Shown here one piece after another: positions 1-64,000 of a stretch of 64,000 nucleotides of DNA (the first letter of the stretch is position 1; each line of letters opens with the position of its first letter). Below the pieces are notes generated by a model. It made no database searches. It was not told where the DNA came from and saw only the letters and a list, made by a program, of their open reading frames with translations. Both the position numbers and the translations under genes were made by a program. The DNA comes from Pseudomonadota bacterium. Lineage in GTDB: Bacteria > Pseudomonadota > Alphaproteobacteria > SMXQ01. The stretch covers positions 7,572 to 71,571 of the forward strand of contig JADFJG010000003.1 of the NCBI GenBank assembly GCA_022566265.1, read 5' to 3'.

Positions 1-75
1 GGCGACCGAGAATGACACGTCATCGACGGCCACGATCGCGCCGAACCGCTTGCACAGTCGGTCGATTTCGATCAT
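1..75 (-). CDS. ABC transporter ATP-binding protein, N-terminal 25 aa only; the gene continues beyond the window start
   Basis: The reverse complement of nt 1-75 translates to MIEIDRLCKRFGAIVAVDDVSFSVA, a typical ABC ATPase N-terminus. There is no stop before the window edge. Confidence 0.45.
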   Translation of the reverse strand, partial: MIEIDRLCKRFGAIVAVDDVSFSVA

Positions 76-437
76 TGGCGGGTTGGGGGCTCCCTGCTCC
101 CTGGTTTGTTGTTTTCGTCTGTCCGGGGGATGGATTAATAAGGCTATTTGTATGATTTTCAAGGGAGAATATGGCGGATTTATGGCGGGTTCGTTAACAG
201 TTCACGATCGCGGCGCCCGTCGGGTCCGCTCATGCCCAAGGAGCCTATCCGAGTATTGAAAACGCGGCCCTCCGGGTCGGCCAGACAGACGCGATTTCCG
301 CGTCGCGAAGGCTTGCCGATGCGCCCGGCACTCGCCTCGGCGAAGCCTCCGGCGGAGCCAGGGTCGCCCGCGCCTCCGCTCCTAACACTCGCGTCTGTCT
401 GGCCGATGCAGTCCATGACCAATACTCGGACAGGCTC

Positions 438-1658
438 CTAGGCGAGGCCGGCCACCACGCCCCTGTCGTGGAGCCTGGCGATCTCGGCCCCGGAAAGGCC
501 GAGGACCGAGCCCAGGATCTCGTCGGTATGCTGGCCGAGCTCGGGCGCCGGCGCCGCTTCCCCCCTTTCGAGCCCGGTGAAGTCGAGCGGCGATGCCGGC
601 GCCGGGTAGGCGCCGATGCCGGGCTGCTCGATCTCCCGGAACATGGGGTTGGCCGCCGAGGCGCGGGGGTCGTTCTCGACCATTTCCTTGAAGGTCTGAT
701 AGGGCCCCCAGCACACGCCGGCGGCATCGAAGGCCTTGGCGACGTCATCGAAGCCGCGGCTCCCGATCCAGGGCTCGATCGCCTGGGCGATGGCTACGCG
801 CGCCTTGAAGCGGTCCCCCTCGTCATCGAGGTCGAGGCCCTGGCGCCGGCCGATCTCGGCGAAGCACTCCCCCAGCCCCGTCGCCTCGATCAGGCCCCGC
901 CATTGGCGCGCCGTCAGCGCGATCAGCATGATCCGCTTGCCGTCCCCGGTGGCGAAATCGCGCCCGAAAGCACCGTAAAGGTAGTTGCCGTACCGGCCCC
1001 GCTCATCTTCGTTAATGCGGACCTCGCCGATGTAGCCGAGGTTGCCGGCCATGGCCATGGCGACGTCCGACAGCGCCAGCCGCACCAATCGCCCCTCGCC
1101 GGTCGATCTGCGGTGGCGTTCGGCGGCGAGGATGCCGACGGCCGCCGTCATCCCGGTGATGCAGTCCCAGGCCGGCAAGACGTTGTTGACCGGCCCCTCG
1201 GACGATTCCGGCCCGGTGACGAAGGGAAAGCCGGCGGCGCAGTTGACGGTGTAATCGACGGCGCTGGAGCCGTCGGGATTGCCGATAACGTTGACCATGA
1301 TCAAATCCGCCCGCCTTGCCGCCAGCCGGTGGTAATCGAGCCAGCCGCGGGCGGGGAAATTGGTCAGGAACATGCCGGCGTCGGGGCCCGGCGCGGTGAT
1401 CAGCGCGGTGGCGATCTCCTGGCCCTCGGCCGAGCCGAGATCGATGGCGATGGAGCGCTTGCCCTTGTTCATGCCGGCCCAGAACAGGCTCTTGCCATCG
1501 CCCGTCAGCGGCCAGCGGCCGATGTCCAGCCCGCCACCGATGGGATCGAAGCGGATCACCTCGGCGCCGAGTTGCGCCAGGGCCATGCCGCCGAGCGGCG
1601 CGGCGACGAAGGCCGAGCCCTCGACGATACGCATTCCCTCGAGTATGGCCGGCATCAA
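438..1658 (-). CDS. Family III CoA-transferase (CaiB/BaiF type), possibly a C4/C5-dicarboxylate CoA transferase
   Basis: 406-aa ORF with a glycine-rich CoA-transferase III N-terminus (RIVEGSAFVAAPLGGMALAQLGAEVIRFDP) and coding-like GC3 bias. It is adjacent to a MaoC hydratase. Confidence 0.8.
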   Translation of the reverse strand: MMPAILEGMRIVEGSAFVAAPLGGMALAQLGAEVIRFDPIGGGLDIGRWPLTGDGKSLFWAGMNKGKRSIAIDLGSAEGQEIATALITAPGPDAGMFLTNFPARGWLDYHRLAARRADLIMVNVIGNPDGSSAVDYTVNCAAGFPFVTGPESSEGPVNNVLPAWDCITGMTAAVGILAAERHRRSTGEGRLVRLALSDVAMAMAGNLGYIGEVRINEDERGRYGNYLYGAFGRDFATGDGKRIMLIALTARQWRGLIEATGLGECFAEIGRRQGLDLDDEGDRFKARVAIAQAIEPWIGSRGFDDVAKAFDAAGVCWGPYQTFKEMVENDPRASAANPMFREIEQPGIGAYPAPASPLDFTGLERGEAAPAPELGQHTDEILGSVLGLSGAEIARLHDRGVVAGLA

Positions 1659-1665
1659 TGGTCCC

Positions 1666-2709
1666 TTACGCCATCAACGCGACGAAACGCCAGTCCAGCA
1701 CGGCGGCCTCCGTGCCGGCCTCCATGCCGGCCCTGACGGCCTCGGCGCCGCGTTCGGCGCGGGTCACGCAGCGAAGATCGAGAAGCCCGTGGCCGCCGTC
1801 CAGGGGATGGGCGTTCTCCACCGTCAACTCGGTGCCAAGCGTGTCGCCCTCGAACACCGGCGCGGTGTGTTCGCAGCTTCGCCAGGCGATGATCGTCACC
1901 AGATTGGGCAGCGCGCGCAACGCCTGGGCCGCCGCCAGGCCGATGACGTGGCCGCCATAGACCAGCCGGACGCCATAGACGCTCTCATGGGCATCCAAAT
2001 GTCCCATGGCGAGGTTGAGGCCGGAGCGCACCAGCTCGGGCGCCGAGGTGACGACGTCGCGCGGCGCGATGTCGTAGACGGCGCCGGCCTCGATATCGGT
2101 GAAATGCGCACCGGGCGCGCGTTGGCGGAAGAGATCGAGGCGCCACTGGGCGGGCACCGCCGCCTTCAGCTTGTCCAGCGCGATGTCCTCGGGGATGGCG
2201 TCGAAACTGTCCTCATGCCCGGTCCGCGCTTCCGGGTCGCGGCAGACGATCATCGGGCAGCGCCAGAAATGGAGCACCTTGGCGTCGTCCTGGTTGGTCA
2301 CTTCCATCTCGAGCGCCACCAAGCCGGTGGCGGGCCTGCCGGGGCGGGGCGTGTTCTGGCGCAAGCCGACGATCCTGGTCGTCGTCCTCAGCGTGTCGCC
2401 GATGAACACCGGGCGCGCCATCACCAGTCCGCGGTAGAACAGGTTGCCCTTGACCCGTTGGGAGACCACGGTGGTCTGGCCGATGGCGGTATTGCAGACC
2501 AGCATCGGATGGGCGAGGGGACGGGGGTGATCGGTGACCGCCTGGCTCAAGGTGGCGTCGAGCGCCAGGCGCAGCCGGTCGCCGAAGAGCGCCTGATGGA
2601 GCGCCGCGTGACCTTCGGTCAGGGTCACGCCCGGCACGTCGTCGAAGACCTGACCGACCTCGAAATCCTCGAAGTAGGGCCCGCCCACCAGGATGCGTCT
2701 TTCCGCCAT
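1666..2709 (-). CDS. MaoC-family (R)-hydratase with tandem hotdog domains (mesaconyl-/itaconyl-CoA hydratase-like)
   Basis: 347 aa, the length expected for double-hotdog mesaconyl-CoA hydratases. It is tightly linked (7-bp gap) to the CoA-transferase. Confidence 0.7.
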   Translation of the reverse strand: MAERRILVGGPYFEDFEVGQVFDDVPGVTLTEGHAALHQALFGDRLRLALDATLSQAVTDHPRPLAHPMLVCNTAIGQTTVVSQRVKGNLFYRGLVMARPVFIGDTLRTTTRIVGLRQNTPRPGRPATGLVALEMEVTNQDDAKVLHFWRCPMIVCRDPEARTGHEDSFDAIPEDIALDKLKAAVPAQWRLDLFRQRAPGAHFTDIEAGAVYDIAPRDVVTSAPELVRSGLNLAMGHLDAHESVYGVRLVYGGHVIGLAAAQALRALPNLVTIIAWRSCEHTAPVFEGDTLGTELTVENAHPLDGGHGLLDLRCVTRAERGAEAVRAGMEAGTEAAVLDWRFVALMA

Positions 2710-3305
2710 CGGGTCGCCAAAATAATTGATCGCCGGGCTTCGTCGTCAGCCGCGCCGCCCCTTTCTTATGTCGGAACCGGAAGAGAAGCAAAAGGATTGA
2801 GGGCGAGGGAAGCGCCAGGGAAGCGCCAGGGAAGCGCCACCAGGGAAGCGAAGGAGACGAGGCCCCGTCCGTCGCCTCTGGATGCCCGTTGGCGGAACAA
2901 GAAAAAAAAGCCCGCCGGCAGGGAGGCCAGCGGGCTGAGAGGGCGATCATACTGAAACAATGGACCGCCCTCAAAATACTTAATTTAAGTAATCTATGCA
3001 AGTGCTTTTTTCTGGGCGCCCCAGCCGCCCGCTCTTCGCCCCCGCAAGACCCGTTTCCGCGCCGGACATGGAAGCACGCGGGGCGCCCCGGCGCCTTCAC
3101 CGGCCGCCTGCCCTGGAGGTGCCGCCCCGTCGCGCGTTTTTGGCCGATTGATCGTTGCCTATCGGCGCGCGATTGCTTATCAACCTCCTACCACTCGCAA
3201 CGCCGGATCGATGACGGAGGGGGGACGATCGCAGCCGTGAGCAGTCTGCCGGACGAAGGAAGAGAAACCAGCGATTCGACGGCGCCTGGCGTCGGTCACC
3301 GGGAG

Positions 3306-5291
3306 ATGGCCAACGCCATCAGGGCGCTCGCCATGGACGCGGTGGAGAAGGCCAGGTCGGGCCATCCCGGCATGCCGTTGGGCATGGCCGATGCCGCCAC
3401 CGTCCTCTTCACCCGGCATTTGAAGTTCGACGCCGCCGACCCTGGCTGGCCCGATAGGGACCGCTTCGTCCTCTCGGCCGGGCACGGCTCGATGCTGCTC
3501 TACGCCCTGCTCTATCTGCTCGGCTTTGATGACATGACGATGGCGGAGATCGAACGCTTCCGCCAACTCGGCAGCCGCACCGCCGGCCACCCCGAATACG
3601 GCGCCGCCAGGGGCATCGAGACGACGACCGGACCGCTGGGCCAGGGGTTCGCCAACGCCGTCGGCATGGCGCTGGCCGAACGGATGCTTGAGGCCCGCTT
3701 CGGACCCGAAATCGTCGATCACAACACCTACGCGATCGTCGGCGACGGCTGTTTGATGGAGGGCCTCTCGCACGAGGCGGCGTCGTTCGCCGGCCATCTT
3801 CGCCTCGCCAAGCTCATCGTGCTGTTCGATGACAACGGCATCTCCATCGACGGGCCGACCTCGTTGACGGTATCGGACGACCCCCTCGCCCGCTTCAAGG
3901 CCTATGGCTGGGACATCGCCCAGGTCGACGGGCACGATCCGGAAGCCGTCGACGCCGCGATCGAGGCGGCCAAATCCTCCCCGGCGCCGTCGTTGATCGC
4001 GTGCCGGACGACCATCGGCTTCGGCGCGCCGACCAAGGCGGGGACGGCGGCGACCCACGGCGCCCCCCTGGGCGCCGAAGAGGTCGCCGGCGCCCGCGAA
4101 GCCCTTGGCTGGCCCCATCCGCCCTTCGTCGTCCCCGACGAAATTTTAAGCCCCTGGCGCGCCGCCGGGGCGCGCGGCGCGGCCGGGCGGCACGATTGGC
4201 GCCGCCGCCTGGAGGCGCTCGATGCAGACGAAGGCGCGGCGTTCGCGCGCATCCAGGCGGGTGAGCTGCCCGCCGGCTTCGCCGACGCCGTGGCGGCGTG
4301 CAAGCAAAAGATGGCGTCCGCCGGCGCGCCGATGGCGACGCGCAAGGCGTCCCAGGAGGTGCTCGAGATCCTCACCGCCGAAATCCCCGAGATGATCGGC
4401 GGTTCCGCCGACCTCACCGGGTCGAACAACACCAAGACCAAGGTCGAGGCCGTCATCACCCCCGAGGATTTCTCGGGACGCTATATCCATTACGGGGTGC
4501 GCGAGCACGCCATGGCGGCAATGATGAACGGCATGGCGCTGCACAAGGGGCTGATCCCCTATGGCGGCACCTTCCTGGTGTTCACCGATTACTGCCGGCC
4601 GGCGATCCGCCTCTCCGCCCTCATGGGGCTCGGCGTGATCTATGTCATGACCCATGATTCCATCGGCCTCGGAGAGGACGGGCCGACCCATCAGCCGGTC
4701 GAGCACCTGGCGTCCCTGCGCGCGATGCCGAACCTCATGGTCTTCCGCCCCGCCGACGCCGTCGAGACGGCGGAATGCTGGGCCTTGGCGCTGGAGAACC
4801 GCGCCTCGCCCTCGGTCCTCTCGCTGACGCGCCAGAACCTGGAGCCGGCGCGCATCGAGGCGGGCGAGGAGAATTTATGCGCGCGGGGCGCCTACGTCCT
4901 GGCGCCGGCCGATCTTGAGGCCGGCGGCCGGCCGGTGACGCTCTTGGCCACCGGCTCGGAGGTCGCCATCGCGCTCGGGGCGAGGGAGATCTTGCGCGCC
5001 GATGGGATCGACGCCTCGGTCGTCTCGATGCCGTGCTGGGAACTGTTCGAGGCGCAGACGGAAGAATACCGGGCCCGGGTGCTGGGCGCCGGCGCGGTCC
5101 GCGTCGCCGTCGAGGCGGCAAGCCCCTTGGGCTGGGACCGCTACACCGGTCCCGGCGGCGCCATGGTGGGGATGGGCGGCTTCGGCGCGTCGGCCCCGGC
5201 GGCGGATCTCTACGCCCATTTCGGCATCACCGCCGAGGCCGTCGCCGAGGCGGCGCGGAAATGTCTCAAGGCCGGATCCGGCGCCGGATAA
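3306..5291 (+). CDS. tkt: Transketolase
   Basis: [35 protein letters not shown] is the canonical transketolase N-terminus and a TPP-binding GDGCLMEG motif is present. An in-frame GTG at 3237 is an alternative start. The ORF-track start at 2889 is an upstream over-extension. Confidence 0.9.
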
Positions 5292-5328
5292 GCAGGCTTT
5301 CGGCCGGCAACTTACGGGGAGAAGGATG

Positions 5329-6336
5329 ATGGCGGTTCGGGTGGCGATCAACGGTTTCGGGCGGATCGGCCGTTTGGTGTTGCGGGCGATCCATGAGAAG
5401 CGGCGGGCGGGCATCGACGTCCTGGCGATCAACGACCTCGGCACGGTCGAGGCCAACGCCCATCTGTTGCGCTACGATTCGGTGCACGGGCGCTTCCCCG
5501 GCAAGGTCAGGACGACGAAAACCGGCATCAACATCGGCGCCGGCACGATCAAGGTGTTCGCCGAACGCGACCCGGCGAACCTGCCCTGGGAAAAGCTCGG
5601 CATCGACGTGCTGCTCGAATGCACCGGCCTGTTCACCAGCCGCGAGGCGGCCGGCAAGCACCTCGAGGCCGGCGCCAAGCGGGTGCTGATCTCGGCCCCG
5701 GCAAGCGGCGAGGACATCACCGTGGTGTTGGGGGTCAATCACGACAAGCTGCGCAAAAGCCACCGGATCGTCTCCAACGCGTCCTGCACCACCAACTGCC
5801 TGGCGCCGGTGGCCTTCGTGCTCGACCGCGCCGTCGGCATTGCCCGGGGGTTCATGACCACGGTGCACGCCTATACCGGCGATCAGCGCCTCCAGGACAC
5901 CCTGCACAGTGATTTGCACCGGGCGCGGGCGGCGGCGCTCAACATCATCCCGACCTCGACCGGCGCCGCGCGCGCCGTCGGCCTGGTGCTGCCCGAGCTC
6001 GCCGGCAAGCTCGACGGCACGGCGCTCCGGGTGCCGACGGCCAATGTGTCGCTCGTCGATCTGACATTTACCGCCAAGAAACGGACCACGGTGCGCCAGA
6101 TCAACGACGCCATCGTCCGCGCCGCCAACGGCAAGCTCAAGGGCATTCTCGACGTCAACGACGTGCCGCTGGTGTCCACCGACTTCAACCACCATCCGGC
6201 GAGCTCGATCTTCGACCTCACCCAGACCCAGGTCGTCGACGGACGGTTCGTCAGGATCTTGTCGTGGTACGACAACGAATGGGGATTCGCCAACCGCATG
6301 GCCGACGTCGCGGTGCTTCTCGGCAAGCTTGGCTGA
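5329..6336 (+). CDS. gap: Glyceraldehyde-3-phosphate dehydrogenase
   Basis: MAVRVAINGFGRIGR NAD-binding motif and the SNASCTTNCLAP active-site motif. An SD (GGAGAAGGA) lies upstream of the ATG at 5329. The ORF-track start at 5002 is over-extended. Confidence 0.92.
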   Translation: MAVRVAINGFGRIGRLVLRAIHEKRRAGIDVLAINDLGTVEANAHLLRYDSVHGRFPGKVRTTKTGINIGAGTIKVFAERDPANLPWEKLGIDVLLECTGLFTSREAAGKHLEAGAKRVLISAPASGEDITVVLGVNHDKLRKSHRIVSNASCTTNCLAPVAFVLDRAVGIARGFMTTVHAYTGDQRLQDTLHSDLHRARAAALNIIPTSTGAARAVGLVLPELAGKLDGTALRVPTANVSLVDLTFTAKKRTTVRQINDAIVRAANGKLKGILDVNDVPLVSTDFNHHPASSIFDLTQTQVVDGRFVRILSWYDNEWGFANRMADVAVLLGKLG

Positions 6337-6357
6337 TCGCGCTTAAGGCCTAAACGT

Positions 6358-7557
6358 ATGGCCGGATTCCTCACCCTCGATGAGGCCGATGTCGCCGGCA
6401 AGCGCGTGTTGGTGCGCGCCGACCTCAACGTCCCGATGACCGATGGCAAGGTCACGGACAGGACGCGGATCACGCGTCTGGTGCCGACCCTGAGGGAACT
6501 CGCCGCCAAGGGCGCCAGGGTGATCGTCATGTCCCACTTCGGGCGGCCCAAGGGCAAGGCCGATCCGGCGCTCTCCCTTGCCGCCATCGCGCCCGAGTTG
6601 GGCGAGGCATTGGGCCGAAGCGTGGCCTTCGCCGGCGACTGTATCGGCGCCGAGGCCCGGGCGGTGGTGGCCAAGCTAGGCGATGGCGAGTTCGCGCTGC
6701 TCGAGAATCTGCGTTTCCACGCCGGGGAAGAGGCCAACGACGCCGCCTTCGCCGCCGATCTCGCGGCCCTTGGCGAGGTCTACGTCAACGACGCCTTCGC
6801 CGCGGCGCACCGCGCCCACGCCTCGATCGCGGCGATCGCCCGGCTGCTGCCGGCCTTCGCCGGCCGGCTGATGGAGGCCGAACTCGATGCCCTGAACAAG
6901 GTGCTCGGCGCGCCCGAGCGCCCGGTGGCGGCGGTGATCGGCGGCGCCAAGGTGTCGACCAAGCTCGATCTCCTCGGCAATCTCGCCGCCAAGGTGGACA
7001 TGTTGGCGATCGGCGGCGCCATGGCCAACACCTTCCTCTTTGCCGCCGGCGTCGATATCGGCGCCTCGCTATGCGAGCGGGAGATGGCTGAATGTGCGCG
7101 CGCCATCATGGAGGCAGCCAAATCCGGCGGTGCCGAGATCGTTCTGCCCACCGACGCCGTGATCGCCCGCGAGTTCAAGGCCCATGCGCCTAGCCAAACC
7201 GTCGCCATCGACAAGGTGCCGGCGGACGCCATGATCCTCGATATCGGACCGGCGACGACGAAGGATCTGATCCTGAGGCTAGGGCGCTTGCGGACACTGG
7301 TGTGGAACGGCCCGCTTGGCGCCTTCGAGTTGCCGCCGTTCGACGCCGGCACTGTCATGCTCGCCCGGGCCGTCGCCGAGCGCACCCGCGAGGGCACCCT
7401 GTTGAGCGTCGCCGGCGGCGGCGACATCGTCGCCGCGCTGGTCCAGGCCGGCGTCGCCGATGACTTCAGCTATGTCAGCACCGCCGGCGGCGCCTTCCTC
7501 GAATGGCTCGAGGGCAAGGAACTGCCGGGCGTCGTGGCGCTGGAAAAGGCGGGTTAA
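6358..7557 (+). CDS. pgk: Phosphoglycerate kinase
   Basis: 399 aa with the PGK N-terminal motif ([13 protein letters not shown]) and conserved tkt-gap-pgk linkage. Confidence 0.95.
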
Positions 7558-7572
7558 GGGTTTAAGGACTAA

Positions 7573-7816
7573 CCCGGATAATTCATGAAGGGAACGGAAT
7601 TTGCGGCGAGCAATGTTTGTCCAAGGCGGTGCGCGAAGCCGAAAGTCATAGCATAGCTATGGCTTGAGGTTTGGTGCGCCGATTTGAACAAACAGGGCCG
7701 GCGCAAAACCGTTCAGCGGACGAGGGTACAAAACGCCCCTTTTCGAAAAATGAGACAAGTCATTGAAGTAAAACACTTAACACACCCCGAGGGAGCGCCT
7801 TCATGAAATATTCGGG
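7573..7816. mobile_element. MITE-like non-autonomous element, copy 1 (244 bp), with ~19-bp terminal inverted repeats and a 4-bp CTAA target-site duplication
   Basis: Left end CCCGGATAATTCATGAAGG; reverse complement of right end CCCGAATATTTCATGAAGG (17/19 identical). Flanked by CTAA at 7569-7572 and 7817-7820. There is no conserved ORF. A second copy lies at 32339-32583. Confidence 0.65.
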
Positions 7817-9811
7817 CTAAGAGACGACGAGGCTTGCCGGGAAGTGGACCGTCGCCGTGGTGCCCTTGCCCGGCGCGCTGTCGAGCTCCAGGGTGGCGCC
7901 GTGCAATTCCACCAGGGCCATGGTCAGCGGCAGTCCCAGTCCCATACCCTCGTGGTTTCGCGTCTGGCTGCTGGCGACCTGACCGAAGGTCGATACCGCC
8001 TTGGCCATGTCCTCTTGGGCGATGCCGATCCCGGTGTCCGCGACCGCGAGGATCAGCGCCCCGTCCCCGTCTATTCGCGCCGTTATCGTGACTTCGCCGC
8101 CTTCGGGGGTGAACTTGACGGCGTTGGAGATGAGGTTGAGCAGAATCTGCTTGATCTTGGTCTTGTCGGCGCGAAGCGGCGGCAGATAGTCCGCCGTCTT
8201 TACGGTCATCTCGATGCCGCGCTCCAGGGTCTGCTGGGTAAAGAGACGCGCCGCGCCCTCGCACGCCGCCGCCACATCGACCTCTTCCTCGTCCAACTCC
8301 AGCCTGCCGCCCTCGGCCTTCGACACCTCGAGGATGTCGGAGATGATGCCGAGAAGATGCTGGCCGCTGTCGATGATGTCCGCCGCATAGCCGAGGTAGC
8401 GTTCGTTGTTCAACGGGCCGAACACCTGGTTCTTCATCACTTCGGAAAACCCGATGATGGCGTTCAAGGGCGTGCGCAACTCGTGGCTCATATTGGCGAG
8501 GAACTCGCTTTTGGAGCGGCTGGCCTGTTCCGCCAGATCCCGCGCCGCCCTGAGCGCCTCTTCGCGCTCTTTCAACTCCGTGATGTCGCTGACGATGGCG
8601 ACCGTTCCCCCGTCCTGGTTGGCGCGTTCGCTTACCTTGAGCCAGCGCCCGTCCGTGAGATTGAGTTCCAGCGACCCATGCGGGGAACCGTTGGCGTGGT
8701 TCTCGATCCATGCGTCGAGGTTGCCCCGGGTCGCGCCGGTGATCAGTGTCCCGAGAGCGTGGGCGAACTGGATGAAAAGCGTGCCGGGGTCGAGATGGGC
8801 GGATATGTCGGAGAAATAAACCCGCAGTTGGTCGTTGCACAGCACCATTCGATCGTCGCCGCCGAACAGGGCGAAGCCCTCCGAAATGTTGTCGATCGCG
8901 GCGCTCAGGCATTGCTCCGACTTGAGCGCGCGTTCACCGGCCTCGGTCTCGGCGGTGATGTCTTGCGCCGTGCCGCGATATCCCTCGAAGGCCCCGGTAT
9001 CGTCATCGAACACCGGCAAGCCGGAGAGGCGGAACAGCCGTCTCTCGCCCTCGCCGCTGGTGATCTCGAAGGGGAGGTCGCGGAAGGGCGAGCGTGTCGA
9101 TGGACCGGGAAGTTCGCGGGCGTCCTCGCCGTCGGGCTGCTTGAAGGCGCCGAGGTCGAACAGGTTGGTGCCCCAGACGGTGCGCGGATGCAGTCTGAGG
9201 GTCTCGAGGATGCGCGCCGACACGAAGGTCAGATTGAAGCGCGGATCGGTCTCCCAGATCCAATCGGATACCAGCCGCGAGATGTCGTCGAACCGGGCCT
9301 CCGCCGTCTTCGCCCGAAGACGCGCCGCCGTCAGGGCGGTTTCGTTCTGATAGATCCCGCCGACGGCGCTGAGTTCATCGGCTCCGTCGTAAATGGGAAT
9401 GTAGCGCGCGCCGAGGTATCGGGGATGTCCCTGGATCTCGATGGTTTCCTCGCGTTCGATCGGGGTGCCCGAGACCTCGATTTCGCGGATGACGTCCTCG
9501 ATGGGAAAGGCCGGGCTCAGGGCCACGGCGGTGCCGGTCCGGTCGAAGGCGGTGGCTTCGGCGATGCGGCGGTACTGGCGGTTGGCGTAGATGATGTTGC
9601 CGTCAAGATCGGCCAGGAACATCGGCGGGCCGCTGTCGAGCAGCTGCAAGGCCTCGGGCGGATGTCCGGATAGCGGCGCCGGGTGAAGGACATCGCCGTC
9701 ATCTCGCCGGGGCGCTTCGCGGGCATCATCGGCGGCCACGGCGGCGGGTTCACCGTCCAGCAGGACGATCGAATCGGCGGAGGCCCCGGATGACGGTCTA
9801 GTTTTTGTCAT
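7817..9811 (-). CDS. PAS-domain sensor histidine kinase (HisKA + HATPase_c, PleC/DivJ-like H-box)
   Basis: H-box KSEFLANMSHELRTPLNAIIGFSE and N/G1/G2 boxes (LISNAVKFTPEGG, DTGIGI, GLGL) are present. N-terminal PAS-like repeats. No receiver domain. The TAG stop codon lies inside the MITE target-site duplication. Confidence 0.85.
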   Translation of the reverse strand: MTKTRPSSGASADSIVLLDGEPAAVAADDAREAPRRDDGDVLHPAPLSGHPPEALQLLDSGPPMFLADLDGNIIYANRQYRRIAEATAFDRTGTAVALSPAFPIEDVIREIEVSGTPIEREETIEIQGHPRYLGARYIPIYDGADELSAVGGIYQNETALTAARLRAKTAEARFDDISRLVSDWIWETDPRFNLTFVSARILETLRLHPRTVWGTNLFDLGAFKQPDGEDARELPGPSTRSPFRDLPFEITSGEGERRLFRLSGLPVFDDDTGAFEGYRGTAQDITAETEAGERALKSEQCLSAAIDNISEGFALFGGDDRMVLCNDQLRVYFSDISAHLDPGTLFIQFAHALGTLITGATRGNLDAWIENHANGSPHGSLELNLTDGRWLKVSERANQDGGTVAIVSDITELKEREEALRAARDLAEQASRSKSEFLANMSHELRTPLNAIIGFSEVMKNQVFGPLNNERYLGYAADIIDSGQHLLGIISDILEVSKAEGGRLELDEEEVDVAAACEGAARLFTQQTLERGIEMTVKTADYLPPLRADKTKIKQILLNLISNAVKFTPEGGEVTITARIDGDGALILAVADTGIGIAQEDMAKAVSTFGQVASSQTRNHEGMGLGLPLTMALVELHGATLELDSAPGKGTTATVHFPASLVVS

Positions 9812-10943
9812 CCTTGCCCTCCGGGGACTCGAGTGCCCTGATGGAGTCGAGGTAGTCGGGATCGCGCCGCCATTTTTCGAGCAGCGCGGCCGCCGATTCC
9901 AGCTTCATGTTTTCGAAGAACTCGAGCACCGGGGTCAACTCGCGCGGGCTGATGACCTTGTTCTTGGCGTGGGCCTTGCGGGTCAGCATGAACATGGAGG
10001 CGAAATTCGCCTTGTCGATTCCCACCGCCTTGCAGGCGACGGCAAGCGCCTCTCCACCGGGCTCGTAAATTATGCGGCGCACGAGCTTGGGCCTGAGCCC
10101 GGTGAGCTTGGCATACATCGCCTCGAACAGCGGCACCTCGCCCTGGCGCAGGACCTCGACGAGCAACTGGGGCGATATCTCGTCGATCTCCGCCAGGCGA
10201 TCGGCGACCTCGGCGGCTTTCGATTTTTCATCGATCTCGGTGGAGGCCTGGTCGATGAGGTCCTTGGCGGTCGCCTCGAGAGAGAGGTCGAGCTCGGCCG
10301 GATCGATGTCGAAATTGGCGATGATGTCTTGGCGCATCGCCGCCGAGACCCACCAGTACATGCGTTTCACCAGCTCCGGTTCGAGATCGCTTCGGGTCAG
10401 CAGCGGGTTCTGATAGCTGTCCACGCGCTTCGACTGGTCGACAAGATATACCATGGTGATCTTGGAGAGCTTGGCGTCGGGGTTCTCCAGCATGGTCTTG
10501 ATGACGTCCTCTTGACCGGTTTCGACCAGCGCGTCGGTCACGCTCTCGTTCAAGATCTTGCGCATGGCGATCGCCAGCTGGTGTTGCAGCGTGCGGTGGT
10601 GGATGATTTCGATGAGGTCGGAATCGTGCAGCAGTTTGCTATCGCGCAGGATCGGATAGGCGACCTCGATCTTGTCGTTGGCCAGGGTGATGATCAGTTC
10701 CTGCGGCGCGTTCTCGGTCTTCGTCAGCCGCTCCGCCAACTCGCGCCTGACCGACATCTCCATGTCGTGCAGCAGTTGGTGCAGGATGTCGTTCATCAAC
10801 GCCTTTTCGCGGTCGGTCAGCAATTCCTGGGTGTCGAAGAACAGATCGCTGACGGCGTTCACCAGCGACTTGCGCCCGGCGATGGTCTTGTCGCGGGCGA
10901 GTTGGTAAAGCTCTCCGATATCGTTACTCGACCCTGGGGCCAT
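9798..10943 (-). CDS. Conserved hypothetical protein (DUF2336-like), apparently co-transcribed with the PAS kinase
   Basis: 381-aa ORF with coding-like codon bias. Its stop overlaps the kinase start by 14 bp. The family assignment is from memory of DUF2336 proteins in alphaproteobacteria. Confidence 0.6.
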   Translation of the reverse strand: MAPGSSNDIGELYQLARDKTIAGRKSLVNAVSDLFFDTQELLTDREKALMNDILHQLLHDMEMSVRRELAERLTKTENAPQELIITLANDKIEVAYPILRDSKLLHDSDLIEIIHHRTLQHQLAIAMRKILNESVTDALVETGQEDVIKTMLENPDAKLSKITMVYLVDQSKRVDSYQNPLLTRSDLEPELVKRMYWWVSAAMRQDIIANFDIDPAELDLSLEATAKDLIDQASTEIDEKSKAAEVADRLAEIDEISPQLLVEVLRQGEVPLFEAMYAKLTGLRPKLVRRIIYEPGGEALAVACKAVGIDKANFASMFMLTRKAHAKNKVISPRELTPVLEFFENMKLESAAALLEKWRRDPDYLDSIRALESPEGKDDKN

Positions 10944-11174
10944 GGCTGGTTCCGTATCCCGGTCCGTCGCCTGTCTTCACTGGACGTTGCCGCTTGCGCC
11001 GAAGGGGGAGGCGAGGATCACCATTAAACCGACAATTCGTCTAAATTTAGGGCGACTATCCTTAACCAACGGTAAAAAGCGCGAGAATCGGGGCGACTCC
11101 GATGCCTGAATTAAGGCCCTGTTAACAGCGCAAGGGTATTTTGCGGCCATCCGCAACCGAGAGACAAGCGCTCG

Positions 11175-11390
11175 ATGCAAATCACCCCCGCCGTTCAGTT
11201 CATCAACGCCATTTCCAACATACCCGCCCAGGGCGGCGTGCCGCCCCAGGCGCAAGCGCCGGAAGTCGCGAAACAGGCCGAGGCCGCCCGTTCGGCCGCC
11301 GATCGCCCCAACGTCCCCGGGCCGGCGACCTCGAATGCCCCACCGCCGGCCAACGCGCCGCGCGGCAGCTTTATCGACATCACCGTCTAA
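11175..11390 (+). CDS. Small Ala/Pro-rich hypothetical protein (71 aa)
   Basis: Strong GC3 codon bias, but only a weak RBS and no recognisable domain. It lies directly upstream of the NUDIX gene. Confidence 0.35.
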   Translation: MQITPAVQFINAISNIPAQGGVPPQAQAPEVAKQAEAARSAADRPNVPGPATSNAPPPANAPRGSFIDITV

Positions 11391-11487
11391 AACCTCAGAC
11401 TGGCTAAGACATCGACCCGAGACCAGGCATTCAAAGCGATGCCGGCGGTTCTTGTCTTATTTGCCGGTGCGGTCCACATTAACGCCC

Positions 11488-12060
11488 ATGAGCGATACAC
11501 CCAAGCGTGGCCGCAAGTCTCGGGAGGGGCCCAATCGCCCCGGGTCGATGGTACGGAAGATCCCCGCCGGCGACGACCGTTTGCGCCTGGTCTGCCCCGA
11601 CTGCGGTTACATCGTCTATGAAAACCCCAAGGTCGTCGTCGGCTCCGTCGTCACCCTGGACGGCAAGATCCTTTTGTGCAAGCGCGAGATCGGTCCGCGC
11701 CGGGGCTACTGGACCCTGCCGGCCGGGTATCTGGAACTCGATGAAACGACCGAGCACGGGGCGGTAAGGGAAGCCATGGAAGAGGCTTCGGCGCGTATCG
11801 AGATCCTGACATTGCTGGCGGTCTACAACATCCGGCGTATCAGCCAGGTCCAGTTGATCTACCGGGCCAGGCTGTTGTCGCCCGATATCGCGCCGGGGCC
11901 GGAGAGCCAGGAGGTCGAATTGTTCGCCTGGGACGATATCCCGTGGTCCGATATCGCCTTTCCCTCGGTCCATTGGGCGCTCAATCATCACCGCGAGGTC
12001 GGCGACCGGACCGTCTTTACGCCCCGCACCAATCCGCCGGACGAAACCGGAGATTACTAA
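11488..12060 (+). CDS. NUDIX hydrolase with N-terminal zinc-ribbon
   Basis: A CPDCGY zinc-ribbon motif is followed by a Nudix box (GYLELDETTEHGAVREAMEEASA). The start is taken at the internal ATG at 11488. The ORF-track start at 11335 overlaps the preceding ORF. Confidence 0.75.
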   Translation: MSDTPKRGRKSREGPNRPGSMVRKIPAGDDRLRLVCPDCGYIVYENPKVVVGSVVTLDGKILLCKREIGPRRGYWTLPAGYLELDETTEHGAVREAMEEASARIEILTLLAVYNIRRISQVQLIYRARLLSPDIAPGPESQEVELFAWDDIPWSDIAFPSVHWALNHHREVGDRTVFTPRTNPPDETGDY

Positions 12061-12063
12061 GAA

Positions 12064-13008
12064 TCAGCGGGTGAGGCCGAGGAGGGCGCGGGCGAAATCT
12101 TCGGCCTCGAACGGGCTGAGATCGTCGATGCCCTCGCCGACGCCGATGGCGTGAACCGGAATATTGAATCTCTTCGCCAGCGCCACCAGGACGCCGCCCC
12201 TGGCCGACCCGTCGAGCTTGGTGACGATCAGGCCGGTGACGCCGGTGATGTCGCGGAAGACCTCGACCTGGGCGTGGGCGTTCTGTCCCGTCGTGGCGTC
12301 GAGCACCAGCAGGCAACTCTGTGGCGCCGCCGCGTCGAGTTTCTTGAGCACGCGGATGATCTTCTCCAGCTCGGCCATGAGATCGGCCTTGTTCTGCAGC
12401 CTTCCCGCGGTGTCGACGAGCAAGACATCGGTGCCCTCCGCCCGCGCCCGCTTGAAGGCGTCGAAGGCGAGAGCGGCGGCGTCACGGGCGTCGTCGCGGG
12501 CGTAGACCTCGGCGCCGGCGCGCTCTCCCCATAGGCGCAACTGGTTGACCGCCGCCGCCCGGAAGGTGTCGGCCGCCGCCAGCATCACCGATTTTCCTTG
12601 GCCCCTGAACTGGTGCGCGAGCTTGCCGATGGTCGTCGTCTTGCCCGACCCGTTGACGCCGACGACCAGGATCACGTGGGGCTTGGCCAATGGATCGAGG
12701 ATGAGCGGCACCGCCACCGGCGCCAGGATTTCGGCGATGTCCCCGGCCAACGCCGCGCGCACTTCATCGGCGCCCATGTCCCGGTCGAAGCGCTCGCGGG
12801 CGAGACGGGCGGTGAGCGCCGACGCCGTCGCTGGGCCGAGATCGGCGGCGATCAGCAGATCGTCAAGCTTCTCCAAAGTCTCGTCATCGAGCCGGGAGCG
12901 GGTGAAGATATCGGTGATGCCTTGGGCGAGCTTCGATGAGGTACGGCTAAGGCCGGCGCCCAGGCGGTCGAGCCAGCCGCTCTTGGCTTCGCCGGCGTCG
13001 GCATTCAT
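12064..13008 (-). CDS. ftsY: Signal recognition particle receptor FtsY
   Basis: SRP-GTPase motifs: P-loop GVNGSGKTTT and DTAGR. The start is at the ATG at 13008 ([16 protein letters not shown]) and overlaps the mtaB stop by ATGA. Confidence 0.9.
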   Translation of the reverse strand: MNADAGEAKSGWLDRLGAGLSRTSSKLAQGITDIFTRSRLDDETLEKLDDLLIAADLGPATASALTARLARERFDRDMGADEVRAALAGDIAEILAPVAVPLILDPLAKPHVILVVGVNGSGKTTTIGKLAHQFRGQGKSVMLAAADTFRAAAVNQLRLWGERAGAEVYARDDARDAAALAFDAFKRARAEGTDVLLVDTAGRLQNKADLMAELEKIIRVLKKLDAAAPQSCLLVLDATTGQNAHAQVEVFRDITGVTGLIVTKLDGSARGGVLVALAKRFNIPVHAIGVGEGIDDLSPFEAEDFARALLGLTR

Positions 13009-14288
13009 GGCACCTGCCGGGCGATGAGCCGGCCGCCCTTGACCCCGGTGATCACGGCCTTGACGATGCTCCCCATGGCGATTGCGGGATCGAGGCTGAC
13101 CGGCGCGTAATGTTCGCTGCGTCCGGTGCCCGGGCTCTCCACCAGGACTTCGGCGGTGGCGCCGATCCGGCTGATGAGGAAGCGATCGAGCGCGTCTTCG
13201 CCGCAAGCGCGCAAGCGCGCCGCCCGGCGTTTGCGAATCTCGGGCCGGACTTGGGGCATCGCCGCCGCCGGCGTCCCCGGCCGGGCGGAAAACGGGAAGA
13301 CGTGAAGGTAGGTCAGCCCCGAGGCCGCGATCAGGTCATGGGTGTTCTCGAACATCTCCTCGGTCTCGGTCGGGAAACCGGCGATCAGATCGGCGCCGAA
13401 GACGATGCCGGGGCGAAGGGCGCGAACGGCGCGGCAGAAGGCAATGGCCTGGGCGCGGCTGTGCCGGCGCTTCATGCGCTTGAGGATCATGTCGTCGCCC
13501 GACTGCAGGCTGAGATGGAGGTGCGGCATCAGCCGCTCCTCCGTCGCGATCAATTCCAGAAGATCATCGTCCACCTCGGCCGGATCGAGGGAAGATAATC
13601 GCAGGCGCTTGAGTTCCGGCACCGCCGCCAGCAGCCGGCGCGCCATCTGGCCGAGCGTCGGTTGTCCGGGAAGATCGGCGCCGTAGGCGGTGATGTCGAC
13701 GCCGCTGAGCACGACCTCCCGGTAGCCGCGCTGAACGAGCTTGCGCGTCTGGGCGACAACCTCGCCCATGGGGACGGAGCGTGAATTGCCCCGGCCGAAG
13801 GGGATGATGCAAAATGTGCAGCGGTGATCGCAGCCCTGCTGAACCTGGACGAAGGCGCGGGCGCGGCCCTCGAAGCCCTCGATCAGGTGACCGGCGGTCT
13901 CGCTGACCGAGGAGATGTCGTTGACCCGGACCCTGGGCCCGTCGTTCGGCAGGAAGCTCTCGGGCCTGAGCTTTTCTTCGTTGCCGAGGACTTGGTCGAC
14001 CTCCGCCATGGCGGCGAACTTGGCGGGGTCGATCTGGGCGGCGCAGCCGGTGACGATGATGCGCGCCGTCGGCCTCTCGCGCCGGGCCTTGCGGATCGCC
14101 TTGCGGGCCTGGCGCTCGGCCTCCGCGGTGACGGCGCAGGTGTTGACGATGATGGTGTCGGTGAGCCCGGCGTTCTTCGCATGGGCGCGGATGACTTCGG
14201 ACTCATAGGCGTTCAGGCGGCAGCCGAAGGTGATCAGCGTCGGCTCGGAGGCGCGCGCGCGCGCTTTGCGTGCCTCGAAGCCGCTCAT
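13005..14288 (-). CDS. mtaB: MiaB-like radical-SAM tRNA methylthiotransferase (MtaB/RimO family)
   Basis: N-terminal MTTase domain ([14 protein letters not shown]) and radical-SAM cluster motif CDHRCTFC. Start at 14288 (MSGFEARK). The ORF-track N-terminal extension to 15170 is the antisense-frame overlap of dapF. Confidence 0.8.
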
Positions 14289-15133
14289 CGCGCCGGCTCC
14301 GCCGATAGCAGCGATGGATCCAGCGTGGCGGTGAAACTGACGGCGACGGGCCCGGTCATCAGCACGTGGCCGTCGGCTTCGCGCCATTCGATCGTCAGCG
14401 ACCCGCCGTCGAGTATCGTCCTCGCCTGGCGCCCGATGAGCCCCCGCCGGTGCCCGGACACCACCGCCGCCGAGGCGCCGGTGCCGCACGCCCTGGTGAT
14501 GCCGGCGCCCCGTTCCCAGACGCGGAGCCTGATCTCGCCGGGTCCGATCACCTGGGCGATGCCGATATTGGCGCGCTCCGGGAACATCTTGTGATGCTCG
14601 AGCGCCGGCCCCAGCGCCTCGAGGTCGACCGCTTCGGCGTCGTCGACGAAGAAGGTGACGTGGGGATTGCCCATGGAGCACGCCGCCGGGTCCCTCAACG
14701 GCCCCAACTGGAGCGGCAGATGCAGGGTATCGGCGGCCTCGCGCAAGGGGATGTCCCGCCATTCGAAGCGCGCCGGCCCGAGATCGAGCATGACGCCGTC
14801 GTCGCGGCGTTGCGCCGCAAGCACCCCGGCCTCGGTCTCGATCGCCGCCCGGTCCTCGCCGCTTTCCTTCATCAACAGCGCCGCGACGCAACGCGCGGCG
14901 TTGCCGCAGGCCGCGCTGACGCCGCCGTCGGCGTTGCGGATGCGCATGAAAGCCCCGGCGCCGTTGGCCTTCGCGGGTTCGAGCACGATCAGTTGATCGC
15001 ACCCCACCCCGGTGCGCCGGTCGGCGATGGCGCGGGCATCTTCGGCGGTGATCGCCACCGGCGCGCCTCGTGCGTCGATGACGACGAAATCGTTGCCGAG
15101 GCCGTGCATCTTGATGAAAGAAATCCCGCTCAT
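14285..15133 (-). CDS. dapF: Diaminopimelate epimerase
   Basis: N-terminus [12 protein letters not shown] and catalytic Cys motifs (GNAARC and ACGTGASA). Overlaps the mtaB start by ATGA. Confidence 0.9.
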
Positions 15134-15195
15134 ACCGGGCCTTATATGGCGTCAGGCGCCAAATACGCAAACGGATTCAGTCGGCCTGGCGTATC

Positions 15196-15621
15196 TCAGG
15201 CCGCCAGCACGGAGGCGTGGCCGGCGGCGCCATAGGCGAGGATACGCTCGTCCCGGGTCACCAACGTCGCGTCCCCGACCCTCGCGGTCGCCACGATCAG
15301 GCGGTCCGCAAGATCGTTGTGGAACGTGCCCGGCAGTTGGCAGCTCTCGACGGCGATCTCCGGGGTCAGCGGCGCCAGGGCGAGGCCGGGCGCGGAAAGT
15401 GCCTCCTTCACCCACTGCGCGCAAGGCTTCGCCAGCACGATCCGGCCCTTGGCCTCGATCATCGCCACCTCCCAGACCGAGATCGCGGCGACCAGAACCG
15501 AACCGGCCGCCGCCGCGCGTTCGATGGCGGCCAAGGCGTCGGCCCCGAGCTCGGGATCGCCGTTCACCAGCCAGATCCATACATAGGTGTCGAGGAGCAG
15601 CCCCCGGACCGAGTTATTCAT
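15196..15621 (-). CDS. vapC: PIN-domain toxin (VapC-like)
   Basis: 141-aa PIN-like protein (LLLDTYVWIW..., acidic residues, C-terminal TRD). Overlaps the upstream antitoxin gene by 8 bp. Confidence 0.7.
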   Translation of the reverse strand: MNNSVRGLLLDTYVWIWLVNGDPELGADALAAIERAAAAGSVLVAAISVWEVAMIEAKGRIVLAKPCAQWVKEALSAPGLALAPLTPEIAVESCQLPGTFHNDLADRLIVATARVGDATLVTRDERILAYGAAGHASVLAA

Positions 15622-15853
15622 CGGCCTCCCAGGTGACGCCGAGCGGCTCGATGATGTCGCCTTTGACGATCACCGAGCCCTTGAGAAAACCGAACAATGC
15701 GGGCGGCTCGTCATCCGCCGGCACCAGCCTGGCGACCGGTTTCCCCCTCTTGGTGATGGTGACCGACGTTCGCCGCGAACGAACCTCGTCCATCAATTTC
15801 AGGCAGCGCGCCTTGAATTCGCCCGCCGGAATCCGTCGCTCCGTGGGTTTCAT
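15614..15853 (-). CDS. Phd/YefM-family antitoxin
   Basis: 79-aa protein with a Phd/YefM-like fold signature (TITKRGKPVARLVP). Directly upstream of, and overlapping, the PIN toxin. Confidence 0.65.
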   Translation of the reverse strand: MKPTERRIPAGEFKARCLKLMDEVRSRRTSVTITKRGKPVARLVPADDEPPALFGFLKGSVIVKGDIIEPLGVTWEADE

Positions 15854-15854
15854 G

Positions 15855-15890
15855 TTATCACCATGGTCATAAGACTATGGTCATTATACT
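15855..15890 (-). promoter_or_regulatory. Putative operator/promoter of the VapBC module (direct ATGGTCAT repeats overlapping a TATAAT -10)
   Basis: ATGGTCAT occurs at 15863-15870 and again at 15877-15884. The minus strand reads TATAAT about 30 nt upstream of the antitoxin ATG. Confidence 0.35.
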
Positions 15891-15966
15891 TCCAGAACGG
15901 CCGAATTGGCAAGCTTTGCAGCCGGCTTTTCCCGCTTGGTCGCCGCCGCCAAAGGCCCCGGTGCCC

Positions 15967-15996
15967 TTGACACTGCCACCCCGCCGCGCCTACATT
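15967..15996 (+). promoter_or_regulatory. Sigma70-like promoter candidate for ffh
   Basis: TTGACA (15967-15972), an 18-nt spacer, then TACATT (15991-15996), about 125 nt upstream of the ffh ATG. Confidence 0.3.
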
Positions 15997-16121
15997 CCGC
16001 CCGCCCAACAACATACGGCACCTTTGCCTTCCCCGAGGCCGGTTTGGCGTGATCGAAGGGGAGGGCCGCCAGTCCGCGAGTTTCGCGCGCTGGCGCCATC
16101 GGTGTTGAGCGGTATGGAACC

Positions 16122-17471
16122 ATGTTCGACAGTTTGAGCGACCGGCTTGGCGAGGTGTTCACGCGCCTGGGGAGGCGCGGGGCGCTGAGGGAAAGCGACG
16201 TGACGGCGGCGCTGCGCGAGGTCCGCGTCGCGCTTCTCGAGGCCGACGTGGCGTTGCCGGTGGTCGAGGACTTCATCGAAGCCGTCGGCCAAAGGGCGGT
16301 GGGCGAGGAGGTCTTGCGCTCCGTCACGCCGGCCCAGATGGTCGTCAAGATCGTCAAAGACCAGCTGACCGAGGCGCTTGGCGCCGAGGCGTCGGCGCTC
16401 GATCTCGCCGTCACCCCGCCGGCGGCGATCCTCATGGTCGGCCTGCAGGGCTCGGGCAAGACGACGACGACGGCGAAGCTCGGTCTCTGGCTCACCAACA
16501 GGGAGAAGAAGAAGGTGCTGTTGGTGTCCACCGACACCCAGCGCCCGGCCGCCCAGGAACAGCTTCAAGTGCTGGCGGACCAGGCGGGGCTGAGGTTTAT
16601 GTCCGTCATCGCCGGCGAGACGCCGCGCCAGATCGCCAGGCGCTGTATGGTGACCGCCAGGCTCGAGGGTTTCGACGTGGTTATCGTCGACACCGCCGGG
16701 CGTCTTCATGTCGATGAGGCGCTGATGGACGAGGCCGCGCAGTTGCGCGACATCGTGAACCCGGCCGAGACCCTGCTCGTCGCCGACGCCATGATCGGCC
16801 AGGACGCGGTCAACGTCGCCAAGCGGTTCGATGAACGCGTCAAGCTGACCGGCATCATCCTCACCCGCGTCGATGGCGATGCGCGCGGCGGCGCGGCGCT
16901 CAGCGCGCGCGCCGTCACCGGCTGTCCGATCAAGCTGATCGGCGTCGGCGAGGGGCTGGACGCGCTCGAGGAGTTCCATCCCGACCGCATCGCCTCGCGC
17001 ATCCTCGGCATGGGCGACGTGGTGACGCTGGTCGAGAAGGCGGCCGAGAGCATCGAGGTGGAAGAGGCCGAGAGGCTCGCCGCCAGGATGAGGAAAGGCG
17101 CCTTCGATTTCAACGACATGCGCGCACAATTGCGCCAGCTCGGCAAGATGGGCGGCATCGAGTCCATGTTGGGGATGCTGCCCGGCGCCGGACGGATGAA
17201 GGCGCAACTGGCCGGGCAGAAGGTCGATGAGCGCATCCTCGTCACCCAGGGCGCCATCATCGATTCCATGACCGTGGCCGAGCGGCGAAACGCCAAACTC
17301 TTGAACGCGTCGCGCAAACGCCGCATCGCCCAGGGCTCGGGCACCAGCGTTCAGGAAATCAACCGGCTGATCAAGCAGTACAAGGACACCAACCGGATGA
17401 TGAAGAAGATCTCCAAGTTGGGTAAGAAGGGCCTGATGCGCCACCCCATGGCCGGCCTCTTGCCCCACTGA
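16122..17471 (+). CDS. ffh: Signal recognition particle protein Ffh
   Basis: 449 aa with SRP54 N/G domain motifs (GLQGSGKTTT, DTAGR) and a Met-rich M-domain at the C-terminus. Confidence 0.95.
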   Translation: MFDSLSDRLGEVFTRLGRRGALRESDVTAALREVRVALLEADVALPVVEDFIEAVGQRAVGEEVLRSVTPAQMVVKIVKDQLTEALGAEASALDLAVTPPAAILMVGLQGSGKTTTTAKLGLWLTNREKKKVLLVSTDTQRPAAQEQLQVLADQAGLRFMSVIAGETPRQIARRCMVTARLEGFDVVIVDTAGRLHVDEALMDEAAQLRDIVNPAETLLVADAMIGQDAVNVAKRFDERVKLTGIILTRVDGDARGGAALSARAVTGCPIKLIGVGEGLDALEEFHPDRIASRILGMGDVVTLVEKAAESIEVEEAERLAARMRKGAFDFNDMRAQLRQLGKMGGIESMLGMLPGAGRMKAQLAGQKVDERILVTQGAIIDSMTVAERRNAKLLNASRKRRIAQGSGTSVQEINRLIKQYKDTNRMMKKISKLGKKGLMRHPMAGLLPH

Positions 17472-17541
17472 TATACCGCTATAGGGAACGACCCGTCACC
17501 ACCCGAATATCGCCATTGGAAAACAGGAGAAGCACACCGAT

Positions 17542-18432
17542 ATGTCATTGAGAATCAGATTGTCCCGGGGCGGCGCCAAGAAGCGCCCGTTCTACCGCAT
17601 CGTTCTGGCGGACTCGCGCTCCCCGCGGGACGGCCGCTTCATCGAGAGACTCGGCACCTTCGACCCGATGGTGGCCAAGGACCACCCCAAGCGCCTGGTG
17701 CTCAAGGAAGAGCGCATCAAGTACTGGCTGTCGCGGGGCGCCAAGCCCAGCGACCGGCTGGCCCGGTTCCTCGGCGCGGCGGAGATCATCCCGATGCCGC
17801 CGATCCCGGACAACCCGATCAAGAGCCGGCCCAAGGCCAAGGCCCAGGAGCGCATGAAGGAGGCGGAAGAGGCGAAGAAGGCGGCGGCGGAGGCGCCGCC
17901 ACCCGAGGAAGCCCCGGCGGAGGAAGCGGCCAAGGAAGAAGCTCCGGCGGAAGAGGCGCCGGCGGAAGAGACCCCGGCCGAGGAAGCGGCCAAGGAAGAC
18001 GCCGCGCCCGAGGAGGCTGCGGCGGCGGAAGAGACCCCGGCCGAGGAAGCGGCCAAGGACGAAGCACCGGCGGAAGAGGCGCCCGCGGAAGCAGCCCCGG
18101 CGGAGGAAGCGGCCAAGGAAGACGCCGCGCCCGAGGAGGCTGCGGCGGCGGAAGAGACCCCGGCCGAGGAAGCCGCCAAGGAAGAGACCCCGGCCGAGGA
18201 AGCCGCCAAGGAAGAGGCCCCGGCCGAGGAAGCCGCCAAGGAAGAGGCCCCGGCCGAGGAAGCGGTGAAGGAAGAGGCCGCGCCCGAGGAAACGGCCGCC
18301 GGAGAAGCCCCGGCCGAGGAAGCGGTGAAGGAAGAAGCCGCGCCCGAGGAAACGGCGGCCGAGGAGAAGGCGCCGGACAAGAAGAAACCCGCCGCCAAGG
18401 AAGCGGCCGAGGGCGAGGAGAAGGAGACTTAG
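17542..18432 (+). CDS. rpsP: 30S ribosomal protein S16 with ~215-aa acidic repetitive C-terminal extension
   Basis: The N-terminal 80 aa ([42 protein letters not shown]) is canonical S16. It is followed by tandem [10 protein letters not shown]-type repeats. Confidence 0.85.
17880..18400 (+). repeat. In-frame tandem repeat array (33-bp / 11-aa unit, imperfect, more than 10 copies) inside rpsP
   Basis: Repeated GAAGAGGCCCCGGCCGAGGAAGCCGCCAAGGAA-like units encode (E)[10 protein letters not shown]. Larger ~120-bp duplications are nested in the array. Confidence 0.85.
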
Positions 18433-18441
18433 GAGATCTCG

Positions 18442-19083
18442 ATGGGAAACGCCATGATGGCCCGCAAAGCGAACACGCCCGCCAAGCCTTCCGCCTCCCC
18501 CCGGGTCTGCCTCGGTGTGATCACCAAGGCCCACGGGACCAGGGGCGAGGTGCGCATCCGGAGCTACACCGAGGACGCCCGAGCGGTGGCGGCCTACGGC
18601 CCGGTGACGGATGAGGCCGGAGGCCGGTCGATGACGGTCAAAATATTGGACGCATCGAACGGCGGGGTGATCGCCCGGATCGAGGGGGTGGAGGACCGCA
18701 CCCAGGCGACGGCGCTGAAGGGGACGAAGCTCTACGTGCCGCGCTCGGCCCTACCTGACCCTGGAGACGACGAGTTCTACCATTGCGACCTCATCGGGCT
18801 TCGGGCCGAACTCGTCGGCGGCGGCGCATTGGGGACGGTGATCGCGGTTCACAATTACGGCGCCGGTGACGTCATCGAAATCACCAGGCCCGGCAGGAAG
18901 GCCCCGGTGCTTTTGCCTTTCACCCACGCCGTCGTGCCGGTGGTCGATACAGAGGCGGGCTGGATCAAGGTCGACCTGCCCCAAGGTGTCCTCGGCGCGC
19001 GTGACGGGGATGACATGGATGTGCCGGTGCCGGCCAGCGGCGAGATCAAAACCGCCCGGCGCGCCAAGGGAGAGAGGAATTGA
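18442..19083 (+). CDS. rimM: 16S rRNA processing protein RimM
   Basis: HGTRGEVRI motif and conserved position between rpsP and trmD. The start may be one of the downstream ATGs (MMARK). Confidence 0.85.
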
Positions 19084-19796
19084 GCGCCAAGGCCGAAAAG
19101 CCGGTCTGGACCGCCAGGGTCCTGACCCTGTTCCCGGAGATGTTCCCGGGGCCGCTCGACCATTCGATCGCCGGCAAGGCGCTGGAAGACGGCGTCTGGG
19201 CACTGGAGACGGTCGATTTGCGTGACTTTGCCGGTGACAAGCACCGCACGGTCGACGATGCCCCCTTCGGCGGCGGCCCGTCCATGGTGCTGCGCCCCGA
19301 CGTCGTCGACGCGGCGCTTCGGGCCACCAACGGGACTCGTGGGCCGATGATCTACCTCAGCCCCAAGGGCCGGCTGCTCGACCAGGCGAGGGTGCGCGAG
19401 ATCGCCCAGGCGCCCGCCGTCACCCTGCTATGCGGGCGCTATGAGGGTGTCGATGAACGGGTGATCGAGGCGCGGGGGCTCGAGGAAGTCAGCCTCGGCG
19501 ACTTCGTGCTGTCCGGCGGCGAGCCGGCGGCGATCGCGCTGATCGACGCCTGCGTCAGGCTGCTGCCCGGCGTCCTCGGCAACGCCCTGTCCCTGGTCGA
19601 GGAAAGCTTCGAGCGCGGCCTGCTCGAATACCCCCATTACACCCGGCCCCAGGACTGGCGGGGCCGGAAGGTGCCGGAAACGCTGCTTTCCGGTCATCAC
19701 GAGAAGATCCGCGCCTGGCGTCTCGCCGAAGCGGAGAAGATCACGCGTGAACGACGCCCGGATTTGTGGGCGCGCTATACCACCGGGAATCGTTAA
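19080..19796 (+). CDS. trmD: tRNA (guanine37-N1)-methyltransferase TrmD
   Basis: TrmD motifs ([24 protein letters not shown] and YEGVDERV). TTG start overlapping the rimM stop. Confidence 0.9.
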
Positions 19797-19834
19797 CCGC
19801 CCACCACGATGGGCCTCAATCGAAGGTAAGTGCC

Positions 19835-20452
19835 ATGAATATCATTGAACAGCTCGAAAACGAGCAGGTCGCCAAGCTGACGGCCGAACGCCCGGTGCCG
19901 AAATTCGGTCCCGGCGATACGGTGCGGGTCCTGGTCAAGGTTGTCGAAGGCAGCCGCGAGCGCGTCCAGACCTTCGAGGGCGTTTGCATCGCGCGCTCGA
20001 ACGACGGGCTGAACTCGTCGTTCACGGTGCGCAAGATATCCTATGGCGAAGGGGTGGAACGCGTCTTCCCGCTGTATTCACCGAACATCACCGAGATCCA
20101 GGTGGTGCGCCGGGGCGCGGTGCGCCGGGCGAAGCTCTACTATCTGCGCGGCCTGACCGGCAAGCGGGCCCGCATCGCCGAAAAGGTCGACCACCGCGTT
20201 ACCAGGCGCAAGGGCAAGGGCAAGGCGGCGGCCGCGAAATTGGCGAGCGAAACCGAAGAGGCGCAAACCGTCGCCGCCGACACCGCCGTGGCGCCGGCGC
20301 CCGATGCCAAGAAGGGTGGAGAGGACAAGGGTAAAAAGAAGCTCAAGCTCTGGGGCAGGAAGAAAGACAAAGCGAAAGCCAAGGGCGAAGACGGCGCGAA
20401 AACCCCGGACGAAGGCAAGGAAAAGAGTAAGGGCAAGGGCGAGAAGTCCTGA
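19835..20452 (+). CDS. rplS: 50S ribosomal protein L19 with ~80-aa Lys/Ala/Gly-rich C-terminal tail
   Basis: [22 protein letters not shown] and RVFPLYSP are canonical L19. The tail is [10 protein letters not shown]...[20 protein letters not shown]. Start at the internal ATG at 19835. Confidence 0.85.
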
Positions 20453-20507
20453 CGCCCCGCCGTCTTCCTGCCATGGACGGCCGGCGACCCAAGGGAGAAC
20501 CGTATCG

Positions 20508-21914
20508 ATGACCAAACCGCGTACCCTGTTCGACAAGATCTGGCAGAGCCATCTCGTCGATGTGTCCGATGACGGCACCTGTCTCATCTATATCGACCGC
20601 CATCTGGTCCACGAGGTCACCAGCCCCCAGGCCTTCGAGGCGCTTAGGCTGAGCGGGCGCAAGGTGCGCCGGACCGAAGCGATCCTCGCGGTCTGCGATC
20701 ATAATGTGCCGACCACCGACCGGGCCAAGGGCATCGAGGAAGAGGAATCGCGCATCCAGGTGGAGACCCTGGAGAAGAATTGCGCCGAGTTCGGCATTCC
20801 CTACCTGCCGCTTCTCGATCTCCGCCAGGGCATCGTCCACATCATCGGTCCCGAGCAGGGCTTCACCCTGCCGGGAACGACCATCGTCTGCGGCGATTCC
20901 CACACCGCCACCCACGGCGCTTTCGGGGCGCTCGCCTTCGGCATCGGCACCTCCGAGGTCGAGCATGTGCTGGCGACCCAGACGCTGATCCAGAAACCGG
21001 CCAAGAACATGCGCATCACCGTCAACGGCGCGCCCCATCCCGGGGTCGGGGCCAAGGATTTCATCCTCGCCATCATCGGCGAGATCAGCGCCGCCGGCGG
21101 CACCGGCCATGTCATCGAATATGCCGGCGACGCCATCCTCGGCCTGTCCATGGAAGGACGCATGACGGTCTGCAACATGTCGATCGAGGCCGGCGCCAGG
21201 GCCGGACTGGTGGCGCCCGACGAGACCACCTTCGACTATCTCAAGGGCCGTCCGATGGCGCCAAGCGGCGCCGATTGGGACCACGCCGTGGCCCACTGGC
21301 GGACGCTGCCGTCGGACGCCGACGCAACTTACGACACCGAGGTGACGATCGAGGCCGCCGATATCGCGCCGCAAGTCACCTGGGGCACCAGTCCCGAGAA
21401 CGTGCTGCCGATCACCGGCGTGGTCCCCGACCCGGCGGACGAGGCCGATGAGGGCCGCCGCGGTTCGATGGAGCGCTCGCTCGAATATATGGGGCTCGAG
21501 CCGGGAACACCGCTCCGGGAAATCGCCATCGACACCGCCTTCATCGGGTCGTGCACCAATTCCCGCATCGAGGATCTCAGGGCCGCGGCAATGGTGGCCA
21601 AGGGCCGCAAGGTGGCGGCGGGGGTGCGGGCGCTGGTCGTGCCCGGTTCCGGCCTGATCAAGCAACAGGCGGAGGACGAAGGGCTCGACAAGATCTTCAC
21701 CGAGGCCGGGTTCGAATGGCGCGAGGCGGGTTGCTCGATGTGCCTCGCCATGAACCCCGACAAGCTGGCGCCCGGCGAGCGCTCGGCCTCCACGTCGAAC
21801 CGCAATTTCGAGGGCCGTCAGGGCCCCGGCGGACGCACCCATCTGATGAGCCCGATCATGGTCGCCGCCGCCGCCATCGCCGGCCACCTGACCGATGTCC
21901 GCGATTTCGATTGA
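20508..21914 (+). CDS. leuC: 3-isopropylmalate dehydratase large subunit
   Basis: Aconitase-family motifs ([36 protein letters not shown]). SD AAGGGAGAA precedes the ATG at 20508. The ORF-track start at 20304 is an Arg/Lys-rich over-extension. Confidence 0.92.
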
Positions 21915-21935
21915 GGACGAAAAAGATGGAAAAAT

Positions 21936-22537
21936 TCACCAAGCTGACGGGGGTCGCCGTGCCCTTTCCGATGATCAACATCGATACCGACAAGATCATC
22001 CCGTCGCGCTGGCTCAAGACCATCAAGCGCACCGGCCTCGGCGTCGGGCTGTTCGAATCGGTGCGCTATAACGACGACGGTTCGGAGGTGCCCGACTTCA
22101 TCCTCAACAGGCCGCCTTACCGTGACGCCAAGATCCTGGTCGCCGGCGCCAATTTCGGCTGCGGCTCGAGCCGCGAGCACGCCATCTGGGCGCTGCTGGA
22201 TTTCGGCATCCGCTGCGTCATCGCCACCGAGGTCGCCGACATCTTCGCCACCAACGCCGCCAAGAACGGCATCCTCATCGTCAAGCTGCCCCAGGGGGAA
22301 GTCGACAAGCTGATGGCGGACGCCGAGCTCGGCGAGAACGGGCGCCTGGCGATCGACCTCGAGGCCGGGGAGATCTCCCGCCCCGATGGCGAGACCATCG
22401 CGTTCGAGATCGATCCCTTCGTCAAGCATTGTCTGTTGAACGGGCTCGACGACATCGCGCTGACCCTGGCGAAGGTGGACGCCATCGAGTGCTTCGAGGA
22501 CCAACAAAAAGCGTCCCAACCCTGGCTTTACGCCTAA
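21936..22537 (+). CDS. leuD: 3-isopropylmalate dehydratase small subunit
   Basis: 200-aa LeuD with [14 protein letters not shown] and [13 protein letters not shown] motifs. Confidence 0.92.
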
Positions 22538-22554
22538 TACCAAAAAGAGAGAAC

Positions 22555-23667
22555 ATGGCCGCCAACAGAAACCTCTTGATGCTTCCGGGCGACGGCATCG
22601 GGCCCGAGGTGGTCGGCGAGGTCAGACGGGTGATGGACTGGTTCGCCCGCCGCCGCGCCGTTTCCTTCGACGTCACCGAGGGTTTGGTCGGCGGCTGTTC
22701 CTATGACGCCCATGGCACGCCGTTGACGGACGGGACCTTGGAGCAGGCGCAAAACGCGGATGCGGTGCTGCTCGGCGCCGTCGGCGGGCCGAAATGGGAA
22801 AGCCTGCCGTTCGACGACCAGCCGGAGCGCGGCCTGCTGCGCCTGCGCAAGGAGTTGGATCTTTTCGCCAACTTGCGCCCGGCGATCGTTTTCGACGCCC
22901 TGGCGGAGGCATCGAGCCTGAAGACCGAGCTGGTGAGGGGCCTCGACATCCTGATCCTGCGCGAGCTCACCGGCGGCATCTATTTCGGCGAGCCGCGCGG
23001 CATCGAGACGCTGCCCGACGGCTCCCGGCGGGCGGTCAACACACAGGTCTACACCACGGCGGAGATCGTCCGCGTCGGCCGCGTCGCCTTCGAGCTCGCC
23101 CGCAAGCGCCAGAACCGGGTGTGCTCGGTGGACAAAGCCAACGTCATGGAAAGCGGCGTGCTGTGGCGCCAGGAGATGGGGAAGCTCCATGACGAGGAAT
23201 ACGCCGACGTCGAGCTCAGCCACATGTACGCCGACAACTGCGCCATGCAACTGGTGCGCGACCCCAAGCAGTTCGATGTCATCGTCACCGACAATCTGTT
23301 CGGCGACGTGCTGTCCGATTGCGCCGCCATGCTGACGGGCTCGCTCGGCATGCTGCCGTCCGCCTCCCTCGGCGCGGTGGACGAGAGCGGACGGCGCAAG
23401 GCGATATACGAGCCGGTCCACGGCTCGGCCCCGGACATCGCCGGCAAGGGCCTGGCCAATCCCCTGGCGACGATCCTGAGCTTCGCCATGATGCTGCGCT
23501 ACTCCTTCGACCTCGCCGAGGACGCGGCGCTGATCGAGCGCGCCGTCGACGATCTGCTCGGCGCCGGCTATCGCACGGCGGACATCATGCAGCCGGGCGC
23601 CGAACGGACATCGACGTCGGCCATGGGCGAGGCGGTGGTGGCGGGTCTCGAGAAGTTGGCGGGGTGA
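22555..23667 (+). CDS. leuB: 3-isopropylmalate dehydrogenase
   Basis: 370 aa with an N-terminus typical of IPMDH ([10 protein letters not shown]) and the DNLFGD motif. Confidence 0.92.
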
Positions 23668-23837
23668 GGGGTTCGAACTCGAAGCGCCCAAACTCGGCCA
23701 ACAGCCCGCGGCGCTGGGCGTCGTTCCCGCGGCCGGTGGATCTAATACAACCCTGGGAGCAGCCCTTACAACCCCTGACACAAATTCCGCTACAACGCTT
23801 TAGGCCAGTATTGCCTTCCCTCATTTCGCTAAGATTG

Positions 23838-23843
23838 TATAAT
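23838..23843 (+). promoter_or_regulatory. Candidate -10 element (TATAAT preceded by TTG) for the low-GC two-gene cassette
   Basis: ATTGTATAATAT lies about 30 nt upstream of the ATG at 23874 inside an AT-rich leader. Confidence 0.3.
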
Positions 23844-23873
23844 ATCTCTGTCGTCTAAGAGATGGTGGAACCC

Positions 23874-24065
23874 ATGGCATCAAAGAAAGTCACGGCGAAG
23901 CGGACGAGGCGAAGAGCCTATGGAAGAGGAAAAAGAAAAGCTGCGGCTCGGGTAGTTTCTCCGGAGAAGGGTGCTGAATTGAAATACAGGGTCACTCAAC
24001 AGGCACCGCAGGCACCCAGCATTAGCCTAGACAAGATCAAAGAGGCGATACTCTCCACCACTTAG
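23874..24065 (+). CDS. Small highly basic hypothetical protein (63 aa) in low-GC cassette
   Basis: MASKKVTAKRTRRRAYGRGKRKAAARVV... uses AGA/AGG/AAA codons atypical for the host. A GGTGGA SD lies 6 nt upstream. The stop is 14 nt before the next gene. Confidence 0.4.
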   Translation: MASKKVTAKRTRRRAYGRGKRKAAARVVSPEKGAELKYRVTQQAPQAPSISLDKIKEAILSTT

Positions 24066-24079
24066 ACCCGGCGTAGGTT

Positions 24080-24709
24080 ATGGCTTCCGATGACTACGAG
24101 CTGAGTGTCTTCGTAAATTGTCCATTTGACCGGAAGTACAAATCGACCCTTTTCCCGGCGATCCTTTTTACGATCTACGATTGTGGTCTCAAGGCGCGTA
24201 GCGCCTTGGAGGCGGACACGGCTACTTCTGGCCGGCTGGAAAAAATCTTTGCAATCGTAAAGTCGAGTAAATACGGAATCCATGACATCTCACGGACAGG
24301 ATTAGATCGAGAAACCCGTTTACCACGCTTCAATATGCCCTTTGAGCTCGGTATATTTCTTGCCGCACAGAAATATGGGGCGGGTCGCCAGAAAGAGAAA
24401 ATTTGCTTGATTCTCGACAAGGAAGGTTATCGATACCATAAATTTATTTCCGACATTAAGGGCCTGGATATCAGCGCGCACTACAACAAGATTGATTCCG
24501 CCATCAGGCGGGTTCGTGACTGGCTCAACGATGACAAGCCACAAGGCGTCATGTTGCCAGGACATATACGGATATCGAACAGGTATGAGACGTTTCGAAG
24601 GCAACTGCCGCGGGCTGCCAAGAAGGCGGGCCTAGACCCGACCGACCTTCGATTCAATGATATCGCGAACTTTGTCAGTAAGTGGATTGAATTGAATCCA
24701 AAAGACTGA
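24080..24709 (+). CDS. TIR-like / nucleoside 2-deoxyribosyltransferase-like Rossmannoid domain protein (209 aa), putative nucleotide-targeting effector
   Basis: Low-GC ORF. Its N-terminal strand VFVNCPFD-(R)KY resembles TIR box 1 (FISY..D), a mid-section GLKARSALEAD...SGRLEKIFAIVKSSKYGIHDIS fits the TIR_2 core, and MPFELGIFLAAQKYG resembles the NDT catalytic GMELGYALSQGKY motif. The assignment rests on motif recall only. Confidence 0.5.
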   Translation: MASDDYELSVFVNCPFDRKYKSTLFPAILFTIYDCGLKARSALEADTATSGRLEKIFAIVKSSKYGIHDISRTGLDRETRLPRFNMPFELGIFLAAQKYGAGRQKEKICLILDKEGYRYHKFISDIKGLDISAHYNKIDSAIRRVRDWLNDDKPQGVMLPGHIRISNRYETFRRQLPRAAKKAGLDPTDLRFNDIANFVSKWIELNPKD

Positions 24710-24848
24710 ACCTCAAGGCTGCGTCCTTCACGGCGGGACGCGTGTGAGCATCTACGGCGCCCCTGTGCCGAGCATCATTGGCGTGGCGCCCTGTATCCGA
24801 CTAACCTGCTCCACCTTCGGCAAACATGTCGGATTTTCGAAACCGGCC

Positions 24849-25178
24849 CTAGTCGATCCCGTGCTTTTCGAGCTCTCGCCGGAGCCGGGCGGTGAGCAGG
24901 AGTGCGACCATGCGCAGATCGCTGATCAGCGAGAACCAGGGATGCTTGAAGGTCTCGGGCGTATTGTGCTCGACTAGAAGGTGGGAGAGCCAGGCGAAGC
25001 CGTAGCCGACGACAGGCGCCGCGGCGATAAGCCGCCAATCGGCGATGGTGGCGCCGGCGCCAAGCAGCGCCAGGCCGCCGATGGTGCCGATCGCGTGCAG
25101 GGCGCGGGTCAGCGGCCGTTTGTGCGCCCTGAGATAGTCGGGCCAGAAATCCGAGTAGGGCAGGGTCGGCGAGGGCAT
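24849..25178 (-). CDS. DUF962 (Mpo1-like) family membrane protein
   Basis: YLRAHKRPLTRALHAIGT ... HLLVEHNTPETFKHPWFSLISDLRM matches the DUF962 HxxxE-N-PA-F..P..S...D pattern. Two predicted TM helices. Confidence 0.55.
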   Translation of the reverse strand: MPSPTLPYSDFWPDYLRAHKRPLTRALHAIGTIGGLALLGAGATIADWRLIAAAPVVGYGFAWLSHLLVEHNTPETFKHPWFSLISDLRMVALLLTARLRRELEKHGID

Positions 25179-25269
25179 TTCTCATCTTCCCGTGGCAGGG
25201 CCCTGTGGGCAGGTACCTATGGTATAAGTCATCGCCACCAGGGCCATAGCCAGAGCGGATAGATAGGAC

Positions 25270-26295
25270 ATGGGATACAAGATCGCCGTCGTCGGCGCCA
25301 CCGGCAATGTCGGGCGCGAAATGATTTCCATCCTCGCCGAGCGGGACTTCCCCGCCGACGAGGTGGTGGCGTTGGCGTCGTCCAAGTCGGTGGGCAAGGA
25401 AATCTCTTTCGGCGAGCGCAAGATCCTCAAGGTGAAGGCGCTCGACAGCTTCGATTTCAAGGGCTGCGACATCGCGCTGTTCTCGGCCGGTGCCGCTATC
25501 GCCAAATCGCGAGCGCCGAAGGCGGCGGAGGCGGGCTGCATCGTCATCGACAACTCGTCCTGCTTCCGCACCGACCCGGACGTGCCGTTGGTGGTGCCCG
25601 AGGTCAACGCCCATGCCATCGAGGGCTATCGCAACCGCAACATCATCGCCAACCCCAACTGTTCGACCATCCAGTTGGTCGTGGCGTTGAAGCCGCTCCA
25701 CGATCTGGCGACGATCGAACGCGTGGTGGTCGCCACCTACCAGTCCACCTCGGGCGCCGGGAAGGCGGCGATGGATGAGCTCTTCACCCAGACGCGGGGG
25801 ATCTACGTCAACGATCCGATACGCAAGGAGCAGTTCACCAAGCAGATCGCGTTTAACGTCATTCCCCATATCGACGTGTTCATGAAGGACGGTTCGACCA
25901 AGGAGGAATGGAAGATGGGGGTCGAGACCGCCAAGGTCCTCGATCCCGCCATCAAGGTCGTCGCCACCTGCGTGCGCGTTCCCACCTTCATCGGCCACGC
26001 CGAAGCCGTCAATATCGAGTGCGCGGCGCCGATAAGCGTCAGAGCCGCGCGCGCCGCCCTCAGGGAGGCGCCGGGGATCACCGTCATCGATCGCCGCGCC
26101 GACGAGGGATACGTGACGCCCGAGGAAATCGCCGGCGAGGACATGGTTTTCGTCTCGCGCATCCGCGCCGATGAGACCGTCGCCAATGGCCTCAGTCTCT
26201 GGGTGGTGGCCGACAATCTGCGCAAGGGGGCGGCGCTCAACGCCGTGCAGATCGCCGAGGAACTGGTCCGCGTCCATCTTCGCAAGGCGGCATGA
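25270..26295 (+). CDS. asd: Aspartate-semialdehyde dehydrogenase
   Basis: MGYKIAVVGATGNVGREM NAD(P)-binding motif and the ANPNCSTIQ active-site Cys motif. 341 aa. Confidence 0.92.
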   Translation: MGYKIAVVGATGNVGREMISILAERDFPADEVVALASSKSVGKEISFGERKILKVKALDSFDFKGCDIALFSAGAAIAKSRAPKAAEAGCIVIDNSSCFRTDPDVPLVVPEVNAHAIEGYRNRNIIANPNCSTIQLVVALKPLHDLATIERVVVATYQSTSGAGKAAMDELFTQTRGIYVNDPIRKEQFTKQIAFNVIPHIDVFMKDGSTKEEWKMGVETAKVLDPAIKVVATCVRVPTFIGHAEAVNIECAAPISVRAARAALREAPGITVIDRRADEGYVTPEEIAGEDMVFVSRIRADETVANGLSLWVVADNLRKGAALNAVQIAEELVRVHLRKAA

Positions 26296-26436
26296 GACCC
26301 GCCGTGGCCGCCGGACCCCGGCGATCCGGCCGCCATCGAATCGCATCGATATGACCGGTTAGTACACTGGCGCTTGCCCTCGGGCGGTTCCGTCGTTTAG
26401 GCTTGGTAAATTCAGGACCGAGACAAGGTGGGGGTG

Positions 26437-27669
26437 ATGCTCCGGTTTCTCGCCGTTTTCCTGTTGGCCTTCGGTTTCGCCGGCCAGGCGTTGGCGGACG
26501 CGGAAAGGGACTACAAGAGGGGGTTTGAGGCCGCCGGACGGGGCGACTTCCAAAGGGCCATCGCCTTTTATACCGCCGCCATTCGCCAAAGCCCGAACTT
26601 CGCCGCCGCTTATTACGCCCGCGGCCACGCCCAAAGCCAGCTCGGCGATCATTACCAGGCGCTGCAGAACTACCTGAAGACGATCGCGCTCAAGCCCGAC
26701 GCCGCCAACGCTTATTATGCCCGTGGCAACGCCTACGGCTATATGGGCGACGACAAAAGGGCGATCTCGGATTATTCGCGGACGATCGTGCTCAAGCCCG
26801 AATATGCCGCCGCCTATTACGCGCGGGGCAACGCCTTCGGCCGCATCGGCGAGCACGGTCGCGCGGTGGCGGATTTCTCCAAGGTCCTTCAGCTCGGTTG
26901 GGGCATGGCGGCCGCCTATTGGGCCCGCGGCGATGCCTTCAGCCGGCTTGGCAAGCACCAGCAGGCGATCGAGGATTACGGCAAGACGATTGGGCTCGAT
27001 CCCACCTTTTCCGCCGCTTATTTCGACCGTGGCAACGCCTATGGCCGGTCGGGTGAACTCGCGCGGGCGATAGAGGACTACACCCGGATCATCCATCTCA
27101 AGCCCGACCATTACGGCGCCTACTTCGCGCGGGGCAACACCTTCAGGGTCCAGGGCGCTTATGACGCCGCCCTCAATGACATGAACGCCGCGATCCGCCT
27201 CAGGCCGAATCACTTTCAGGCCTACATGGCCCGTGGTTACGTCTTTTCCCTCAAGAAACTCTACGACCGGGCGATCAGGGACTATTCCCAGTCCATCCGC
27301 CTCAACCCCGATCACTTCACGATCTACATCAACCGTGGCGTCGCCTACCGCGCCTCCAAGAACTTGAACTTTGCCCTCAAGGATTTCCGGACGGCGTTGA
27401 GTCTCAAACCCGAGCACCCCGGCGCCCATTACAATTTGGCGCTGACCTATCTCGATATGCGCCGGTTCGGCAGCGCCATCGAGGCGTTCAACCGGGCCAT
27501 TCAGTTGCAGCCGAAACCCTTGTGGTTCCACTATTACCGCCGTGGTCTCGCCTATGAAGCGCAAAAAGACCACGCCCAAGCGGCGGAAGACTTCAAGAAA
27601 GCCTATGGGCTGGAACCCACCCGCCCCGAACTTCAGGCCAAGATGAAAGCGCTGGCGCCGGCGCCGTGA
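26437..27669 (+). CDS. Secreted tetratricopeptide-repeat protein (more than 10 TPR units)
   Basis: A signal peptide MLRFLAVFLLAFGFAGQALA is followed by many 34-aa AYYARGNAY-type TPR repeats. Confidence 0.8.
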   Translation: MLRFLAVFLLAFGFAGQALADAERDYKRGFEAAGRGDFQRAIAFYTAAIRQSPNFAAAYYARGHAQSQLGDHYQALQNYLKTIALKPDAANAYYARGNAYGYMGDDKRAISDYSRTIVLKPEYAAAYYARGNAFGRIGEHGRAVADFSKVLQLGWGMAAAYWARGDAFSRLGKHQQAIEDYGKTIGLDPTFSAAYFDRGNAYGRSGELARAIEDYTRIIHLKPDHYGAYFARGNTFRVQGAYDAALNDMNAAIRLRPNHFQAYMARGYVFSLKKLYDRAIRDYSQSIRLNPDHFTIYINRGVAYRASKNLNFALKDFRTALSLKPEHPGAHYNLALTYLDMRRFGSAIEAFNRAIQLQPKPLWFHYYRRGLAYEAQKDHAQAAEDFKKAYGLEPTRPELQAKMKALAPAP

Positions 27670-27696
27670 TGGCGCGGAAATTTCGCCGCCTTTCCT

Positions 27697-28332
27697 TCAT
27701 CCCGCCATATCGACGCCGATCAGCGATACTAGCAGCACGAGCCCGAAACCGAGGATAACGACCCCCGAGAAGCGGCCGACCCAAAGTGCGCTGCTATCGT
27801 CGAGGCGCTTATGGAAGATCCCGGAGATCGAGGTCAAAAGCACCCACCAGAGGCCCGAGCCGATGAATACCCCCGCTACCAGGGCGATGCCCCAGCCCAT
27901 CTGTTCCCTGACCTCGGCGATGGAGATGGCGGCGAATATGGCGACGAAGGATAGGATGGTGAGAGGGTTGGTGACGGTGACGAGGAAGGTGGAGACGAAG
28001 ATGCGGAACAATTGATCGCGCTTGGGCGCCGCCGGGTTCGGCGCCCGGCGGTTCAACAGCGCGCGGACCCCGATGACGCAAAGGACGGCGCCGCCAAAGC
28101 CGCGGAGCGGCATCTGGTAGTTGATCAACTCGGCGGCGAGGAAGCCCAATCCGAAGGCGGCGATGCAACCGTACAGAGTATCGGCGATGGCGGCGCCAAG
28201 GCCGGTGACGAATCCGAATATCTTGCCATGGATAATGGTCCGGTGGATGCACATCATGCCAACCGGACCGACCGGCGCCGCGATGACGAAGCCGACGGCG
28301 ATTCCCTTGAGAAAGAATAAAGTGGTGTCCAT
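27697..28332 (-). CDS. LysE/RhtB-family amino-acid exporter
   Basis: 211 aa with 6 TM segments and LysE-family N-terminal motifs (GIAVGFVIAAPVGPVG and FVTGLGAAIAD). Confidence 0.8.
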   Translation of the reverse strand: MDTTLFFLKGIAVGFVIAAPVGPVGMMCIHRTIIHGKIFGFVTGLGAAIADTLYGCIAAFGLGFLAAELINYQMPLRGFGGAVLCVIGVRALLNRRAPNPAAPKRDQLFRIFVSTFLVTVTNPLTILSFVAIFAAISIAEVREQMGWGIALVAGVFIGSGLWWVLLTSISGIFHKRLDDSSALWVGRFSGVVILGFGLVLLVSLIGVDMAG

Positions 28333-28506
28333 TTCCGTGGGTGCCGTGAGGGAACCGATACGCCCTGCGCTTCATATATCAGCGCCGGCCCCGAAACAAC
28401 AGCCGGCCCGGATAGTGCTCTAAAGGATGACGCCGCCTCACCGCGGCTTGGCGAGGCCAAACGCAAAAGACCCACGAAACTTTGTTGTCTTCTGAAATGT
28501 CTTGAT

Positions 28507-28583
28507 ATAAAAAGCGAGGCGTCAGGTGCGCTCGGCCCAAGAACCTCGCGCTTCGTGTCCGCAAGGACACACCTGACGCCTCG
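28507..28583 (-). terminator. Intrinsic terminator on the minus strand (15-bp perfect stem with a structured interior, then a U-run)
   Basis: Plus-strand ATAAAAAG precedes CGAGGCGTCAGGTG ... CACCTGACGCCTCG. On the minus strand this is a stem followed by CUUUUUAU. Confidence 0.5.
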
Positions 28584-28875
28584 GGAGCCGGCCTGACTCC
28601 CAGTACGGAAAGCGGCTGAACAGAGTTACCATCTTCCGGCCAACCGCTTCCCCAGGGAGAGGTGCGATCAACTTGGGATGGTAGGGCCCCTCGCGAGGTC
28701 ACTGCCCATCCGGAAGATCCGTTCTTTTACTCGACCGGCCCTTCCCGCCAGGCACCGGACCTTCCGAAGAATTTCCGCCGCCGGGCGTCGGTAGACGCCC
28801 CCTGTCGGAGGCGTTTCCCGGTGGGGCCGACCGGTCCTTGGGGAGACCGTCCTGCCCCGGAAGCGCCGGCCTCGA

Positions 28876-28900
28876 TAAAAAGAGGCGGGTCCTCCGCCCG
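28876..28900 (-). terminator. Second, weaker minus-strand intrinsic terminator
   Basis: Minus strand: GGGCGG-AGGAC-CCGCCU hairpin followed by CUUUUUAU. Confidence 0.35.
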
Positions 28901-29223
28901 CCGGCCCGCCCTTATCGCTAAGAACAGACCGCCGGAACCGGGCCGCGCACCGCCGGATGGCGCCTGCGCCGCCCCCGGGCTTTCATTCCCATTGAACCAC
29001 GCAAACCCAGGAGATTTCCGCGTATCGTTGGGGAACTACTCACACCGGTACTCTCTCGTACCGGGTAAAATGATTACTGTTAATCATCCGAAAAGCAATA
29101 GTAAACTATAATATTCGTCAACTTTTCTGTGCATAAAATACTCAAATGCTCACAGTTGTTACACAGCTTATCCACAACATTATCCACATTTATGGAGCGG
29201 ATAAGATAAAAGACAGTAGAGAT

Positions 29224-30540
29224 TTATCGATGCCGTGGGGAATCGGCGACTCGGCACCGGGTTTTGGCCGCCGCCGCATCGACATATGTGTAGACGACCT
29301 CGCCGAAGTCGCCGTAGACCAGGCGCAGATATTCCTTGGGGTTGTTTGGGCAGGCTATGTTGCCGCCGAGGAAGGCGATGGTCGAAGTCGGCAGCACGAC
29401 CTCCCGCGGCACGCCATAGCCGCCACTCTCGGTCAAGGGCATGGCGCCCTTGAGAATTTTTCTTTCGAGCACGGGCTTGCCATAGCTTAGGGCGTGCCGG
29501 TAAACGGCGAGGTCGAGCCGGATTTCCCCTCGCATGCGATAGCGTCCCCAGGAGAAGGGCCATACCCCCGGCGGATCGTATGAGATGGCGATGAACCTCT
29601 TATTCTTGAAGACATCGACGTAATAGCCGTCCCGTGCACAGCACTCCGCAAGCCCGGCCACCAGCGAATCGAAAGTCCTTGCGTCGTCGAGCACGACCGA
29701 GAGGTCGATGTCGTCCTCCCACGCCAGAAGCCTGCCGTTCTCCCGCACCGCCCCCAGCAAGGTTCCCCCCTCGAGCCAGTGAACGACCCCCATGTCTCCG
29801 AGGCAGGAGGCGACATAGTGGCAAAGTTCCGCCATGTGCTCGCGGCAGCATGGCGCCGTGTTGAGGCCGAGGCGGTTGATGTAGAGGTTGAAGGGGCACG
29901 GCAGCGTCTCCTTGGCGCAGCCGCGCCAGTTGACGGTGCCATCGGACAGCACCAATTCGTCGATGCCGTGTTGTCTTGCAAAGCCTTCGATATCGCCATT
30001 CGCCTGAGCCTTTAGAACCGCAAGGTCATGACCGACGATGGGGTAAAGCCGTCGTCGGTCGTTCGGGCGGCGCGGCAAAAACCACACCAGCTCGATCGCC
30101 ACGGCGGCGGCCAGGAGCCCCAGCAGTTTGACATTGAGGGCGGCGTAGGCGGCGATGGCGGGCGCGAGCACCCACAGGCCCGCGTAGTCCCCGTGCCTGG
30201 CCAGGAACTCGACCCACCGTGGCGCCGGGCGGAAGGCGACCGCGGGAGCGGCGATGATGCTGAACAACACGGCAATGATTCCAGCCGACACCGCCAGCGC
30301 CACCGGGTCGAGGCCGTCGGACGACACCGACACGTAGCCCACCGTGAGGGTCACCAGCCCGGCCGTGGTGAGCGACAGCGCCAAGGAAGGGGGACGCCAG
30401 TTCCGCGGATATCTCAAGAGACGGATAAATGACAGATAAGTCACCACATAGAGCGCCACGGTGATCACGAAGCTGATCGTCAAGGCGGCGGATGACACTT
30501 CGGTCAACATGTCCCAATTATCTTTCGGAATGGCGGTCAC
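29224..30540 (-). CDS. Membrane-anchored LicD-family phosphotransferase (N-terminal ~5 TM helices, Cys-rich linker, LicD nucleotidyltransferase-fold domain)
   Basis: HWLEGGTLLGAVRENGRLLAWEDDIDL matches the LicD signature (GGTLLGxxR...WDDDxD). The N-terminal 200 aa are hydrophobic. Confidence 0.7.
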   Translation of the reverse strand: MTAIPKDNWDMLTEVSSAALTISFVITVALYVVTYLSFIRLLRYPRNWRPPSLALSLTTAGLVTLTVGYVSVSSDGLDPVALAVSAGIIAVLFSIIAAPAVAFRPAPRWVEFLARHGDYAGLWVLAPAIAAYAALNVKLLGLLAAAVAIELVWFLPRRPNDRRRLYPIVGHDLAVLKAQANGDIEGFARQHGIDELVLSDGTVNWRGCAKETLPCPFNLYINRLGLNTAPCCREHMAELCHYVASCLGDMGVVHWLEGGTLLGAVRENGRLLAWEDDIDLSVVLDDARTFDSLVAGLAECCARDGYYVDVFKNKRFIAISYDPPGVWPFSWGRYRMRGEIRLDLAVYRHALSYGKPVLERKILKGAMPLTESGGYGVPREVVLPTSTIAFLGGNIACPNNPKEYLRLVYGDFGEVVYTYVDAAAAKTRCRVADSPRHR

Positions 30541-30879
30541 TCTGCCGGCGCCGCATGGCCTTGGGTCGATCGTTGGCCGGCAGAGTTAGCGAGAGGTGCC
30601 GAAACATACCATATCTCCACCGCCAACGTGCCCTCAAAGGCTCCGAAGCCCGCCCCTCCATCCAATGACACCCGGTGGCCTGCCCCCAGCCCAGCGCGCC
30701 ATTGCCGCGATTCCGGACTATTGCGGCCGGCTCTGGTTATGGCACACTGGCGAAGGGATCGGCGGCTCACACCGGGAGACGCCGGGCGCCCGGGAGTTGG
30801 CTTAAATGGCTCCGGTTTCAGGGTCTCCGATTTCTGGGCGGCCTCGGAGAATGGAGCGCGGGAAAGGCAGGGACGCGCG

Positions 30880-31164
30880 ATGACGGATTTAGCGCGTATC
30901 GAGATCGTTTACTGCCGCCAGTGCCGCTGGCTGCTGCGCGCGGCGTGGATGGCGCAGGAGCTTCTGAGTACTTTCGAGACCGAGCTTGGCGGCATCGCCT
31001 TGGTGCCTGGGACCGGCGGCGTCTTCGAGGTCCGCCTTGGCGACGACGTCATCTGGTCGCGCCAGGAGATGGAGAGGTTCCCCGACATCAAGGAGTTGAA
31101 GCAACTGGTCCGGGACCGGGTGGCGCCGGAGAAGGATATCGGCCACTCGGAGCCCGACGCCTAG
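30880..31164 (+). CDS. Rdx-family (SelW/SelT-like) small redox protein with CxxC
   Basis: MTDLARIEIVYCRQCRWLLRAAWMAQELL ... is an Rdx-fold CxxC(U) motif at the N-terminus. 94 aa. Confidence 0.6.
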   Translation: MTDLARIEIVYCRQCRWLLRAAWMAQELLSTFETELGGIALVPGTGGVFEVRLGDDVIWSRQEMERFPDIKELKQLVRDRVAPEKDIGHSEPDA

Positions 31165-31230
31165 CCGCGTCCGACCAACCGGTATCACCGTGGTGAAAAC
31201 CCTTGCCAATTCGGCGCCGTCCACGGACAG

Positions 31231-31284
31231 CCATTTCCGGGCCATTTCCGGGCCATTTCCGGGCCATTTCCGGGCCATTCCCGG
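31231..31284 (+). repeat. 11-bp tandem repeat (CCATTTCCGGG), about 5 copies, in the intergenic region upstream of the TauD-family gene
   Basis: ccatttccggg appears four times in perfect head-to-tail succession, then ccattcccgg. It lies 110 nt upstream of the ATG at 31393. Confidence 0.9.
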
Positions 31285-31392
31285 AAGCTCGCGGTGTCGG
31301 CGGAGTGAAAACAATTCCAGTGGTGGCGCCATCTGGCTATGATCGCCATGGATTTGGAGGGTGCCCGGGAAATGCCGGACGACGGGAGGCCC

Positions 31393-32217
31393 ATGAAGAT
31401 CAGCAGGCTTTGCGGCGCGCTCGGCGCCGAGGTGCGGGGCGTGGACCTGGCCCGCCTGGACGAGGCGGCGAGCGCGGCCATTCGCGACGCCTTCCATGAG
31501 CACCTGGTCCTGGTGTTCCCGGATCAGGACCTCGCCGCCGGCGCCCAGGTGGCATTCACCGAGCTGTTCGGCGCCGTCGAGCCCCACCCGCTGCGCACGC
31601 GCCGGACCGTCGACGGCTTCCCGGCGGTGCTGATCATCGAGAACCGCAAGGGCCGGCCCGGCGCGCGCAACGACTACTGGCATTCGGACATCTCCCACGC
31701 CGAACGGCCGCCGGCGGTGACGGTGCTGCACGCGATCAAGGTGACCGAGGGGCGCGGCGACACCATGTTCTGCAACATGTACCGCGCTTACGATGCGCTT
31801 TCGGAGGACCAGCGCGAGGCCTTGCGGGGCCGGCGCGCGCTGCACAGCGGCATGGCCACCTACACGCGCAGCCTGGAGCATAACGACGCCCGCGCCATCG
31901 ACCGCGCCGAAGTGAAGCCGCCGCGCGCCCACCCGGTGGTGTGCACCCATCCGGTGACTCATCGCCCGATGCTGTTCGTCAACCCGCACTTCACCACCCG
32001 TATGGAAGACATGACGGAGGACGAGAGCCGTCCCCTGCTGGACAGCCTGTACGCCGCCGCCACCCGGCCCGAGAACGTCTACCGGCACCGCTGGCGGGTC
32101 GGCGACGTGGTGATGTGGGACAACCGGTGCGCCATGCACTACGCGGTCATGGACTACACCGAGGACATGGCGCGCCAACTGCACCGGACGACCGCCGCCG
32201 GCGCCGCGCCGCGCTGA
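31393..32217 (+). CDS. TauD/TfdA-family Fe(II)/2-oxoglutarate-dependent dioxygenase
   Basis: HSDISHAERPP (HxD iron ligands) and the C-terminal motif MWDNRCAMH. GGGAGG SD 4 nt upstream of the ATG at 31393. Confidence 0.85.
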   Translation: MKISRLCGALGAEVRGVDLARLDEAASAAIRDAFHEHLVLVFPDQDLAAGAQVAFTELFGAVEPHPLRTRRTVDGFPAVLIIENRKGRPGARNDYWHSDISHAERPPAVTVLHAIKVTEGRGDTMFCNMYRAYDALSEDQREALRGRRALHSGMATYTRSLEHNDARAIDRAEVKPPRAHPVVCTHPVTHRPMLFVNPHFTTRMEDMTEDESRPLLDSLYAAATRPENVYRHRWRVGDVVMWDNRCAMHYAVMDYTEDMARQLHRTTAAGAAPR

Positions 32218-32338
32218 GCGCCGTGGCCAGTCCCCGTCGCTCGGCCGATACGGACTGGTCATCCAAGCCTCCCGATCGTTGGAAAGCTTGAATCACATCC
32301 GGACTCAAACGATTCCATCCGGCCGGATCGTGCCCTAA

Positions 32339-32583
32339 CCCGAATATTTTATGAAGGCGCTCCCTCAGAGCGTGTTAAGTGTTTTACTTCAAGGGTTTGG
32401 TTCGTTTGTCGAAAAGGGGCGTTTTGTACCCTCGTCCGCTGAACGGTTTTGCGCCGGCCCTGTTTGTCCAAATCGGCGCACCAAACCTCAAGCCATAGCG
32501 ATGCTATGACTTTCGGCTTCGCACACCGCCTTGGACCAACATTGCTCGCCGCAAATTCCGTTCCCTTCATGAAATACCCGGGC
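32339..32583. mobile_element. MITE-like element, copy 2 (245 bp, about 92% identical to copy 1, inverted orientation), with CTAA target-site duplication
   Basis: Left end CCCGAATATTTTATGAAGG; reverse complement of right end CCCGGGTATTTCATGAAGG. Flanked by CTAA at 32335-32338 and 32584-32587. It lies between the TauD-like gene and sdhC. Confidence 0.65.
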
Positions 32584-32857
32584 TAACCCCCCGCCGACAC
32601 CGTCCGGGCAAGGTTCCCTATTCGGCCGGATTTGCCCGCCGGACCGGGCGCCACTGGCCGGCGATATCCGCCTCGGGCGGCGGGCGGGCCGTCGCCGGGG
32701 GATCGGGCGCTGGGCGCGGTGGAGGTCGGTTTCCCCGAAGTTGACACTGAGTGGCCAGGAGTCTAAACCGGGTGCGCGGCGTCCAACATCGAGCGGCGCC
32801 GCATTCCGTCCGAGATCGTTTCTCACGGCTTCGCTGATCGCTCTCAGGGCTTCGCAA

Positions 32858-33256
32858 ATGCCAAAGGGTAAACGTCCGCTGTCGCCTCATCTGCAGGTCT
32901 ACCGGCCGCAGTTGACCTCCACCTTGTCGATATTTCACCGCATTACCGGAGTGGCGCTGTTCGCCGGCATGGCGCTGCTGGTCACCTGGCTGCTGGCCGC
33001 CGGGGCCGGGCCGGGCCCCTTCGCGGTGGCCCAGGGATTGCTGGGGTCGTGGTTTGGCATGGTGGTGCTTCTCGGGTTTTCCTTCGCGCTGTTCTTTCAC
33101 CTGTGCAATGGCGTCCGCCATCTCGTCTGGGACGCCGGCTGGGGCTTCGAGTTGCCCCAGGTCTATGCTTCGGGTTGGGCGGTCGTCGTGGTGTCGGTGC
33201 TGTTGACCGGAGCGGCCTGGGCGTACGGCCTGACCATGATGGGCGGCGGATCATGA
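32858..33256 (+). CDS. sdhC: Succinate dehydrogenase cytochrome b556 subunit
   Basis: [26 protein letters not shown] is the canonical SdhC N-terminus. 3 TM helices. Confidence 0.85.
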
Positions 33257-33621
33257 GCCCCGGTTCGGCTCCCCCCCCCGGTTCGGCCCCCCAGGGCGCC
33301 GGCCACTGGTGGGTACAGAGGCTGACCGCGATCGCCCTGGTGCCGCTGACGATCTGGTTCGTCCCCTCCATGGCGATGCTGGCCGGGAAGAGCCATGGGG
33401 CGGTCGTCGCCTGGCTCGGCGCGCCACTGAACGCCATGCTGATGGCGTCGCTGTTGGCGGTCACCTTCACCCACCTGTGGCTCGGTCTCGAGTCCATCAT
33501 CGAGGATTACGTCCACGCCGGGCGCCGCCACATCGGCACCATGATCGCCATGAAGATCGCCGTCGCCGGCATGGCGCTGGCGTCATTCTTCGCCGTCGCC
33601 AAGATCGCCTTCGGCGGCTAA
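33253..33621 (+). CDS. sdhD: Succinate dehydrogenase hydrophobic membrane anchor subunit
   Basis: [15 protein letters not shown]... SdhD motif. The ATG overlaps the sdhC stop (ATGA). Confidence 0.8.
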
Positions 33622-33626
33622 GCGCG

Positions 33627-35417
33627 ATGGCGAAGTCCTACGACATCACCGATCACGACTATGACGTCATCGTCGTCGGCGCCGGCGGCGCCGGATTGCG
33701 CGCCACCCTTGGCATGACCGCGGCGGGACTGAAGACCGGATGCATCTCCAAGGTGTTCCCGACCCGCAGCCACACCGTCAGCGCCCAAGGCGGCATCGGC
33801 GCCGCGTTCGGCAATATCGAGCCCGACGATTGGCGCTGGCACATGTACGACACGGTCAAGGGTTCGGACTGGCTCGGCGATCAGGACGCCATCGAATATC
33901 TCTGCCGCCACGCCGTCGAGGCGGTGACCGAGCTCGAGCATTTCGGCGTACCCTTTTCGCGCACCGAGGATGGCAAGATCTACCAGCGGCCCTTCGGCGG
34001 CCACACGGTGGAGTACGGCAAGGCCATGGCGCACAGGGCCTGCGCCGCCGCCGACCGCACCGGCCACGCCATCCTGCAGACGCTCTACCAGCAATCCCTC
34101 AAGCACCGGGCCGAGTTCTTCATCGAGTATTTCGCCCTCGATCTGCTGATGGACGCCGAAGGCGTCTGCCGGGGGGTGATGGCGTGGAACCTGGAAGACG
34201 GGAGCTTGCATCGATTCCACGCGCAGATCACCGTGCTCGCCACCGGCGGCTACGGGCGAGCCTATTTCTCCTGCACCTCCGCCCACACCTGCACCGGCGA
34301 TGGCAACGCCATGGCGTTGCGCGCCGGGCTGGCGCTGCAGGACATGGAATTCATCCAGTTCCATCCCACCGGGATTTACGGTTCGGGCTGCCTGATCACC
34401 GAAGGCGCCCGCGGCGAGGGAGGGTATCTGGTCAATTCCGAGGGCGAACATTTCATGGAGCGTTACGCGCCCACCGCCGGCGACCTGGCATCGCGGGACG
34501 TGGTCAGCCGCGCCCTCACCATCGAGATTCGCGAGGGCCGGGGCGTCGGGCCGAAAAAGGACCATATCCATCTCCACCTCGAACATCTGGACCCGGATCT
34601 GCTTCAAGAACGCCTGCCGGGGATTTCGGAAACCGCCCAGATATTCGCCGGTGTCGACGTCACCAAGGAACCGATCCCGGTCATTCCGACGGTGCACTAC
34701 AACATGGGCGGCATCCCCACCAACCACCATGGCGAGGTCCTGAGGCCGACGGCCGGCGATCCGGATGCCGTGCAGCCGGGGCTGATGGCGATCGGCGAGG
34801 CGGCATCGGTTTCGGTCCACGGCGCCAACCGGCTGGGTTGCAATTCGCTTCTCGACATCGTCGTGTTCGGCCGCGCCGCCGCCCTCAGGGCGGCCGAGCT
34901 GCTGACGCCGGGTGAGGCGCACAAGCCGTTGCCCGGCGCCGCCAGCGAGGCGGTGATCGCCCGGCTGGACAGGCTTCGCCACGCCAAGGGCGCGCTCAGG
35001 ACCAGCGAGATACGCCTCGATATGCAGCGCGCCATGCAGGAAAACTGCGCCGTTTTCCGCAATGCCGAGATTCTCGACGAAGGGGTCGAGAAAATCGACG
35101 CGGTGGGCGCCTCGTTCGCCGAGGTCAATGTCACGGATCGGTCGATGATCTGGAATTCCGACCTGGTCGAGACCCTGGAGCTCGATAATCTGCTGGGCCA
35201 GGCGGTGGTCAGCCTGCATTCGGCGGCGGCGCGCACCGAAAGCCGCGGCGCCCATGCGCGCGAGGATTATCCCGATCGCGACGACGAAAACTGGCTCAAG
35301 CACAGCCTCGCTGTGCGCGACGGGGAAGGCCGCGTCGTCCTCGACTACCGACCGGTCCATCTCCAGCCCTTGAGCGACGATGTCGATACCATCCCGCCCC
35401 AGGAACGGGTCTACTGA
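33627..35417 (+). CDS. sdhA: Succinate dehydrogenase flavoprotein subunit
   Basis: [18 protein letters not shown]-binding motif and the conserved covalent-FAD His region (SHTVSAQGG). Confidence 0.95.
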
Positions 35418-35464
35418 GGATCCCATGGCAGACGTTCGAAGACGAGGAAACATCAAGGCCCCGG

Positions 35465-36247
35465 ATGATGGTTGAATTCCTGCTTCCGAGAAATTCCAGG
35501 GTCGTCAAGGGCAAGCACTTCGCCGCGCCGGCCCGCGCCCGGAACGTCAAGACCCTCAAGGTCTACCGCTGGGACCCCGACAAGGACGACAATCCCAGGC
35601 TCGACAGCTTCGAGGTCGATCTCGATGATTGCGGCGCCATGGTTCTCGACGCCCTGATCAAGATCAAGGACGAGACCGATCCCACCCTCACCTTCCGCCG
35701 TTCCTGCCGGGAAGGGGTCTGCGGCAGTTGCGCCATGAACATCGACGGGGTCAACACCCTGGCCTGCATCAAGCGGATCGAGGAGATAAAGGGCGAGGTG
35801 AAAGTGTATCCGCTGCCCCACATGGAGGTGGTCAAGGACCTGGTGCCCGACCTTGAAGGGGCTTATGCCCAGTACGCCTCGATCGAACCGTGGCTGCAGA
35901 CCGAGACGCCGGCGCCCGAGGGCCGCGAACGCCTCCAGAGCACCGAGGAGCGCGAGAGGCTCGACGGCCTGTGGGAGTGCATCCTCTGCTTCTGCTGCTC
36001 CACCGCCTGCCCGAGTTACTGGTGGAACGGCGATCGCTTCCTCGGCCCCGCCATCCTGCTCCAGGCCTATCGCTGGATCGCCGATTCGAGGGACGAGGCG
36101 ACGACCAAGCGGCTCGACGCGCTGGAGGATCCCTTCCGGCTCTATCGCTGCCATACCATCATGAACTGCACCAACACCTGCCCCAAGGGGCTTAATCCCG
36201 CCAAGGCGATCGCCGAAATCAAGAAACTCATATCCACCCGGCGTTAG
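35465..36247 (+). CDS. sdhB: Succinate dehydrogenase iron-sulfur subunit
   Basis: [11 protein letters not shown] (2Fe-2S) and [17 protein letters not shown] / [14 protein letters not shown] cluster motifs. Confidence 0.95.
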
Positions 36248-36504
36248 GACTTGCATCGGCGCCGGGGCGCCGGGGCGCCGCGGCGCGCAAGGCGCGGAAT
36301 CGGCCATTTCGGGCCGATATGCAGCCCCGTCATGGCTGAAAAGCAATCTTGCCAAAGGACTTGATGTTGAAGTACTAACGCCCGAACCCATGTGATGTTG
36401 GATAGGGATAATGAACGGTTTGCTCCGGGGTCCCGGCGGCGGCCGAGAGACAACGACAAGGACGGCCCTTGGCGCCGGGTTGGGGCGCCGCGGGCCGCGG
36501 AGAA

Positions 36505-37515
36505 ATGTACCAAACCATCGTAACAGCCGGCGAACAGGCGATTGGCCAGAGGGACATCGATCCCGTCCTCGATCTCGAGGCCGAGATCGGCCGTTTGCGC
36601 GAAGAATTGAACGCCGTCATCCTCGCCCACTACTACCAGGAGGGCGAGATCCAGGACCTTGCGGATTTCGTCGGCGATTCCCTCGATTTGTCGCGCCGGG
36701 CGGCGGCAACGGATGCCGACGTCATCGTCTTCTGCGGCGTGCGTTTCATGGCCGAGGTGGCCAAGATCCTGAGCCCCTCGAAGACCGTTCTCCTGCCCGA
36801 TGCCGAGGCCGGCTGCTCGCTGGAGGAGTCGTGCCAGCCGGAGCCGTTCCGGCGCTTCCGCGCCCAGCACCCCGATCATCTGGCGCTGACCTACATCAAC
36901 TGCTCGGCCGAAGTTAAGGCGCTCTCCGACATCATCGTCACCTCGTCGAACGCCGCCGCCATCATCGCCCGGATTCCCGAGGACAGACCCATCCTGTTCG
37001 CGCCCGACCGCCATCTCGGCCGCTACCTCATGCGCCAGAGCGGACGCGAGATGACGTTGTGGCCGGGCACCTGCATCGTCCACGAACAGTTTTCCGAACG
37101 CGAAATCGTCAAGCTGAAGGTGCGCTACCCCGAGGCCAAGGTGGCGGCCCATCCTGAGTGTCCCGACTCGATCCTCGCCCTAGCCGATCATATCGGCTCG
37201 ACGCGCTCGATCCTGGAATTCGCCGTCACCGCCGAAGGCAGGGATTTCATCATCGCTACCGAGCCCGGCATCATCCACCAGATGGAAAAGCGGGCGCCCC
37301 ACAAGCGCTTCATCCCGGCGCCCGGCGCCGAGGGCGAGTGCGCCTGCAACATCTGCCCCTTCATGGCGTTGAATACCTTGGAGAAACTCTATCTCTGCAT
37401 GGTCAATATGGCGCCGAGGGTGGAAATCGCCGAACCCCTGCGCATCCAGGCGCTGAAGCCTCTCGAGCGGATGCTCGAGATGTCGCTGCCGATCCCGGCG
37501 GCCGCCGCCGAATAG
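36505..37515 (+). CDS. nadA: Quinolinate synthase A
   Basis: 336 aa with three-fold NadA repeat architecture and conserved Cys residues. GGAG SD 4 nt upstream of the ATG at 36505. Confidence 0.9.
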
Positions 37516-37571
37516 CGGCCCCCCCCGGATCGGGATAGCCATCGGGACGGCAATCGGATCAGGTTATCGGG

Positions 37572-38411
37572 ATGGAACCGGGCTTTGATGACATCGTCCA
37601 ATTCATCGACCGCGCCCTGGCCGAGGATGTCGGCCAGGGCGATATCACCACCGAAGCCACCGTGCCCGAGGGCACGCGGCTCAAGGTGGCGATGGTCGCG
37701 CGCCAGGAACTGGTGGTCTGTGGTTGCGAAATCGCGATCCAGGTATTCAAGCGCCTGGACCCGGATTGCATCGCCTCGGGCTTGGTCGAGGAGGGCCGGA
37801 AAGTCGCGGCCAGGACCGTGCTGGCGCGTATCGAGGGAGACGCCCGCGCCATCCTCGCGGCCGAGCGGACGGCGCTCAACATCATCCAGCATCTCTCGGG
37901 CATCGCCACGCTGACGCGCCAATATGTCGAGCGCATCGCCGGCACCGGGGCGATACTGCTCGATACCCGCAAGACCATCCCCGGCCTGCGCGCCCTGGCG
38001 AAATACGCCACCCGTACCGGCGGCGCCGACAATCACCGCATGCGGCTCGATGACGGCGTGCTGATCAAGGACAATCACATCGCCGCCTGCGCCAGCCTCG
38101 CCGAGGCGGTGCGCCGCGCCAAGCGCGAGGTGCCGCCCTCGACCGTCGTCGAGGTCGAATGCGATACCCTCGATCAGGTGCGAGAAGCGGCCGGGGCCGG
38201 GGCCGACATGATCCTCCTGGACAACATGGATCCGCCCGAGTTGGAGCAGGCGGTGAAGATCGTCGCCGGACGGGCCAAGCTCGAGGCGTCGGGCGGCATC
38301 ACCTTCGAGACCATCCGCGACAAGGCCGCGACAGGAGTGGATTTCGTCTCCGTCGGGCGCATGACCCAGTCGGCGCCCGCCGTCGATATCGGCCTCGATT
38401 ACGACGCCTAG
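37572..38411 (+). CDS. nadC: Nicotinate-nucleotide pyrophosphorylase (carboxylating)
   Basis: 279 aa with QPRTase motifs (LLDTRKTIPGLR and DNMDP). Confidence 0.9.
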   Translation: MEPGFDDIVQFIDRALAEDVGQGDITTEATVPEGTRLKVAMVARQELVVCGCEIAIQVFKRLDPDCIASGLVEEGRKVAARTVLARIEGDARAILAAERTALNIIQHLSGIATLTRQYVERIAGTGAILLDTRKTIPGLRALAKYATRTGGADNHRMRLDDGVLIKDNHIAACASLAEAVRRAKREVPPSTVVEVECDTLDQVREAAGAGADMILLDNMDPPELEQAVKIVAGRAKLEASGGITFETIRDKAATGVDFVSVGRMTQSAPAVDIGLDYDA

Positions 38412-38539
38412 GCCCGCCGCCGCCCTACACCTTTCTCTTTCCCCGTTCCCCGTAATTCGGTCAATGCCACGGCCGCTCCGGCGGCGGGACGCGCCGCGTG
38501 CCATCGGGCGGGGCCGGCGCCCCGACCCCATGGGCCGCG

Positions 38540-38720
38540 TTACCTTATATATAGTATATATCCGCAATATGCTGCCTTAATTAAGTAGTAATACAGGTTA
38601 AAATATAGGGTTAACAAATTACTAACAGTATGAATTAACACTTTTGAAATAATATGATTGAATTAGTCTTTAAAATTTGCTATATTGTATAAGCGTATTG
38701 TAAGAATAACTTAGGCGTTC
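38540..38720. other. Extremely AT-rich (~28% GC) 180-bp tract upstream of a sensor kinase gene
   Basis: tatatatagtatatat, ttaattaa, and direct repeats TATTGTATAAG / TATTGTAAGAA. This contrasts sharply with the ~65% GC surroundings. Confidence 0.5.
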
Positions 38721-38934
38721 CTGAATGATCGCGGGGTCAACTTTCCCGGTGCCGATCGGCGCTGGATTAAGCCTTTTCCAATCATTCGCGCCTTATAAGG
38801 ATTATGGCGGCGCCCGCGATTGTCATCGCCCGGCCCATGGGCGCGATGTGGTGTTGGGTCATCGCCCTTCGCGGGGCGGGGCCCGGCTTCGGAGAAACCC
38901 CCGGCTTCGGAGAAAACAAGGTGGTCATGGGACG

Positions 38935-40374
38935 ATGATCCGCTCGGTCATACTTGCCCTGGTGCTTGCGTTCGGCTTGGCGGCGCCGGTCCGGGCCGGC
39001 GTCGAAACCGGACTGGCGGCGTACGAGATGGGCGATTATGCCACCGCCATCTCGGAACTGCGCTCGCCGGCGAAACGGGGCGACGGCAGGGCCCAGTACC
39101 AACTCGGCCTGATCTACGCCAAGGGCCAGGGCGTCGATAAGGACAGACTGACGGCGCTCATGTGGTTCACCTGCTCGGCCGCGCAAGAGACCGGCGCGAT
39201 GAGCCGGGAGGCCGCCAAATGGCGTGATCGGATCGCCTCGGGACTGGGCGCGGGCGCCGTTTCCAACGTCCAAAAACTGGCACAGTGGTGCCCGGCCAAG
39301 GTCGGCCCGCGGCCCCGGAAATCCTATCAGGGCGCGAAACTGCCCCGCCGGGTGTCCTGGATCGGCCGTCTGTTCTTCGCGCCGGGCGATTCGATCGTCT
39401 TGGGGATGGTTGTGCTGGCGGACGCCTTTCGCATGCCCACTCTGAGAAAATTCGCCACTCATTTCGTCGTTTATTTCGGCGATCTGTTCCTCGGCGTCGT
39501 TTCGGCCTTAATGTGGCTGCTGTTCGCGGGAACCATATTCCTCCTCAACAAGGTCCGCGTCTCGCTGGACGTTTCACGAAAGAAGAGAGAGGAAGAAACC
39601 CAGCAAGTGGCTCTCGAGCAGCAAATTCTTGCCAATCGCGCGAAGTCGGAATTCCTCGCCAATATGAGCCATGAGCTGAGGACGCCACTGAACGCCATCA
39701 TCGGCTTTTCCGAGATGCTGAAGCAGGAGTTCTTCGGCGACCTCAATGAAAAGCAGGCCGAATATGTCAGGGACATCAACATGTCCGGTTCTCACCTGCT
39801 GAACATCATCAACGACATCCTCGACATTTCGAAGATCGAGGCCGGCAACATGGAGCTCAACGATGAAGAGGTCGACTTGGAAGAGATGATCGACGGCTGC
39901 ATCTCTCTGGTAAAGCACCGCGCCGATACCGGGCAGGTCACCCTCGTCACCGACTTCCGGTCATCCATGAAGGTCATTCGCGTCGATGCGCAGAAACTCA
40001 AGCAGATCATGCTCAACCTGCTCTCGAACGCGGTCAAATTCACCCCCGAGGAGGGGACGATCGAAGTCGGAGTCGACGTCGACAAGGAAGGGGCCTTCGT
40101 GCTGAGCGTGACCGACACCGGCGTCGGCATGTCGCCCGAACAGATACCGGAGGCGATGCGGCCTTTCGGGCAGGTGGACAACGCCATCAGCCGGGAATCC
40201 GAAGGCACCGGTCTCGGTCTGCCATTGACCAAGTCCCTGGTCGAAGCCCACGGCGGCACCCTCGAGGTTGAAAGCAACCTTGGGGTCGGCACCACGATTA
40301 CCCTTCGCTTCCCGCCGGAACGGACGGTCGATTACCTGCCGATCTACGACGATCAACTGGTCGTCGCGCAGTAA
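38935..40374 (+). CDS. Sensor histidine kinase with periplasmic Sel1/TPR-like domain (PleC/DivJ-like H-box)
   Basis: Signal/TM region, Sel1 repeat (AQYQLGLIYAKGQGVDKD), a second TM block, H-box KSEFLANMSHELRTPLNAIIGFSE, then HATPase_c (LLSNAVKFTPEEG, DTGVGM, GTGLGL). The ORF-track start at 38725 is over-extended. Confidence 0.8.
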   Translation: MIRSVILALVLAFGLAAPVRAGVETGLAAYEMGDYATAISELRSPAKRGDGRAQYQLGLIYAKGQGVDKDRLTALMWFTCSAAQETGAMSREAAKWRDRIASGLGAGAVSNVQKLAQWCPAKVGPRPRKSYQGAKLPRRVSWIGRLFFAPGDSIVLGMVVLADAFRMPTLRKFATHFVVYFGDLFLGVVSALMWLLFAGTIFLLNKVRVSLDVSRKKREEETQQVALEQQILANRAKSEFLANMSHELRTPLNAIIGFSEMLKQEFFGDLNEKQAEYVRDINMSGSHLLNIINDILDISKIEAGNMELNDEEVDLEEMIDGCISLVKHRADTGQVTLVTDFRSSMKVIRVDAQKLKQIMLNLLSNAVKFTPEEGTIEVGVDVDKEGAFVLSVTDTGVGMSPEQIPEAMRPFGQVDNAISRESEGTGLGLPLTKSLVEAHGGTLEVESNLGVGTTITLRFPPERTVDYLPIYDDQLVVAQ

Positions 40375-40520
40375 TACCAAAGGTCCTCAGGCGCGGCGCC
40401 AACCCCCGGCGGCGTCCCATTCGCACATCGTGCCGCCGCTTCCCCTTGCCCTCGGGCGCAATTCAGGCTAGAGCGGGTCACCGCGGCCGGAGACGTTCCG
40501 GTTGCCGCCCGCTATCCTGA

Positions 40521-41585
<1,065 letters not shown>

Positions 41586-41815
41586 GACGAGTGGACCGGT
41601 TTGGCGTGAAGGACGGCGGTGTTTCCGGCGCCGGCGCCGGTGGGGGCGCCCGCACCGGGGATTCCCGCGGCTATTTACCTTTGCTTAAGCGTTTGGCGAT
41701 GTAAATGCGGCACCGCGACCTACATACTGTCACTGGCGATCCCTACCCGGCGGAATGGCGCCGGGCTTGTGCGTTCAAGAGACAACCCATCCGCCGGTCA
41801 CGCGAGTAGGCGAAG

Positions 41816-42984
<1,169 letters not shown>

Positions 42985-42985
<1 letters not shown>

Positions 42986-43866
42986 TGGCGATCCTGGTGA
43001 ACGGCGGGACCAAGGTGATCTGCCAGGGCTTCACCGGCTCCCAGGGCACCTTCCACTCCGAGCAGGCGATCGAATACGGCACCCGCATGGTCGGCGGCGT
43101 CACCCCGGGCAAGGGGGGGATGACCCATCTCGGCCTTCCGGTGTTCGACACCGTCACCGAGGCCATCGCCGAGACCGGCGCCAACGCTTCCGCCATCTAC
43201 GTGCCGCCGGCCTTTGCCGCCGACGCCATATTGGAGGCGATCGACGCCGGTGTCCCCCTGGTGGTGTGCATCACCGAGGGCATCCCCGTGCTCGACATGC
43301 TGCGCGTCAAGCGCGCGCTCGAGGGTTCGAAGACGCGTCTTGTCGGCCCCAACTGTCCCGGCGTGATCACGCCCGGCGAGTGCAAGATCGGCATCATGCC
43401 GGGCCAAATCCACGCCCGCGGCAAGATCGGCATTGTTTCACGCTCCGGCACGCTTACCTACGAGGCGGTGGCCCAGACGACCGCCGCGGGACTGGGCCAG
43501 TCGAGTTGCGTCGGCATCGGCGGCGATCCCATCAACGGCACCAATTTCGTCGATTGCCTGGAGCTCTTTTTCGCCGATCCCGAGACCGAGGCGGTGATCA
43601 TGATCGGCGAGATCGGCGGCACCGCCGAGGAGGATGCCGCGGACTTCGTGAAATCGGCAAAGAACAAAAAGCCGGTGGTCGGTTTCATCGCCGGCCTCAC
43701 CGCCCCGCCGGGCCGGCGCATGGGCCATGCCGGGGCCATCATATCCGGCGGCAAGGGAAGCGCCGGCGACAAGATCGAGGCGCTGAGAAGCGCCGGGATC
43801 GTCGTTTCCGATTCACCCGCGGCCCTTGGCACCACCATGCTCGGCGTCATGCGGGACGGCGGCTAG
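42985..43866 (+). CDS. sucD: Succinyl-CoA synthetase alpha subunit
   Basis: [19 protein letters not shown] and the SRSGTLTYE (active-site His region) motifs. Confidence 0.95.
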
Positions 43867-43875
43867 AGCGCGCAC

Positions 43876-46770
43876 ATGACCATAGAGATCGACCGGAACT
43901 CCTTCCTTTCCGGCGCCAACAGCGCCTTCATCGAGGAGCTTTACCAGCGCTACCTCGCCGATCCCCATTCGGTCGATCCCGACTGGGCCGGTTTCTTCGC
44001 CGGTTTGAACGAGGATGCCGGCGAGGTGCTGAAGGAATTGCGCGGCGCTTCCTGGTCGCCCAAGGGGACGCGCGTGATCACCAACGGCGAGAACGGGGTC
44101 GAGGCTTTCGCCGGCCCCAAGGCGGGCACGGTCGATGGCGCCCTGGCCGGCGCCGGAGCCGACGAGATCCGCGCCGCCACCCTCGATTCGATCCGCGCCC
44201 TGATGCTGATCCGCGCCTACCGGGTGCGCGGCCATTTGCTCGCCGATCTCGACCCGCTCGGGCTCGAGGAGCGCCCGCCCCATCCCGAGCTGGAGCCGGC
44301 GAGCTACGGCTTCACCGAGGCCGACTACGACCGCGAGATCTTCATCAATTACGTCCTCGGGCTGGAAACGGCGACGCTCGCACAGATCCTCGAGGTGGTG
44401 AAACAGACCTATTGCGCCAAGGTCGGGGTCGAATTCATGCATATCCAGGATCCCGACGAGAAGGCCTGGATCCAGGAGCGGGTGGAAAGCACCCGCAACG
44501 CGCCCGAATTCAGCCCCGACGAAAAGAAGATGATCTACCGGGACCTGGTTGAAGCCGAGGGCTTCGAGCAGTTCCTGCATGTCAAGCATACCGCCACCAA
44601 GCGGTTCGGCCTCGACGGCGCCGAGGCCACCATCACCGCGCTCGAGGAGATCATCCATAGCGCCCGGCGGCTCGGCGTCGAGGAGATCGTCCTCGGCATG
44701 CCGCACCGCGGCCGGTTGAACGTCCTCGCCAACATCATGTACAAGCCCTATGCCGCCATTTTTTCCGAGTTCCAGGGGAATCCGGCGAACCCCGAGGACG
44801 TCCAGGGTTCCGGCGACGTCAAATACCATCTCGGCACCTCGGCGGATCGTGAGTTCGAGGGCTCGACGCTTCACCTCTCTCTCAACCCCAATCCTTCGCA
44901 TCTCGAGGCGGTCGACCCGGTGGTCGTCGGCAAGGTCCGGGCCAAGCAGGCCCAGCGCGGCGATACCGAGCGCATCAAGGTTCTCGGCATCCTGATGCAC
45001 GGCGACGCCTCCTTCGCCGGCCAGGGGCTGGTGGCGGAGACCTTCGATTTCTCGGGCCTGCGCGGCTATCGCACCGGCGGCACCGTGCACCTGATCGTCA
45101 ACAACCAGATCGGCTTCACCACCTCGCCCCACTATTCGCGCTCCTCCCCCTATCCCTCGGATGTCGCCAAGATGGTCCAGGCGCCGATCTTCCACGTCAA
45201 CGGCGACGACCCGGAGGCGGTGGTCCACGTCGCCCGCACCGCCATCGAATACCGGCAGCTTTTCCGCAAGGATGTCGTCATCGACTTGTTCTGCTACCGC
45301 CGCTTCGGCCATAACGAGGGCGACGAGCCGTCCTTCACCCAGCCCCTGATGTACCGCAAGATCAAGGACCACCCGACGACGCGCGAAATCTACGCACGAA
45401 AACTCGCCGCCGAGGGGGTGCTCGGCGAGGACGAGGCGGAAGAGATCCGCGATGATTTCCGCCGCCGCCTCGAACAGGAGTTCGAAGCTTCCAAGACCTA
45501 CAAGCCCAACAAGGCCGACTGGCTCGAGGGCGCGTGGAGCGGCTTCGAGGTCGCCTCGGGCGATGTCCGGCGCGGCGAAACCGTGGTCGATGAAGAGGTG
45601 CTAATCGAGATCGGGAGGGTGCTGTCCGAGCGGCCCGAGAACCTCAAGATCCACTCCCGTATCGGGCGGTTGTTGGACGCCAAGCGCCGGATGTTCGAGA
45701 CCGGCGAGGGCATCGACTGGGCGACGGCCGAGGCGCTGGCCTTCGGGACGCTGCTGGTGGAGGGCACAAGGGTGCGCTTCAGCGGCCAGGATTCGGCCCG
45801 TGGCACTTTTTCACAACGCCATGCCGTGCTCGTCGACCAGGAGACGGAGGAGCGCTTCGTCCCGCTCAATCACCTGCGCCCGGACCAGGCGCCCTTCGAT
45901 ATCATCGACAGTCCCCTGTCCGAGGCCTCCGTGCTCGGTTTCGAGTACGGCTATTCCACCGCCGAACCCAACGTTTTGGTGCTGTGGGAGGCGCAGTTCG
46001 GCGATTTCGCCAATGGCGCCCAGGTCATCATCGACCAGTTCATCGCCTCGGGGGAGTCCAAGTGGCTGCGCATGAGCGGGCTGGTGATGCTGCTGCCCCA
46101 CGGCTTCGAGGGACAGGGGCCGGAGCACTCCTCGGGCCGGGTCGAGCGTTACCTGCAACTTTGCGCCGAGGACAACATGCAGGTGGTCAATTGCACGACG
46201 CCGGCCAACTATTTCCACGTCCTGCGCCGTCAGATGCGCCGCAAGTTCCGCAAGCCTCTCATCGTCATGACGCCGAAGTCGCTGTTGCGTCACAAGCTCT
46301 GCGTCTCGAAGCTCTCCGAGATGGGGTCGGGATCGTCGTTTCACCGGGCGCTGTGGGACGACGCCCAACTCAGCGGCGAGATCTGTTCCGACCTCGGCAT
46401 AAAACGGGTGGTGCTGTGCACCGGCAAGGTCTACTACGACCTTTTCCAGGGCCGCGCCGAGGCCGGTGTGAACGATATCTACCTGTTGAGGCTCGAGCAG
46501 CTTTATCCGTTCCCCCGCAAGGCCCTCACCGAGGAGCTCGGCCGCTTCCCCGGCGCCGAAATGGTGTGGTGCCAGGAAGAACCGAAGAACATGGGGGCCT
46601 GGAGCTTCGTCGAACCGAGGATCGAAGAGGTGCTCGGCGAGATCGGCGCCAAGCACGGCCGGGCGCGTTATGTCGGCCGTACCGAGGCGGCGTCGACGGC
46701 GACCGGGCTTCTCAGGACCCATAACCGCGAACAGGCCGAGATCATCGAAGCCGCGCTCAAGTTGGCGTGA
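43876..46770 (+). CDS. sucA: 2-oxoglutarate dehydrogenase E1 component
   Basis: 964 aa with E1o motifs (RAYRVRGHLLADLDPL, GMPHRGRLNVL and the TPP-binding region). Confidence 0.95.
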   Translation: MTIEIDRNSFLSGANSAFIEELYQRYLADPHSVDPDWAGFFAGLNEDAGEVLKELRGASWSPKGTRVITNGENGVEAFAGPKAGTVDGALAGAGADEIRAATLDSIRALMLIRAYRVRGHLLADLDPLGLEERPPHPELEPASYGFTEADYDREIFINYVLGLETATLAQILEVVKQTYCAKVGVEFMHIQDPDEKAWIQERVESTRNAPEFSPDEKKMIYRDLVEAEGFEQFLHVKHTATKRFGLDGAEATITALEEIIHSARRLGVEEIVLGMPHRGRLNVLANIMYKPYAAIFSEFQGNPANPEDVQGSGDVKYHLGTSADREFEGSTLHLSLNPNPSHLEAVDPVVVGKVRAKQAQRGDTERIKVLGILMHGDASFAGQGLVAETFDFSGLRGYRTGGTVHLIVNNQIGFTTSPHYSRSSPYPSDVAKMVQAPIFHVNGDDPEAVVHVARTAIEYRQLFRKDVVIDLFCYRRFGHNEGDEPSFTQPLMYRKIKDHPTTREIYARKLAAEGVLGEDEAEEIRDDFRRRLEQEFEASKTYKPNKADWLEGAWSGFEVASGDVRRGETVVDEEVLIEIGRVLSERPENLKIHSRIGRLLDAKRRMFETGEGIDWATAEALAFGTLLVEGTRVRFSGQDSARGTFSQRHAVLVDQETEERFVPLNHLRPDQAPFDIIDSPLSEASVLGFEYGYSTAEPNVLVLWEAQFGDFANGAQVIIDQFIASGESKWLRMSGLVMLLPHGFEGQGPEHSSGRVERYLQLCAEDNMQVVNCTTPANYFHVLRRQMRRKFRKPLIVMTPKSLLRHKLCVSKLSEMGSGSSFHRALWDDAQLSGEICSDLGIKRVVLCTGKVYYDLFQGRAEAGVNDIYLLRLEQLYPFPRKALTEELGRFPGAEMVWCQEEPKNMGAWSFVEPRIEEVLGEIGAKHGRARYVGRTEAASTATGLLRTHNREQAEIIEAALKLA

Positions 46771-46803
46771 CGCCTTGGCCGTTGAAGGAAATGTGAAGCC
46801 AAG

Positions 46804-48102
46804 ATGACTGTGGAAATTATCGTTCCGGCGCTGGGCGAATCGATCACCGAAGCGACCGTGACCAAATGGTTGAAGGCGGAGGGGGATGCCGTCGAAGTCG
46901 ATGAGCCCCTGGTCGAGCTCGAAACCGACAAGGTCGCGGTGGAGGTCAACGCCGAGACCGCCGGCGTGTTGAGCGAGATCGTCGCCAAGGACGGCGACGA
47001 GGTCGAGATCGGCGCCGTTCTCGGGCGCATCTCGGAGGGCGACGGGGCGGCCGAGGCGAAGCCGCAAACCGCCGCCGAGGCCCCGCCGCCCGCTGAGACC
47101 GTCGAGCCCGAGCCGCCCGCAGAGCCGCCCGCAGAGCCCGCCGCCCCTCCCGCCGAGGCGCCGCCGCCGGGCGAACCCGCCATGGCGCTTTCGCCGGCGG
47201 TGCGCAAGATCATCGACGATAACCGCCTCGATCCGTCGGCCATCCCGGCGACCGGCAAGGCCGGCCGGCTGACCAAGGGCGACGTGCTGGGTTTCCTCGA
47301 ATCCGGCGCCAAATCAGGCGGCGCGGGCGCCAAGCCGGCGCCTTCGACGCCGTCCCCAAGCGCCGTCCCCGCCACCGCCCCGGCTGGCGCGTCGGCGCCC
47401 CGGCCGCGCGAGGAGCGGGTCAAGATGTCGCGCCTGCGCCGGCGCATCGCCGAACGCCTCAAGGAGGCCCAGAACACCGCCGCCATGCTCACCACCTTCA
47501 ACGAGGTCGACATGTCGGCGGTGATCGCCGCGCGCAAGGATCACCGCGACGCGTTCGAGAAGAAGCACGGCGTCAGGCTCGGCTTCATGTCGTTCTTCGT
47601 CAAGGCCTGCATCGTCGCCCTCAAGGAAATCCCCGAGGTCAACGCCGAGATCGACGGCGACGACATCGTCTACAAGAACCATTACGACATCGGCGTCGCC
47701 GTCGGTTCCAAACAGGGGCTGGTGGTGCCGGTCATCAGGGACGCCGACGCCATGAGCTTCGCCGAGATCGAACAGGCCATTGCCCGGCTCGGGGCCAAGG
47801 CCAGGGACGGCAAACTCACCATGGACGACCTCACCGGCGGCACCTTCACCATCTCCAACGGCGGTGTATACGGCTCGTTGCTGTCGACCCCGATCCTCAA
47901 CCCGCCCCAGTCCGGCATATTGGGAATGCACAAGATCCAGCCCCGCCCCATGGCGGTGGGGGACAGTATCGAAATCCGCCCCGAGATGTACCTGGCGCTC
48001 AGTTACGATCACCGTCTCGTCGACGGGCGCGAGGCGGTCACCTTCCTGGTGCGCGTCAAGGAATGCATCGAGGAACCGCAACGCATCCTTTTGGACGTCT
48101 GA
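46804..48102 (+). CDS. sucB: Dihydrolipoyllysine-residue succinyltransferase (E2o)
   Basis: Lipoyl domain ([10 protein letters not shown]), Ala/Pro linker, and a catalytic domain ending [11 protein letters not shown]. Confidence 0.92.
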
Positions 48103-48111
48103 CCGGGGCGG

Positions 48112-49554
48112 ATGGCGGCCATGAGCGACAACAGCTTCGATCTCATCGTCATCGGCGCCGGTCCCGGCGGCTATGTCGCCGCCATCCGCGCCGCCCAGTT
48201 GGGGATGAACGTCGCCTGCGTCGAAAAGCGCGGCTCCCTTGGCGGCACCTGCCTCAACGTCGGCTGCATCCCGTCGAAGGCGCTGCTCCATTCGTCCGAG
48301 CTTTACCACAAGGCCCGCCACGGGCTTGGCGATCACGGCATCAAGGTGGAGAAGGCCACACTCGACCTCGACGCCATGATGGCCCAGAAGACGAAGGTCG
48401 TCGGCGACCTCACCAAGGGGATCGAGTTCCTGTTCAAGAAGAACAAGGTCACCTACCTGCGGGGCGCCGCCGGGATCGCCAAGGCCGGCGAGGTGACCGT
48501 CACCGCCGATAATTCTGGTGGCGATGGCGCCGGTAACGGCGGGACCGACACCTATAAGGCCGCCAACATCGTGATCGCCACCGGCTCGGTTACGGTGGCG
48601 CTGCCGGGGATCGAGGTCGACGAGCAGGCGATCGTGTCGTCCACCGGCGCCCTGTCGCTGCCCGAGGTGCCCAATCATCTGGTGGTCGTCGGCGGCGGCT
48701 ATATCGGGCTCGAGTTGGGCTCGGTGTGGGCGCGCCTCGGCTCCAGGGTCACCGTCGTCGAGTTCCTCGATACCATCCTCGCCACCATGGACGGCGAGAT
48801 CGCCAAGCATATGGGGCGCATCCTCGCCAAGCAGGGCATGGAGTTCAGGCTCTCGACCAAGGTCACGGCGGCGAACAGGACCGCCGACGGGATATCGCTG
48901 GCGCTCGAGCCGGCCGAGGGCGGCGCGGCCGAGACCCTGGATTGCGACGTCGTCCTGGTCGCCGTCGGCAGGCGGCCTGTTACGGCGGGCCTCGGCCTCG
49001 AGGCGGCGGGCGTGGCGCTCGACAATGGCGGCCGGGTTACGGTCGATTCCAGTTATCTGACCAACGTCGAGGGGATTTACGCCATCGGCGACGTGATCGA
49101 AGGGCCGATGCTGGCGCATAAGGCGGAAGACGAGGGCGTCGTCGTCGCCGAGATCATCGCCGGGCAGTCGGGCCACGTGAACTACGACGCCATCCCGGGG
49201 GTGGTCTACACCTGGCCCGAGGCCGCTTCCGTCGGCAAGACCGAGGAAGAGCTCAAGGCCGCCGGCGTCGATTATAAACTCGGCAAGTTTCCCTTCGCCG
49301 CCAACAGCCGGGGGCGGACCAACGCCGAGACCGACGGTTTCGTCAAGATTCTCGCCGACGCCGGCGACGACAAGATCCTGGGCGCCCACATCATCGGCGC
49401 CCATGCCGGCACCATGATCGCCGAATTGGTGCTGGCGATGGAGTTCGGCGCCTCGGCCGAGGACCTCGCGCGCACCACCCACGCCCACCCGACCGTCAGC
49501 GAAGCGGTCAAGGAGGCGGCCCTCGCCGTCGCCGGCCGCGCCATCCATATCTAG
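48112..49554 (+). CDS. lpdA: Dihydrolipoyl dehydrogenase (E3)
   Basis: FDLIVIGAGPGGYVAA FAD motif and the redox-active disulfide GGTCLNVGCIPSK. Confidence 0.92.
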   Translation: MAAMSDNSFDLIVIGAGPGGYVAAIRAAQLGMNVACVEKRGSLGGTCLNVGCIPSKALLHSSELYHKARHGLGDHGIKVEKATLDLDAMMAQKTKVVGDLTKGIEFLFKKNKVTYLRGAAGIAKAGEVTVTADNSGGDGAGNGGTDTYKAANIVIATGSVTVALPGIEVDEQAIVSSTGALSLPEVPNHLVVVGGGYIGLELGSVWARLGSRVTVVEFLDTILATMDGEIAKHMGRILAKQGMEFRLSTKVTAANRTADGISLALEPAEGGAAETLDCDVVLVAVGRRPVTAGLGLEAAGVALDNGGRVTVDSSYLTNVEGIYAIGDVIEGPMLAHKAEDEGVVVAEIIAGQSGHVNYDAIPGVVYTWPEAASVGKTEEELKAAGVDYKLGKFPFAANSRGRTNAETDGFVKILADAGDDKILGAHIIGAHAGTMIAELVLAMEFGASAEDLARTTHAHPTVSEAVKEAALAVAGRAIHI

Positions 49555-49589
49555 GGTTCTCTGAGCCGCATCGCGGACTTGAACGGTGA

Positions 49590-49742
49590 TGCCGGTGGGG
49601 TATTCCGCCGCGCCGGCCTCGGGCGGCGTCGCAAGCCTACAGGCTGCGGGTCGGCGACTGGCGGGTGATCTATGAAGTGGACAGGAAAACAAGGACGATG
49701 CACGTTGTCGTCATCGCACCGAGAGGAAGGGCGTACCGATGA
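49590..49742 (+). pseudogene. Remnant of a RelE/ParE-family toxin gene (C-terminal ~45 aa only)
   Basis: The frame reads ...QAYRLRVGDWRVIYEVDRKTRTMHVVVIAPRGRAYR*, the hallmark RelE C-terminus. An in-frame stop at 49587 and the lpdA stop at 49554 leave no room for the N-terminal half. Confidence 0.55.
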
Positions 49743-50128
49743 AAAACCGTATCCAGACCATCGACCGCGACGGCAAGCCCGAATATGCCGTGATCCCCTG
49801 GGCCGACTATCTTCGCCTGACGGAAGGCGCGGGCGAGATCGACGACGAGACGCTCTATGCCCGCGCCAAGGCCGCCGATGAAGGCTTTGAGCCGATCCCC
49901 GGTGAGATCGCCGAGCGGATTTTCGCCGGCGAAGCCCCCATCCGCGTCTTTCGCCAATGGCGCGGGCTCAAGGTCAAGGAACTTGCCGGAAGGGCCGGCA
50001 TCTCGCCTTCCTATCTCTCCGAGATCGAACACGGCAAAGGCGCCGGCGTGACCACCTTGCTGGCGATCGCCAGGGAACTCTCCGTCGGCATCGATTTGAT
50101 CGTGACGGAGGGCGGCGAGAACGCCTGA
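49739..50128 (+). CDS. HTH (XRE-type) antitoxin-like protein, HigA-like, orphaned by toxin decay
   Basis: The C-terminal HTH (LKVKELAGRAGISPSYLSEIEHGK) is XRE-like. The ATG overlaps the toxin-remnant stop (ATGA), the classic toxin-first higBA arrangement. Confidence 0.6.
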   Translation: MKNRIQTIDRDGKPEYAVIPWADYLRLTEGAGEIDDETLYARAKAADEGFEPIPGEIAERIFAGEAPIRVFRQWRGLKVKELAGRAGISPSYLSEIEHGKGAGVTTLLAIARELSVGIDLIVTEGGENA

Positions 50129-50164
50129 GAGACGGTCGAGACGATGCCTCGCGTCGGGTGATTG

Positions 50165-51154
50165 CTAGAATTCGTCGGCGGCGCGATCGGCCATCGCTCT
50201 CGGATGGGACCGGCGGTAGACCTCCATGAGCTTGGCGTCATCGACCGCGGTGTAGCGCTGGGTGGTCGACAGCGAGACGTGCCCCAGGAGTTCCTGGATG
50301 GTGCGGAGATCGCCGCCATTGGCCAACAGGTGGGTGGCGAAGCTGTGGCGCAGCGCGTGCGGCGTCGCCGTCTCCGCCAGCCCCAACAGGGCGCGCAGCG
50401 TGCGCATCCGTTTCTGCACCACGCCCGCCGCGAGCCGCTTGCCGCGCACGCCGACGAACAACGGACCGTCGGCCTCGAGACGATGGGGGCAGGCGGCGAG
50501 ATAGGACGCGATGCCCTCGCGCACGACGCTGAGCACCGGCACCATGCGTTGCTTGTTGCCCTTGCCGGTGACCACCATGGAGTCACCGATTGGCGCCTGG
50601 CGGCGGTCCAACGCCAGCGCCTCGCCGATGCGCAGGCCGCAACCGTAAAGCAGCGTCAACAGCGCCGCGTCGCGCTTGGCGACCCAGGGCTCGCCGCCGA
50701 GCATGCCTGTGCCCTCGAGGGTCTCGCGCGCTTCCGCCGGCGACAGCGGTTTGGGCACCGATCTCGGCACCTTCGGCGTGCGCACGCCGTCGATGGCGGC
50801 GTTATGGACCAGATCGCGGCGTTCCAGCCGGCGGAAGAAGCCGCGAAGGGTCGACAACGCCCGCGCCGTCGAGGTGCGCGCTCCGCCCGCCGCCGCCCGG
50901 CGCGCCAGGTAGGAGCGGAAATCCGCCGGCCGCAAGGCGGCGAGATCGGCCAAGCCCGGCGGACCGCCGAGATGTTCCGACAGGAAGATCAGGAAGTGGT
51001 CGAGATCGCGCCGGTAGGCGGCAAGGGTGTGGGGCGAGGCGCGCTTCTCGTCCGCCAGCCAGTTCCGCCACTCGGCGATGGCGGCGCTGAGCCCCGGATC
51101 GAGATCGGGTGTTATCCTCTTGTGGAGCCGAGTCCCAACCATGTTCGGATGCAA
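50165..51154 (-). CDS. xerC: Tyrosine recombinase XerC
   Basis: Phage-integrase catalytic motifs: the R...HxxR...Y set (TPHALRHSFATHLL...LLGHVSLSTTQRY). The upstream DUF484 gene is the typical xerC neighbourhood. The start may be a downstream ATG (MVGTRL), since the track ORF overlaps DUF484 by 43 bp. Confidence 0.85.
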   Translation of the reverse strand: MHPNMVGTRLHKRITPDLDPGLSAAIAEWRNWLADEKRASPHTLAAYRRDLDHFLIFLSEHLGGPPGLADLAALRPADFRSYLARRAAAGGARTSTARALSTLRGFFRRLERRDLVHNAAIDGVRTPKVPRSVPKPLSPAEARETLEGTGMLGGEPWVAKRDAALLTLLYGCGLRIGEALALDRRQAPIGDSMVVTGKGNKQRMVPVLSVVREGIASYLAACPHRLEADGPLFVGVRGKRLAAGVVQKRMRTLRALLGLAETATPHALRHSFATHLLANGGDLRTIQELLGHVSLSTTQRYTAVDDAKLMEVYRRSHPRAMADRAADEF

Positions 51155-51837
51155 TGCTCGAGCGTGCGGCCGAGAAAACCGAGGAGCTCGGTGCCCTGGT
51201 AGGGATCGAACCGTCCTTCATAGCGCGAGCCCAGCGCCAACATGCCGGTCGGCGCCTCGGGGCTCGGCCTGAGGCGCATCAGCGCTTCCGACTGCACCAG
51301 GGCGGCGGCGGCGCCGTAAATCTCGGGCAATTCCGGGAGCTTGCGGCTGAGCACGATGTCGTGTCCGGGGCCAAGTTGACGGTCGACCTCTCCGGGCTCG
51401 ATCATGTAAATGCCGGATGCCGTTTTTAGCGGCGCATCGTCGGAGGATTCGACGCAGAGCACGACCACGTCGACGTCCATGTGCACGGCGAGATCGGTGC
51501 TCACCGCTTCGATCAGGTTCTCGAACGAGCGCGCCTCGAGAAGCGCCAGGGCGGCGGAATGGACCCGCATCTGGCTGGTCATGTTGGCGCGGCTGGTGGC
51601 CAGCAGTTCGGCCTGGCGCTTCTTGAGGCGCTTGGTCTCGCGGCGCAGCTTCTTGATCATGACGGACTGGAGATCGATCACGCCTTCGCCGCGCCGGTCC
51701 TCGGACGCAAGGAGATGGTCGAGCAATTCCGGATGTTCGGTCAGGAAATCGGGATGACGCCCGAGATATTTGACCACCTGTTCCTGGCGCAAGCCCTTCT
51801 CGCCGGCCACTGCCGCGTCTTTCGGTTTTTGCGTCAC
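51112..51837 (-). CDS. DUF484-family (GAF-like) protein conserved upstream of xerC
   Basis: 241-aa ORF with coding bias. The family assignment is from recall and from conserved synteny with xerC in proteobacteria. Confidence 0.65.
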   Translation of the reverse strand: MTQKPKDAAVAGEKGLRQEQVVKYLGRHPDFLTEHPELLDHLLASEDRRGEGVIDLQSVMIKKLRRETKRLKKRQAELLATSRANMTSQMRVHSAALALLEARSFENLIEAVSTDLAVHMDVDVVVLCVESSDDAPLKTASGIYMIEPGEVDRQLGPGHDIVLSRKLPELPEIYGAAAALVQSEALMRLRPSPEAPTGMLALGSRYEGRFDPYQGTELLGFLGRTLEHCIRTWLGLGSTRG

Positions 51838-52003
51838 GGAACGCCCGCCGGTGCGGGAAGGATGGCATTGATTCCGCCGCTGTTCGCCATGTCGATCAGG
51901 GTTTTCATCTCGCTCGGTGCAGGCTGTGACACGTCGGGGGCCGAAATGTCAAGACCGTCAGATGTATCACCCTGATATGAAAGTAAGTACTAAAGTGTCG
52001 CCC

Positions 52004-54286
52004 ATGCCCTCAGCCCACGCCGGTTCGGACCCCGCGGCGCTCACCGATCGCGTCAAGGTCCTGCTGCCCCTGCCCCTGACCGGCGCCTTCGACTATATCG
52101 CCGGCGCCGGCCGGCCCCTCGGCGCCGGCGATTTCGTCCGCGTTCCCCTCGGCCGGCGCCAGTTGGTCGGCGTCGTCTGGGACCCGCCGGAGGACGGCGG
52201 CGGTCGTGCCGGCGAAGGCGACGGGGGGCCGAAGGGCGCGAAAACCTATGCCCTCAAGACCGTCACCGGCCTCATCGAGGCGCCGCCCTTGCTTGACCTT
52301 CAGCGCCGTTTCATCCGTTGGGTCGCCGCCTACACCCTGACGCCGCCGGGCGCGGTGCTGCGCATGGTGATGAGCGTGCCCGACGCGCTCGAGCCGCCGA
52401 AACCGGTCACCGCCTTCGCCGGCGAGCCGGGCTGGGACGCGCCCGGGGGTTTCAGGATGACGCCGGCGCGAAAGCGCGTCCTCGCGGTGCTGGCCGACGG
52501 GCCGCCGAGGCCGATGGCCGAGATCGTCCGCGAGGCCGGCGCCGGGTCTTCCGTGGTCCGCGGTCTCGAGAACGCGGGCGCGCTCGGGCCGGTTCATCTG
52601 CCGCCACCGCCGCCTTTCGTCGCGCCCGACTGGCGGCGCGCCGGGCCGAAGCTGTCGCCGCACCAGGCCGAGGCCGCGTCAAGCTTGATAGCGGCGGTGG
52701 AGAAAGCTTCCGGTGACGGCGTCGACCAAGAGGCGAAGGCCGGGTTCAGCGTCTCCCTGCTCGATGGCGTCACCGGATCGGGCAAGACGGAGGTTTATTT
52801 CGAGGCCATCGCCAAGACCCTGGAGATCGGGCGAAGCGTCCTCGTGCTGCTGCCCGAGATCGCGCTCTCGGCCCAGTGGTTGGCGCGTTTCGAATCCCGC
52901 TTCGGCGCCCCGCCGGCGCTCTGGCATTCCGAGCTTGGCGCCAGGGCGCGGCGGACGACCTGGCGGGCGGTGGCGGAAGGCCAGGTCGAGGTCGTTGTCG
53001 GCGCGCGCTCGGCCCTGTTCCTGCCGTTCCCCGACCTCGGCCTCATCGTCGTCGATGAGGAGCACGATTCGTCCTTCAAGCAGGAAGAAGGGGTGCTCTA
53101 CAACGCCCGCGACATGGCCGTGGTGCGCGCATCCCTTGGCGCCATCCCCATCGTCCTGGTGTCGGCGACGCCGTCGCTCGAGACGGTGACCAACGCCAAG
53201 GGCGGGCGCTATGCGCATCTTCATCTTCCCGACCGGCACGGCGGCGCCATCATGCCCGAGGTCAGCCTCATCGATATGCGCAACGAGGCGCCCTCGTCCG
53301 GTTCCTGGCTGTCGCCGCCGTTGAAGGAGGCGCTGGCGGCGACCCTGGCGGCGGACGAGCAGGCGATGCTGTTCATCAACCGCCGGGGCTATGCCCCCTT
53401 GACGCTTTGCCGGACCTGCGGGCACCGCCTCGAATGTCCCGATTGTTCCGCCTGGCTGGTCGAGCACCGCGGCGTCGGGCGGCTCGCCTGCCACCATTGC
53501 GGCCACTCGGTGGTGCTGCCCCGGTGCTGCCCGTCTTGCGAGAATGAAGGCGCCTGGGCGGCCTGCGGCCCGGGGGTCGAGCGCCTGGCGGAGGAGGCGC
53601 AAGCGCTGTTCCCCGGCGCCCGCCAGGCGATCATGGCAAGCGATACCCTGACCGGGCCCGAGGCCGCCGCCACTCTGGTGCGCAAGGTCGAGCGGCACGA
53701 GATCGACCTTCTCATCGGCACCCAGGTGATGGCCAAGGGCCACCATTTCCCGCTCCTCACCCTGGTCGGCGTCGTCGACGCCGATCTCGGTCTCGCCGGC
53801 GGCGATCTCAGGGCGTCGGAGCGCACTTACCAGCTGCTGGCCCAACTCGCCGGGCGCGCCGGGCGGGCGGAGCGGCCAGGCCGTGTCCTGTTGCAGACCT
53901 ATGAGCCGGACCACCCGGTCATGCGGGCGCTGGTCTCGGGAGGCCGGGACGCCTTCCTCGACGCCGAGGCCGAGGCGAGGCGCGCCAGCGCCATGCCGCC
54001 GTTCGGCAGGCTGGCGGCGGTCATCCTTTCGGCGCGGGACGAAGCGGAAGTCGACCGGGTGGCGAGGGAGCTGAGCCGCGCCGCGCCGCGCGGCCCCGGG
54101 ATCACCGTGCTCGGCCCGGCGCCGGCGCCCCTCGCCTTCCTTCGCGGGCGCCACCGGCGGCGCTTCCTCATCAAGGCGGCCAAGGGTTTCAACATACAAG
54201 GCGCCTTGCGCGCCTGGCTCGACGCCGCGCCGGCGCCGAAATCGGTGCGCGTCCAGGTCGACATCGACCCCTACAGCTTCATGTGA
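52004..54286 (+). CDS. priA: Primosomal protein N' (PriA helicase)
   Basis: Walker [12 protein letters not shown], DExH box VVDEEHD, and a Cys4 zinc-finger region ([17 protein letters not shown]...CHHCGH...CPSCEN). Start taken at the ATG at 52004 after an AT-rich leader; a GTG at 51917 is an alternative. Confidence 0.9.
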
Positions 54287-54470
54287 TCGCCGGGTTCGAC
54301 GCCGCTTCGGGGCGGCTGGAAGGGCGGGGGCTGGTTGGTTGCCACACCCCGGTGAGTGTGTTAGATAAGCACGCCCTCCGGGGGGAAATGGCGTCCGGAG
54401 GGGCGCGTTAGTTCGCTTGAGACATCACCGTTTTGACGAATCTCATTTAGGAATTCGGGAGCTTATCTCG

Positions 54471-55023
54471 GTGCCATCGGAGACGACAGGCGCGACCGGG
54501 CTTGCCGGGCGCTATGCCGCCGCCTTGTTCGAACTGGCGGAGGAGGGCAAGCAGTTGGATGCGGTCGCCAAGGACCTTGCAAGCCTGCGCGCGATGATAG
54601 ATAGCAGCGACGATCTCAGGCGCACGATCCTCTCCCCGGTGGTCTCGCGCGAGGACCACGCCAAGGCGATGACGGTGCTGGCCGGCCAGGCGGGCATGAG
54701 CTGACCGGCAACTTCCTGGGCTTCGTCTCCATGAACCGCCGCCTGTTCGCGCTCGACCGCATGATCGCCGCCTATCTTTCCCTGCTGGCGCAAAGCCGGG
54801 GCGAGATGACGGCGGAAGTGATTTCGGCCTCCGAACTCAGCGACAGACATCTGGAGAAGATCGCCGACGCCGTCAAACAGGCGCTCGGCAGCAAGGTCGC
54901 GATCGAAGCCCGGGTGGACACCTCGCTTCTCGGCGGCCTGATCGTCAAGGTCGGGTCGAAGATGTTCGATTCCTCGCTCCGTACCAAGTTGGCGAAATTG
55001 CAGTTTGCCATGAAGGGGGTTGG

Positions 55024-55027
<4 letters not shown>
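54471..55027 (+). CDS. atpH: F1Fo ATP synthase delta (OSCP) subunit, interrupted by an apparent 1-nt frameshift near 54696-54704
   Basis: The N-terminal part ([16 protein letters not shown]...LAGQAGMS*) ends at a TGA at 54702. The C-terminal part continues in the -1 frame ([20 protein letters not shown]...[33 protein letters not shown]). Together they form a normal ~185-aa delta subunit. Confidence 0.7.
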
Positions 55028-56556
<1,529 letters not shown>

Positions 56557-56593
56557 ACCGGGGACCGCTCCCGGATCGTAGCGTTGACGCCGA

Positions 56594-57490
56594 ATGGCCA
56601 ATCTCAAAGATCTCAGGACCCGCATCAACAGCGTGAAGTCGACCCAGAAGATCACCGCCGCGATGAAGATGGTGGCGGCGTCCAAGCTCCGGCGCGCCCA
56701 GGAACAGTGCGAGGCCGCAAGGCCCTACGCCGAGCGCATGGAACGCATGCTGTCCTCCCTCGCCGCCGGCATTCCCGAGGGGTGGGAGGCGCCGAAGCTG
56801 CTGGCCGGCACCGGTCGGGACGAGGTGCATCTGGTGGTGGTGGCGACGTCGGATCGCGGCCTTTGCGGCAGCTTCAACACCCAGATCGTGCGCGGCGCGC
56901 GGGGGCTGATCCGTGACTTGCGCAAGGACGGCAAGACCGTCAAGATTCTTTGCATCGGCCGCAAGGGCCGGGACCAGTTGAAGACCGAGTTCGGCGATCT
57001 GATTATCGATACCATCGAGGATCTTTCCCGCCCAAGGCCGAGTTACGACGAGGGCCTCGGTATCGCCGAACGGATCGCCGCCATGGCCGGGGAGGAGGAA
57101 TTCGACGTCTGCACCATCGTCTATAACCGCTTCAGGTCGGCCATTTCCCAGGAACTGACGGTGCAGCAACTCATTCCCTTCCCGGTACTGGAAGCGGTCG
57201 CGGAAGCCGGGGCTGAGAAAGAACCCGGCCCTTCGGCGATCTACGAGTTCGAGCCCGATGAAGAAGGCATCCTCAATGAGTTGTTGCCGAGGAACCTCGC
57301 GGTGCAGGTTTTCCGGGCGTTGCTGGAAAGCTTCGCCAGCGAGCAGGGCGCGCGCATGGCGGCGATGGACAGCGCCACGCGCAACGCCGGTGAGATGATC
57401 GACAAGCTGACGCTCAACTACAACCGTACGCGTCAGGCCAAAATCACCACCGAGATGATCGAGATCGTGTCCGGCGCCGAGGCGCTGTGA
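56594..57490 (+). CDS. atpG: ATP synthase F1 gamma subunit
   Basis: [36 protein letters not shown] is the canonical gamma N-terminus. Confidence 0.92.
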
Positions 57491-57531
57491 GGTGCGCTTT
57501 CGATCGAACGACGGGATCAATAGTGTGATGA

Positions 57532-58965
<1,434 letters not shown>

Positions 58966-58976
58966 GGAACCGGTGA

Positions 58977-59378
58977 ATGCCCGACAAGGTCGAATTCGAG
59001 CTGGTGGCGCCCGAGGCGCTGGTCTTTTCGGCCGCCGCCGACATGGTGGTGGTGCCCGGATCGGAAGGGGATTTCGGCGTATTGGCGGGCCATGCCCCGC
59101 TGATCTCCCTGGTGCGGCCCGGAATCATCGACGTCCATGACGAGGGCACCGTGAAGCAGCGCATCTTCGTCGCCGGCGGCTTCGCCGAGGTGACCGAGAG
59201 GCGCTTGACGGTGCTGGTGGAGGAAGCGGCGCCGGTGGACGCCCTCGATCGCGGCGCCATCGAAGCGCGGCTTGAGCGCGCCCGGAAAGAAGCCGGCGCG
59301 GCCGAGACCGAGGAGGAAAAGGCGGCGGCCGAAAAGGAGATCGTCCTGGCGCAGGCCATGCTCGGGGCCATCGAATAG
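58977..59378 (+). CDS. atpC: ATP synthase F1 epsilon subunit
   Basis: 133 aa with a beta-sandwich N-terminus and helical C-terminus. Conserved operon position. Confidence 0.9.
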   Translation: MPDKVEFELVAPEALVFSAAADMVVVPGSEGDFGVLAGHAPLISLVRPGIIDVHDEGTVKQRIFVAGGFAEVTERRLTVLVEEAAPVDALDRGAIEARLERARKEAGAAETEEEKAAAEKEIVLAQAMLGAIE

Positions 59379-59522
59379 GGCGAGGCCGGCGATGACCGCC
59401 GGGTCGACCGCCCCTCGGGTTCCCGATTGCCGCTCGGACAATTTTGCGCTTGGACAAGCCGGGCCTTGCATAGATATAATTTGGCCAACCGAACCGACCG
59501 CCCCCGCGGGGAGCCTGCCTTG

Positions 59523-60338
59523 ATGAAGCATTGGACGCCAGAGGATATCCCCTGGGACGACTTCGATCCCCAGCGGGTGAACGGCGATATCCTCAAGATC
59601 GTCAAGGCGGCCAGCCTGGTCGAGGGGAACGGGCGGGATTACGCGCGTTATCTTTGCAATGTCTTCGACGATGACGCCGAATTCCAGGAAGCGGCGCGCG
59701 CCTGGGCCGAGGAGGAGGTCCAGCATGGCGACGTTCTGGGGCGCTGGGCCGAGCTCGCGGATGCCGAATTCGATTTCAGCGCTTGTCTCAAGCGCTTCAC
59801 CGACGGCTACAAGCTGCCCCTGGACGCCACGAGTTCGGTCCGTGGCTCCCGCGCCGGCGAATTGGTCGCCAGGTGTATCGTCGAGGTCGGAACCAGCGCC
59901 CATTATTCGGCGCTGGCGGGCGCCACCGACGAGCCGGTGCTCAAGGAGATCTGCAAGCGCATCGCGGCGGATGAGTTGCGTCACTACAAGCTGTTCTACA
60001 GCCACCTCAAGCGCTATCTCGACCGCGAGGGATTGGGCGTGCTCGGCAGGCTCAGGGTGGCGCTCGGGCGCATCACCGAATCGGAAGACGACGAGCTGGC
60101 CTACGCCTATTACGCCGCCAATGGCGGCACCGAGCCCTATGACCGCAAGCGCAACATCCGCGCCTACGTTCACAGGGCGTACCCTTACTACCGTCCCGGT
60201 ATCGTCCAGCGCGCCGTCGCCATGACGTGCAAGGCCACCGGGCTGAAGCCCAACGGCTGGCTCAGCCGCATCGTCGCCGGCCTGGCGTGGCGTTTCATGG
60301 CCTATCGCCAGCGCCGCCTCGCCCAGACGCCGGGTTGA
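59523..60338 (+). CDS. Ferritin-like diiron-carboxylate family protein (two ExxH motifs)
   Basis: EEEVQHG and ADELRHY are spaced about 90 aa apart, as expected for a four-helix diiron site. Start taken at the MKHWTPEDIPWDDF ATG. The specific family could not be resolved. Confidence 0.5.
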   Translation: MKHWTPEDIPWDDFDPQRVNGDILKIVKAASLVEGNGRDYARYLCNVFDDDAEFQEAARAWAEEEVQHGDVLGRWAELADAEFDFSACLKRFTDGYKLPLDATSSVRGSRAGELVARCIVEVGTSAHYSALAGATDEPVLKEICKRIAADELRHYKLFYSHLKRYLDREGLGVLGRLRVALGRITESEDDELAYAYYAANGGTEPYDRKRNIRAYVHRAYPYYRPGIVQRAVAMTCKATGLKPNGWLSRIVAGLAWRFMAYRQRRLAQTPG

Positions 60339-60345
60339 CAATTTG

Positions 60346-60386
60346 TTGACATGCCAACAGGGACAAGGTATCTATAGAACATATAG
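60346..60386 (+). promoter_or_regulatory. Sigma70-like promoter (TTGACA, 17 nt, TATCTA) with a perfect 6-bp inverted repeat TCTATA-N5-TATAGA upstream of the methyltransferase gene
   Basis: TTGACA at 60346-60351 and TATCTA at 60369-60374. The palindrome TCTATAGAACATATAGA at 60370-60386 overlaps the -10 and +1 region. Confidence 0.35.
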
Positions 60387-60504
60387 AGAACGATCTGTTT
60401 GGCGGCTCTTTCCTGCAACCACGTTTTTGCCTTTCCTATAAATGGCCTATCAAGCGCATCAGGCAATTCAATCAGACGATACGAGTCGCCGTTCTGACGG
60501 CGCG

Positions 60505-61386
60505 ATGCCCTATCAAATTCATCTCGGGGATGCATTCGCGTGGCTGTCCTCGGCAAGGAGTTGCTCGATCCATGCGGTCGTCACCGATCCACCATATGGC
60601 CTGATCGAATATTCCGACACCCAACTGAAGAAATTGAAGTCAGGGCGGGGAGGTGTTTGGAGGATTCCACCGAAATTTGATGGTTGTACACGGATGCCGC
60701 TGCCGCGATTTACCGTACTGTCGGCGGCTGATCACGAGGCGCTTCGATCGTTCTTTGCTGAATTTGCCAGATTGTTGAAACGTGTTTTGGTTCCTGGCGC
60801 CCACGTGTTTGTCGCGACCAATCCACTCGTGTCTTTTCTGGTCTATGAGCCCTTCATATCGGCTGGATTCGAGAAACGCGGGGATATCATCCGGGTCGTC
60901 CATACCTTGCGGGGGGGCGATCGGCCTAAAAATGCCCATGAAGAGTTTTCCGAAGTTTCAGTCATGCCGAAATCCTGTTGGGAGCCGTGGGCGCTGTTTC
61001 GAAAACCGTGCGAAGGACGTGTCCAAGATAACCTTCGTAAGTGGAAGACCGGCGGTTTGCGCCGCATTTCAAGTGACGAACCCTTCAAGGATTTGATTTA
61101 CTCCTCTCCGGCGAGAGGCATCGAAAGAAAAATTGCCTCTCACCCCTCGCTAAAACCGCAACAGTTTTTACGTCAGCTCGTCCAGGCGGCGCTGCCCCTG
61201 GGCGAAGGGGTCATACTCGATCCGTTCATGGGCTCGGGCTCGACGATAGCCGCTGCCTCCGCATGTGGCTTACGCAGTATCGGGATCGAAATGAATCCTG
61301 AATATTTCGAGTTGGCCGAGCAGGCGATCCCGGAACTGGCGCACTATTCACCGGAAGAACTCCGGGCCAATGGTACGAAAGGCTGA
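60505..61386 (+). CDS. Beta-class DNA N6-adenine methyltransferase (DPPY ... FxGSGST order)
   Basis: Motif IV DPPY near the N-terminus and motif I DPFMGSGSTIAAA near the C-terminus, CcrM/HinfI-like, with HPSLKPQQFL upstream of motif I. Low-GC island. Confidence 0.75.
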   Translation: MPYQIHLGDAFAWLSSARSCSIHAVVTDPPYGLIEYSDTQLKKLKSGRGGVWRIPPKFDGCTRMPLPRFTVLSAADHEALRSFFAEFARLLKRVLVPGAHVFVATNPLVSFLVYEPFISAGFEKRGDIIRVVHTLRGGDRPKNAHEEFSEVSVMPKSCWEPWALFRKPCEGRVQDNLRKWKTGGLRRISSDEPFKDLIYSSPARGIERKIASHPSLKPQQFLRQLVQAALPLGEGVILDPFMGSGSTIAAASACGLRSIGIEMNPEYFELAEQAIPELAHYSPEELRANGTKG

Positions 61387-61984
61387 CTTCGACCCTTCGG
61401 TGCCACTGCCACCCGGTCTCGACATTGCTTCGATTAGACGGGCCATAGATTACATCGAGCGAGAACTCGCCGATCTGATCGACGTCTATTTCGAGCAAGC
61501 TAATATCTTCAGCGCGCTGGTCGGCATATACGGGACCAAGGCGCTCGACTCGCTCAGCAATTATGAAAAGCATCGTCACATCGACACGGCACAGCAGCGT
61601 TTCCCCGACCTGCGCCGGAGAGGCTCCGGAAATCGCCCCAGTCCGAAAGAGTCCCTGGAAAGCAAGGCAAGTAAACGTCCGTGGGCTATTCAATCGCACT
61701 ACGATCATGCCGGGTGGTACATCGTTTGGCGCTATATGGTTGAGCCAACGGAATCCTTGGCATCTGGGCGGCCCGTCATAATCTGTCGCGTGGATGTCAT
61801 TTTCCTCCGTAAGTCAGACTGGAAATATGAAAGGAGCAGCGCCGGTCGAAAGGGCGGTGGCCGCACTCATACCTTTGGGGTAACGAATCCGGCCAAGAAG
61901 TTACGTGGCAAGGCTGTTTACCAGCGAAAAGATGTCGCGATACGCGACGGAAAATGGGTCCCCGTGAATGGCGGGGAAGGTTGA
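61370..61984 (+). CDS. Candidate Type II restriction endonuclease (PD-ExK-like) partner of the methyltransferase
   Basis: 204-aa low-GC ORF overlapping the methyltransferase stop by 17 bp. FPDL...ESLESK provides a PD-(x)n-ExK arrangement. No other homology recognised. Confidence 0.4.
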   Translation: MVRKADFDPSVPLPPGLDIASIRRAIDYIERELADLIDVYFEQANIFSALVGIYGTKALDSLSNYEKHRHIDTAQQRFPDLRRRGSGNRPSPKESLESKASKRPWAIQSHYDHAGWYIVWRYMVEPTESLASGRPVIICRVDVIFLRKSDWKYERSSAGRKGGGRTHTFGVTNPAKKLRGKAVYQRKDVAIRDGKWVPVNGGEG

Positions 61985-62039
61985 CCCGCGACCATAGGGT
62001 GATTTTTCGGAAAGCCGGCCGGAAAGCTGGGGCGCCGGG

Positions 62040-62549
62040 TCAGGCGGGGGGGGCCGTCCCGTCCTTGAAGGCGCGGACGATGGGGCCGAATTCGGCGACG
62101 AGGTCCTCATAGAGCCGGCGTTTGAACGGCACGATCAGATCGGGAATGGTTTCCAACTCGACCCACTTCCAGTCGAGAAATTCAGGGTTCTCGGTGGCGA
62201 TGTCGATGTCGTCGTCGGTGCCGGTGAAGCGGACCAGGAACCACTTCTGGCTCTGGCCGCGAAACCGGCCGCCCCATAGCCGGGGCAGCAGCTCTTCGGG
62301 CAGATCGTAGCTCAGCCATCCTTCGCTTTCGGCGATGATCTCCACCTTGTCGGTGCCGACCTCTTCGCGGAATTCCCGTAGGGCGGCTTGCTCCGGCGTC
62401 TCGCCCTCGTCGATGCCGCCCTGGGGCATTTGCCAGGCCTCGGACGGCATGTCGATACGCCGGGCGACGAAGACCAGTCCCTCGGGCGATAGCGCCATCA
62501 TGCCGACACCGGGACGATAAGGCAGGTTCGAAAAATCCTTCATCGTCAA
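62040..62549 (-). CDS. rppH: RNA pyrophosphohydrolase RppH (NUDIX)
   Basis: YRPGVGMMAL ... Nudix box GGIDEGETPEQAALREFREEVG. Alphaproteobacterial RppH architecture. Confidence 0.85.
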   Translation of the reverse strand: MTMKDFSNLPYRPGVGMMALSPEGLVFVARRIDMPSEAWQMPQGGIDEGETPEQAALREFREEVGTDKVEIIAESEGWLSYDLPEELLPRLWGGRFRGQSQKWFLVRFTGTDDDIDIATENPEFLDWKWVELETIPDLIVPFKRRLYEDLVAEFGPIVRAFKDGTAPPA

Positions 62550-62565
62550 CGATCTACTGTCGTCA

Positions 62566-64000
62566 TCAGTCGGGCTGTTTGTTGGCGAGGGCGGAGACCG
62601 GGACCAGGATCAAGCCCTTTTTCTCGAATTGCCGGAGCCACCGCCCGACCCGCTCGAAGGTGACGGGATAGGTGGTGCCGACGCCAAGGGCATGGCCGCT
62701 CGTCCGGGCGATGCGCTCGAGCTCGGCGAGCCTTTGGTCGATGGCCTCCCGCGATGCCCTGACGTCGATGAAACGGTTGTTGATCGCCCTCGCCAGGCCG
62801 ATCCTGGTCGCCATCCGGGCGGCGACGCTACGCAGCGAAGCACCCGAATCGACGAACATCAGGCCGCGTCTCTTCAACTCCGCGAGGATCGGATCGAGAT
62901 GGCGGCCCGAGGTCGTGAACCGTGAGCCCATGTCGTTGATGACACCGACATATCCGGAAGACCGGCTCAACACCCAACGCAGGCGCTTGAGATTCTCCGC
63001 CGCCGCCAGAGAGGTCAGGAGCGTATGGGGACCGGGGTCGTCGGCGGGAAAATTGTCCGGTTCCATCGGCAGGGTCAACAGCACCTCGTGGCCCGCCGCC
63101 CGGGCCAGGGGAATCCACCGGTCGAGCGTCTTGGCGTAGGGCGCGAAGGCCAGGGTCACGGCGCCGGGAAGACGCTGGATGGCGGCCTGGGTCGAAGCCT
63201 CCGAAAGCCCGAGTCCGACGATCACCAGGGCAATGCGCGGCCGTCTGTCCCTGTCATCGAAGCGGCGCGCATAGACCAGCCACGGCTTGCGCCCGTCGTC
63301 GCCGATAACGGGCAGCAGTCCTAGCCCGCTTTTCTCGGTAAGGCCGGGATCCGGCGCCGGTGAGAGCGCCGAACGCCTGGTGATGATGTTGCTCAGCGCC
63401 TTCGGCGCTCCGGGCACGGGCGAGGGCGCCTTGGGAGCAACGGCGGAGGGGCGGAGCCGGACGACCGTTTTACCGGCGGCCGTTTCACCGGCGGCGGTTT
63501 TCTCCTGGGTGGCCTTGGACGTTTCCTTTTTGGCCGGCTTGGGCGTCACCGCCGGCTCGGGCGCCACCGGCGGCTCGGGTGTCGCCGTCTCGATCTCGGC
63601 TTTCACCGGGGCCTTGGCGGCGGGCTTGGTTTTTGCGGGGACCTTGGCTTTGGCCTTGGCTTTCGCCTTTGGCTCGGGTGCGGCCGGCTTCGGGGGCGTC
63701 TTCGCCTTAGCCGGCGGCTCGGGCGTCGCCGTCTTGGCCTCGGCCTTCACCGGGGCCTTGGCGGCGGGCTTGGTTTTTGCGGGGACCTTGGCTTTGGCCT
63801 TGGCTTTCGCCTTCGGCTCGGGTGCGGCCGGCTTCGGGGGCGTCTTCGCCTTAGCCGGCGGCTCGGGCGTCACCGTCTCGACCTCGGCCTTCACCGGGGC
63901 CTTGGCTTTCTCAGGGGGCGTGGCCTTGGCGGGCGGCGTCTTGGCTTTCTCGGCGGTCCTGGTCTTCGGTTCCGGGGCGGGCGGCGGTTTCTTGGCGGCG
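62566..64000 (-). CDS. Divergent polysaccharide deacetylase (YibQ-like) family protein with Ala/Lys/Pro-rich repetitive N-terminal region; the 5' end probably runs off the window
   Basis: The C-terminal domain resembles DUF610/divergent polysaccharide deacetylases. The N-terminal region has tandem AKTPPKPAAPEPKAKAKAKAKVPAKTKPAAKAPVKAE repeats. The reading frame stays open to the window edge. Confidence 0.65.
   Translation of the reverse strand, partial: AAKKPPPAPEPKTRTAEKAKTPPAKATPPEKAKAPVKAEVETVTPEPPAKAKTPPKPAAPEPKAKAKAKAKVPAKTKPAAKAPVKAEAKTATPEPPAKAKTPPKPAAPEPKAKAKAKAKVPAKTKPAAKAPVKAEIETATPEPPVAPEPAVTPKPAKKETSKATQEKTAAGETAAGKTVVRLRPSAVAPKAPSPVPGAPKALSNIITRRSALSPAPDPGLTEKSGLGLLPVIGDDGRKPWLVYARRFDDRDRRPRIALVIVGLGLSEASTQAAIQRLPGAVTLAFAPYAKTLDRWIPLARAAGHEVLLTLPMEPDNFPADDPGPHTLLTSLAAAENLKRLRWVLSRSSGYVGVINDMGSRFTTSGRHLDPILAELKRRGLMFVDSGASLRSVAARMATRIGLARAINNRFIDVRASREAIDQRLAELERIARTSGHALGVGTTYPVTFERVGRWLRQFEKKGLILVPVSALANKQPD
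63595..63900 (-). repeat. About 130-bp in-frame tandem duplication (2+ copies) within the deacetylase-family gene
   Basis: Two nearly identical blocks are visible: GGCTTTGGCCTTGGCTTTCGCCTT...GGCGGCGGGCTTGGTTTTTGCGGGGACCTTGGC. Confidence 0.8.

Follow-up and report, generated by a model that had tools for sequence, protein, structure and literature searches.

The intergenic interval between a phosphoglycerate kinase gene and a convergent sensor histidine kinase gene in an alphaproteobacterial contig contains a 244-bp non-coding sequence with repeated ends, which raises the question of whether it is a mobile element or a fixed RNA gene, to which transposon family it belongs, and what its long hairpin does. 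The window, that is, the whole stretch of 64,000 nucleotides that was analyzed, contains this element (copy A) and one further copy (copy B). The relevant features are as follows.

6358..7557, plus strand: pgk, phosphoglycerate kinase (ORF list; PF00162 on the identical gene in the metagenome assemblies L002 and L206)
7569..7572, no strand: left target-site duplication CTAA (a single CTAA in the empty site)
7573..7591, plus strand: left terminal inverted repeat CCCGGATAATTCATGAAGG (matches the ends of the full-length elements L013, L097, and L120)
7592..7714, plus strand: long imperfect hairpin of ~123 nt, apex at 7647-7661 (CATAGC-ATA-GCTATG) (folding, covariation, and a covariance-model match of 99.8 bits)
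7715..7797, plus strand: variable A-rich segment, 48% GC vs 65% GC in the window (columns 152-200 of alignment A2)
7798..7816, minus strand: right terminal inverted repeat, reverse complement CCCGAATATTTCATGAAGG (inverted-repeat comparison)
7817..7820, no strand: right target-site duplication CTAA (7817-7819 is the kinase TAG stop, minus strand)
7817..9811, minus strand: PAS/HisKA/HATPase_c sensor histidine kinase, 664 aa (ORF list; Pfam families on the identical gene)
32339..32582 (32335..32586 with CTAA flanks), minus strand (inverted): element copy B (CTAA at 32335-32338 and 32583-32586)

Copy A, 244 bp long and non-coding, occupies positions 7573-7816. Re-reading of the window sequence bore out the coordinates and repeat sequences given for it in the preliminary description, and the CTAA reported there on both sides (7569-7572 and 7817-7820) was seen in the sequence. 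The terminal inverted repeats are 19 bp long and complementary at 17 of 19 positions, with two mismatches, and no match of this kind arose in 100 shuffles. The pgk gene lies upstream and is co-oriented with the element, its TAA stop (7555-7557) falling 15 nt before it. The kinase gene is convergent with pgk, with copy A between the two; as the kinase ORF (7817-9811) is on the minus strand, positions 7817-7819, read in reverse complement, are its TAG stop. The ORFs of copy A measure only 24-73 aa; as previously described, none is common to both copies in the window, and they also differ between clades. The variation among alignment columns tracks base pairing, not codons.

The hairpin of copy A adjoins the left repeat without a spacer, and covariation indicates that it is conserved throughout the family. 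In the variable segment, we found a conserved motif, GTACAAAAC, at 7726-7734 and a putative IHF-like core, GACAAGTCATTGA, at 7754-7766, for which the family consensus is yAA-N4-TTGA. This half of the element may thus contain an IHF-type bend site, as judged by its likeness to the consensus WATCAANNNNTTR. The preliminary description had suggested that the element could serve as a terminator-like or antisense spacer. Scans of the locus and of 33 related elements for intrinsic-terminator and sigma-70 promoter patterns yielded none that was consistent, and a blastn comparison of copy A with plasmids gave no match.

Empty sites were sought by exact-protein look-up, with the kinase leading to three metagenome contigs and Pgk to a fourth assembly, L206. 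The site is empty in the metagenome assemblies L001, L002, and L206, where the sequence reads GGGTTTTA-CTAA-GAGACG with a single CTAA and no element. Over 5-13 kb, these assemblies share 99.5-99.8% identity with the window, and the filled and empty alleles encode identical kinase and Pgk proteins. In L001 and L002, the stop codons of pgk and the kinase are just 8 nt apart (...TAAGGGTTTTACTAAGAGACG..., with one CTAA). The empty site in three near-identical assemblies identifies copy A as a recent, polymorphic insertion; the element is mobile, and it inserted recently enough for polymorphism in a natural population. The repeats, the paired CTAA, and the empty sites together agree with the original description of a MITE-like non-autonomous transposon with a 4-bp YTAR duplication. 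A further contig, L003, stops exactly at CTAA, which we infer to be the expected behavior of an assembly graph in which both alleles, filled and empty, are present. The 590-bp indel that seemed to separate L001 from the window proved to be a scaffold gap of Ns.

The before-and-after pair is not perfectly clean, since the alleles differ to the left of the duplication (window 7558-7572): the filled allele reads GGGTTTAAGGA, whereas all three empty alleles read GGGTTTTA, a difference of 5 nt vs 2 nt. The difference may have been left by repair after insertion or excision, or the preceding GTTAAGG may have been copied locally in near-tandem.

The preliminary description had named, as the finding that would speak against a mobile repeat, a conserved intergenic RNA gene present at orthologous positions only. 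A fixed feature of the pgk/kinase locus, either an RNA gene or a regulatory site, would suit the strong structure (z -11) and its covariation described below. However, the same site is empty in the three strains that are 99.5-99.8% identical, elements of this kind, flanked by target duplications, are scattered over unrelated positions in many taxa, and there is no Rfam match. These results favor mobility and make a fixed, non-mobile gene exceedingly improbable.

Copy B is 91% identical to copy A over 258 nt and has CTAA on both sides on the plus strand. Its neighbors are a TauD-like gene (31339-32217, plus strand) and sdhC (32858-33256, plus strand), and it is antisense to both. The nhmmer profile and the covariance model detected only these two copies in the 64-kb window. 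Exact-protein look-ups with a spurious 457-aa ORF, sdhA, and alternative tauD start choices found no empty site for copy B; the site was occupied in every contig reaching that far, including L200, which was retrieved through sdhC. A contig from another metagenome sample (L201:168-1451) carries a gene for an IS4-family transposase (NF033591, E 1e-62) that stops 4 nt short of the hairpin half of copy B, on the upstream side of sdhC. With a transposase gene leading into the hairpin end, this contig resembled a possible parent element; we rejected it, since the IS4-family transposase is unrelated and simply abuts the MITE. Either the MITE has received a nested insertion, or the assembly is chimeric here.

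Other repeats were observed in the window. Positions 17851-18411 are filled with dense periodic repeats of 15/30 nt (GAGGAAGC/GCCCGAGGA-rich, in 22 overlapping copies), which probably encode a low-complexity repeat rich in Glu/Ala/Pro. A 102-nt unit occurs five times in tandem at 26602-27147 (60-71% identity), and near the window end a 144-nt unit occurs three times, at 63567-63966 (90-96% identity); both units are likely to be repeated protein domains. In addition, 108 nt inside the kinase gene (8417-8524) are 78% complementary to 39631-39738, 31 kb away, which probably represents a paralogous kinase domain on the other strand.

To which family does the element belong? A scan for the degenerate repeat CCCGRRTAWTTYATGAAGGS, with each species represented by a single genome, gave at least 116 loci, so that the copy numbers and host range given here are lower bounds. 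In nearly all of the at least 116 loci listed, the repeat is bordered on its outer side by CTAG, CTAA, TTAG, or TTAA. One locus, in an Opitutales MAG (L013:220-1786), is a 1567-bp element bounded by the repeat that encodes a 436-aa protein, matching PF13701 at 2e-165 and the NCBIfam model NF033539, "IS1380 family transposase", at 1e-124. L097 (~1617 bp, CTAA/CTAA flanks) is likewise a full-length element and encodes a transposase that is 58% identical. A scan of metagenomes with an alignment of these transposases yielded 80 more IS1380 loci and, where the ends could be found, these were CCCGGATATTTCAT... with YTAR flanks, in dozens of cases. The terminal repeat CCCGGATATTTCATGAAGG of copy A is the end of IS1380-family insertion sequences, with a match of 14-20 nt, and its left repeat resembles the IS1380 end that is located downstream of the transposase gene. 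Thus, the autonomous insertion sequence with matching terminal repeats, a search for which had been proposed earlier, was found in L013, L097, L120, and dozens of metagenomic IS1380 copies. The candidate L032 was rejected as a 1.57-kb element, as it is a truncated MITE beside a cation-efflux gene.

Since tblastn detected no IS1380 transposase in the 64-kb window, copy A is non-autonomous, and since its repeats are the ends of NF033539-encoding elements, it is an IS1380-family rather than an IS5-family MITE. The preliminary description had assigned it to IS5, and that assignment was not upheld: elements with the same ends encode IS1380 transposases (NF033539, E 1e-124; PF13701). IS5-group transposases also make 4-bp duplications at YTAR, and the duplication at CTAA would fit movement by such an enzyme. 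However, this kind of duplication is not exclusive to IS5, because the IS1380 clade described here does likewise. Over 14-20 nt, the repeats match the ends of elements that encode IS1380 transposases and show the same YTAR flanks. Moreover, to our knowledge, ends starting with CCC...GGG are not those of IS5-group elements. An IS5-family origin is therefore very improbable, and copy A is, with high probability, a non-autonomous IS1380-family MITE belonging to a widespread family of ~240-bp hairpin-bearing elements. The gene-less element would be moved in trans by an IS1380-family DDE transposase recognizing the ends CCCGGATATTTCATGAAGG, and such an enzyme would cut YTAR with a 4-bp stagger, so that the target, here CTAA, is duplicated.

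Several observations concern the autonomous copies themselves. The Opitutales MAG CBDDEL01 (L013, L014, L017, L045, L059, L074, and L114) harbors dozens of near-identical IS1380 copies, several of which are arranged head-to-tail with a single shared 4-bp YTAR (...TATCCGGG-CTAA-CCCGGATA...), and short elements of ~173 bp occur in tandem in L045 and L114 of the same MAG. These tandem arrangements are consistent with the re-use of a regenerated target.

The choice of target explains the position at the stop codon. Among 41 short elements, YTAR constitutes 87% of the 82 flanking 4-mers, and the 4-mers on the two sides are identical in 21 elements, compared with 9.0 expected by permutation (p<5e-5). 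About half of these 41 members have non-identical flanking 4-mers, which may reflect decay or recombination. A model with a 2-bp (TA) duplication was rejected, as the outer positions vary among the near-identical Opitutales copies and match on both sides of both window copies. In the 64-kb window, YTAR occurs 104 times vs 485 times expected from base composition, a 4.7-fold depletion at 65% GC, and every YTAR includes TAA or TAG. Because YTAR is rare in this GC-rich genome and contains a stop triplet, the usable targets are enriched at gene ends and stop codons, which explains why copy A landed on one. As the target is duplicated on insertion, the gene keeps its stop; copy A landed on the kinase stop without altering either flanking protein. 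The preliminary description had stated that the right CTAA supplies the kinase stop codon. It does contain the TAG, but the stop is not newly supplied, since the CTAA of the empty site already provides it. Insertion exactly at the stop codon is the expected outcome and not a special adaptation.

Pairing of the ends revealed short elements of mostly 238-246 bp across very different hosts: Arenicellales, Methylococcaceae, Motiliproteus, Neptuniibacter, Amphritea, Cocleimonas, Sedimenticolaceae, the Olavius Gamma 3 symbiont, a Rhodospirillaceae MAG, and unclassified Gamma- and "Proteobacteria" MAGs, with a divergent form in Thermodesulfobacteriota-type MAGs. One Methylococcaceae MAG has at least 12 copies and one Arenicellales MAG at least 16. 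An alignment of 33 short elements (A2) showed a common architecture consisting of the left repeat, a hairpin of ~125 nt, CAG, an ACAAAC motif, a variable A-rich stretch, and the right repeat. The hairpin apex is kept in A2 as CATAGC-N3-4-GCTATG, or as CCTTGG...CCAAGG in Motiliproteus, and the purine-rich internal loops are conserved. The core yAA-N4-TTGA lies in the variable stretch, halfway from the base of the hairpin to the right repeat, in five of six clades. The divergent members L113 and L089 have the same layout with an unrelated hairpin sequence. In five elements of 178-204 bp (L012, L029, L038, L106, and L088), the apex is lost and the base is kept, the deletions being approximately symmetric about the hairpin center. 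The searched papers contained neither the repeat string nor an IS1380-derived MITE, and this hairpin-bearing group with IS1380 ends, widespread in Gamma- and Alphaproteobacteria and beyond, is apparently undescribed.

Individual insertions were seen in varied settings. In a Sedimenticolaceae MAG (L061:1360-2132), a MITE (1703-1940) lies inside a tRNA gene cluster, co-oriented with it and 11 nt upstream of one tRNA, so that its hairpin-first strand should be in the tRNA precursor. An Amphritea MAG (L110:4974-6085) contains two MITE copies within 1.1 kb, one of which is interrupted by an insertion of ~40 bp.

The fold of copy A reaches -116.3 kcal/mol, with z -11 on the plus strand and z -6 on the minus strand; the long hairpin for which folding had been suggested as a check is thus present. 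In a single strand, the element folds into a stem of paired ends (19-21 bp), the conserved ~125-nt hairpin, and a variable loop. The RNAalifold consensus of A2 contains 53 pairs, 32 of them with compensatory changes. In this consensus, 93.0% of the cells are paired vs 35-50% when the partners are slid by 1-3 columns, and doubly changed cells number 258 vs 23-72 after sliding. Covariation scored 0.442 vs 0.05-0.11 in controls, a value reached by none of 500 shuffles. Just inside the right repeat, columns 149-150 pair with 229-230 and extend the end-to-end stem, with G-C in 20 sequences and C-G in 12; these changes follow clade boundaries and hence represent few independent events. A covariance model restricted to the hairpin (R1; 141 positions, 34 pairs) recovered an Amphritea copy left out of model building, at 122 bits. 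Rfam searches of the window and eight loci of other taxa gave no match at the gathering score, and only noise at E up to 10.

The structure is confined to the short elements. R1 found no match in 82 full-length IS1380 elements at E up to 1, and an nhmmer search with the family profile against 80 metagenomic insertion sequences detected the terminal repeat only, with no interior match. The end-proximal non-coding regions of full-length IS1380 elements show ordinary folding z-scores (-4 to +2), and no full-length element sharing the MITE interior was found. By these sequence comparisons, the sampled parent insertion sequences are not the source of the MITE interior. The sole interior link is between GTACAAAACGCCCCTTTT in the MITE and GCGCAAAAnACCCCCTTTCCCC / GCGCAAAAnACCCCCTTT in IS1380, located ~95 nt from the same end. 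Within the full-length elements, the motif GCGCAAAAnACCCCCTT(T/A)CCCC is common to many IS1380 copies of this clade (L120-L199 and L013), where it lies ~95-110 nt inside the end that follows the transposase gene. On the hairpin-first strand, the end-proximal regions of these copies are rich in G/T, that is, C/A-rich in the sense of the transposase mRNA.

What does the hairpin do? It might act in RNA, act in DNA, or have no function. The single most likely reading, which we hold tentatively, is a role at the RNA level, in which read-through transcripts would self-fold and stabilize or define 3' ends. The paired ends in such transcripts could be an RNase substrate, and defined or protected 3' ends would make insertions in 3' UTRs tolerable, much as for Correia and ERIC elements. 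The strand asymmetry points in this direction: the consensus energy is -47.5 kcal/mol on the hairpin-first strand vs -16.1 on the opposite strand, the covariance-model score is 99.8 bits vs 35.7 bits, and a strand-neutral alignment of arm vs arm contains 171 G.T and 60 A.C oppositions, in the same direction in every clade. The differences between the right and left repeats are precisely those transitions that create G.U pairs on the hairpin-first strand (columns 14-237 and 15-236). In addition, only ~74% of the hairpin arms is Watson-Crick paired, with conserved internal loops and bulges, and such imperfect arms suit RNA and poorly suit cruciform extrusion. Against an RNA role, no conserved sigma-70-like promoter was found on either strand of the 33 elements, no terminator pattern was seen, and the divergent member L113 is without strand asymmetry. 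Read-through would give the weaker-folding strand in 30 of 41 elements and the hairpin-first strand in 19 of 41, a weak, non-decisive bias based on crude ORF-based gene calls. The orientation is mixed in the window as well, with copy A running along pgk and copy B antisense to tauD and sdhC. Part of the asymmetry could also be compositional, since the end regions of full-length IS1380 elements are G/T-rich on the same strand. Possibly, though this is doubtful, the hairpin is a mobile RNA module, selected on one strand, that uses the IS1380 ends as a vehicle and constitutes a new class of ncRNA.

At the DNA level, the hairpin and an IHF-type bend might together bring the ends of a very short element close to each other for the transposase, a need that a 1.6-kb insertion sequence would not have. 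The occurrence of the hairpin only in short elements, with none in the 82 full-length IS1380 copies, fits this idea, as do its direct contact with the left repeat, the IHF-consensus-like yAA-N4-TTGA core between the hairpin base and the right repeat in five of six clades, the persistence of copies with symmetric apex deletions (L012, L029, L038, L106, and L088), and the lack of a promoter or of an orientation preference ensuring transcription. Nevertheless, we consider it unlikely, because arms with ~74% Watson-Crick pairing and loops are a poor cruciform substrate and typical of RNA, and neither the G.T:A.C ratio of 171:60 nor the energy gap between the strands is expected if both strands must fold. 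Long palindromes are substrates for intrastrand templated mutation, and a quasi-palindrome without any function might be kept by arm-to-arm template switching in replication, which would mimic compensatory change. The symmetric apex deletions in the family, the susceptibility of long palindromes to templated mutation, and the failure to find a promoter, a terminator, or an orientation bias are all compatible with such an origin. Correction of this kind should, however, erase the imperfections, and the same purine internal loops and G.U pairs are kept across clades with almost fully diverged stems. The architecture also recurs with unrelated hairpin sequences in L113 and L089, and the length is held at 238-246 bp across classes. 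A structure maintained by self-correction alone is accordingly quite improbable, and the RNA-level role remains our preferred, if tentative, reading.

Comparison with known systems places the family in context. The signature of piggyBac, a 4-bp TTAA duplication with CCC...GGG termini, is strikingly like the arrangement YTAR-CCCGG...CCGGG-YTAR of the present elements. IS1380 transposases have been used as the outgroup of piggyBac (PMC10813416). Within the IS1380 family, IS1247 makes 5-bp duplications (PMC3281130, Table 2), so that a strict 4-bp YTAR is a property of the present clade. With the IS1380 family (IS1380, IS1247, ISEcp1), our elements share the ends CCCGGATATTTCAT..., the CC start, the 4-bp duplication, and the YTAR flanks; they differ in that IS1380 elements are ~1.6 kb long and carry a transposase gene, whereas the MITE is 244 bp long, has no gene, and has an interior non-homologous to those sampled.

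The ERIC/IRU, Correia (NEMIS), RUP, and BOX elements are likewise short, multi-copy, and intergenic, with end repeats that pair once transcribed by read-through. An IHF site and cleavage by RNase III are features of Correia elements, and ERIC has a conserved secondary structure. These elements have a TA duplication or none and form a hairpin of the whole element, whereas the present family has 4-bp YTAR duplications and IS1380 parentage. Unlike ERIC and Correia, the MITE described here folds asymmetrically, into a stem of paired ends and a separate ~125-nt hairpin with internal loops. Moreover, MITEs of the ERIC/Correia type are each confined to one genus or family, whereas this family spans several bacterial classes. 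A covarying structure near one element end is also found in RNA-OUT of IS10, the 5' stem-loop of IS200, the omega RNAs of IS200/IS605, and the bridge RNA of IS110. Those RNAs, however, sit in autonomous elements and act with or on their own protein, whereas the present hairpin is absent from autonomous elements, and no promoter was found for it. We know of no use of RNA by DDE transposases of the IS1380 kind.

At the level of the locus, the result is modest: copy A widens the convergent gap between pgk and the kinase gene from 8 nt to ~260 nt and leaves both proteins untouched, and the filled and empty strains form a natural pair for studying effects on convergent transcription. The locus also shows why such elements gather at stop codons in GC-rich genomes. 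The broader result is a MITE family tied to IS1380, the bacterial relatives of piggyBac, with a strict 4-bp YTAR documented for the whole clade. What is new here is a widespread, length-conserved family with IS1380-type ends and a covarying hairpin that its parents lack, a structure found only in the short elements, across several bacterial classes. A conserved structure in a parasitic non-coding element needs explaining, whether by an RNA function, an aid to transposition, or self-correction of a palindrome. If the hairpin is indeed a mobile RNA module, it would not be a transposon leftover but a widespread ncRNA, present in Alpha- and Gammaproteobacteria and further groups, that has its own function in the cell or for the element.

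What the first reader, a model, noticed from the sequence alone, without database searches (positions are those of the whole stretch)
23690..24720. Low-GC two-gene cassette between leuB and asd: tiny basic protein plus TIR/NDT-like Rossmannoid effector, a candidate new minimal defence or toxin module
A ~1 kb segment of markedly lower GC with AGA/AGG/AAA codon usage sits between two core biosynthetic genes (leuB, asd). It has its own strong -10 (TTGTATAAT). It encodes a 63-aa Lys/Arg-rich protein (23874-24065). Fourteen nucleotides downstream it encodes a 209-aa protein (24080-24709). The 209-aa N-terminal strand (SVFVNCPFDRKY), central GLKARSALEAD...SGRLEKIFAIVKSSKYGIHDIS and MPFELGIFLAAQKYG motifs resemble the TIR / nucleoside 2-deoxyribosyltransferase superfamily. 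In prokaryotes that superfamily supplies NAD+/nucleotide-cleaving effectors for Thoeris, CBASS and related antiphage systems. A ThsB-sized TIR-like protein paired only with a small basic partner, with no SIR2/SLOG ThsA, matches no described system I know of. The small partner could be an antitoxin, an inhibitor, or a nucleic-acid sensor.
Basis: partly seen in the sequence, partly recalled or inferred. Interest (0 to 1): 0.78.

Follow-up and report, generated by a model that had tools for sequence, protein, structure and literature searches.

The report
TIR-like enzyme with small basic partner
A 1-kb horizontally acquired cassette encodes an uncharacterised, very widespread TIR-fold protein and a tiny basic partner that carries a conserved 29-residue motif; together they look like a new two-gene conflict (defence or toxin-type) module, but its function has not been tested.

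Summary
Positions 23690-24800 are the lowest-GC kilobase of the window (0.50 against a median of 0.65; GC3 0.53-0.56 against 0.86-0.91). They carry a 63-aa K/R-rich ORF and, 14 nt downstream, a 209-aa ORF.

The small ORF is real. A 29-aa motif occurs in 55 of 81 loci, always on the same strand, and next to the gene in 56 of 58 hits. The window's copy reaches this family through closer relatives (BLASTP E = 1e-7).

In Poribacteria the motif heads larger downstream partners: CBASS-type cyclases, DUF2188, a GIY-YIG-like domain and TPR proteins.

Neighbouring genes are mostly housekeeping, so a defence role is inferred, not shown. I rate it a new variant of TIR-based conflict modules, probably a toxin/effector regulated by a docking partner.

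The parts
23690..24800 (.). Low-GC island: horizontally acquired cassette inserted between leuB and an Mpo1-like gene/asd.
   Evidence: GC is 0.46-0.52 in 300-nt windows against about 0.65 in the flanks. It is the lowest-GC kilobase of the window, and GC3 is 0.53-0.56 against 0.86-0.91. No flanking target-site duplication, tRNA or integrase was found.
23836..23843 (+). TG + TATAAT, a candidate -10 element for the two-gene operon.
   Evidence: Read directly from the sequence. TGTATAAT and the surrounding 60 nt are conserved in L001. No consensus -35 was found and the formal promoter scan makes no call.
23874..24065 (+). Small basic partner gene: 63 aa, 17 K+R, with a GGTGGA Shine-Dalgarno-like site upstream. 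An alternative in-frame ATG lies at 23862.
   Evidence: ORF listed. It is homologous to the ORFs directly upstream of the closest relatives of the 209-aa gene (L083, L082, L081; BLASTP E = 1e-7, 9e-6, 5e-6). It is 88% identical in L001.
23979..24062 (+). C-terminal docking motif of the partner (LKYRVTQQAPQAPSISLDKIKEAILSTT), a diverged copy of the family motif R-[TI]-[IV]-K-x2-PK-x-G-x-[VL]-[ST]-R-x2-I-x2-AV-x2-V.
   Evidence: The motif HMM hits 58 sites in 55 of 81 sources, all on the same strand as the TIR-like gene and 56 of them adjacent to it. The bridging ORFs in L081-L083 hit the HMM independently (E = 2e-6 to 3e-3). The window copy itself scores no better than shuffled sequences against the HMM. 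These 29 codons are identical in L001, while codons 1-38 carry 8 nonsynonymous changes.
24080..24709 (+). 209-aa TIR-like (PF10137-related) Rossmannoid protein, the predicted N-glycosidase effector.
24344..24346 (+). Codon of Glu89 (FNMPF-E-LG), the candidate catalytic glutamate at the N-terminus of helix 3, after strand 3.
   Evidence: E89 is conserved in at least 90% of 40 diverse homologues, and N85, M86, P87, L90 and G91 are invariant. Its position after beta3 (65-69) at the start of helix 88-99 comes from the model. Equivalence to the TIR/NDT catalytic Glu is inferred from topology, not from a residue-level superposition.
24485..24706 (+). C-terminal helical region of the 209-aa protein (residues ~136-209; helices 138-151, 162-182, 192-205). 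Function unknown; possibly the partner-binding or oligomerisation surface.

Best explanation
The cassette is a mobile two-gene conflict module, either toxin/antitoxin-like or abortive-infection-type.

The 209-aa protein is a divergent TIR-fold enzyme related to the Cap12/Pycsar NADase TIR family (PF10137). When active it most likely cleaves the N-glycosidic bond of NAD+ or of a nucleotide, using Glu89.

The 63-aa protein is its cognate partner. Its C-terminal 29-residue motif (a short strand followed by an amphipathic basic helix) docks onto the enzyme. Its Lys/Arg-rich N-terminal tail probably binds nucleic acid. The two genes are co-transcribed and translationally coupled.

The partner keeps the enzyme inactive or tethered. 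Loss, displacement or titration of the partner, for example during phage infection or after loss of the element, would let the enzyme oligomerise and deplete NAD+ or nucleotides.

What is shown: the fold class, the conserved Glu, the size and spread of the family, the obligate adjacency and same-strand arrangement of the motif-bearing partner, the modularity of the motif, and horizontal acquisition.

What is inferred: catalysis and substrate, physical binding, the direction of regulation, and the biological role.
For: Fold and family:
- Foldseek on PDB gives SPARTA TIR-APAZ and SfSTING TIR. The BFVD top hit is annotated Cap12/Pycsar TIR.
- PF10137 is the only recurrent Pfam match, in 29 of 40 members.
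- PF10137-type TIRs are NADases activated by oligomerisation (PMC11224242).
- There are 34 invariant columns, including H68, D69, R83, N85, L90 and G91, with E89 conserved in at least 90% of sequences, across phyla at about 50% identity.

Partner:
- The motif HMM gives 58 hits in 1.5 million residues of six-frame translation. All are on the same strand; 43 lie just upstream, 13 just downstream and only 2 elsewhere.
- Upstream partners have a median length of 65 aa and a median stop-to-start gap of 3 nt. Eleven overlap the gene, and the median net charge is +12.
- Reverse check: three motif proteins found independently were looked up; two of them (three contigs, L095, L096 and L097) lie 29 nt downstream of a 207-aa gene, and BLASTP confirms the L095 one as a family member.
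- The window ORF is homologous to motif-bearing partners.

Conflict-system flavour:
- The motif is fused to CBASS cyclases (PADLOC E = 5e-125), DUF2188, a GIY-YIG-like domain and TPR.
- The 209-aa domain is fused to canonical TIR_2 in five representative proteins.
- Copies occur on 17 plasmids, one as cargo of a TniABQ transposon.
- Some loci sit beside Eco57I-type R-M, AbiJ, HigB/HTH_37 or RES-Xre genes.
- Composition indicates horizontal acquisition.
Against: - There are no biochemical or genetic data.
- PF10137 similarity is below the gathering score (12.5 against 24.7 bits).
- There is no detectable sequence relation to canonical TIR_2 or to any PDB sequence.
- The equivalence of Glu89 to the catalytic Glu is topological only.
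- Immediate neighbours in 37 loci are mostly unrelated housekeeping genes, and no family recurs in more than 3 of 138 ORFs. Only a handful hit PADLOC, so no enrichment in defence islands is seen.
- About 50% identity across phyla is unusually conservative for an immune effector.
- The family is nearly absent from phages (0 GenBank phage records; 11 IMG/VR contigs).
- An AF2 model of a natural partner-enzyme fusion gave no confident docking.
- One motif protein (L098) sits next to an unrelated 542-aa protein.
Confidence: 0.45

Rival explanations
1. Signalling system of the Thoeris/CBASS type. The TIR-like protein makes, or senses, a nucleotide-derived signal. The motif-bearing partner is the effector or the signal source, and in the minimal form it acts as a basic nucleic-acid-binding effector.
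Against: In the window and in most loci the partner is only 45-90 aa, with no enzymatic or membrane domain that could act as an effector. No recognised sensor domain (SAVED, STING, CNBD, SLOG, Macro) is found in the 209-aa protein. No PADLOC ThsB/ThsA or cyclase model hits the window genes. A motif conserved across all partner types fits protein docking better than a diffusible signal.
Confidence: 0.2
2. Non-conflict housekeeping or accessory enzyme. The protein is a nucleotide or nucleoside N-glycosidase of the NDT/Rcl/LOG kind, for example for salvage or removal of modified nucleotides. It is paired with a small nucleoid-associated or regulatory protein.
Against: Distribution is patchy, copies lie on plasmids and transposons, and several genomes hold more than one copy. 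Composition in the window is foreign. There is no conserved metabolic neighbourhood. Fusions are to canonical TIR_2, and the partner motif is fused to CBASS cyclase, a GIY-YIG-like domain and TPR. NDT Pfam models give no hit.
Confidence: 0.15
3. The motif is a substrate tag rather than an inhibitor. The TIR-like enzyme covalently modifies the partner, for example by ADP-ribosylating the nearly invariant Arg or the Ser/Thr-Arg of the motif, and so switches the attached payload on or off.
For: The motif has a nearly invariant Arg and Ala. It sits at the extreme N- or C-terminus of very different payload proteins. That resembles terminal tags handled by ancillary enzymes such as Cap2/Cap3 in type II CBASS (my own knowledge).
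Against: I know of no TIR or NDT-fold enzyme that modifies proteins, and I have no direct evidence here. In the window copy the [ST]-R dipeptide of the motif reads S-L.
Confidence: 0.07
4. The small ORF is a chance ORF or only a leader sequence, and the 209-aa protein acts alone.
For: The window's small ORF scores no better than shuffled sequences against the motif HMM. Between the window and L001 its first 38 codons show 8 nonsynonymous against 2 synonymous changes.
Against: The motif is conserved at the amino-acid level across at least 12 phyla, and only next to the gene and on the same strand. BLASTP links the window ORF to canonical partners. Gene callers and RefSeq annotate such ORFs, for example WP_225883565.1. 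The C-terminal 29 codons are identical in L001.
Confidence: 0.03

Closest known systems
PF10137 TIR domains of CBASS Cap12 (TIR-STING) and Pycsar PycTIR
   Same: This is the closest sequence family: 29 of 40 homologues match it weakly and the best BFVD structural hit is annotated with it. It shares the beta3-loop-'xFELGxF' helix signature and the TIR-class fold. In one branch (L008, L026) the gene sits next to a CBASS cyclase.
   Different: The match is below the Pfam threshold. There is no fused STING, SAVED or CNBD sensor; a roughly 70-aa helical C-terminal region of unknown function takes that place. The usual partner is a 45-90-aa basic protein with a private motif, not a cyclase.
Thoeris (ThsB TIR plus a ThsA-type effector), including the expanded types V-XI
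   Same: A stand-alone TIR-fold protein of ThsB size in a two-gene operon. DUF2188, one of the domains fused to the partner motif, has been listed as a putative Thoeris effector.
   Different: No PADLOC ThsB model matches. No effector with a sensor domain is adjacent. The partner is defined by a docking-type motif, not by a ligand-binding domain. There is no sequence similarity to canonical TIR_2.
Nucleoside 2-deoxyribosyltransferase / MilB / Rcl (DNPH1) / LOG nucleotide N-glycosidases
   Different: No Pfam NDT model hits. The protein has an extra C-terminal helical region and an obligate small partner, and its genomic behaviour is mobile and patchy.
Type II toxin-antitoxin modules
   Same: A compact bicistronic cassette with a small, charged, fast-evolving first gene and tight or overlapping stop/start codons. 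It is inserted among housekeeping genes, occurs on plasmids and transposons, can be multi-copy, and often neighbours other TA pairs.
   Different: Neither gene matches a known toxin or antitoxin family. In one lineage the gene order is reversed. The 'antitoxin' motif is also fused to large enzymes (CD-NTase, a GIY-YIG-like domain) and to TPR proteins, which classical antitoxins are not.
Evangelion (single-gene DUF4062/TIR-like defence; bioRxiv 10.64898/2026.06.25.731849)
   Same: A divergent TIR-like core, proposed there to deplete NAD+, coupled to a variable auxiliary part needed for function.
   Different: A different family (no PF13271 hit). The auxiliary part is here a separate gene product recognised through a conserved motif, and the module is not mainly plasmid-borne in Firmicutes.

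Membership tests
TIR/NDT/SLOG Rossmannoid fold class | Three-layer alpha/beta fold with a parallel sheet that can be superposed on TIR or NDT domains. | tested here: met
PF10137 (CAP12/Pycsar TIR) | Score at or above the Pfam gathering threshold (24.7 bits). | tested here: not met
   The window protein scores 12.5 bits, E = 0.15. Of 40 homologues, 29 match weakly, best E = 3.4e-4. This is consistent sub-threshold similarity: a related but distinct family.
Catalytic TIR/NDT enzymes | Conserved catalytic Glu at the start of the helix that follows strand 3 (alphaC in TIR; the 'FExG' motif in NDT). | tested here: inconclusive
   E89 is conserved in at least 90% of sequences within the invariant FNMPxELG block and lies at the N-terminus of helix 88-99, after strand 65-69. 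No residue-level superposition or activity assay was possible.
Canonical TIR (PF13676 TIR_2, PF01582, PF08937 ThsB-type) | Sequence-profile match. | tested here: not met
   hmmscan gives no hit at E <= 1. hhalign of the family profile against TIR_2 domains gives probability 0.5%. No PADLOC ThsB hit.
Nucleoside 2-deoxyribosyltransferase (PF05014, PF15891) | Sequence-profile match. | tested here: not met
   No Pfam hit at E <= 1, either for the window protein or among the 13 families matched by any of 40 homologues.
Thoeris | A ThsB TIR gene adjacent to an effector with a signal-sensing domain (SIR2-SLOG, Macro-TM and others). | tested here: not met
   The only adjacent gene is the 63-aa basic ORF. 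The flanks are leuB, an Mpo1-like gene and asd. There are no PADLOC hits.
CBASS / Pycsar | A CD-NTase or pyrimidine cyclase gene in the operon. | tested here: not met
   There is none in the window. The feature is met only in the relatives L008 and L026, whose motif-bearing partner is a CBASS cyclase (PADLOC E = 5e-125).
Type II toxin-antitoxin | Compact bicistronic operon with a small first gene and tight coupling. | tested here: met
   The gap is 14 nt in the window. Over 43 upstream partners the median gap is 3 nt and 11 overlap the gene.
Type II toxin-antitoxin | Toxicity of one product that is neutralised by direct binding of the other. | not testable with these tools
   This needs expression and interaction experiments. 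AF2 of the natural fusion P0140 gave pLDDT 46-65 for the partner part.
Anti-phage defence system (generic) | Enrichment next to known defence genes (defence islands). | tested here: inconclusive
   The 138 neighbour ORFs from 37 loci are mostly diverse housekeeping genes. A few hit PADLOC: ThsB, PDC-M50A/B, PDC-S01 and the two cyclases. R-M, AbiJ or TA genes lie beside some loci. No genome-wide background was computed.
Evangelion / DUF4062 | PF13271 (DUF4062) core. | tested here: not met
   No such Pfam hit for the window protein or its homologues.

The most novel reading that the evidence does not exclude
The 29-residue basic motif is a portable, heterotypic docking tag. It recruits interchangeable payloads to one conserved TIR-like hub protein. 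The payloads seen are plain nucleic-acid-binding tails, DUF2188, a GIY-YIG-like domain, TPR sensors, a ParA-like ATPase and even CBASS cyclases.

This would be a previously unrecognised adaptor-based architecture of prokaryotic immunity. It would include a CBASS variant in which the cyclase is physically tethered to its TIR effector. The window holds the minimal form.
Probability: 0.3. Interest if true: 0.8.

Novelty: new variant of a known kind. Interest (0 to 1): 0.62.

Why it matters
TIR-fold enzymes are central to immunity in bacteria, plants and animals. This family is large (about 3,450 clusters at 50% identity, at least 12 phyla, chromosomes and plasmids), yet it is absent from Pfam, NCBIfam, PADLOC and PHROGs.

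If the pair works as proposed, it would add a very compact TIR-based module of about 850 bp. It would also add a new regulatory principle: control of a TIR enzyme by a short docking motif that evolution has moved onto CD-NTases, a nuclease-like (GIY-YIG-type) domain and repeat sensors.

The idea can be tested directly in cultured strains that carry the pair: Sphingomonas aliaeris DH-S5 plasmid, Bradyrhizobium sp. 187, Microvirga ossetica, Geomonas silvestris, Duganella aquatilis and Microbulbifer sp. HZ11.

Tried and rejected
- **BLAST clustering of neighbour ORFs of at least 60 aa** found no conserved partner. The partner showed up only when I looked at ORF position and composition and built a motif HMM.
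- **Window small ORF against the motif HMM:** no better than shuffled sequences. Membership therefore rests on the bridging homologues.
- **Sequence searches of the PDB**, with the single sequence and with the profile: nothing relevant.
- **The afdb50 fold library** was not available.
- **hhalign against canonical TIR_2:** no relation.
- **My impression that the K/R-rich linkers of TIR_2 fusions contain the motif** was not supported by the HMM. I dropped it.
- **AF2 of the natural partner-enzyme fusion P0140:** the core is confident, but the partner part has low confidence, so it gives no docking model.
- **Mobile-element signatures:** Rfam, tRNA, terminator and repeat scans of the cassette gave no RNA element, no tRNA and no target-site duplication or terminal inverted repeats.
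- **Phage origin:** no PHROG hit, no hit in GenBank phages and only 11 IMG/VR contigs.
- **Burroughs & Aravind 2020**, which is cited for linking DUF2188 to defence, could not be read because the library does not hold it.
- **The small-motif profile against 5.8 billion proteins** gave only 46 significant hits, because the motif is so short. The size of the partner family is therefore underestimated.
Full report
**1. The observation**

- A 63-aa ORF runs 23874-24065. An in-frame ATG at 23862 would give 67 aa. It is rich in Lys and Arg.
- Fourteen nucleotides after its stop, a 209-aa ORF runs 24080-24709.

The segment is compositionally foreign.
- 300-nt windows fall to 0.46-0.52 GC against about 0.65 on either side.
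- It is the lowest-GC kilobase of the whole 64-kb window: 0.50 against a median of 0.65.
- GC3 is 0.53 and 0.56 in the two ORFs, against 0.86-0.91 in leuB, asd and leuC.

The flanks are leuB (PF00180, E = 4e-134) and asd (PF02774/PF01118).

Three corrections:
- An Mpo1-like/DUF962 gene on the minus strand (24849-25178, PF06127) lies between the cassette and asd.
- The -10 element is real, with TATAAT at 23838-23843 preceded by TG. No suitable -35 exists and the formal scan calls no promoter.
- The AGA/AGG bias is clear only in the small ORF.

A MAG contig (L001, 'Proteobacteria bacterium B21D1T1') is collinear with the window at about 93% identity and carries the same cassette.

No tRNA, target-site duplication, terminal repeat or Rfam element marks the insertion.

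**2. The 209-aa protein**

It has no significant hit in Pfam, NCBIfam, PADLOC or PHROGs, and none against PDB sequences.

It nevertheless belongs to a large family.
- 4,137 proteins in the 90%-clustered collection, all about 205-215 aa, all without Pfam domains, all 'hypothetical'.
- 3,456 clusters at 50% identity with E <= 1e-3 in the exhaustive search.
- At least 587 loci in GTDB species genomes. These cover Acidobacteriota, Poribacteria, Planctomycetota, Verrucomicrobiota, several proteobacterial classes, Cyanobacteria, Nitrospirae, Gemmatimonadetes, Bacteroidota, Chloroflexi, Actinobacteria and Clostridia.

Members from different phyla keep about 50% identity. There are 34 invariant columns, among them VFxNCPF, DCG, GxHD and LPRFNMPxELG; E89 is conserved in at least 90% of sequences.

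An AlphaFold2 model built on 40 sequences is confident (pLDDT 85.8, pTM 0.86). A second model of a relative reproduced the core.

Structural comparisons:
- Foldseek gives SPARTA TIR-APAZ and SfSTING TIR.
- Among viral models the best hit is a protein annotated as Cap12/Pycsar TIR (E = 3.9e-4), followed by NDTs.

At the sequence level the only recurrent Pfam match is PF10137, the Cap12/Pycsar TIR family. It is hit weakly by 29 of 40 members (best E = 3.4e-4), always below the gathering score. Canonical TIR_2 shows no profile-profile similarity.

The protein is a distinct, undescribed family.

Glu89 sits at the start of helix 3, after strand 3 and a 17-residue loop. That is the topological position of the catalytic Glu of TIR and NDT enzymes. 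The equivalence is an inference; no residue-level superposition was available.

Residues 136-209 form three further helices that none of the matched TIR/NDT domains aligns with convincingly.

**3. The small ORF**

BLAST clustering of neighbouring ORFs found no conserved partner.

However, in 65 of 80 loci an ORF of at least 30 aa (typically 50-90 aa and K/R-rich) ends within 40 nt of the gene start on the same strand. Many of these ORFs share a motif, roughly R-[TI]-[IV]-K-x2-PK-x-G-x-[VL]-[ST]-R-x2-I-x2-AV-x2-V.

I built an HMM of this 29-residue motif and searched it against every stop-to-stop segment in all six frames of the 80 loci and the window (1.5 million residues).
- It gave 58 hits at E < 0.01, in 55 sources.
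- All hits are on the strand of the TIR-like gene.
- 43 lie immediately upstream, 13 immediately downstream, and only 2 more than 400 nt away.

Upstream partners have a median length of 65 aa, a median stop-to-start gap of 3 nt and a median net charge of +12. Eleven overlap the gene.

The window's own ORF does not score above shuffled sequences against the HMM. It is, however, homologous to the ORFs directly upstream of its three closest retrievable relatives.
- L083: LKYAPIRKAPKVGTVSREKIREAILSTM, against the window's LKYRVTQQAPQAPSISLDKIKEAILSTT.
- BLASTP E = 1e-7 (L083), 9e-6 (L082) and 5e-6 (L081).
- Those three ORFs hit the motif HMM independently.

Between the window and L001 the last 29 codons are identical. 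The K/R-rich first 38 codons carry 8 nonsynonymous and 2 synonymous changes. The large gene shows 30 synonymous and 14 nonsynonymous changes.

A profile search of 5.8 billion proteins found 46 small proteins (43-85 aa), all unnamed. I looked up three of them. Two (three contigs, L095, L096 and L097) lie 29 nt downstream of a 207-aa gene; BLASTP confirmed the L095 one as a family member at 48% identity, and tblastn gave the same match in L096 and L097. The third (L098) lies next to an unrelated 542-aa protein in an R-M-like region.

The small ORF is therefore a genuine, conserved, co-located partner.

**4. The motif is modular**

In Poribacteria the gene order is reversed, and the motif forms the N-terminus of the downstream protein. 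The rest of that protein varies:
- nothing further;
- an 'RDAKTGRFI' peptide;
- DUF2188 (E = 4e-18);
- a GIY-YIG-like domain (weak match);
- a 650-aa TPR protein;
- an unknown domain of 400-600 aa;
- in L008 and L026, a bona fide CBASS oligonucleotide cyclase (PADLOC PDLC00770, E = 5e-125; Pfam PF21654 above threshold).

In Synechococcus (L075) the motif ends a ParA/MinD-like ATPase. DUF2188 proteins also occupy the upstream slot in L010, L023, L031 and L077.

The 209-aa domain has fusions of its own.
- It is found fused behind canonical TIR_2 domains in five representative proteins (E = 1e-12 to 1e-20).
- It is found fused in front of a recurrent, unannotated domain of about 100 aa.

A short conserved element that always accompanies one protein while its own payload varies is best read as a docking or adaptor element, rather than as a classical antitoxin.

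**5. Context**

Pfam and PADLOC scans of 138 neighbouring ORFs from 37 loci show mostly unrelated housekeeping genes. No family recurs more than three times, and only scattered defence hits appear.

Some loci sit next to Eco57I-type R-M, AbiJ, DUF433, HigB/HTH_37 or RES-Xre genes.

Seventeen plasmids of cultured Bradyrhizobium, Sphingomonas, Rhizobium, Microvirga and Sinorhizobium carry the gene, annotated 'hypothetical protein' wherever a feature is listed. In the Sphingomonas aliaeris plasmid the pair (56 aa plus 211 aa, 1-nt gap) is cargo of a TniA/TniB/TniQ transposon.

No GenBank phage has the gene, and only 11 IMG/VR contigs do.

This behaviour (small, self-contained, horizontally moving, dropped into arbitrary sites) resembles toxin-antitoxin cassettes more than components of defence islands.

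**6. Mechanism**

PF10137-type TIRs are NADases switched on by ligand-induced oligomerisation (PMC11224242).

My preferred model (confidence about 0.45) has four parts:
- The 209-aa protein is an N-glycosidase acting on NAD+ or a nucleotide through Glu89.
- The partner's motif binds the enzyme.
- The K/R tail binds nucleic acid.
- The partner restrains or tethers the enzyme until it is lost or displaced. The enzyme then depletes its substrate, which would give abortive infection or post-segregational killing.

Rival explanations:
- A Thoeris/CBASS-like signalling arrangement (0.2). It is supported by the cyclase-fused partners and by DUF2188 being listed as a putative Thoeris effector (10.64898/2025.12.03.692087).
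- An ordinary nucleotide-metabolism enzyme with a small regulator (0.15).
- Covalent modification of the motif by the enzyme (0.07).
- A non-functional small ORF (0.03, essentially refuted).

Every step beyond fold, conservation and genomic linkage is an inference.

**7. Comparison and novelty**

The module works most like a TIR-effector system. It fails the membership tests for Thoeris, CBASS, Pycsar, canonical TIR, NDT and DUF4062/Evangelion. It meets only the architectural criterion of a type II TA.

The libraries and papers I could search contain no description of either family or of their pairing. DUF2188 alone has been linked to defence before.

I rate it a new variant of a known kind (TIR-based conflict modules), with interest of about 0.6. 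The family is large and unannotated, the partner motif is a new and testable regulatory element, and cultured carriers exist. Against that, the function is unproven and the genomic context does not by itself argue for immunity.

Noticed in passing
window 60442-61984: A second low-GC island (below 0.55 GC in 1-kb windows). It holds a 314-aa N4/N6 DNA methyltransferase (PF01555, E = 3e-20; DPPYGL motif) that overlaps a 204-aa ORF with no Pfam hit. This is probably a horizontally acquired type II restriction-modification pair.
   Followed up: partly
window 24849-25178 (minus strand): An Mpo1-like/DUF962 gene (PF06127, E = 3e-27) sits between the cassette and asd, so the cassette is not directly adjacent to asd.
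   Followed up: yes
L001 6001-7029: In the 93%-identical MAG copy the stop codon of the 209-aa gene is changed (TGA to CGA). That gives a read-through ORF of about 340 aa. It could be a sequencing error or a real C-terminal extension.
   Followed up: no
L027, L053, L065, L096, L098; also L006, L007, L030, L036, L100: A second short conserved peptide, '(Y)RDAKTG[RK]F[IV]...AE(R)RK.TAVVETI', recurs in partner proteins, either after or in place of the first motif. It has no Pfam family.
   Followed up: no
L095 1803-2048 and 2983-3129; L098 3001-3258 and 4055-4318: In Poribacteria the motif-bearing small genes are multiplied within one region and sit beside HigB-like (Gp49) / HTH_37 pairs. In L098 two motif genes occur with no TIR-like gene within 3 kb, next to an R-M-like cluster and a 542-aa protein that may have a PD-(D/E)xK-like motif.
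   Followed up: partly
P0129, P0151, P0153, P0170, P0185, P0190 (C-terminal ~100 aa): A recurrent, unannotated C-terminal domain ('...FVIL...YxQ...LEYQEG..D.HY...W') is fused to the 209-aa domain in several representative proteins. It has no Pfam hit.
   Followed up: partly
P0141, P0159, P0209, P0238, P0263: These proteins have a canonical TIR_2 (one also SEFIR-like) domain fused N-terminally to the 209-aa domain through a K/R-rich linker. They therefore hold two different TIR-class domains in one protein.
   Followed up: partly
window 19766-20452: The ribosomal protein L19-like ORF carries a long C-terminal extension rich in Lys, Glu, Ala and Gly, about 100 aa long.
   Followed up: no
L100 (Sphingomonas aliaeris plasmid NZ_CP061036.1) 1-4606: The pair lies in the cargo region of a TniA (Mu-type transposase)/TniB/TniQ transposon, directly after an HU-family DNA-binding protein gene and a serine protease gene.
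   Followed up: no

Follow-up and report, generated by a model that had tools for sequence, protein, structure and literature searches.

A two-gene cassette pairing a DNA methyltransferase with a candidate restriction endonuclease of an undescribed family, with a predicted LexA operator at its promoter

Near one end of the window (the whole 64,000-nt stretch of alphaproteobacterial DNA analyzed here), two overlapping open reading frames lie between a ferritin-like gene and rppH (Table 1). The first, M, encodes a DNA methyltransferase, and the second, R, encodes a protein without any assigned family. A preliminary description, made from the letters of this DNA, had reported a DPPY methyltransferase followed, with a 17-bp overlap, by a 204-amino-acid reading frame and had read the pair as a Type II restriction-modification (R-M) island. 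We confirmed both reading frames and their overlap, and the R-M reading is backed by an empty site in a relative, the linkage of R to M, a PD...ExK motif in R, and its predicted fold.

Table 1. Features of the M/R locus in the window (coordinates count from the first nucleotide of the window)
Feature	Coordinates	Strand	Remarks
Inserted R-M cassette (1,646 bp)	60340..61985	+	Ferritin-like gene stop on one side, rppH 3' end on the other
Putative sigma-70-type promoter	60346..60374	+	-35 TTGACA (60346-51), 17-nt spacer, -10 TATCTA (60369-74)
TCTATA-N5-TATAGA inverted repeat	60371..60387	.	TCTATA 60371-76, GAACA, TATAGA 60382-87; overlaps predicted LexA box
GAACATATAGAGAAC: GAAC-N7-GAAC direct repeat, predicted LexA (SOS) operator	60377..60391	+	Over inferred transcription start, 3 nt past -10 hexamer
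M, beta-class N6_N4 DNA methyltransferase, 314 aa	60442..61386	+	PF01555, PADLOC MTase_II, motif order
17-nt M/R overlap	61370..61386	+	Predicted translational coupling
R, candidate Type II restriction endonuclease, 204 aa	61370..61984	+	Undescribed PD-(D/E)XK family; predicted catalytic D80, E97, K99

The cassette is an insertion relative to locus L096, in which the site is empty: homology between the two breaks at 60339 and returns at 61985, with the flanking ferritin-like protein 93% and RppH 95% identical. Because this empty site occurs in a close relative, we consider the island horizontally acquired. Both M and R are missing in 78 of 80 relatives of the ferritin-like gene. The drop in GC content described earlier for the island is real, although the proposed value of about 50% is too low; we measured 0.549 for the cassette (0.52 to 0.57 in 300-nt windows across it) versus 0.655 for the remainder of the window. 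A 7-bp direct repeat, GGTTGAC, at both ends of the island was considered as a target-site duplication and rejected as probably a chance occurrence, because the right end in locus L093 reads GCTGAAC and the empty site has 21 extra nucleotides.

In 85 of 86 loci, which come from different phyla and unrelated neighborhoods, M is found directly upstream of R; the pairing is also kept in two other gene arrangements in which order and orientation vary. The two reading frames overlap in 59 of 70 distinct loci, by exactly 17 nt in 40 of them, and in the remainder are separated by at most 13 nt. The locus has two features of a Type II R-M system: a methyltransferase with catalytic and S-adenosylmethionine (SAM)-binding motifs (DPPY and FxGxG) and a separate candidate endonuclease gene that adjoins it, is coinherited with it, and was inserted with it as a unit. 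We consider it very likely that M and R form a self-contained Type II R-M cassette in which R is the predicted endonuclease.

A strict consensus promoter scan upstream of M returned nothing at threshold, and the -10 hexamer of the putative promoter is weak. The layout of TTGAC, a 17-nt spacer, and TAT is nonetheless preserved in five other loci (L093, L175, L176, L010, and L049) in which the surrounding sequence has diverged. Across these six promoters, the GAAC-N7-GAAC direct repeat listed in Table 1 has both half-sites invariant and a variable 7-nt spacer. The repeat lies over the presumed transcription start. GAAC-N7-GAAC (GTTC-N7-GTTC on the other strand) has been published as the LexA box of alphaproteobacteria (PMC3091678; PMC9578287, Table 1; bioRxiv 10.1101/2025.01.26.634973), exemplified in Caulobacter by GTTCttgttatGTTC (bioRxiv 10.1101/2025.01.26.634973). 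As in LexA regulons, the exact box overlaps the promoter, and it shares with SOS genes of Caulobacter, Rhodobacter, and Sinorhizobium an identical consensus, an AT-rich 7-nt spacer, and overlap with the core promoter.

The motif occurs in 10 of 85 regions upstream of cassettes, versus about 0.65 expected; alphaproteobacterial control DNA (612 kb) gives a background of 0.005 per 250 nt. The 10 loci fall into 8 independent lineages, all alphaproteobacterial or unclassified proteobacterial, and it is this restriction from which SOS control is predicted. Within the window itself, two copies were found and 1.9 were expected by chance (one per 32 kb); because this count is at the chance level, the case for a LexA box rests on position and conservation. 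Two loci, L022 and L079, have the box on the opposite strand, where it overlaps the promoter spacer or the -10 hexamer, which suggests that these layouts arose as independent arrangements.

GAAC-N7-GAAC may instead be a conserved element of the leader or initially transcribed sequence, or may bind another regulator that recognizes direct repeats (e.g., a response regulator), in an R-M cassette that is constitutive or otherwise controlled. Several observations fit such a reading: the six orthologous promoters share one ancestral promoter, account for six of the eight box-bearing lineages, and do not count as independent; the alphaproteobacterial copy in L025 lacks the box; and the motif arises by chance about once per 50 kb. 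We also searched for lexA and recA and found neither in the window, where they would tie the host to the motif, nor in any proteobacterial locus; the single lexA match among the loci was in a metagenome-assembled genome (MAG) of an unclassified bacterium (L071). Against it, all copies match the published consensus exactly, fixed half-sites around a free spacer are the pattern expected of a LexA operator, and the boxes of L022 and L079, although elsewhere and on the other strand, still lie over the core promoter. In addition, the box is absent from nonproteobacterial hosts, whose LexA motifs differ; two such phylum-specific motifs, GAAC-N4-GTTC and CTG-N10-CAG, showed no enrichment upstream of the nonproteobacterial copies. 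We regard a leader element or another regulator's site as unlikely and think it reasonably probable, on this comparative evidence, that GAAC-N7-GAAC confers functional LexA control on the cassette.

To characterize R, we compared it with Pfam, NCBIfam, PADLOC, and PDB sequences and obtained no match either with the single sequence or with a 76-member family profile; R thus falls into no named restriction enzyme family of Pfam, NCBIfam, or PADLOC (REase_II) by a significant profile match. Across the 76 members, the sole Pfam matches were to helix-turn-helix (HTH) domains of fusion proteins, and weakest-clade members reached E values of 0.003 to 0.005 against PADLOC. The family is large, with 2,888 homologs counted as representatives of 90% identity clusters, which are 67 to 81% identical over at least seven phyla. 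R was found in 402 species genomes of Planctomycetota, Chloroflexota, Acidobacteriota, Nitrospirota, Proteobacteria, Armatimonadota, and Sumerlaeota; all 80 of those that we fetched are MAGs. Main-clade carriers include two Dehalococcoidia chromosomes from long-read MAGs, OZ244816 and OZ240225. Every copy seen is labeled "hypothetical protein."

A sister clade is about 30% identical to the main clade, and its R genes lie convergent with a methyltransferase gene whose product is 46 to 51% identical to M and belongs to the same PADLOC family. One member is in RefSeq under Bilophila wadsworthia, and one sister-clade pair sits within a Bilophila integrative mobilizable element. Some sister-clade R proteins carry a fused N-terminal HTH domain of C-protein type, which matches R-M control proteins at 2.8e-9. 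Five residues (P79, D80, L81, E97, and K99) are invariant over both clades (76 sequences), in a motif that reads F78-P79-D80-L81...E94-S95-L96-E97-S98-K99; the full invariant set is Q43, N45, F47, S48, P79, D80, L81, L96, E97, K99, H110, H113, G115, and W116. The arrangement had been written before as FPDL(x)13ESLESK, which is correct except that 12 residues, not 13, separate L81 from E94.

An early AlphaFold model of R built on a shallow alignment (44 sequences, 73 to 94% identity) was unusable (pLDDT, 56), and a good model (pLDDT, 89.6; pTM, 0.87) came after the 30%-identity clade was added. In this model, two long helices precede a core in which D80 heads strand 81-83 and E97-x-K99 lies within strand 95-101, i.e., an acidic residue opening one core strand and ExK in the next, as in PD-(D/E)XK nucleases. 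The top eight PDB structures retrieved with Foldseek were all SfiI, EcoRV, or BglI (best match: E, 2.3e-3; probability, 0.97), with TM scores of 0.29 to 0.41 and none at an E value of ≤0.001. At a TM of 0.41, the resemblance is weak in absolute terms, and the fold assignment therefore rests on the identity of the matches and on the motif. A Foldseek search of viral structures yielded nothing informative. The preliminary description had tied its proposal of a novel restriction enzyme to a PD-ExK fold in a structure prediction; the best neighbors of the model are indeed SfiI, EcoRV, and BglI, at TM scores of no more than 0.41, and this resemblance, the motif shared by both clades, and the strict linkage to M all favor the proposal. 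R is therefore a candidate member of an undescribed PD-(D/E)XK nuclease family with a restriction-nuclease-like predicted fold.

Alternatively, R may be a PD-(D/E)XK protein that accompanies methyltransferases without being a classical restriction enzyme, e.g., an enzyme that repairs or nicks DNA, a methyl-directed nuclease, or a partner of M that binds DNA but is inactive. Besides the weak structural similarity, conservation of 67 to 81% over phyla is unusually high for a restriction enzyme, and site avoidance in the host flanks of the cassette pointed to no clear target. Of the 6-mer palindromes, CAGCTG showed the strongest depletion over all host flanks (observed/expected ratio of 0.29 versus 0.54 in controls), but this depletion vanished when alphaproteobacterial carriers were set against alphaproteobacterial noncarriers. 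The latter comparison left GGTACC, TCGCGA, and CAATTG as borderline (P of about 0.001 to 0.003 in 46 tests), and gapped palindromes showed taxon-composition effects only. On the other side, R travels with M as a two-gene unit into unrelated contexts, the pairing survives changes of order and orientation, and fusions of R to R-M control-protein HTH domains exist. The catalytic triad is invariant, and the best fold neighbors are exclusively Type II restriction enzymes. Finally, R diverges more between the clades (30% identity) than its partner M does (46 to 51%), and faster divergence of the nuclease is usual for R-M pairs. A role for R other than that of a restriction endonuclease thus appears improbable.

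The inverted repeat TCTATA-N5-TATAGA had previously been noted as perfect and as lying at the -10 hexamer and transcription start, and it is present exactly as described. It had also been likened to a C-protein or methyltransferase autoregulatory operator, so that it would bind a dimeric protein encoded by the system itself (methyltransferase, nuclease, or C protein). Its position and perfection fit such an operator, as does one arm pair that is A/T in the window and T/A in L010, the change in both arms keeping the symmetry. However, the repeat is perfect in the window only, drops to five of six positions in L093 and L010, and is missing from that register in L049, L175, and L176, and the bases that are invariant among these promoters are the two GAAC half-sites of the direct repeat. 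A self-encoded regulator would need a shared repeat; none lies upstream of the cassette in about 70 loci of other phyla, and a search of 73 upstream regions turned up no conserved inverted repeat. Perfect 6-bp inverted repeats are equally dense by chance: the 270 nt upstream of M hold three, and about half of 73 related upstream regions hold at least one. The cassette also has no C gene and no small HTH reading frame or domain, and M and R of the window's clade lack an HTH. We conclude that the palindrome, being at the chance level and lineage specific, is very improbable as an operator and is probably a by-product of the AT-rich -10 hexamer and the box spacer.

M itself matched the Pfam family N6_N4_Mtase (PF01555) at 2.6e-20 and, as its best match, the PADLOC Type II methyltransferase model MTase_II (PDLC03215) at 7.5e-119. 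Motif IV (VVTDPPYG, residues 45 to 52) precedes motif I (DPFMGSGS, residues 260 to 267), in agreement with the beta class assigned to M earlier. The DPPY motif suggests N6-adenine as the modified base, although it does not strictly exclude N4-cytosine. Source names of M homologs are generic only, e.g., "site-specific DNA-methyltransferase (adenine-specific)." An alternative start at M22 (60505) would give a protein of 293 aa, the length annotated by NCBI for members of the M cluster, and the first 21 codons of M are poorly conserved.

With CcrM/HinfI-family N6-adenine methyltransferases, M shares the order of motif IV (DPPY) before motif I (FxGxG) and a homologous SAM-binding region; it differs from them in being accessory and horizontally acquired. 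The preliminary description had considered the R-M reading void if M were the chromosomal CcrM ortholog or a fragment of it. The NCBIfam CcrM equivalog scored 45.7 bits against M, versus a cutoff of 830, and aligned only in the C-terminal SAM-binding part, ending at model position 259 of 350, in accord with the earlier remark that M lacks the CcrM C-terminal domain. That M is a chromosomal, regulatory CcrM-like orphan with an unrelated reading frame downstream, as a beta-class DPPY enzyme with this alignment in an alphaproteobacterium might suggest, is refuted by the CcrM score, the linkage to R, the absence of the gene from nearly all close relatives, and the Type II model as top match, and its probability is negligible.

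Together, these results are best explained, with a probability of about 0.75, by an R-M cassette that would operate as follows. M would methylate a short target, and R, probably as a homodimer, would cut unmethylated copies of the same target with D80, E97, K99, and Mg2+. Both genes would be expressed from the one promoter, with R translated through coupling to M at the conserved overlap; because of this proposed coupling, R would never be made without M and would be kept less abundant. Copies of the operon in alphaproteobacterial hosts would also have gained a host LexA operator. As long as the cell is undamaged, LexA would hold expression of the operon down, and the SOS response would free it once RecA is activated by single-stranded DNA (ssDNA), e.g., from phage, conjugation, or DNA breaks. 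We are evenly divided on the fuller picture, in which a mobile Type II R-M cassette is wired into the host SOS regulon and serves as an inducible barrier or as a device for self-attack or addiction that the SOS response triggers. Its nuclease, of a family never described and spread over phyla that are mostly uncultivated, may have a new specificity.

Similar two-gene modules, with a small R of about 200 aa, are found in the Type IIP systems EcoRV, SfiI, BglI, and PvuII, whose nucleases are of the EcoRV-like beta lineage of PD-(D/E)XK enzymes. The PD-X16-ExK spacing of R is close to the EcoRV active site, D74...D90-x-K92, and M is a beta-class amino-methyltransferase, as is M.PvuII. Even the best structural neighbors (SfiI, EcoRV, and BglI) reach a TM of only about 0.4, however, and R has no detectable sequence similarity to solved restriction enzymes, even with the family profile. 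With C-protein-controlled systems (PvuII, BamHI, Esp1396I, and AhdI types), the cassette would share control of the timing and level of R from a promoter-proximal operator, and the sister clade has the fused C-protein-like HTH. Unlike them, the cassette of the window has no C gene, HTH, or conserved palindromic C-box, and the predicted control is by host LexA and translational coupling.

Type II R-M systems are normally thought to regulate their expression with components of their own: C proteins, autoregulation by the methyltransferase, antisense RNA, and gene overlap. Known alphaproteobacterial SOS genes serve repair and translesion synthesis, whereas here a mobile Type II R-M pair would stand under the box. 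In the literature that we searched, the only link between SOS and R-M is a prediction from gut metagenomes (PMC3998124) that concerns HsdS (COG0732), a specificity subunit of Type I. If correct, our reading would make the host LexA operator on this cassette a clear case in which a module for defense or addiction has adopted a stress regulon of its host and would imply a restriction barrier that is inducible by DNA damage or incoming ssDNA rather than constitutive. It would also name a large unannotated family (about 2,900 cluster representatives) as probable restriction endonucleases and candidates for new specificity, and many apparently orphan beta-class methyltransferases would become parts of complete R-M systems.

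Neither 72,556 plasmids nor 50,697 phage records gave a tblastn match to R, and 2.9 million viral contigs contained one relative of R; because of these results, we do not consider the cassette noticeably plasmid or phage borne. It is a minimal R-M island and carries no mobility genes. The same atp-rppH slot is filled by the cassette in distantly related alphaproteobacteria, while most relatives lack it, which makes this slot a tractable case for the gain and loss of minimal R-M islands without mobility genes.

The two-gene cassette reads, on its sequence, as a restriction-modification (R-M) system with an unnamed restriction endonuclease family, and its new element is the predicted LexA wiring of R-M regulation. 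The methyltransferase ORF (M) and the 204-aa ORF that follows it (R) overlap by 17 nt, as first described and as the ORF listing and sequence confirm (see the table). M matches Pfam N6_N4_Mtase (2.6e-20) and the PADLOC Type II MTase model PDLC03215 (7.5e-119). With VVTDPPYG (motif IV) near its N terminus and DPFMGSGS (motif I) near its C terminus, it has the beta-class motif order, and these features mark it as a DNA amino-methyltransferase. CcrM is ruled out: the NCBIfam CcrM equivalog, whose cut-off is 830, scores 45.7 bits, and its alignment is confined to the SAM-binding part; matches to PDB relatives are restricted to the same part. The preliminary description of a CcrM-like beta-class DPPY enzyme that is short of the CcrM C-terminal domain holds. 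The GC drop that it reported is also present, at 0.549 across the cassette (0.52 to 0.57 locally, 0.655 in the remainder of the window) rather than about 50%. M may start at 60442 or at 60505; NCBI annotates the cluster members as 293-aa proteins whose first residue corresponds to M22, the later of these two starts.

Features of the cassette and its surroundings in the window
Feature	Coordinates	Strand	Remarks
GAAC-N7-GAAC, second exact copy	189-203	-	GAACTGTTAACGAAC
Ferritin-like/di-iron gene	59427-60338		weak Pfam FA_desaturase_2, Rubrerythrin
GGTTGAC direct repeat (7 bp)	60333-60339; 61979-61985		at both island ends
Island	60340-61985		1,646 bp
Putative -35 TTGACA	60346-60351		17-nt spacer to -10
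Putative -10 TATCTA	60369-60374
Inverted repeat TCTATA-N5-TATAGA	60371-60376; 60382-60387		perfect
GAAC-N7-GAAC (predicted LexA box)	60377-60391		begins 3 nt past -10 hexamer, over expected transcription start
M	60442-61386	+	314 aa; ORF listing and sequence
R	61370-61984	+	204 aa; ORF listing and sequence
ORF with tandem repeat	62566-63894	-
Tandem repeat (144 nt)	63567-63906		2.4 copies, 95% identical

Sequence searches with R against Pfam, NCBIfam, PADLOC, and PDB returned no match, and neither did a profile of the 76-member R family. R homologues number 2,888 in a set of 5.8 billion proteins, all unnamed or "hypothetical," and occur in 402 of 185,579 species genomes. The family is isolated and includes few divergent members, as an exhaustive search of representatives of 50%-identity clusters showed. 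The 80 loci fetched from these 402 genomes (L007 to L086), every one from a metagenome-assembled genome (MAG), span Planctomycetota, Chloroflexota (Anaerolineae and Dehalococcoidia), Acidobacteriota, Nitrospirota, Proteobacteria, Armatimonadota, and Sumerlaeota, across which R is 67 to 81% identical. In 85 of 86 loci, a homologue of M (59 to 80% identical) lies directly upstream of R in the same orientation; the sole exception is interrupted by a contig end. The surrounding neighborhoods are unrelated. Of 70 distinct loci, 59 have overlapping ORFs, with an overlap of exactly 17 nt in 40; gaps in the remainder do not exceed 13 nt. Taken together, M and R are 59 to 81% identical across at least seven phyla (80 loci, L007 to L086), and this conservation is unusually tight for an R-M pair. 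Cassette GC correlates with host GC (r = 0.72) but is below that of the flanks in 78 of 83 loci (mean difference, 4.5 points).

A profile built from divergent R members recovered a sister clade of ~212-aa proteins, ~30% identical to R, which includes Bilophila wadsworthia WP_303069968 and proteins from Clostridiales MAGs. In this clade, the R gene converges on and overlaps a methyltransferase gene whose product is 51% identical to M and of the same PADLOC family. Two proteins of the clade, P0263 and P0283, carry an N-terminal XRE-type helix-turn-helix domain fused to the R homologue. That of P0263, the one member scanned, matches R-M control proteins in PADLOC (2.8e-9), and its gene (5001-5864 in L091; 889-1752 in L092) is convergent with that of a 46%-identical methyltransferase; P0263 is a controller-nuclease fusion. 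These arrangements indicate that the pairing of R with a methyltransferase survives changes of order and orientation. From one clade to the other, R has diverged more than M, as is typical of R-M pairs. The Bilophila pair sits within an integrase/AlpA/relaxase/NikA element: on B. wadsworthia contigs (L087 to L090), it adjoins relaxase, NikA-like, AlpA, and tyrosine-integrase genes, in what looks like an integrative mobilizable element; this arrangement was seen on hundreds of gut-metagenome contigs.

The FPDL and ESLESK motifs first noted in R are present, separated by 12 residues rather than 13. Positions invariant in both clades (76 sequences) include Q43, N45, F47, S48, P79, D80, L81, L96, E97, and K99, as well as H110, H113, G115, and W116. 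In a set of 13 divergent members chosen by hand, Y65, P79, D80, L81, E97, and K99 are conserved at 90% or more, and G115 is the only fully invariant position. AlphaFold gave a pLDDT of 56 for R with a shallow alignment and of 89.6 (pTM 0.87) with the two-clade alignment. In the resulting model, a sheet comes after two long helices; D80 opens strand 81-83 and E97-x-K99 is inside strand 95-101, a modeled placement that corresponds to the canonical PD-(D/E)XK layout. In a Foldseek search against PDB, SfiI ranked first (E 2.3e-3, probability 0.97), followed by EcoRV and BglI; these three, all Type II endonucleases of the EcoRV-like branch, made up the top eight matches exclusively, at TM-scores so low (0.29 to 0.41) that the relationship must be distant. 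The linkage to M, the invariant PD...ExK residues, and the endonuclease-like model all agree with the earlier suggestion of a candidate novel endonuclease, and we put the probability that R represents an undescribed sequence family of restriction endonucleases at roughly 85%. The core R-M idea was right and is now much better grounded; its use lies in annotation and enzyme discovery. When palindrome avoidance was used as a guide to the recognition sequence, CAGCTG showed the strongest depletion of any hexamer in the full set of carriers (O/E, 0.29 versus 0.54 in controls). This signal was lost when the comparison was limited to Alphaproteobacteria, in which GGTACC, TCGCGA, and CAATTG gave borderline results.

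A strict promoter scan of the cassette called no promoter, yet putative -35 and -10 hexamers with a 17-nt spacer can be recognized (see the table). The inverted repeat over the candidate -10 hexamer, which the preliminary description took for a palindromic operator, is indeed perfect in the window. However, perfect 6-bp inverted repeats number three in the 270 nt upstream, and roughly every second one of the other loci has such a repeat. The counterpart in L093, a relative with ~91% nucleotide identity, reads TCTCTA...TATAGA, the palindrome is lost in that register in L175, L176, and L049, and no common inverted repeat was found upstream of M in other phyla; the palindrome is neither significant in itself nor conserved. 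Between the window and L093, 60340-60400 is well conserved and 60401-60500 is only 62% identical; the segment 60401-60504 (5' leader and first 21 codons of M) is likewise 62% identical, free of indels, and adjoined by 100-nt blocks of 89 to 99% identity.

The more specific and testable candidate that replaces the palindromic operator is a LexA box. Alignment of the promoters of the window, L093, L175, L176, L010, and L049 revealed invariant GAACA and AGAAC separated by 7 variable nt, with spacers ATATAGA (GAAC-ATATAGA-GAAC), ATTCCAA, ATTCCGA, ATAAAGA, and AATCAGA. The LexA operator of Alphaproteobacteria is GAAC-N7-GAAC/GTTC-N7-GTTC (PMC3091678; PMC9578287, Table 1, where da Rocha et al. 2008 is the source cited; bioRxiv 10.1101/2025.01.26.634973), as in the Caulobacter example GTTCttgttatGTTC (bioRxiv 10.1101/2025.01.26.634973). 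Exact boxes occur in 10 of 85 cassette upstream regions versus ~0.65 expected, although six of these promoters are orthologous. All 10 belong to alphaproteobacterial or unclassified proteobacterial MAGs; ~70 cassette loci of other phyla have none, and one cassette-bearing alphaproteobacterial MAG (L025) lacks it. The boxes of L022 and L079 lie on the opposite strand of promoters that look different, where they overlap the -10 or the spacer between -35 and -10, which suggests independent arrangements. Cassette-free alphaproteobacterial DNA contains 12 boxes in 612 kb (0.005 per 250 nt). The window as a whole has 2 versus 1.9 expected, a count consistent with chance, so that the argument for the promoter box is its position and conservation; the second copy is near the window start, next to a CoA-transferase-like ORF. 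Searches for lexA and recA in the sequence of the window and the proteobacterial loci found neither. On balance, we consider functional LexA control of the cassette a fairly probable prediction.

In the proposed mechanism, M would methylate a short target, the DPPY motif favoring N6-adenine, and R would cut the unmethylated target with Mg2+ via the predicted residues D80, E97, and K99. Translation of R would be coupled to that of M through the 17-nt overlap, so that protection comes before restriction. LexA at +1 would hold the operon low until RecA-mediated LexA cleavage induces it. We speculate that SOS induction could strengthen restriction when invading single-stranded DNA or phage triggers SOS, could supply more M to cover newly synthesized repair DNA, or could merely provide low basal expression that eases establishment. 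The sole SOS-R-M link in the literature searched was predicted from metagenomes and concerns the specificity subunit of a Type I system (PMC3998124); confirmation of the present one would mildly surprise specialists.

The upstream ferritin-like protein (59523-60335), used as the query in a metagenome scan, yielded 80 related loci, of which one (L095) has M and R, 78 lack them, and one is too short to judge. In the close relative L096 (ferritin-like protein 93% and RppH 95% identical), convergent rppH follows the ferritin-like gene by ~100 nt, and homology to the window stops at 60339 and restarts at 61985. The intervening island is therefore an insertion of the two-gene cassette; it contains the promoter region, M, and R alone, with no integrase or transposase. 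Each copy of the GGTTGAC repeat at its ends includes a stop codon, that of the ferritin-like gene or of R. A target-site duplication was rejected, as L093 has GCTGAAC and the empty site of L096 has 21 nt absent from the window; the repeat is probably due to chance.

The cassette occupies the same site in L093 and in L175 and L176 (~74 to 75% nucleotide identity), and in all three it diverges as much as its flanks, which argues that it is not recent in this slot. In the more distant alphaproteobacterial MAGs L010, L022, L025, and L049, whose ferritin-like proteins are 55 to 60% identical or absent, M and R have atpC (or the ferritin-like gene) on one side and rppH on the other. The slot has thus long been occupied in some lineages; in most others, the cassette was either lost or never gained, and the pattern would fit repeated losses or spread by recombination via conserved flanks. 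The slot, from the atp operon (atpC, followed or not by the ferritin-like gene) to convergent rppH, carries the cassette in L010, L022, L025, L049, L175, L176, and L093 to L095 and is without it in L096 and 77 other relatives (range, L096 to L174). Ferritin-like proteins of the alphaproteobacterial MAGs that share the occupied slot are merely 55 to 77% identical. In many alphaproteobacteria, the ferritin-like gene comes after atpC. Its start in the window is probably 59523, downstream of the listed TTG, because relatives are called at 271 aa.

Beyond the cassette, the tandem repeat encodes a Pro/Ala/Lys-rich N-terminal region (PAKAKTPPKPAAPEPKAKAKAKAKVPAKTKPAAKAPVKAE...) of an ORF, and AT skew there reaches -0.8; toward its C terminus, the protein looks like a divergent polysaccharide deacetylase (PF04748 in the L094 neighbor).
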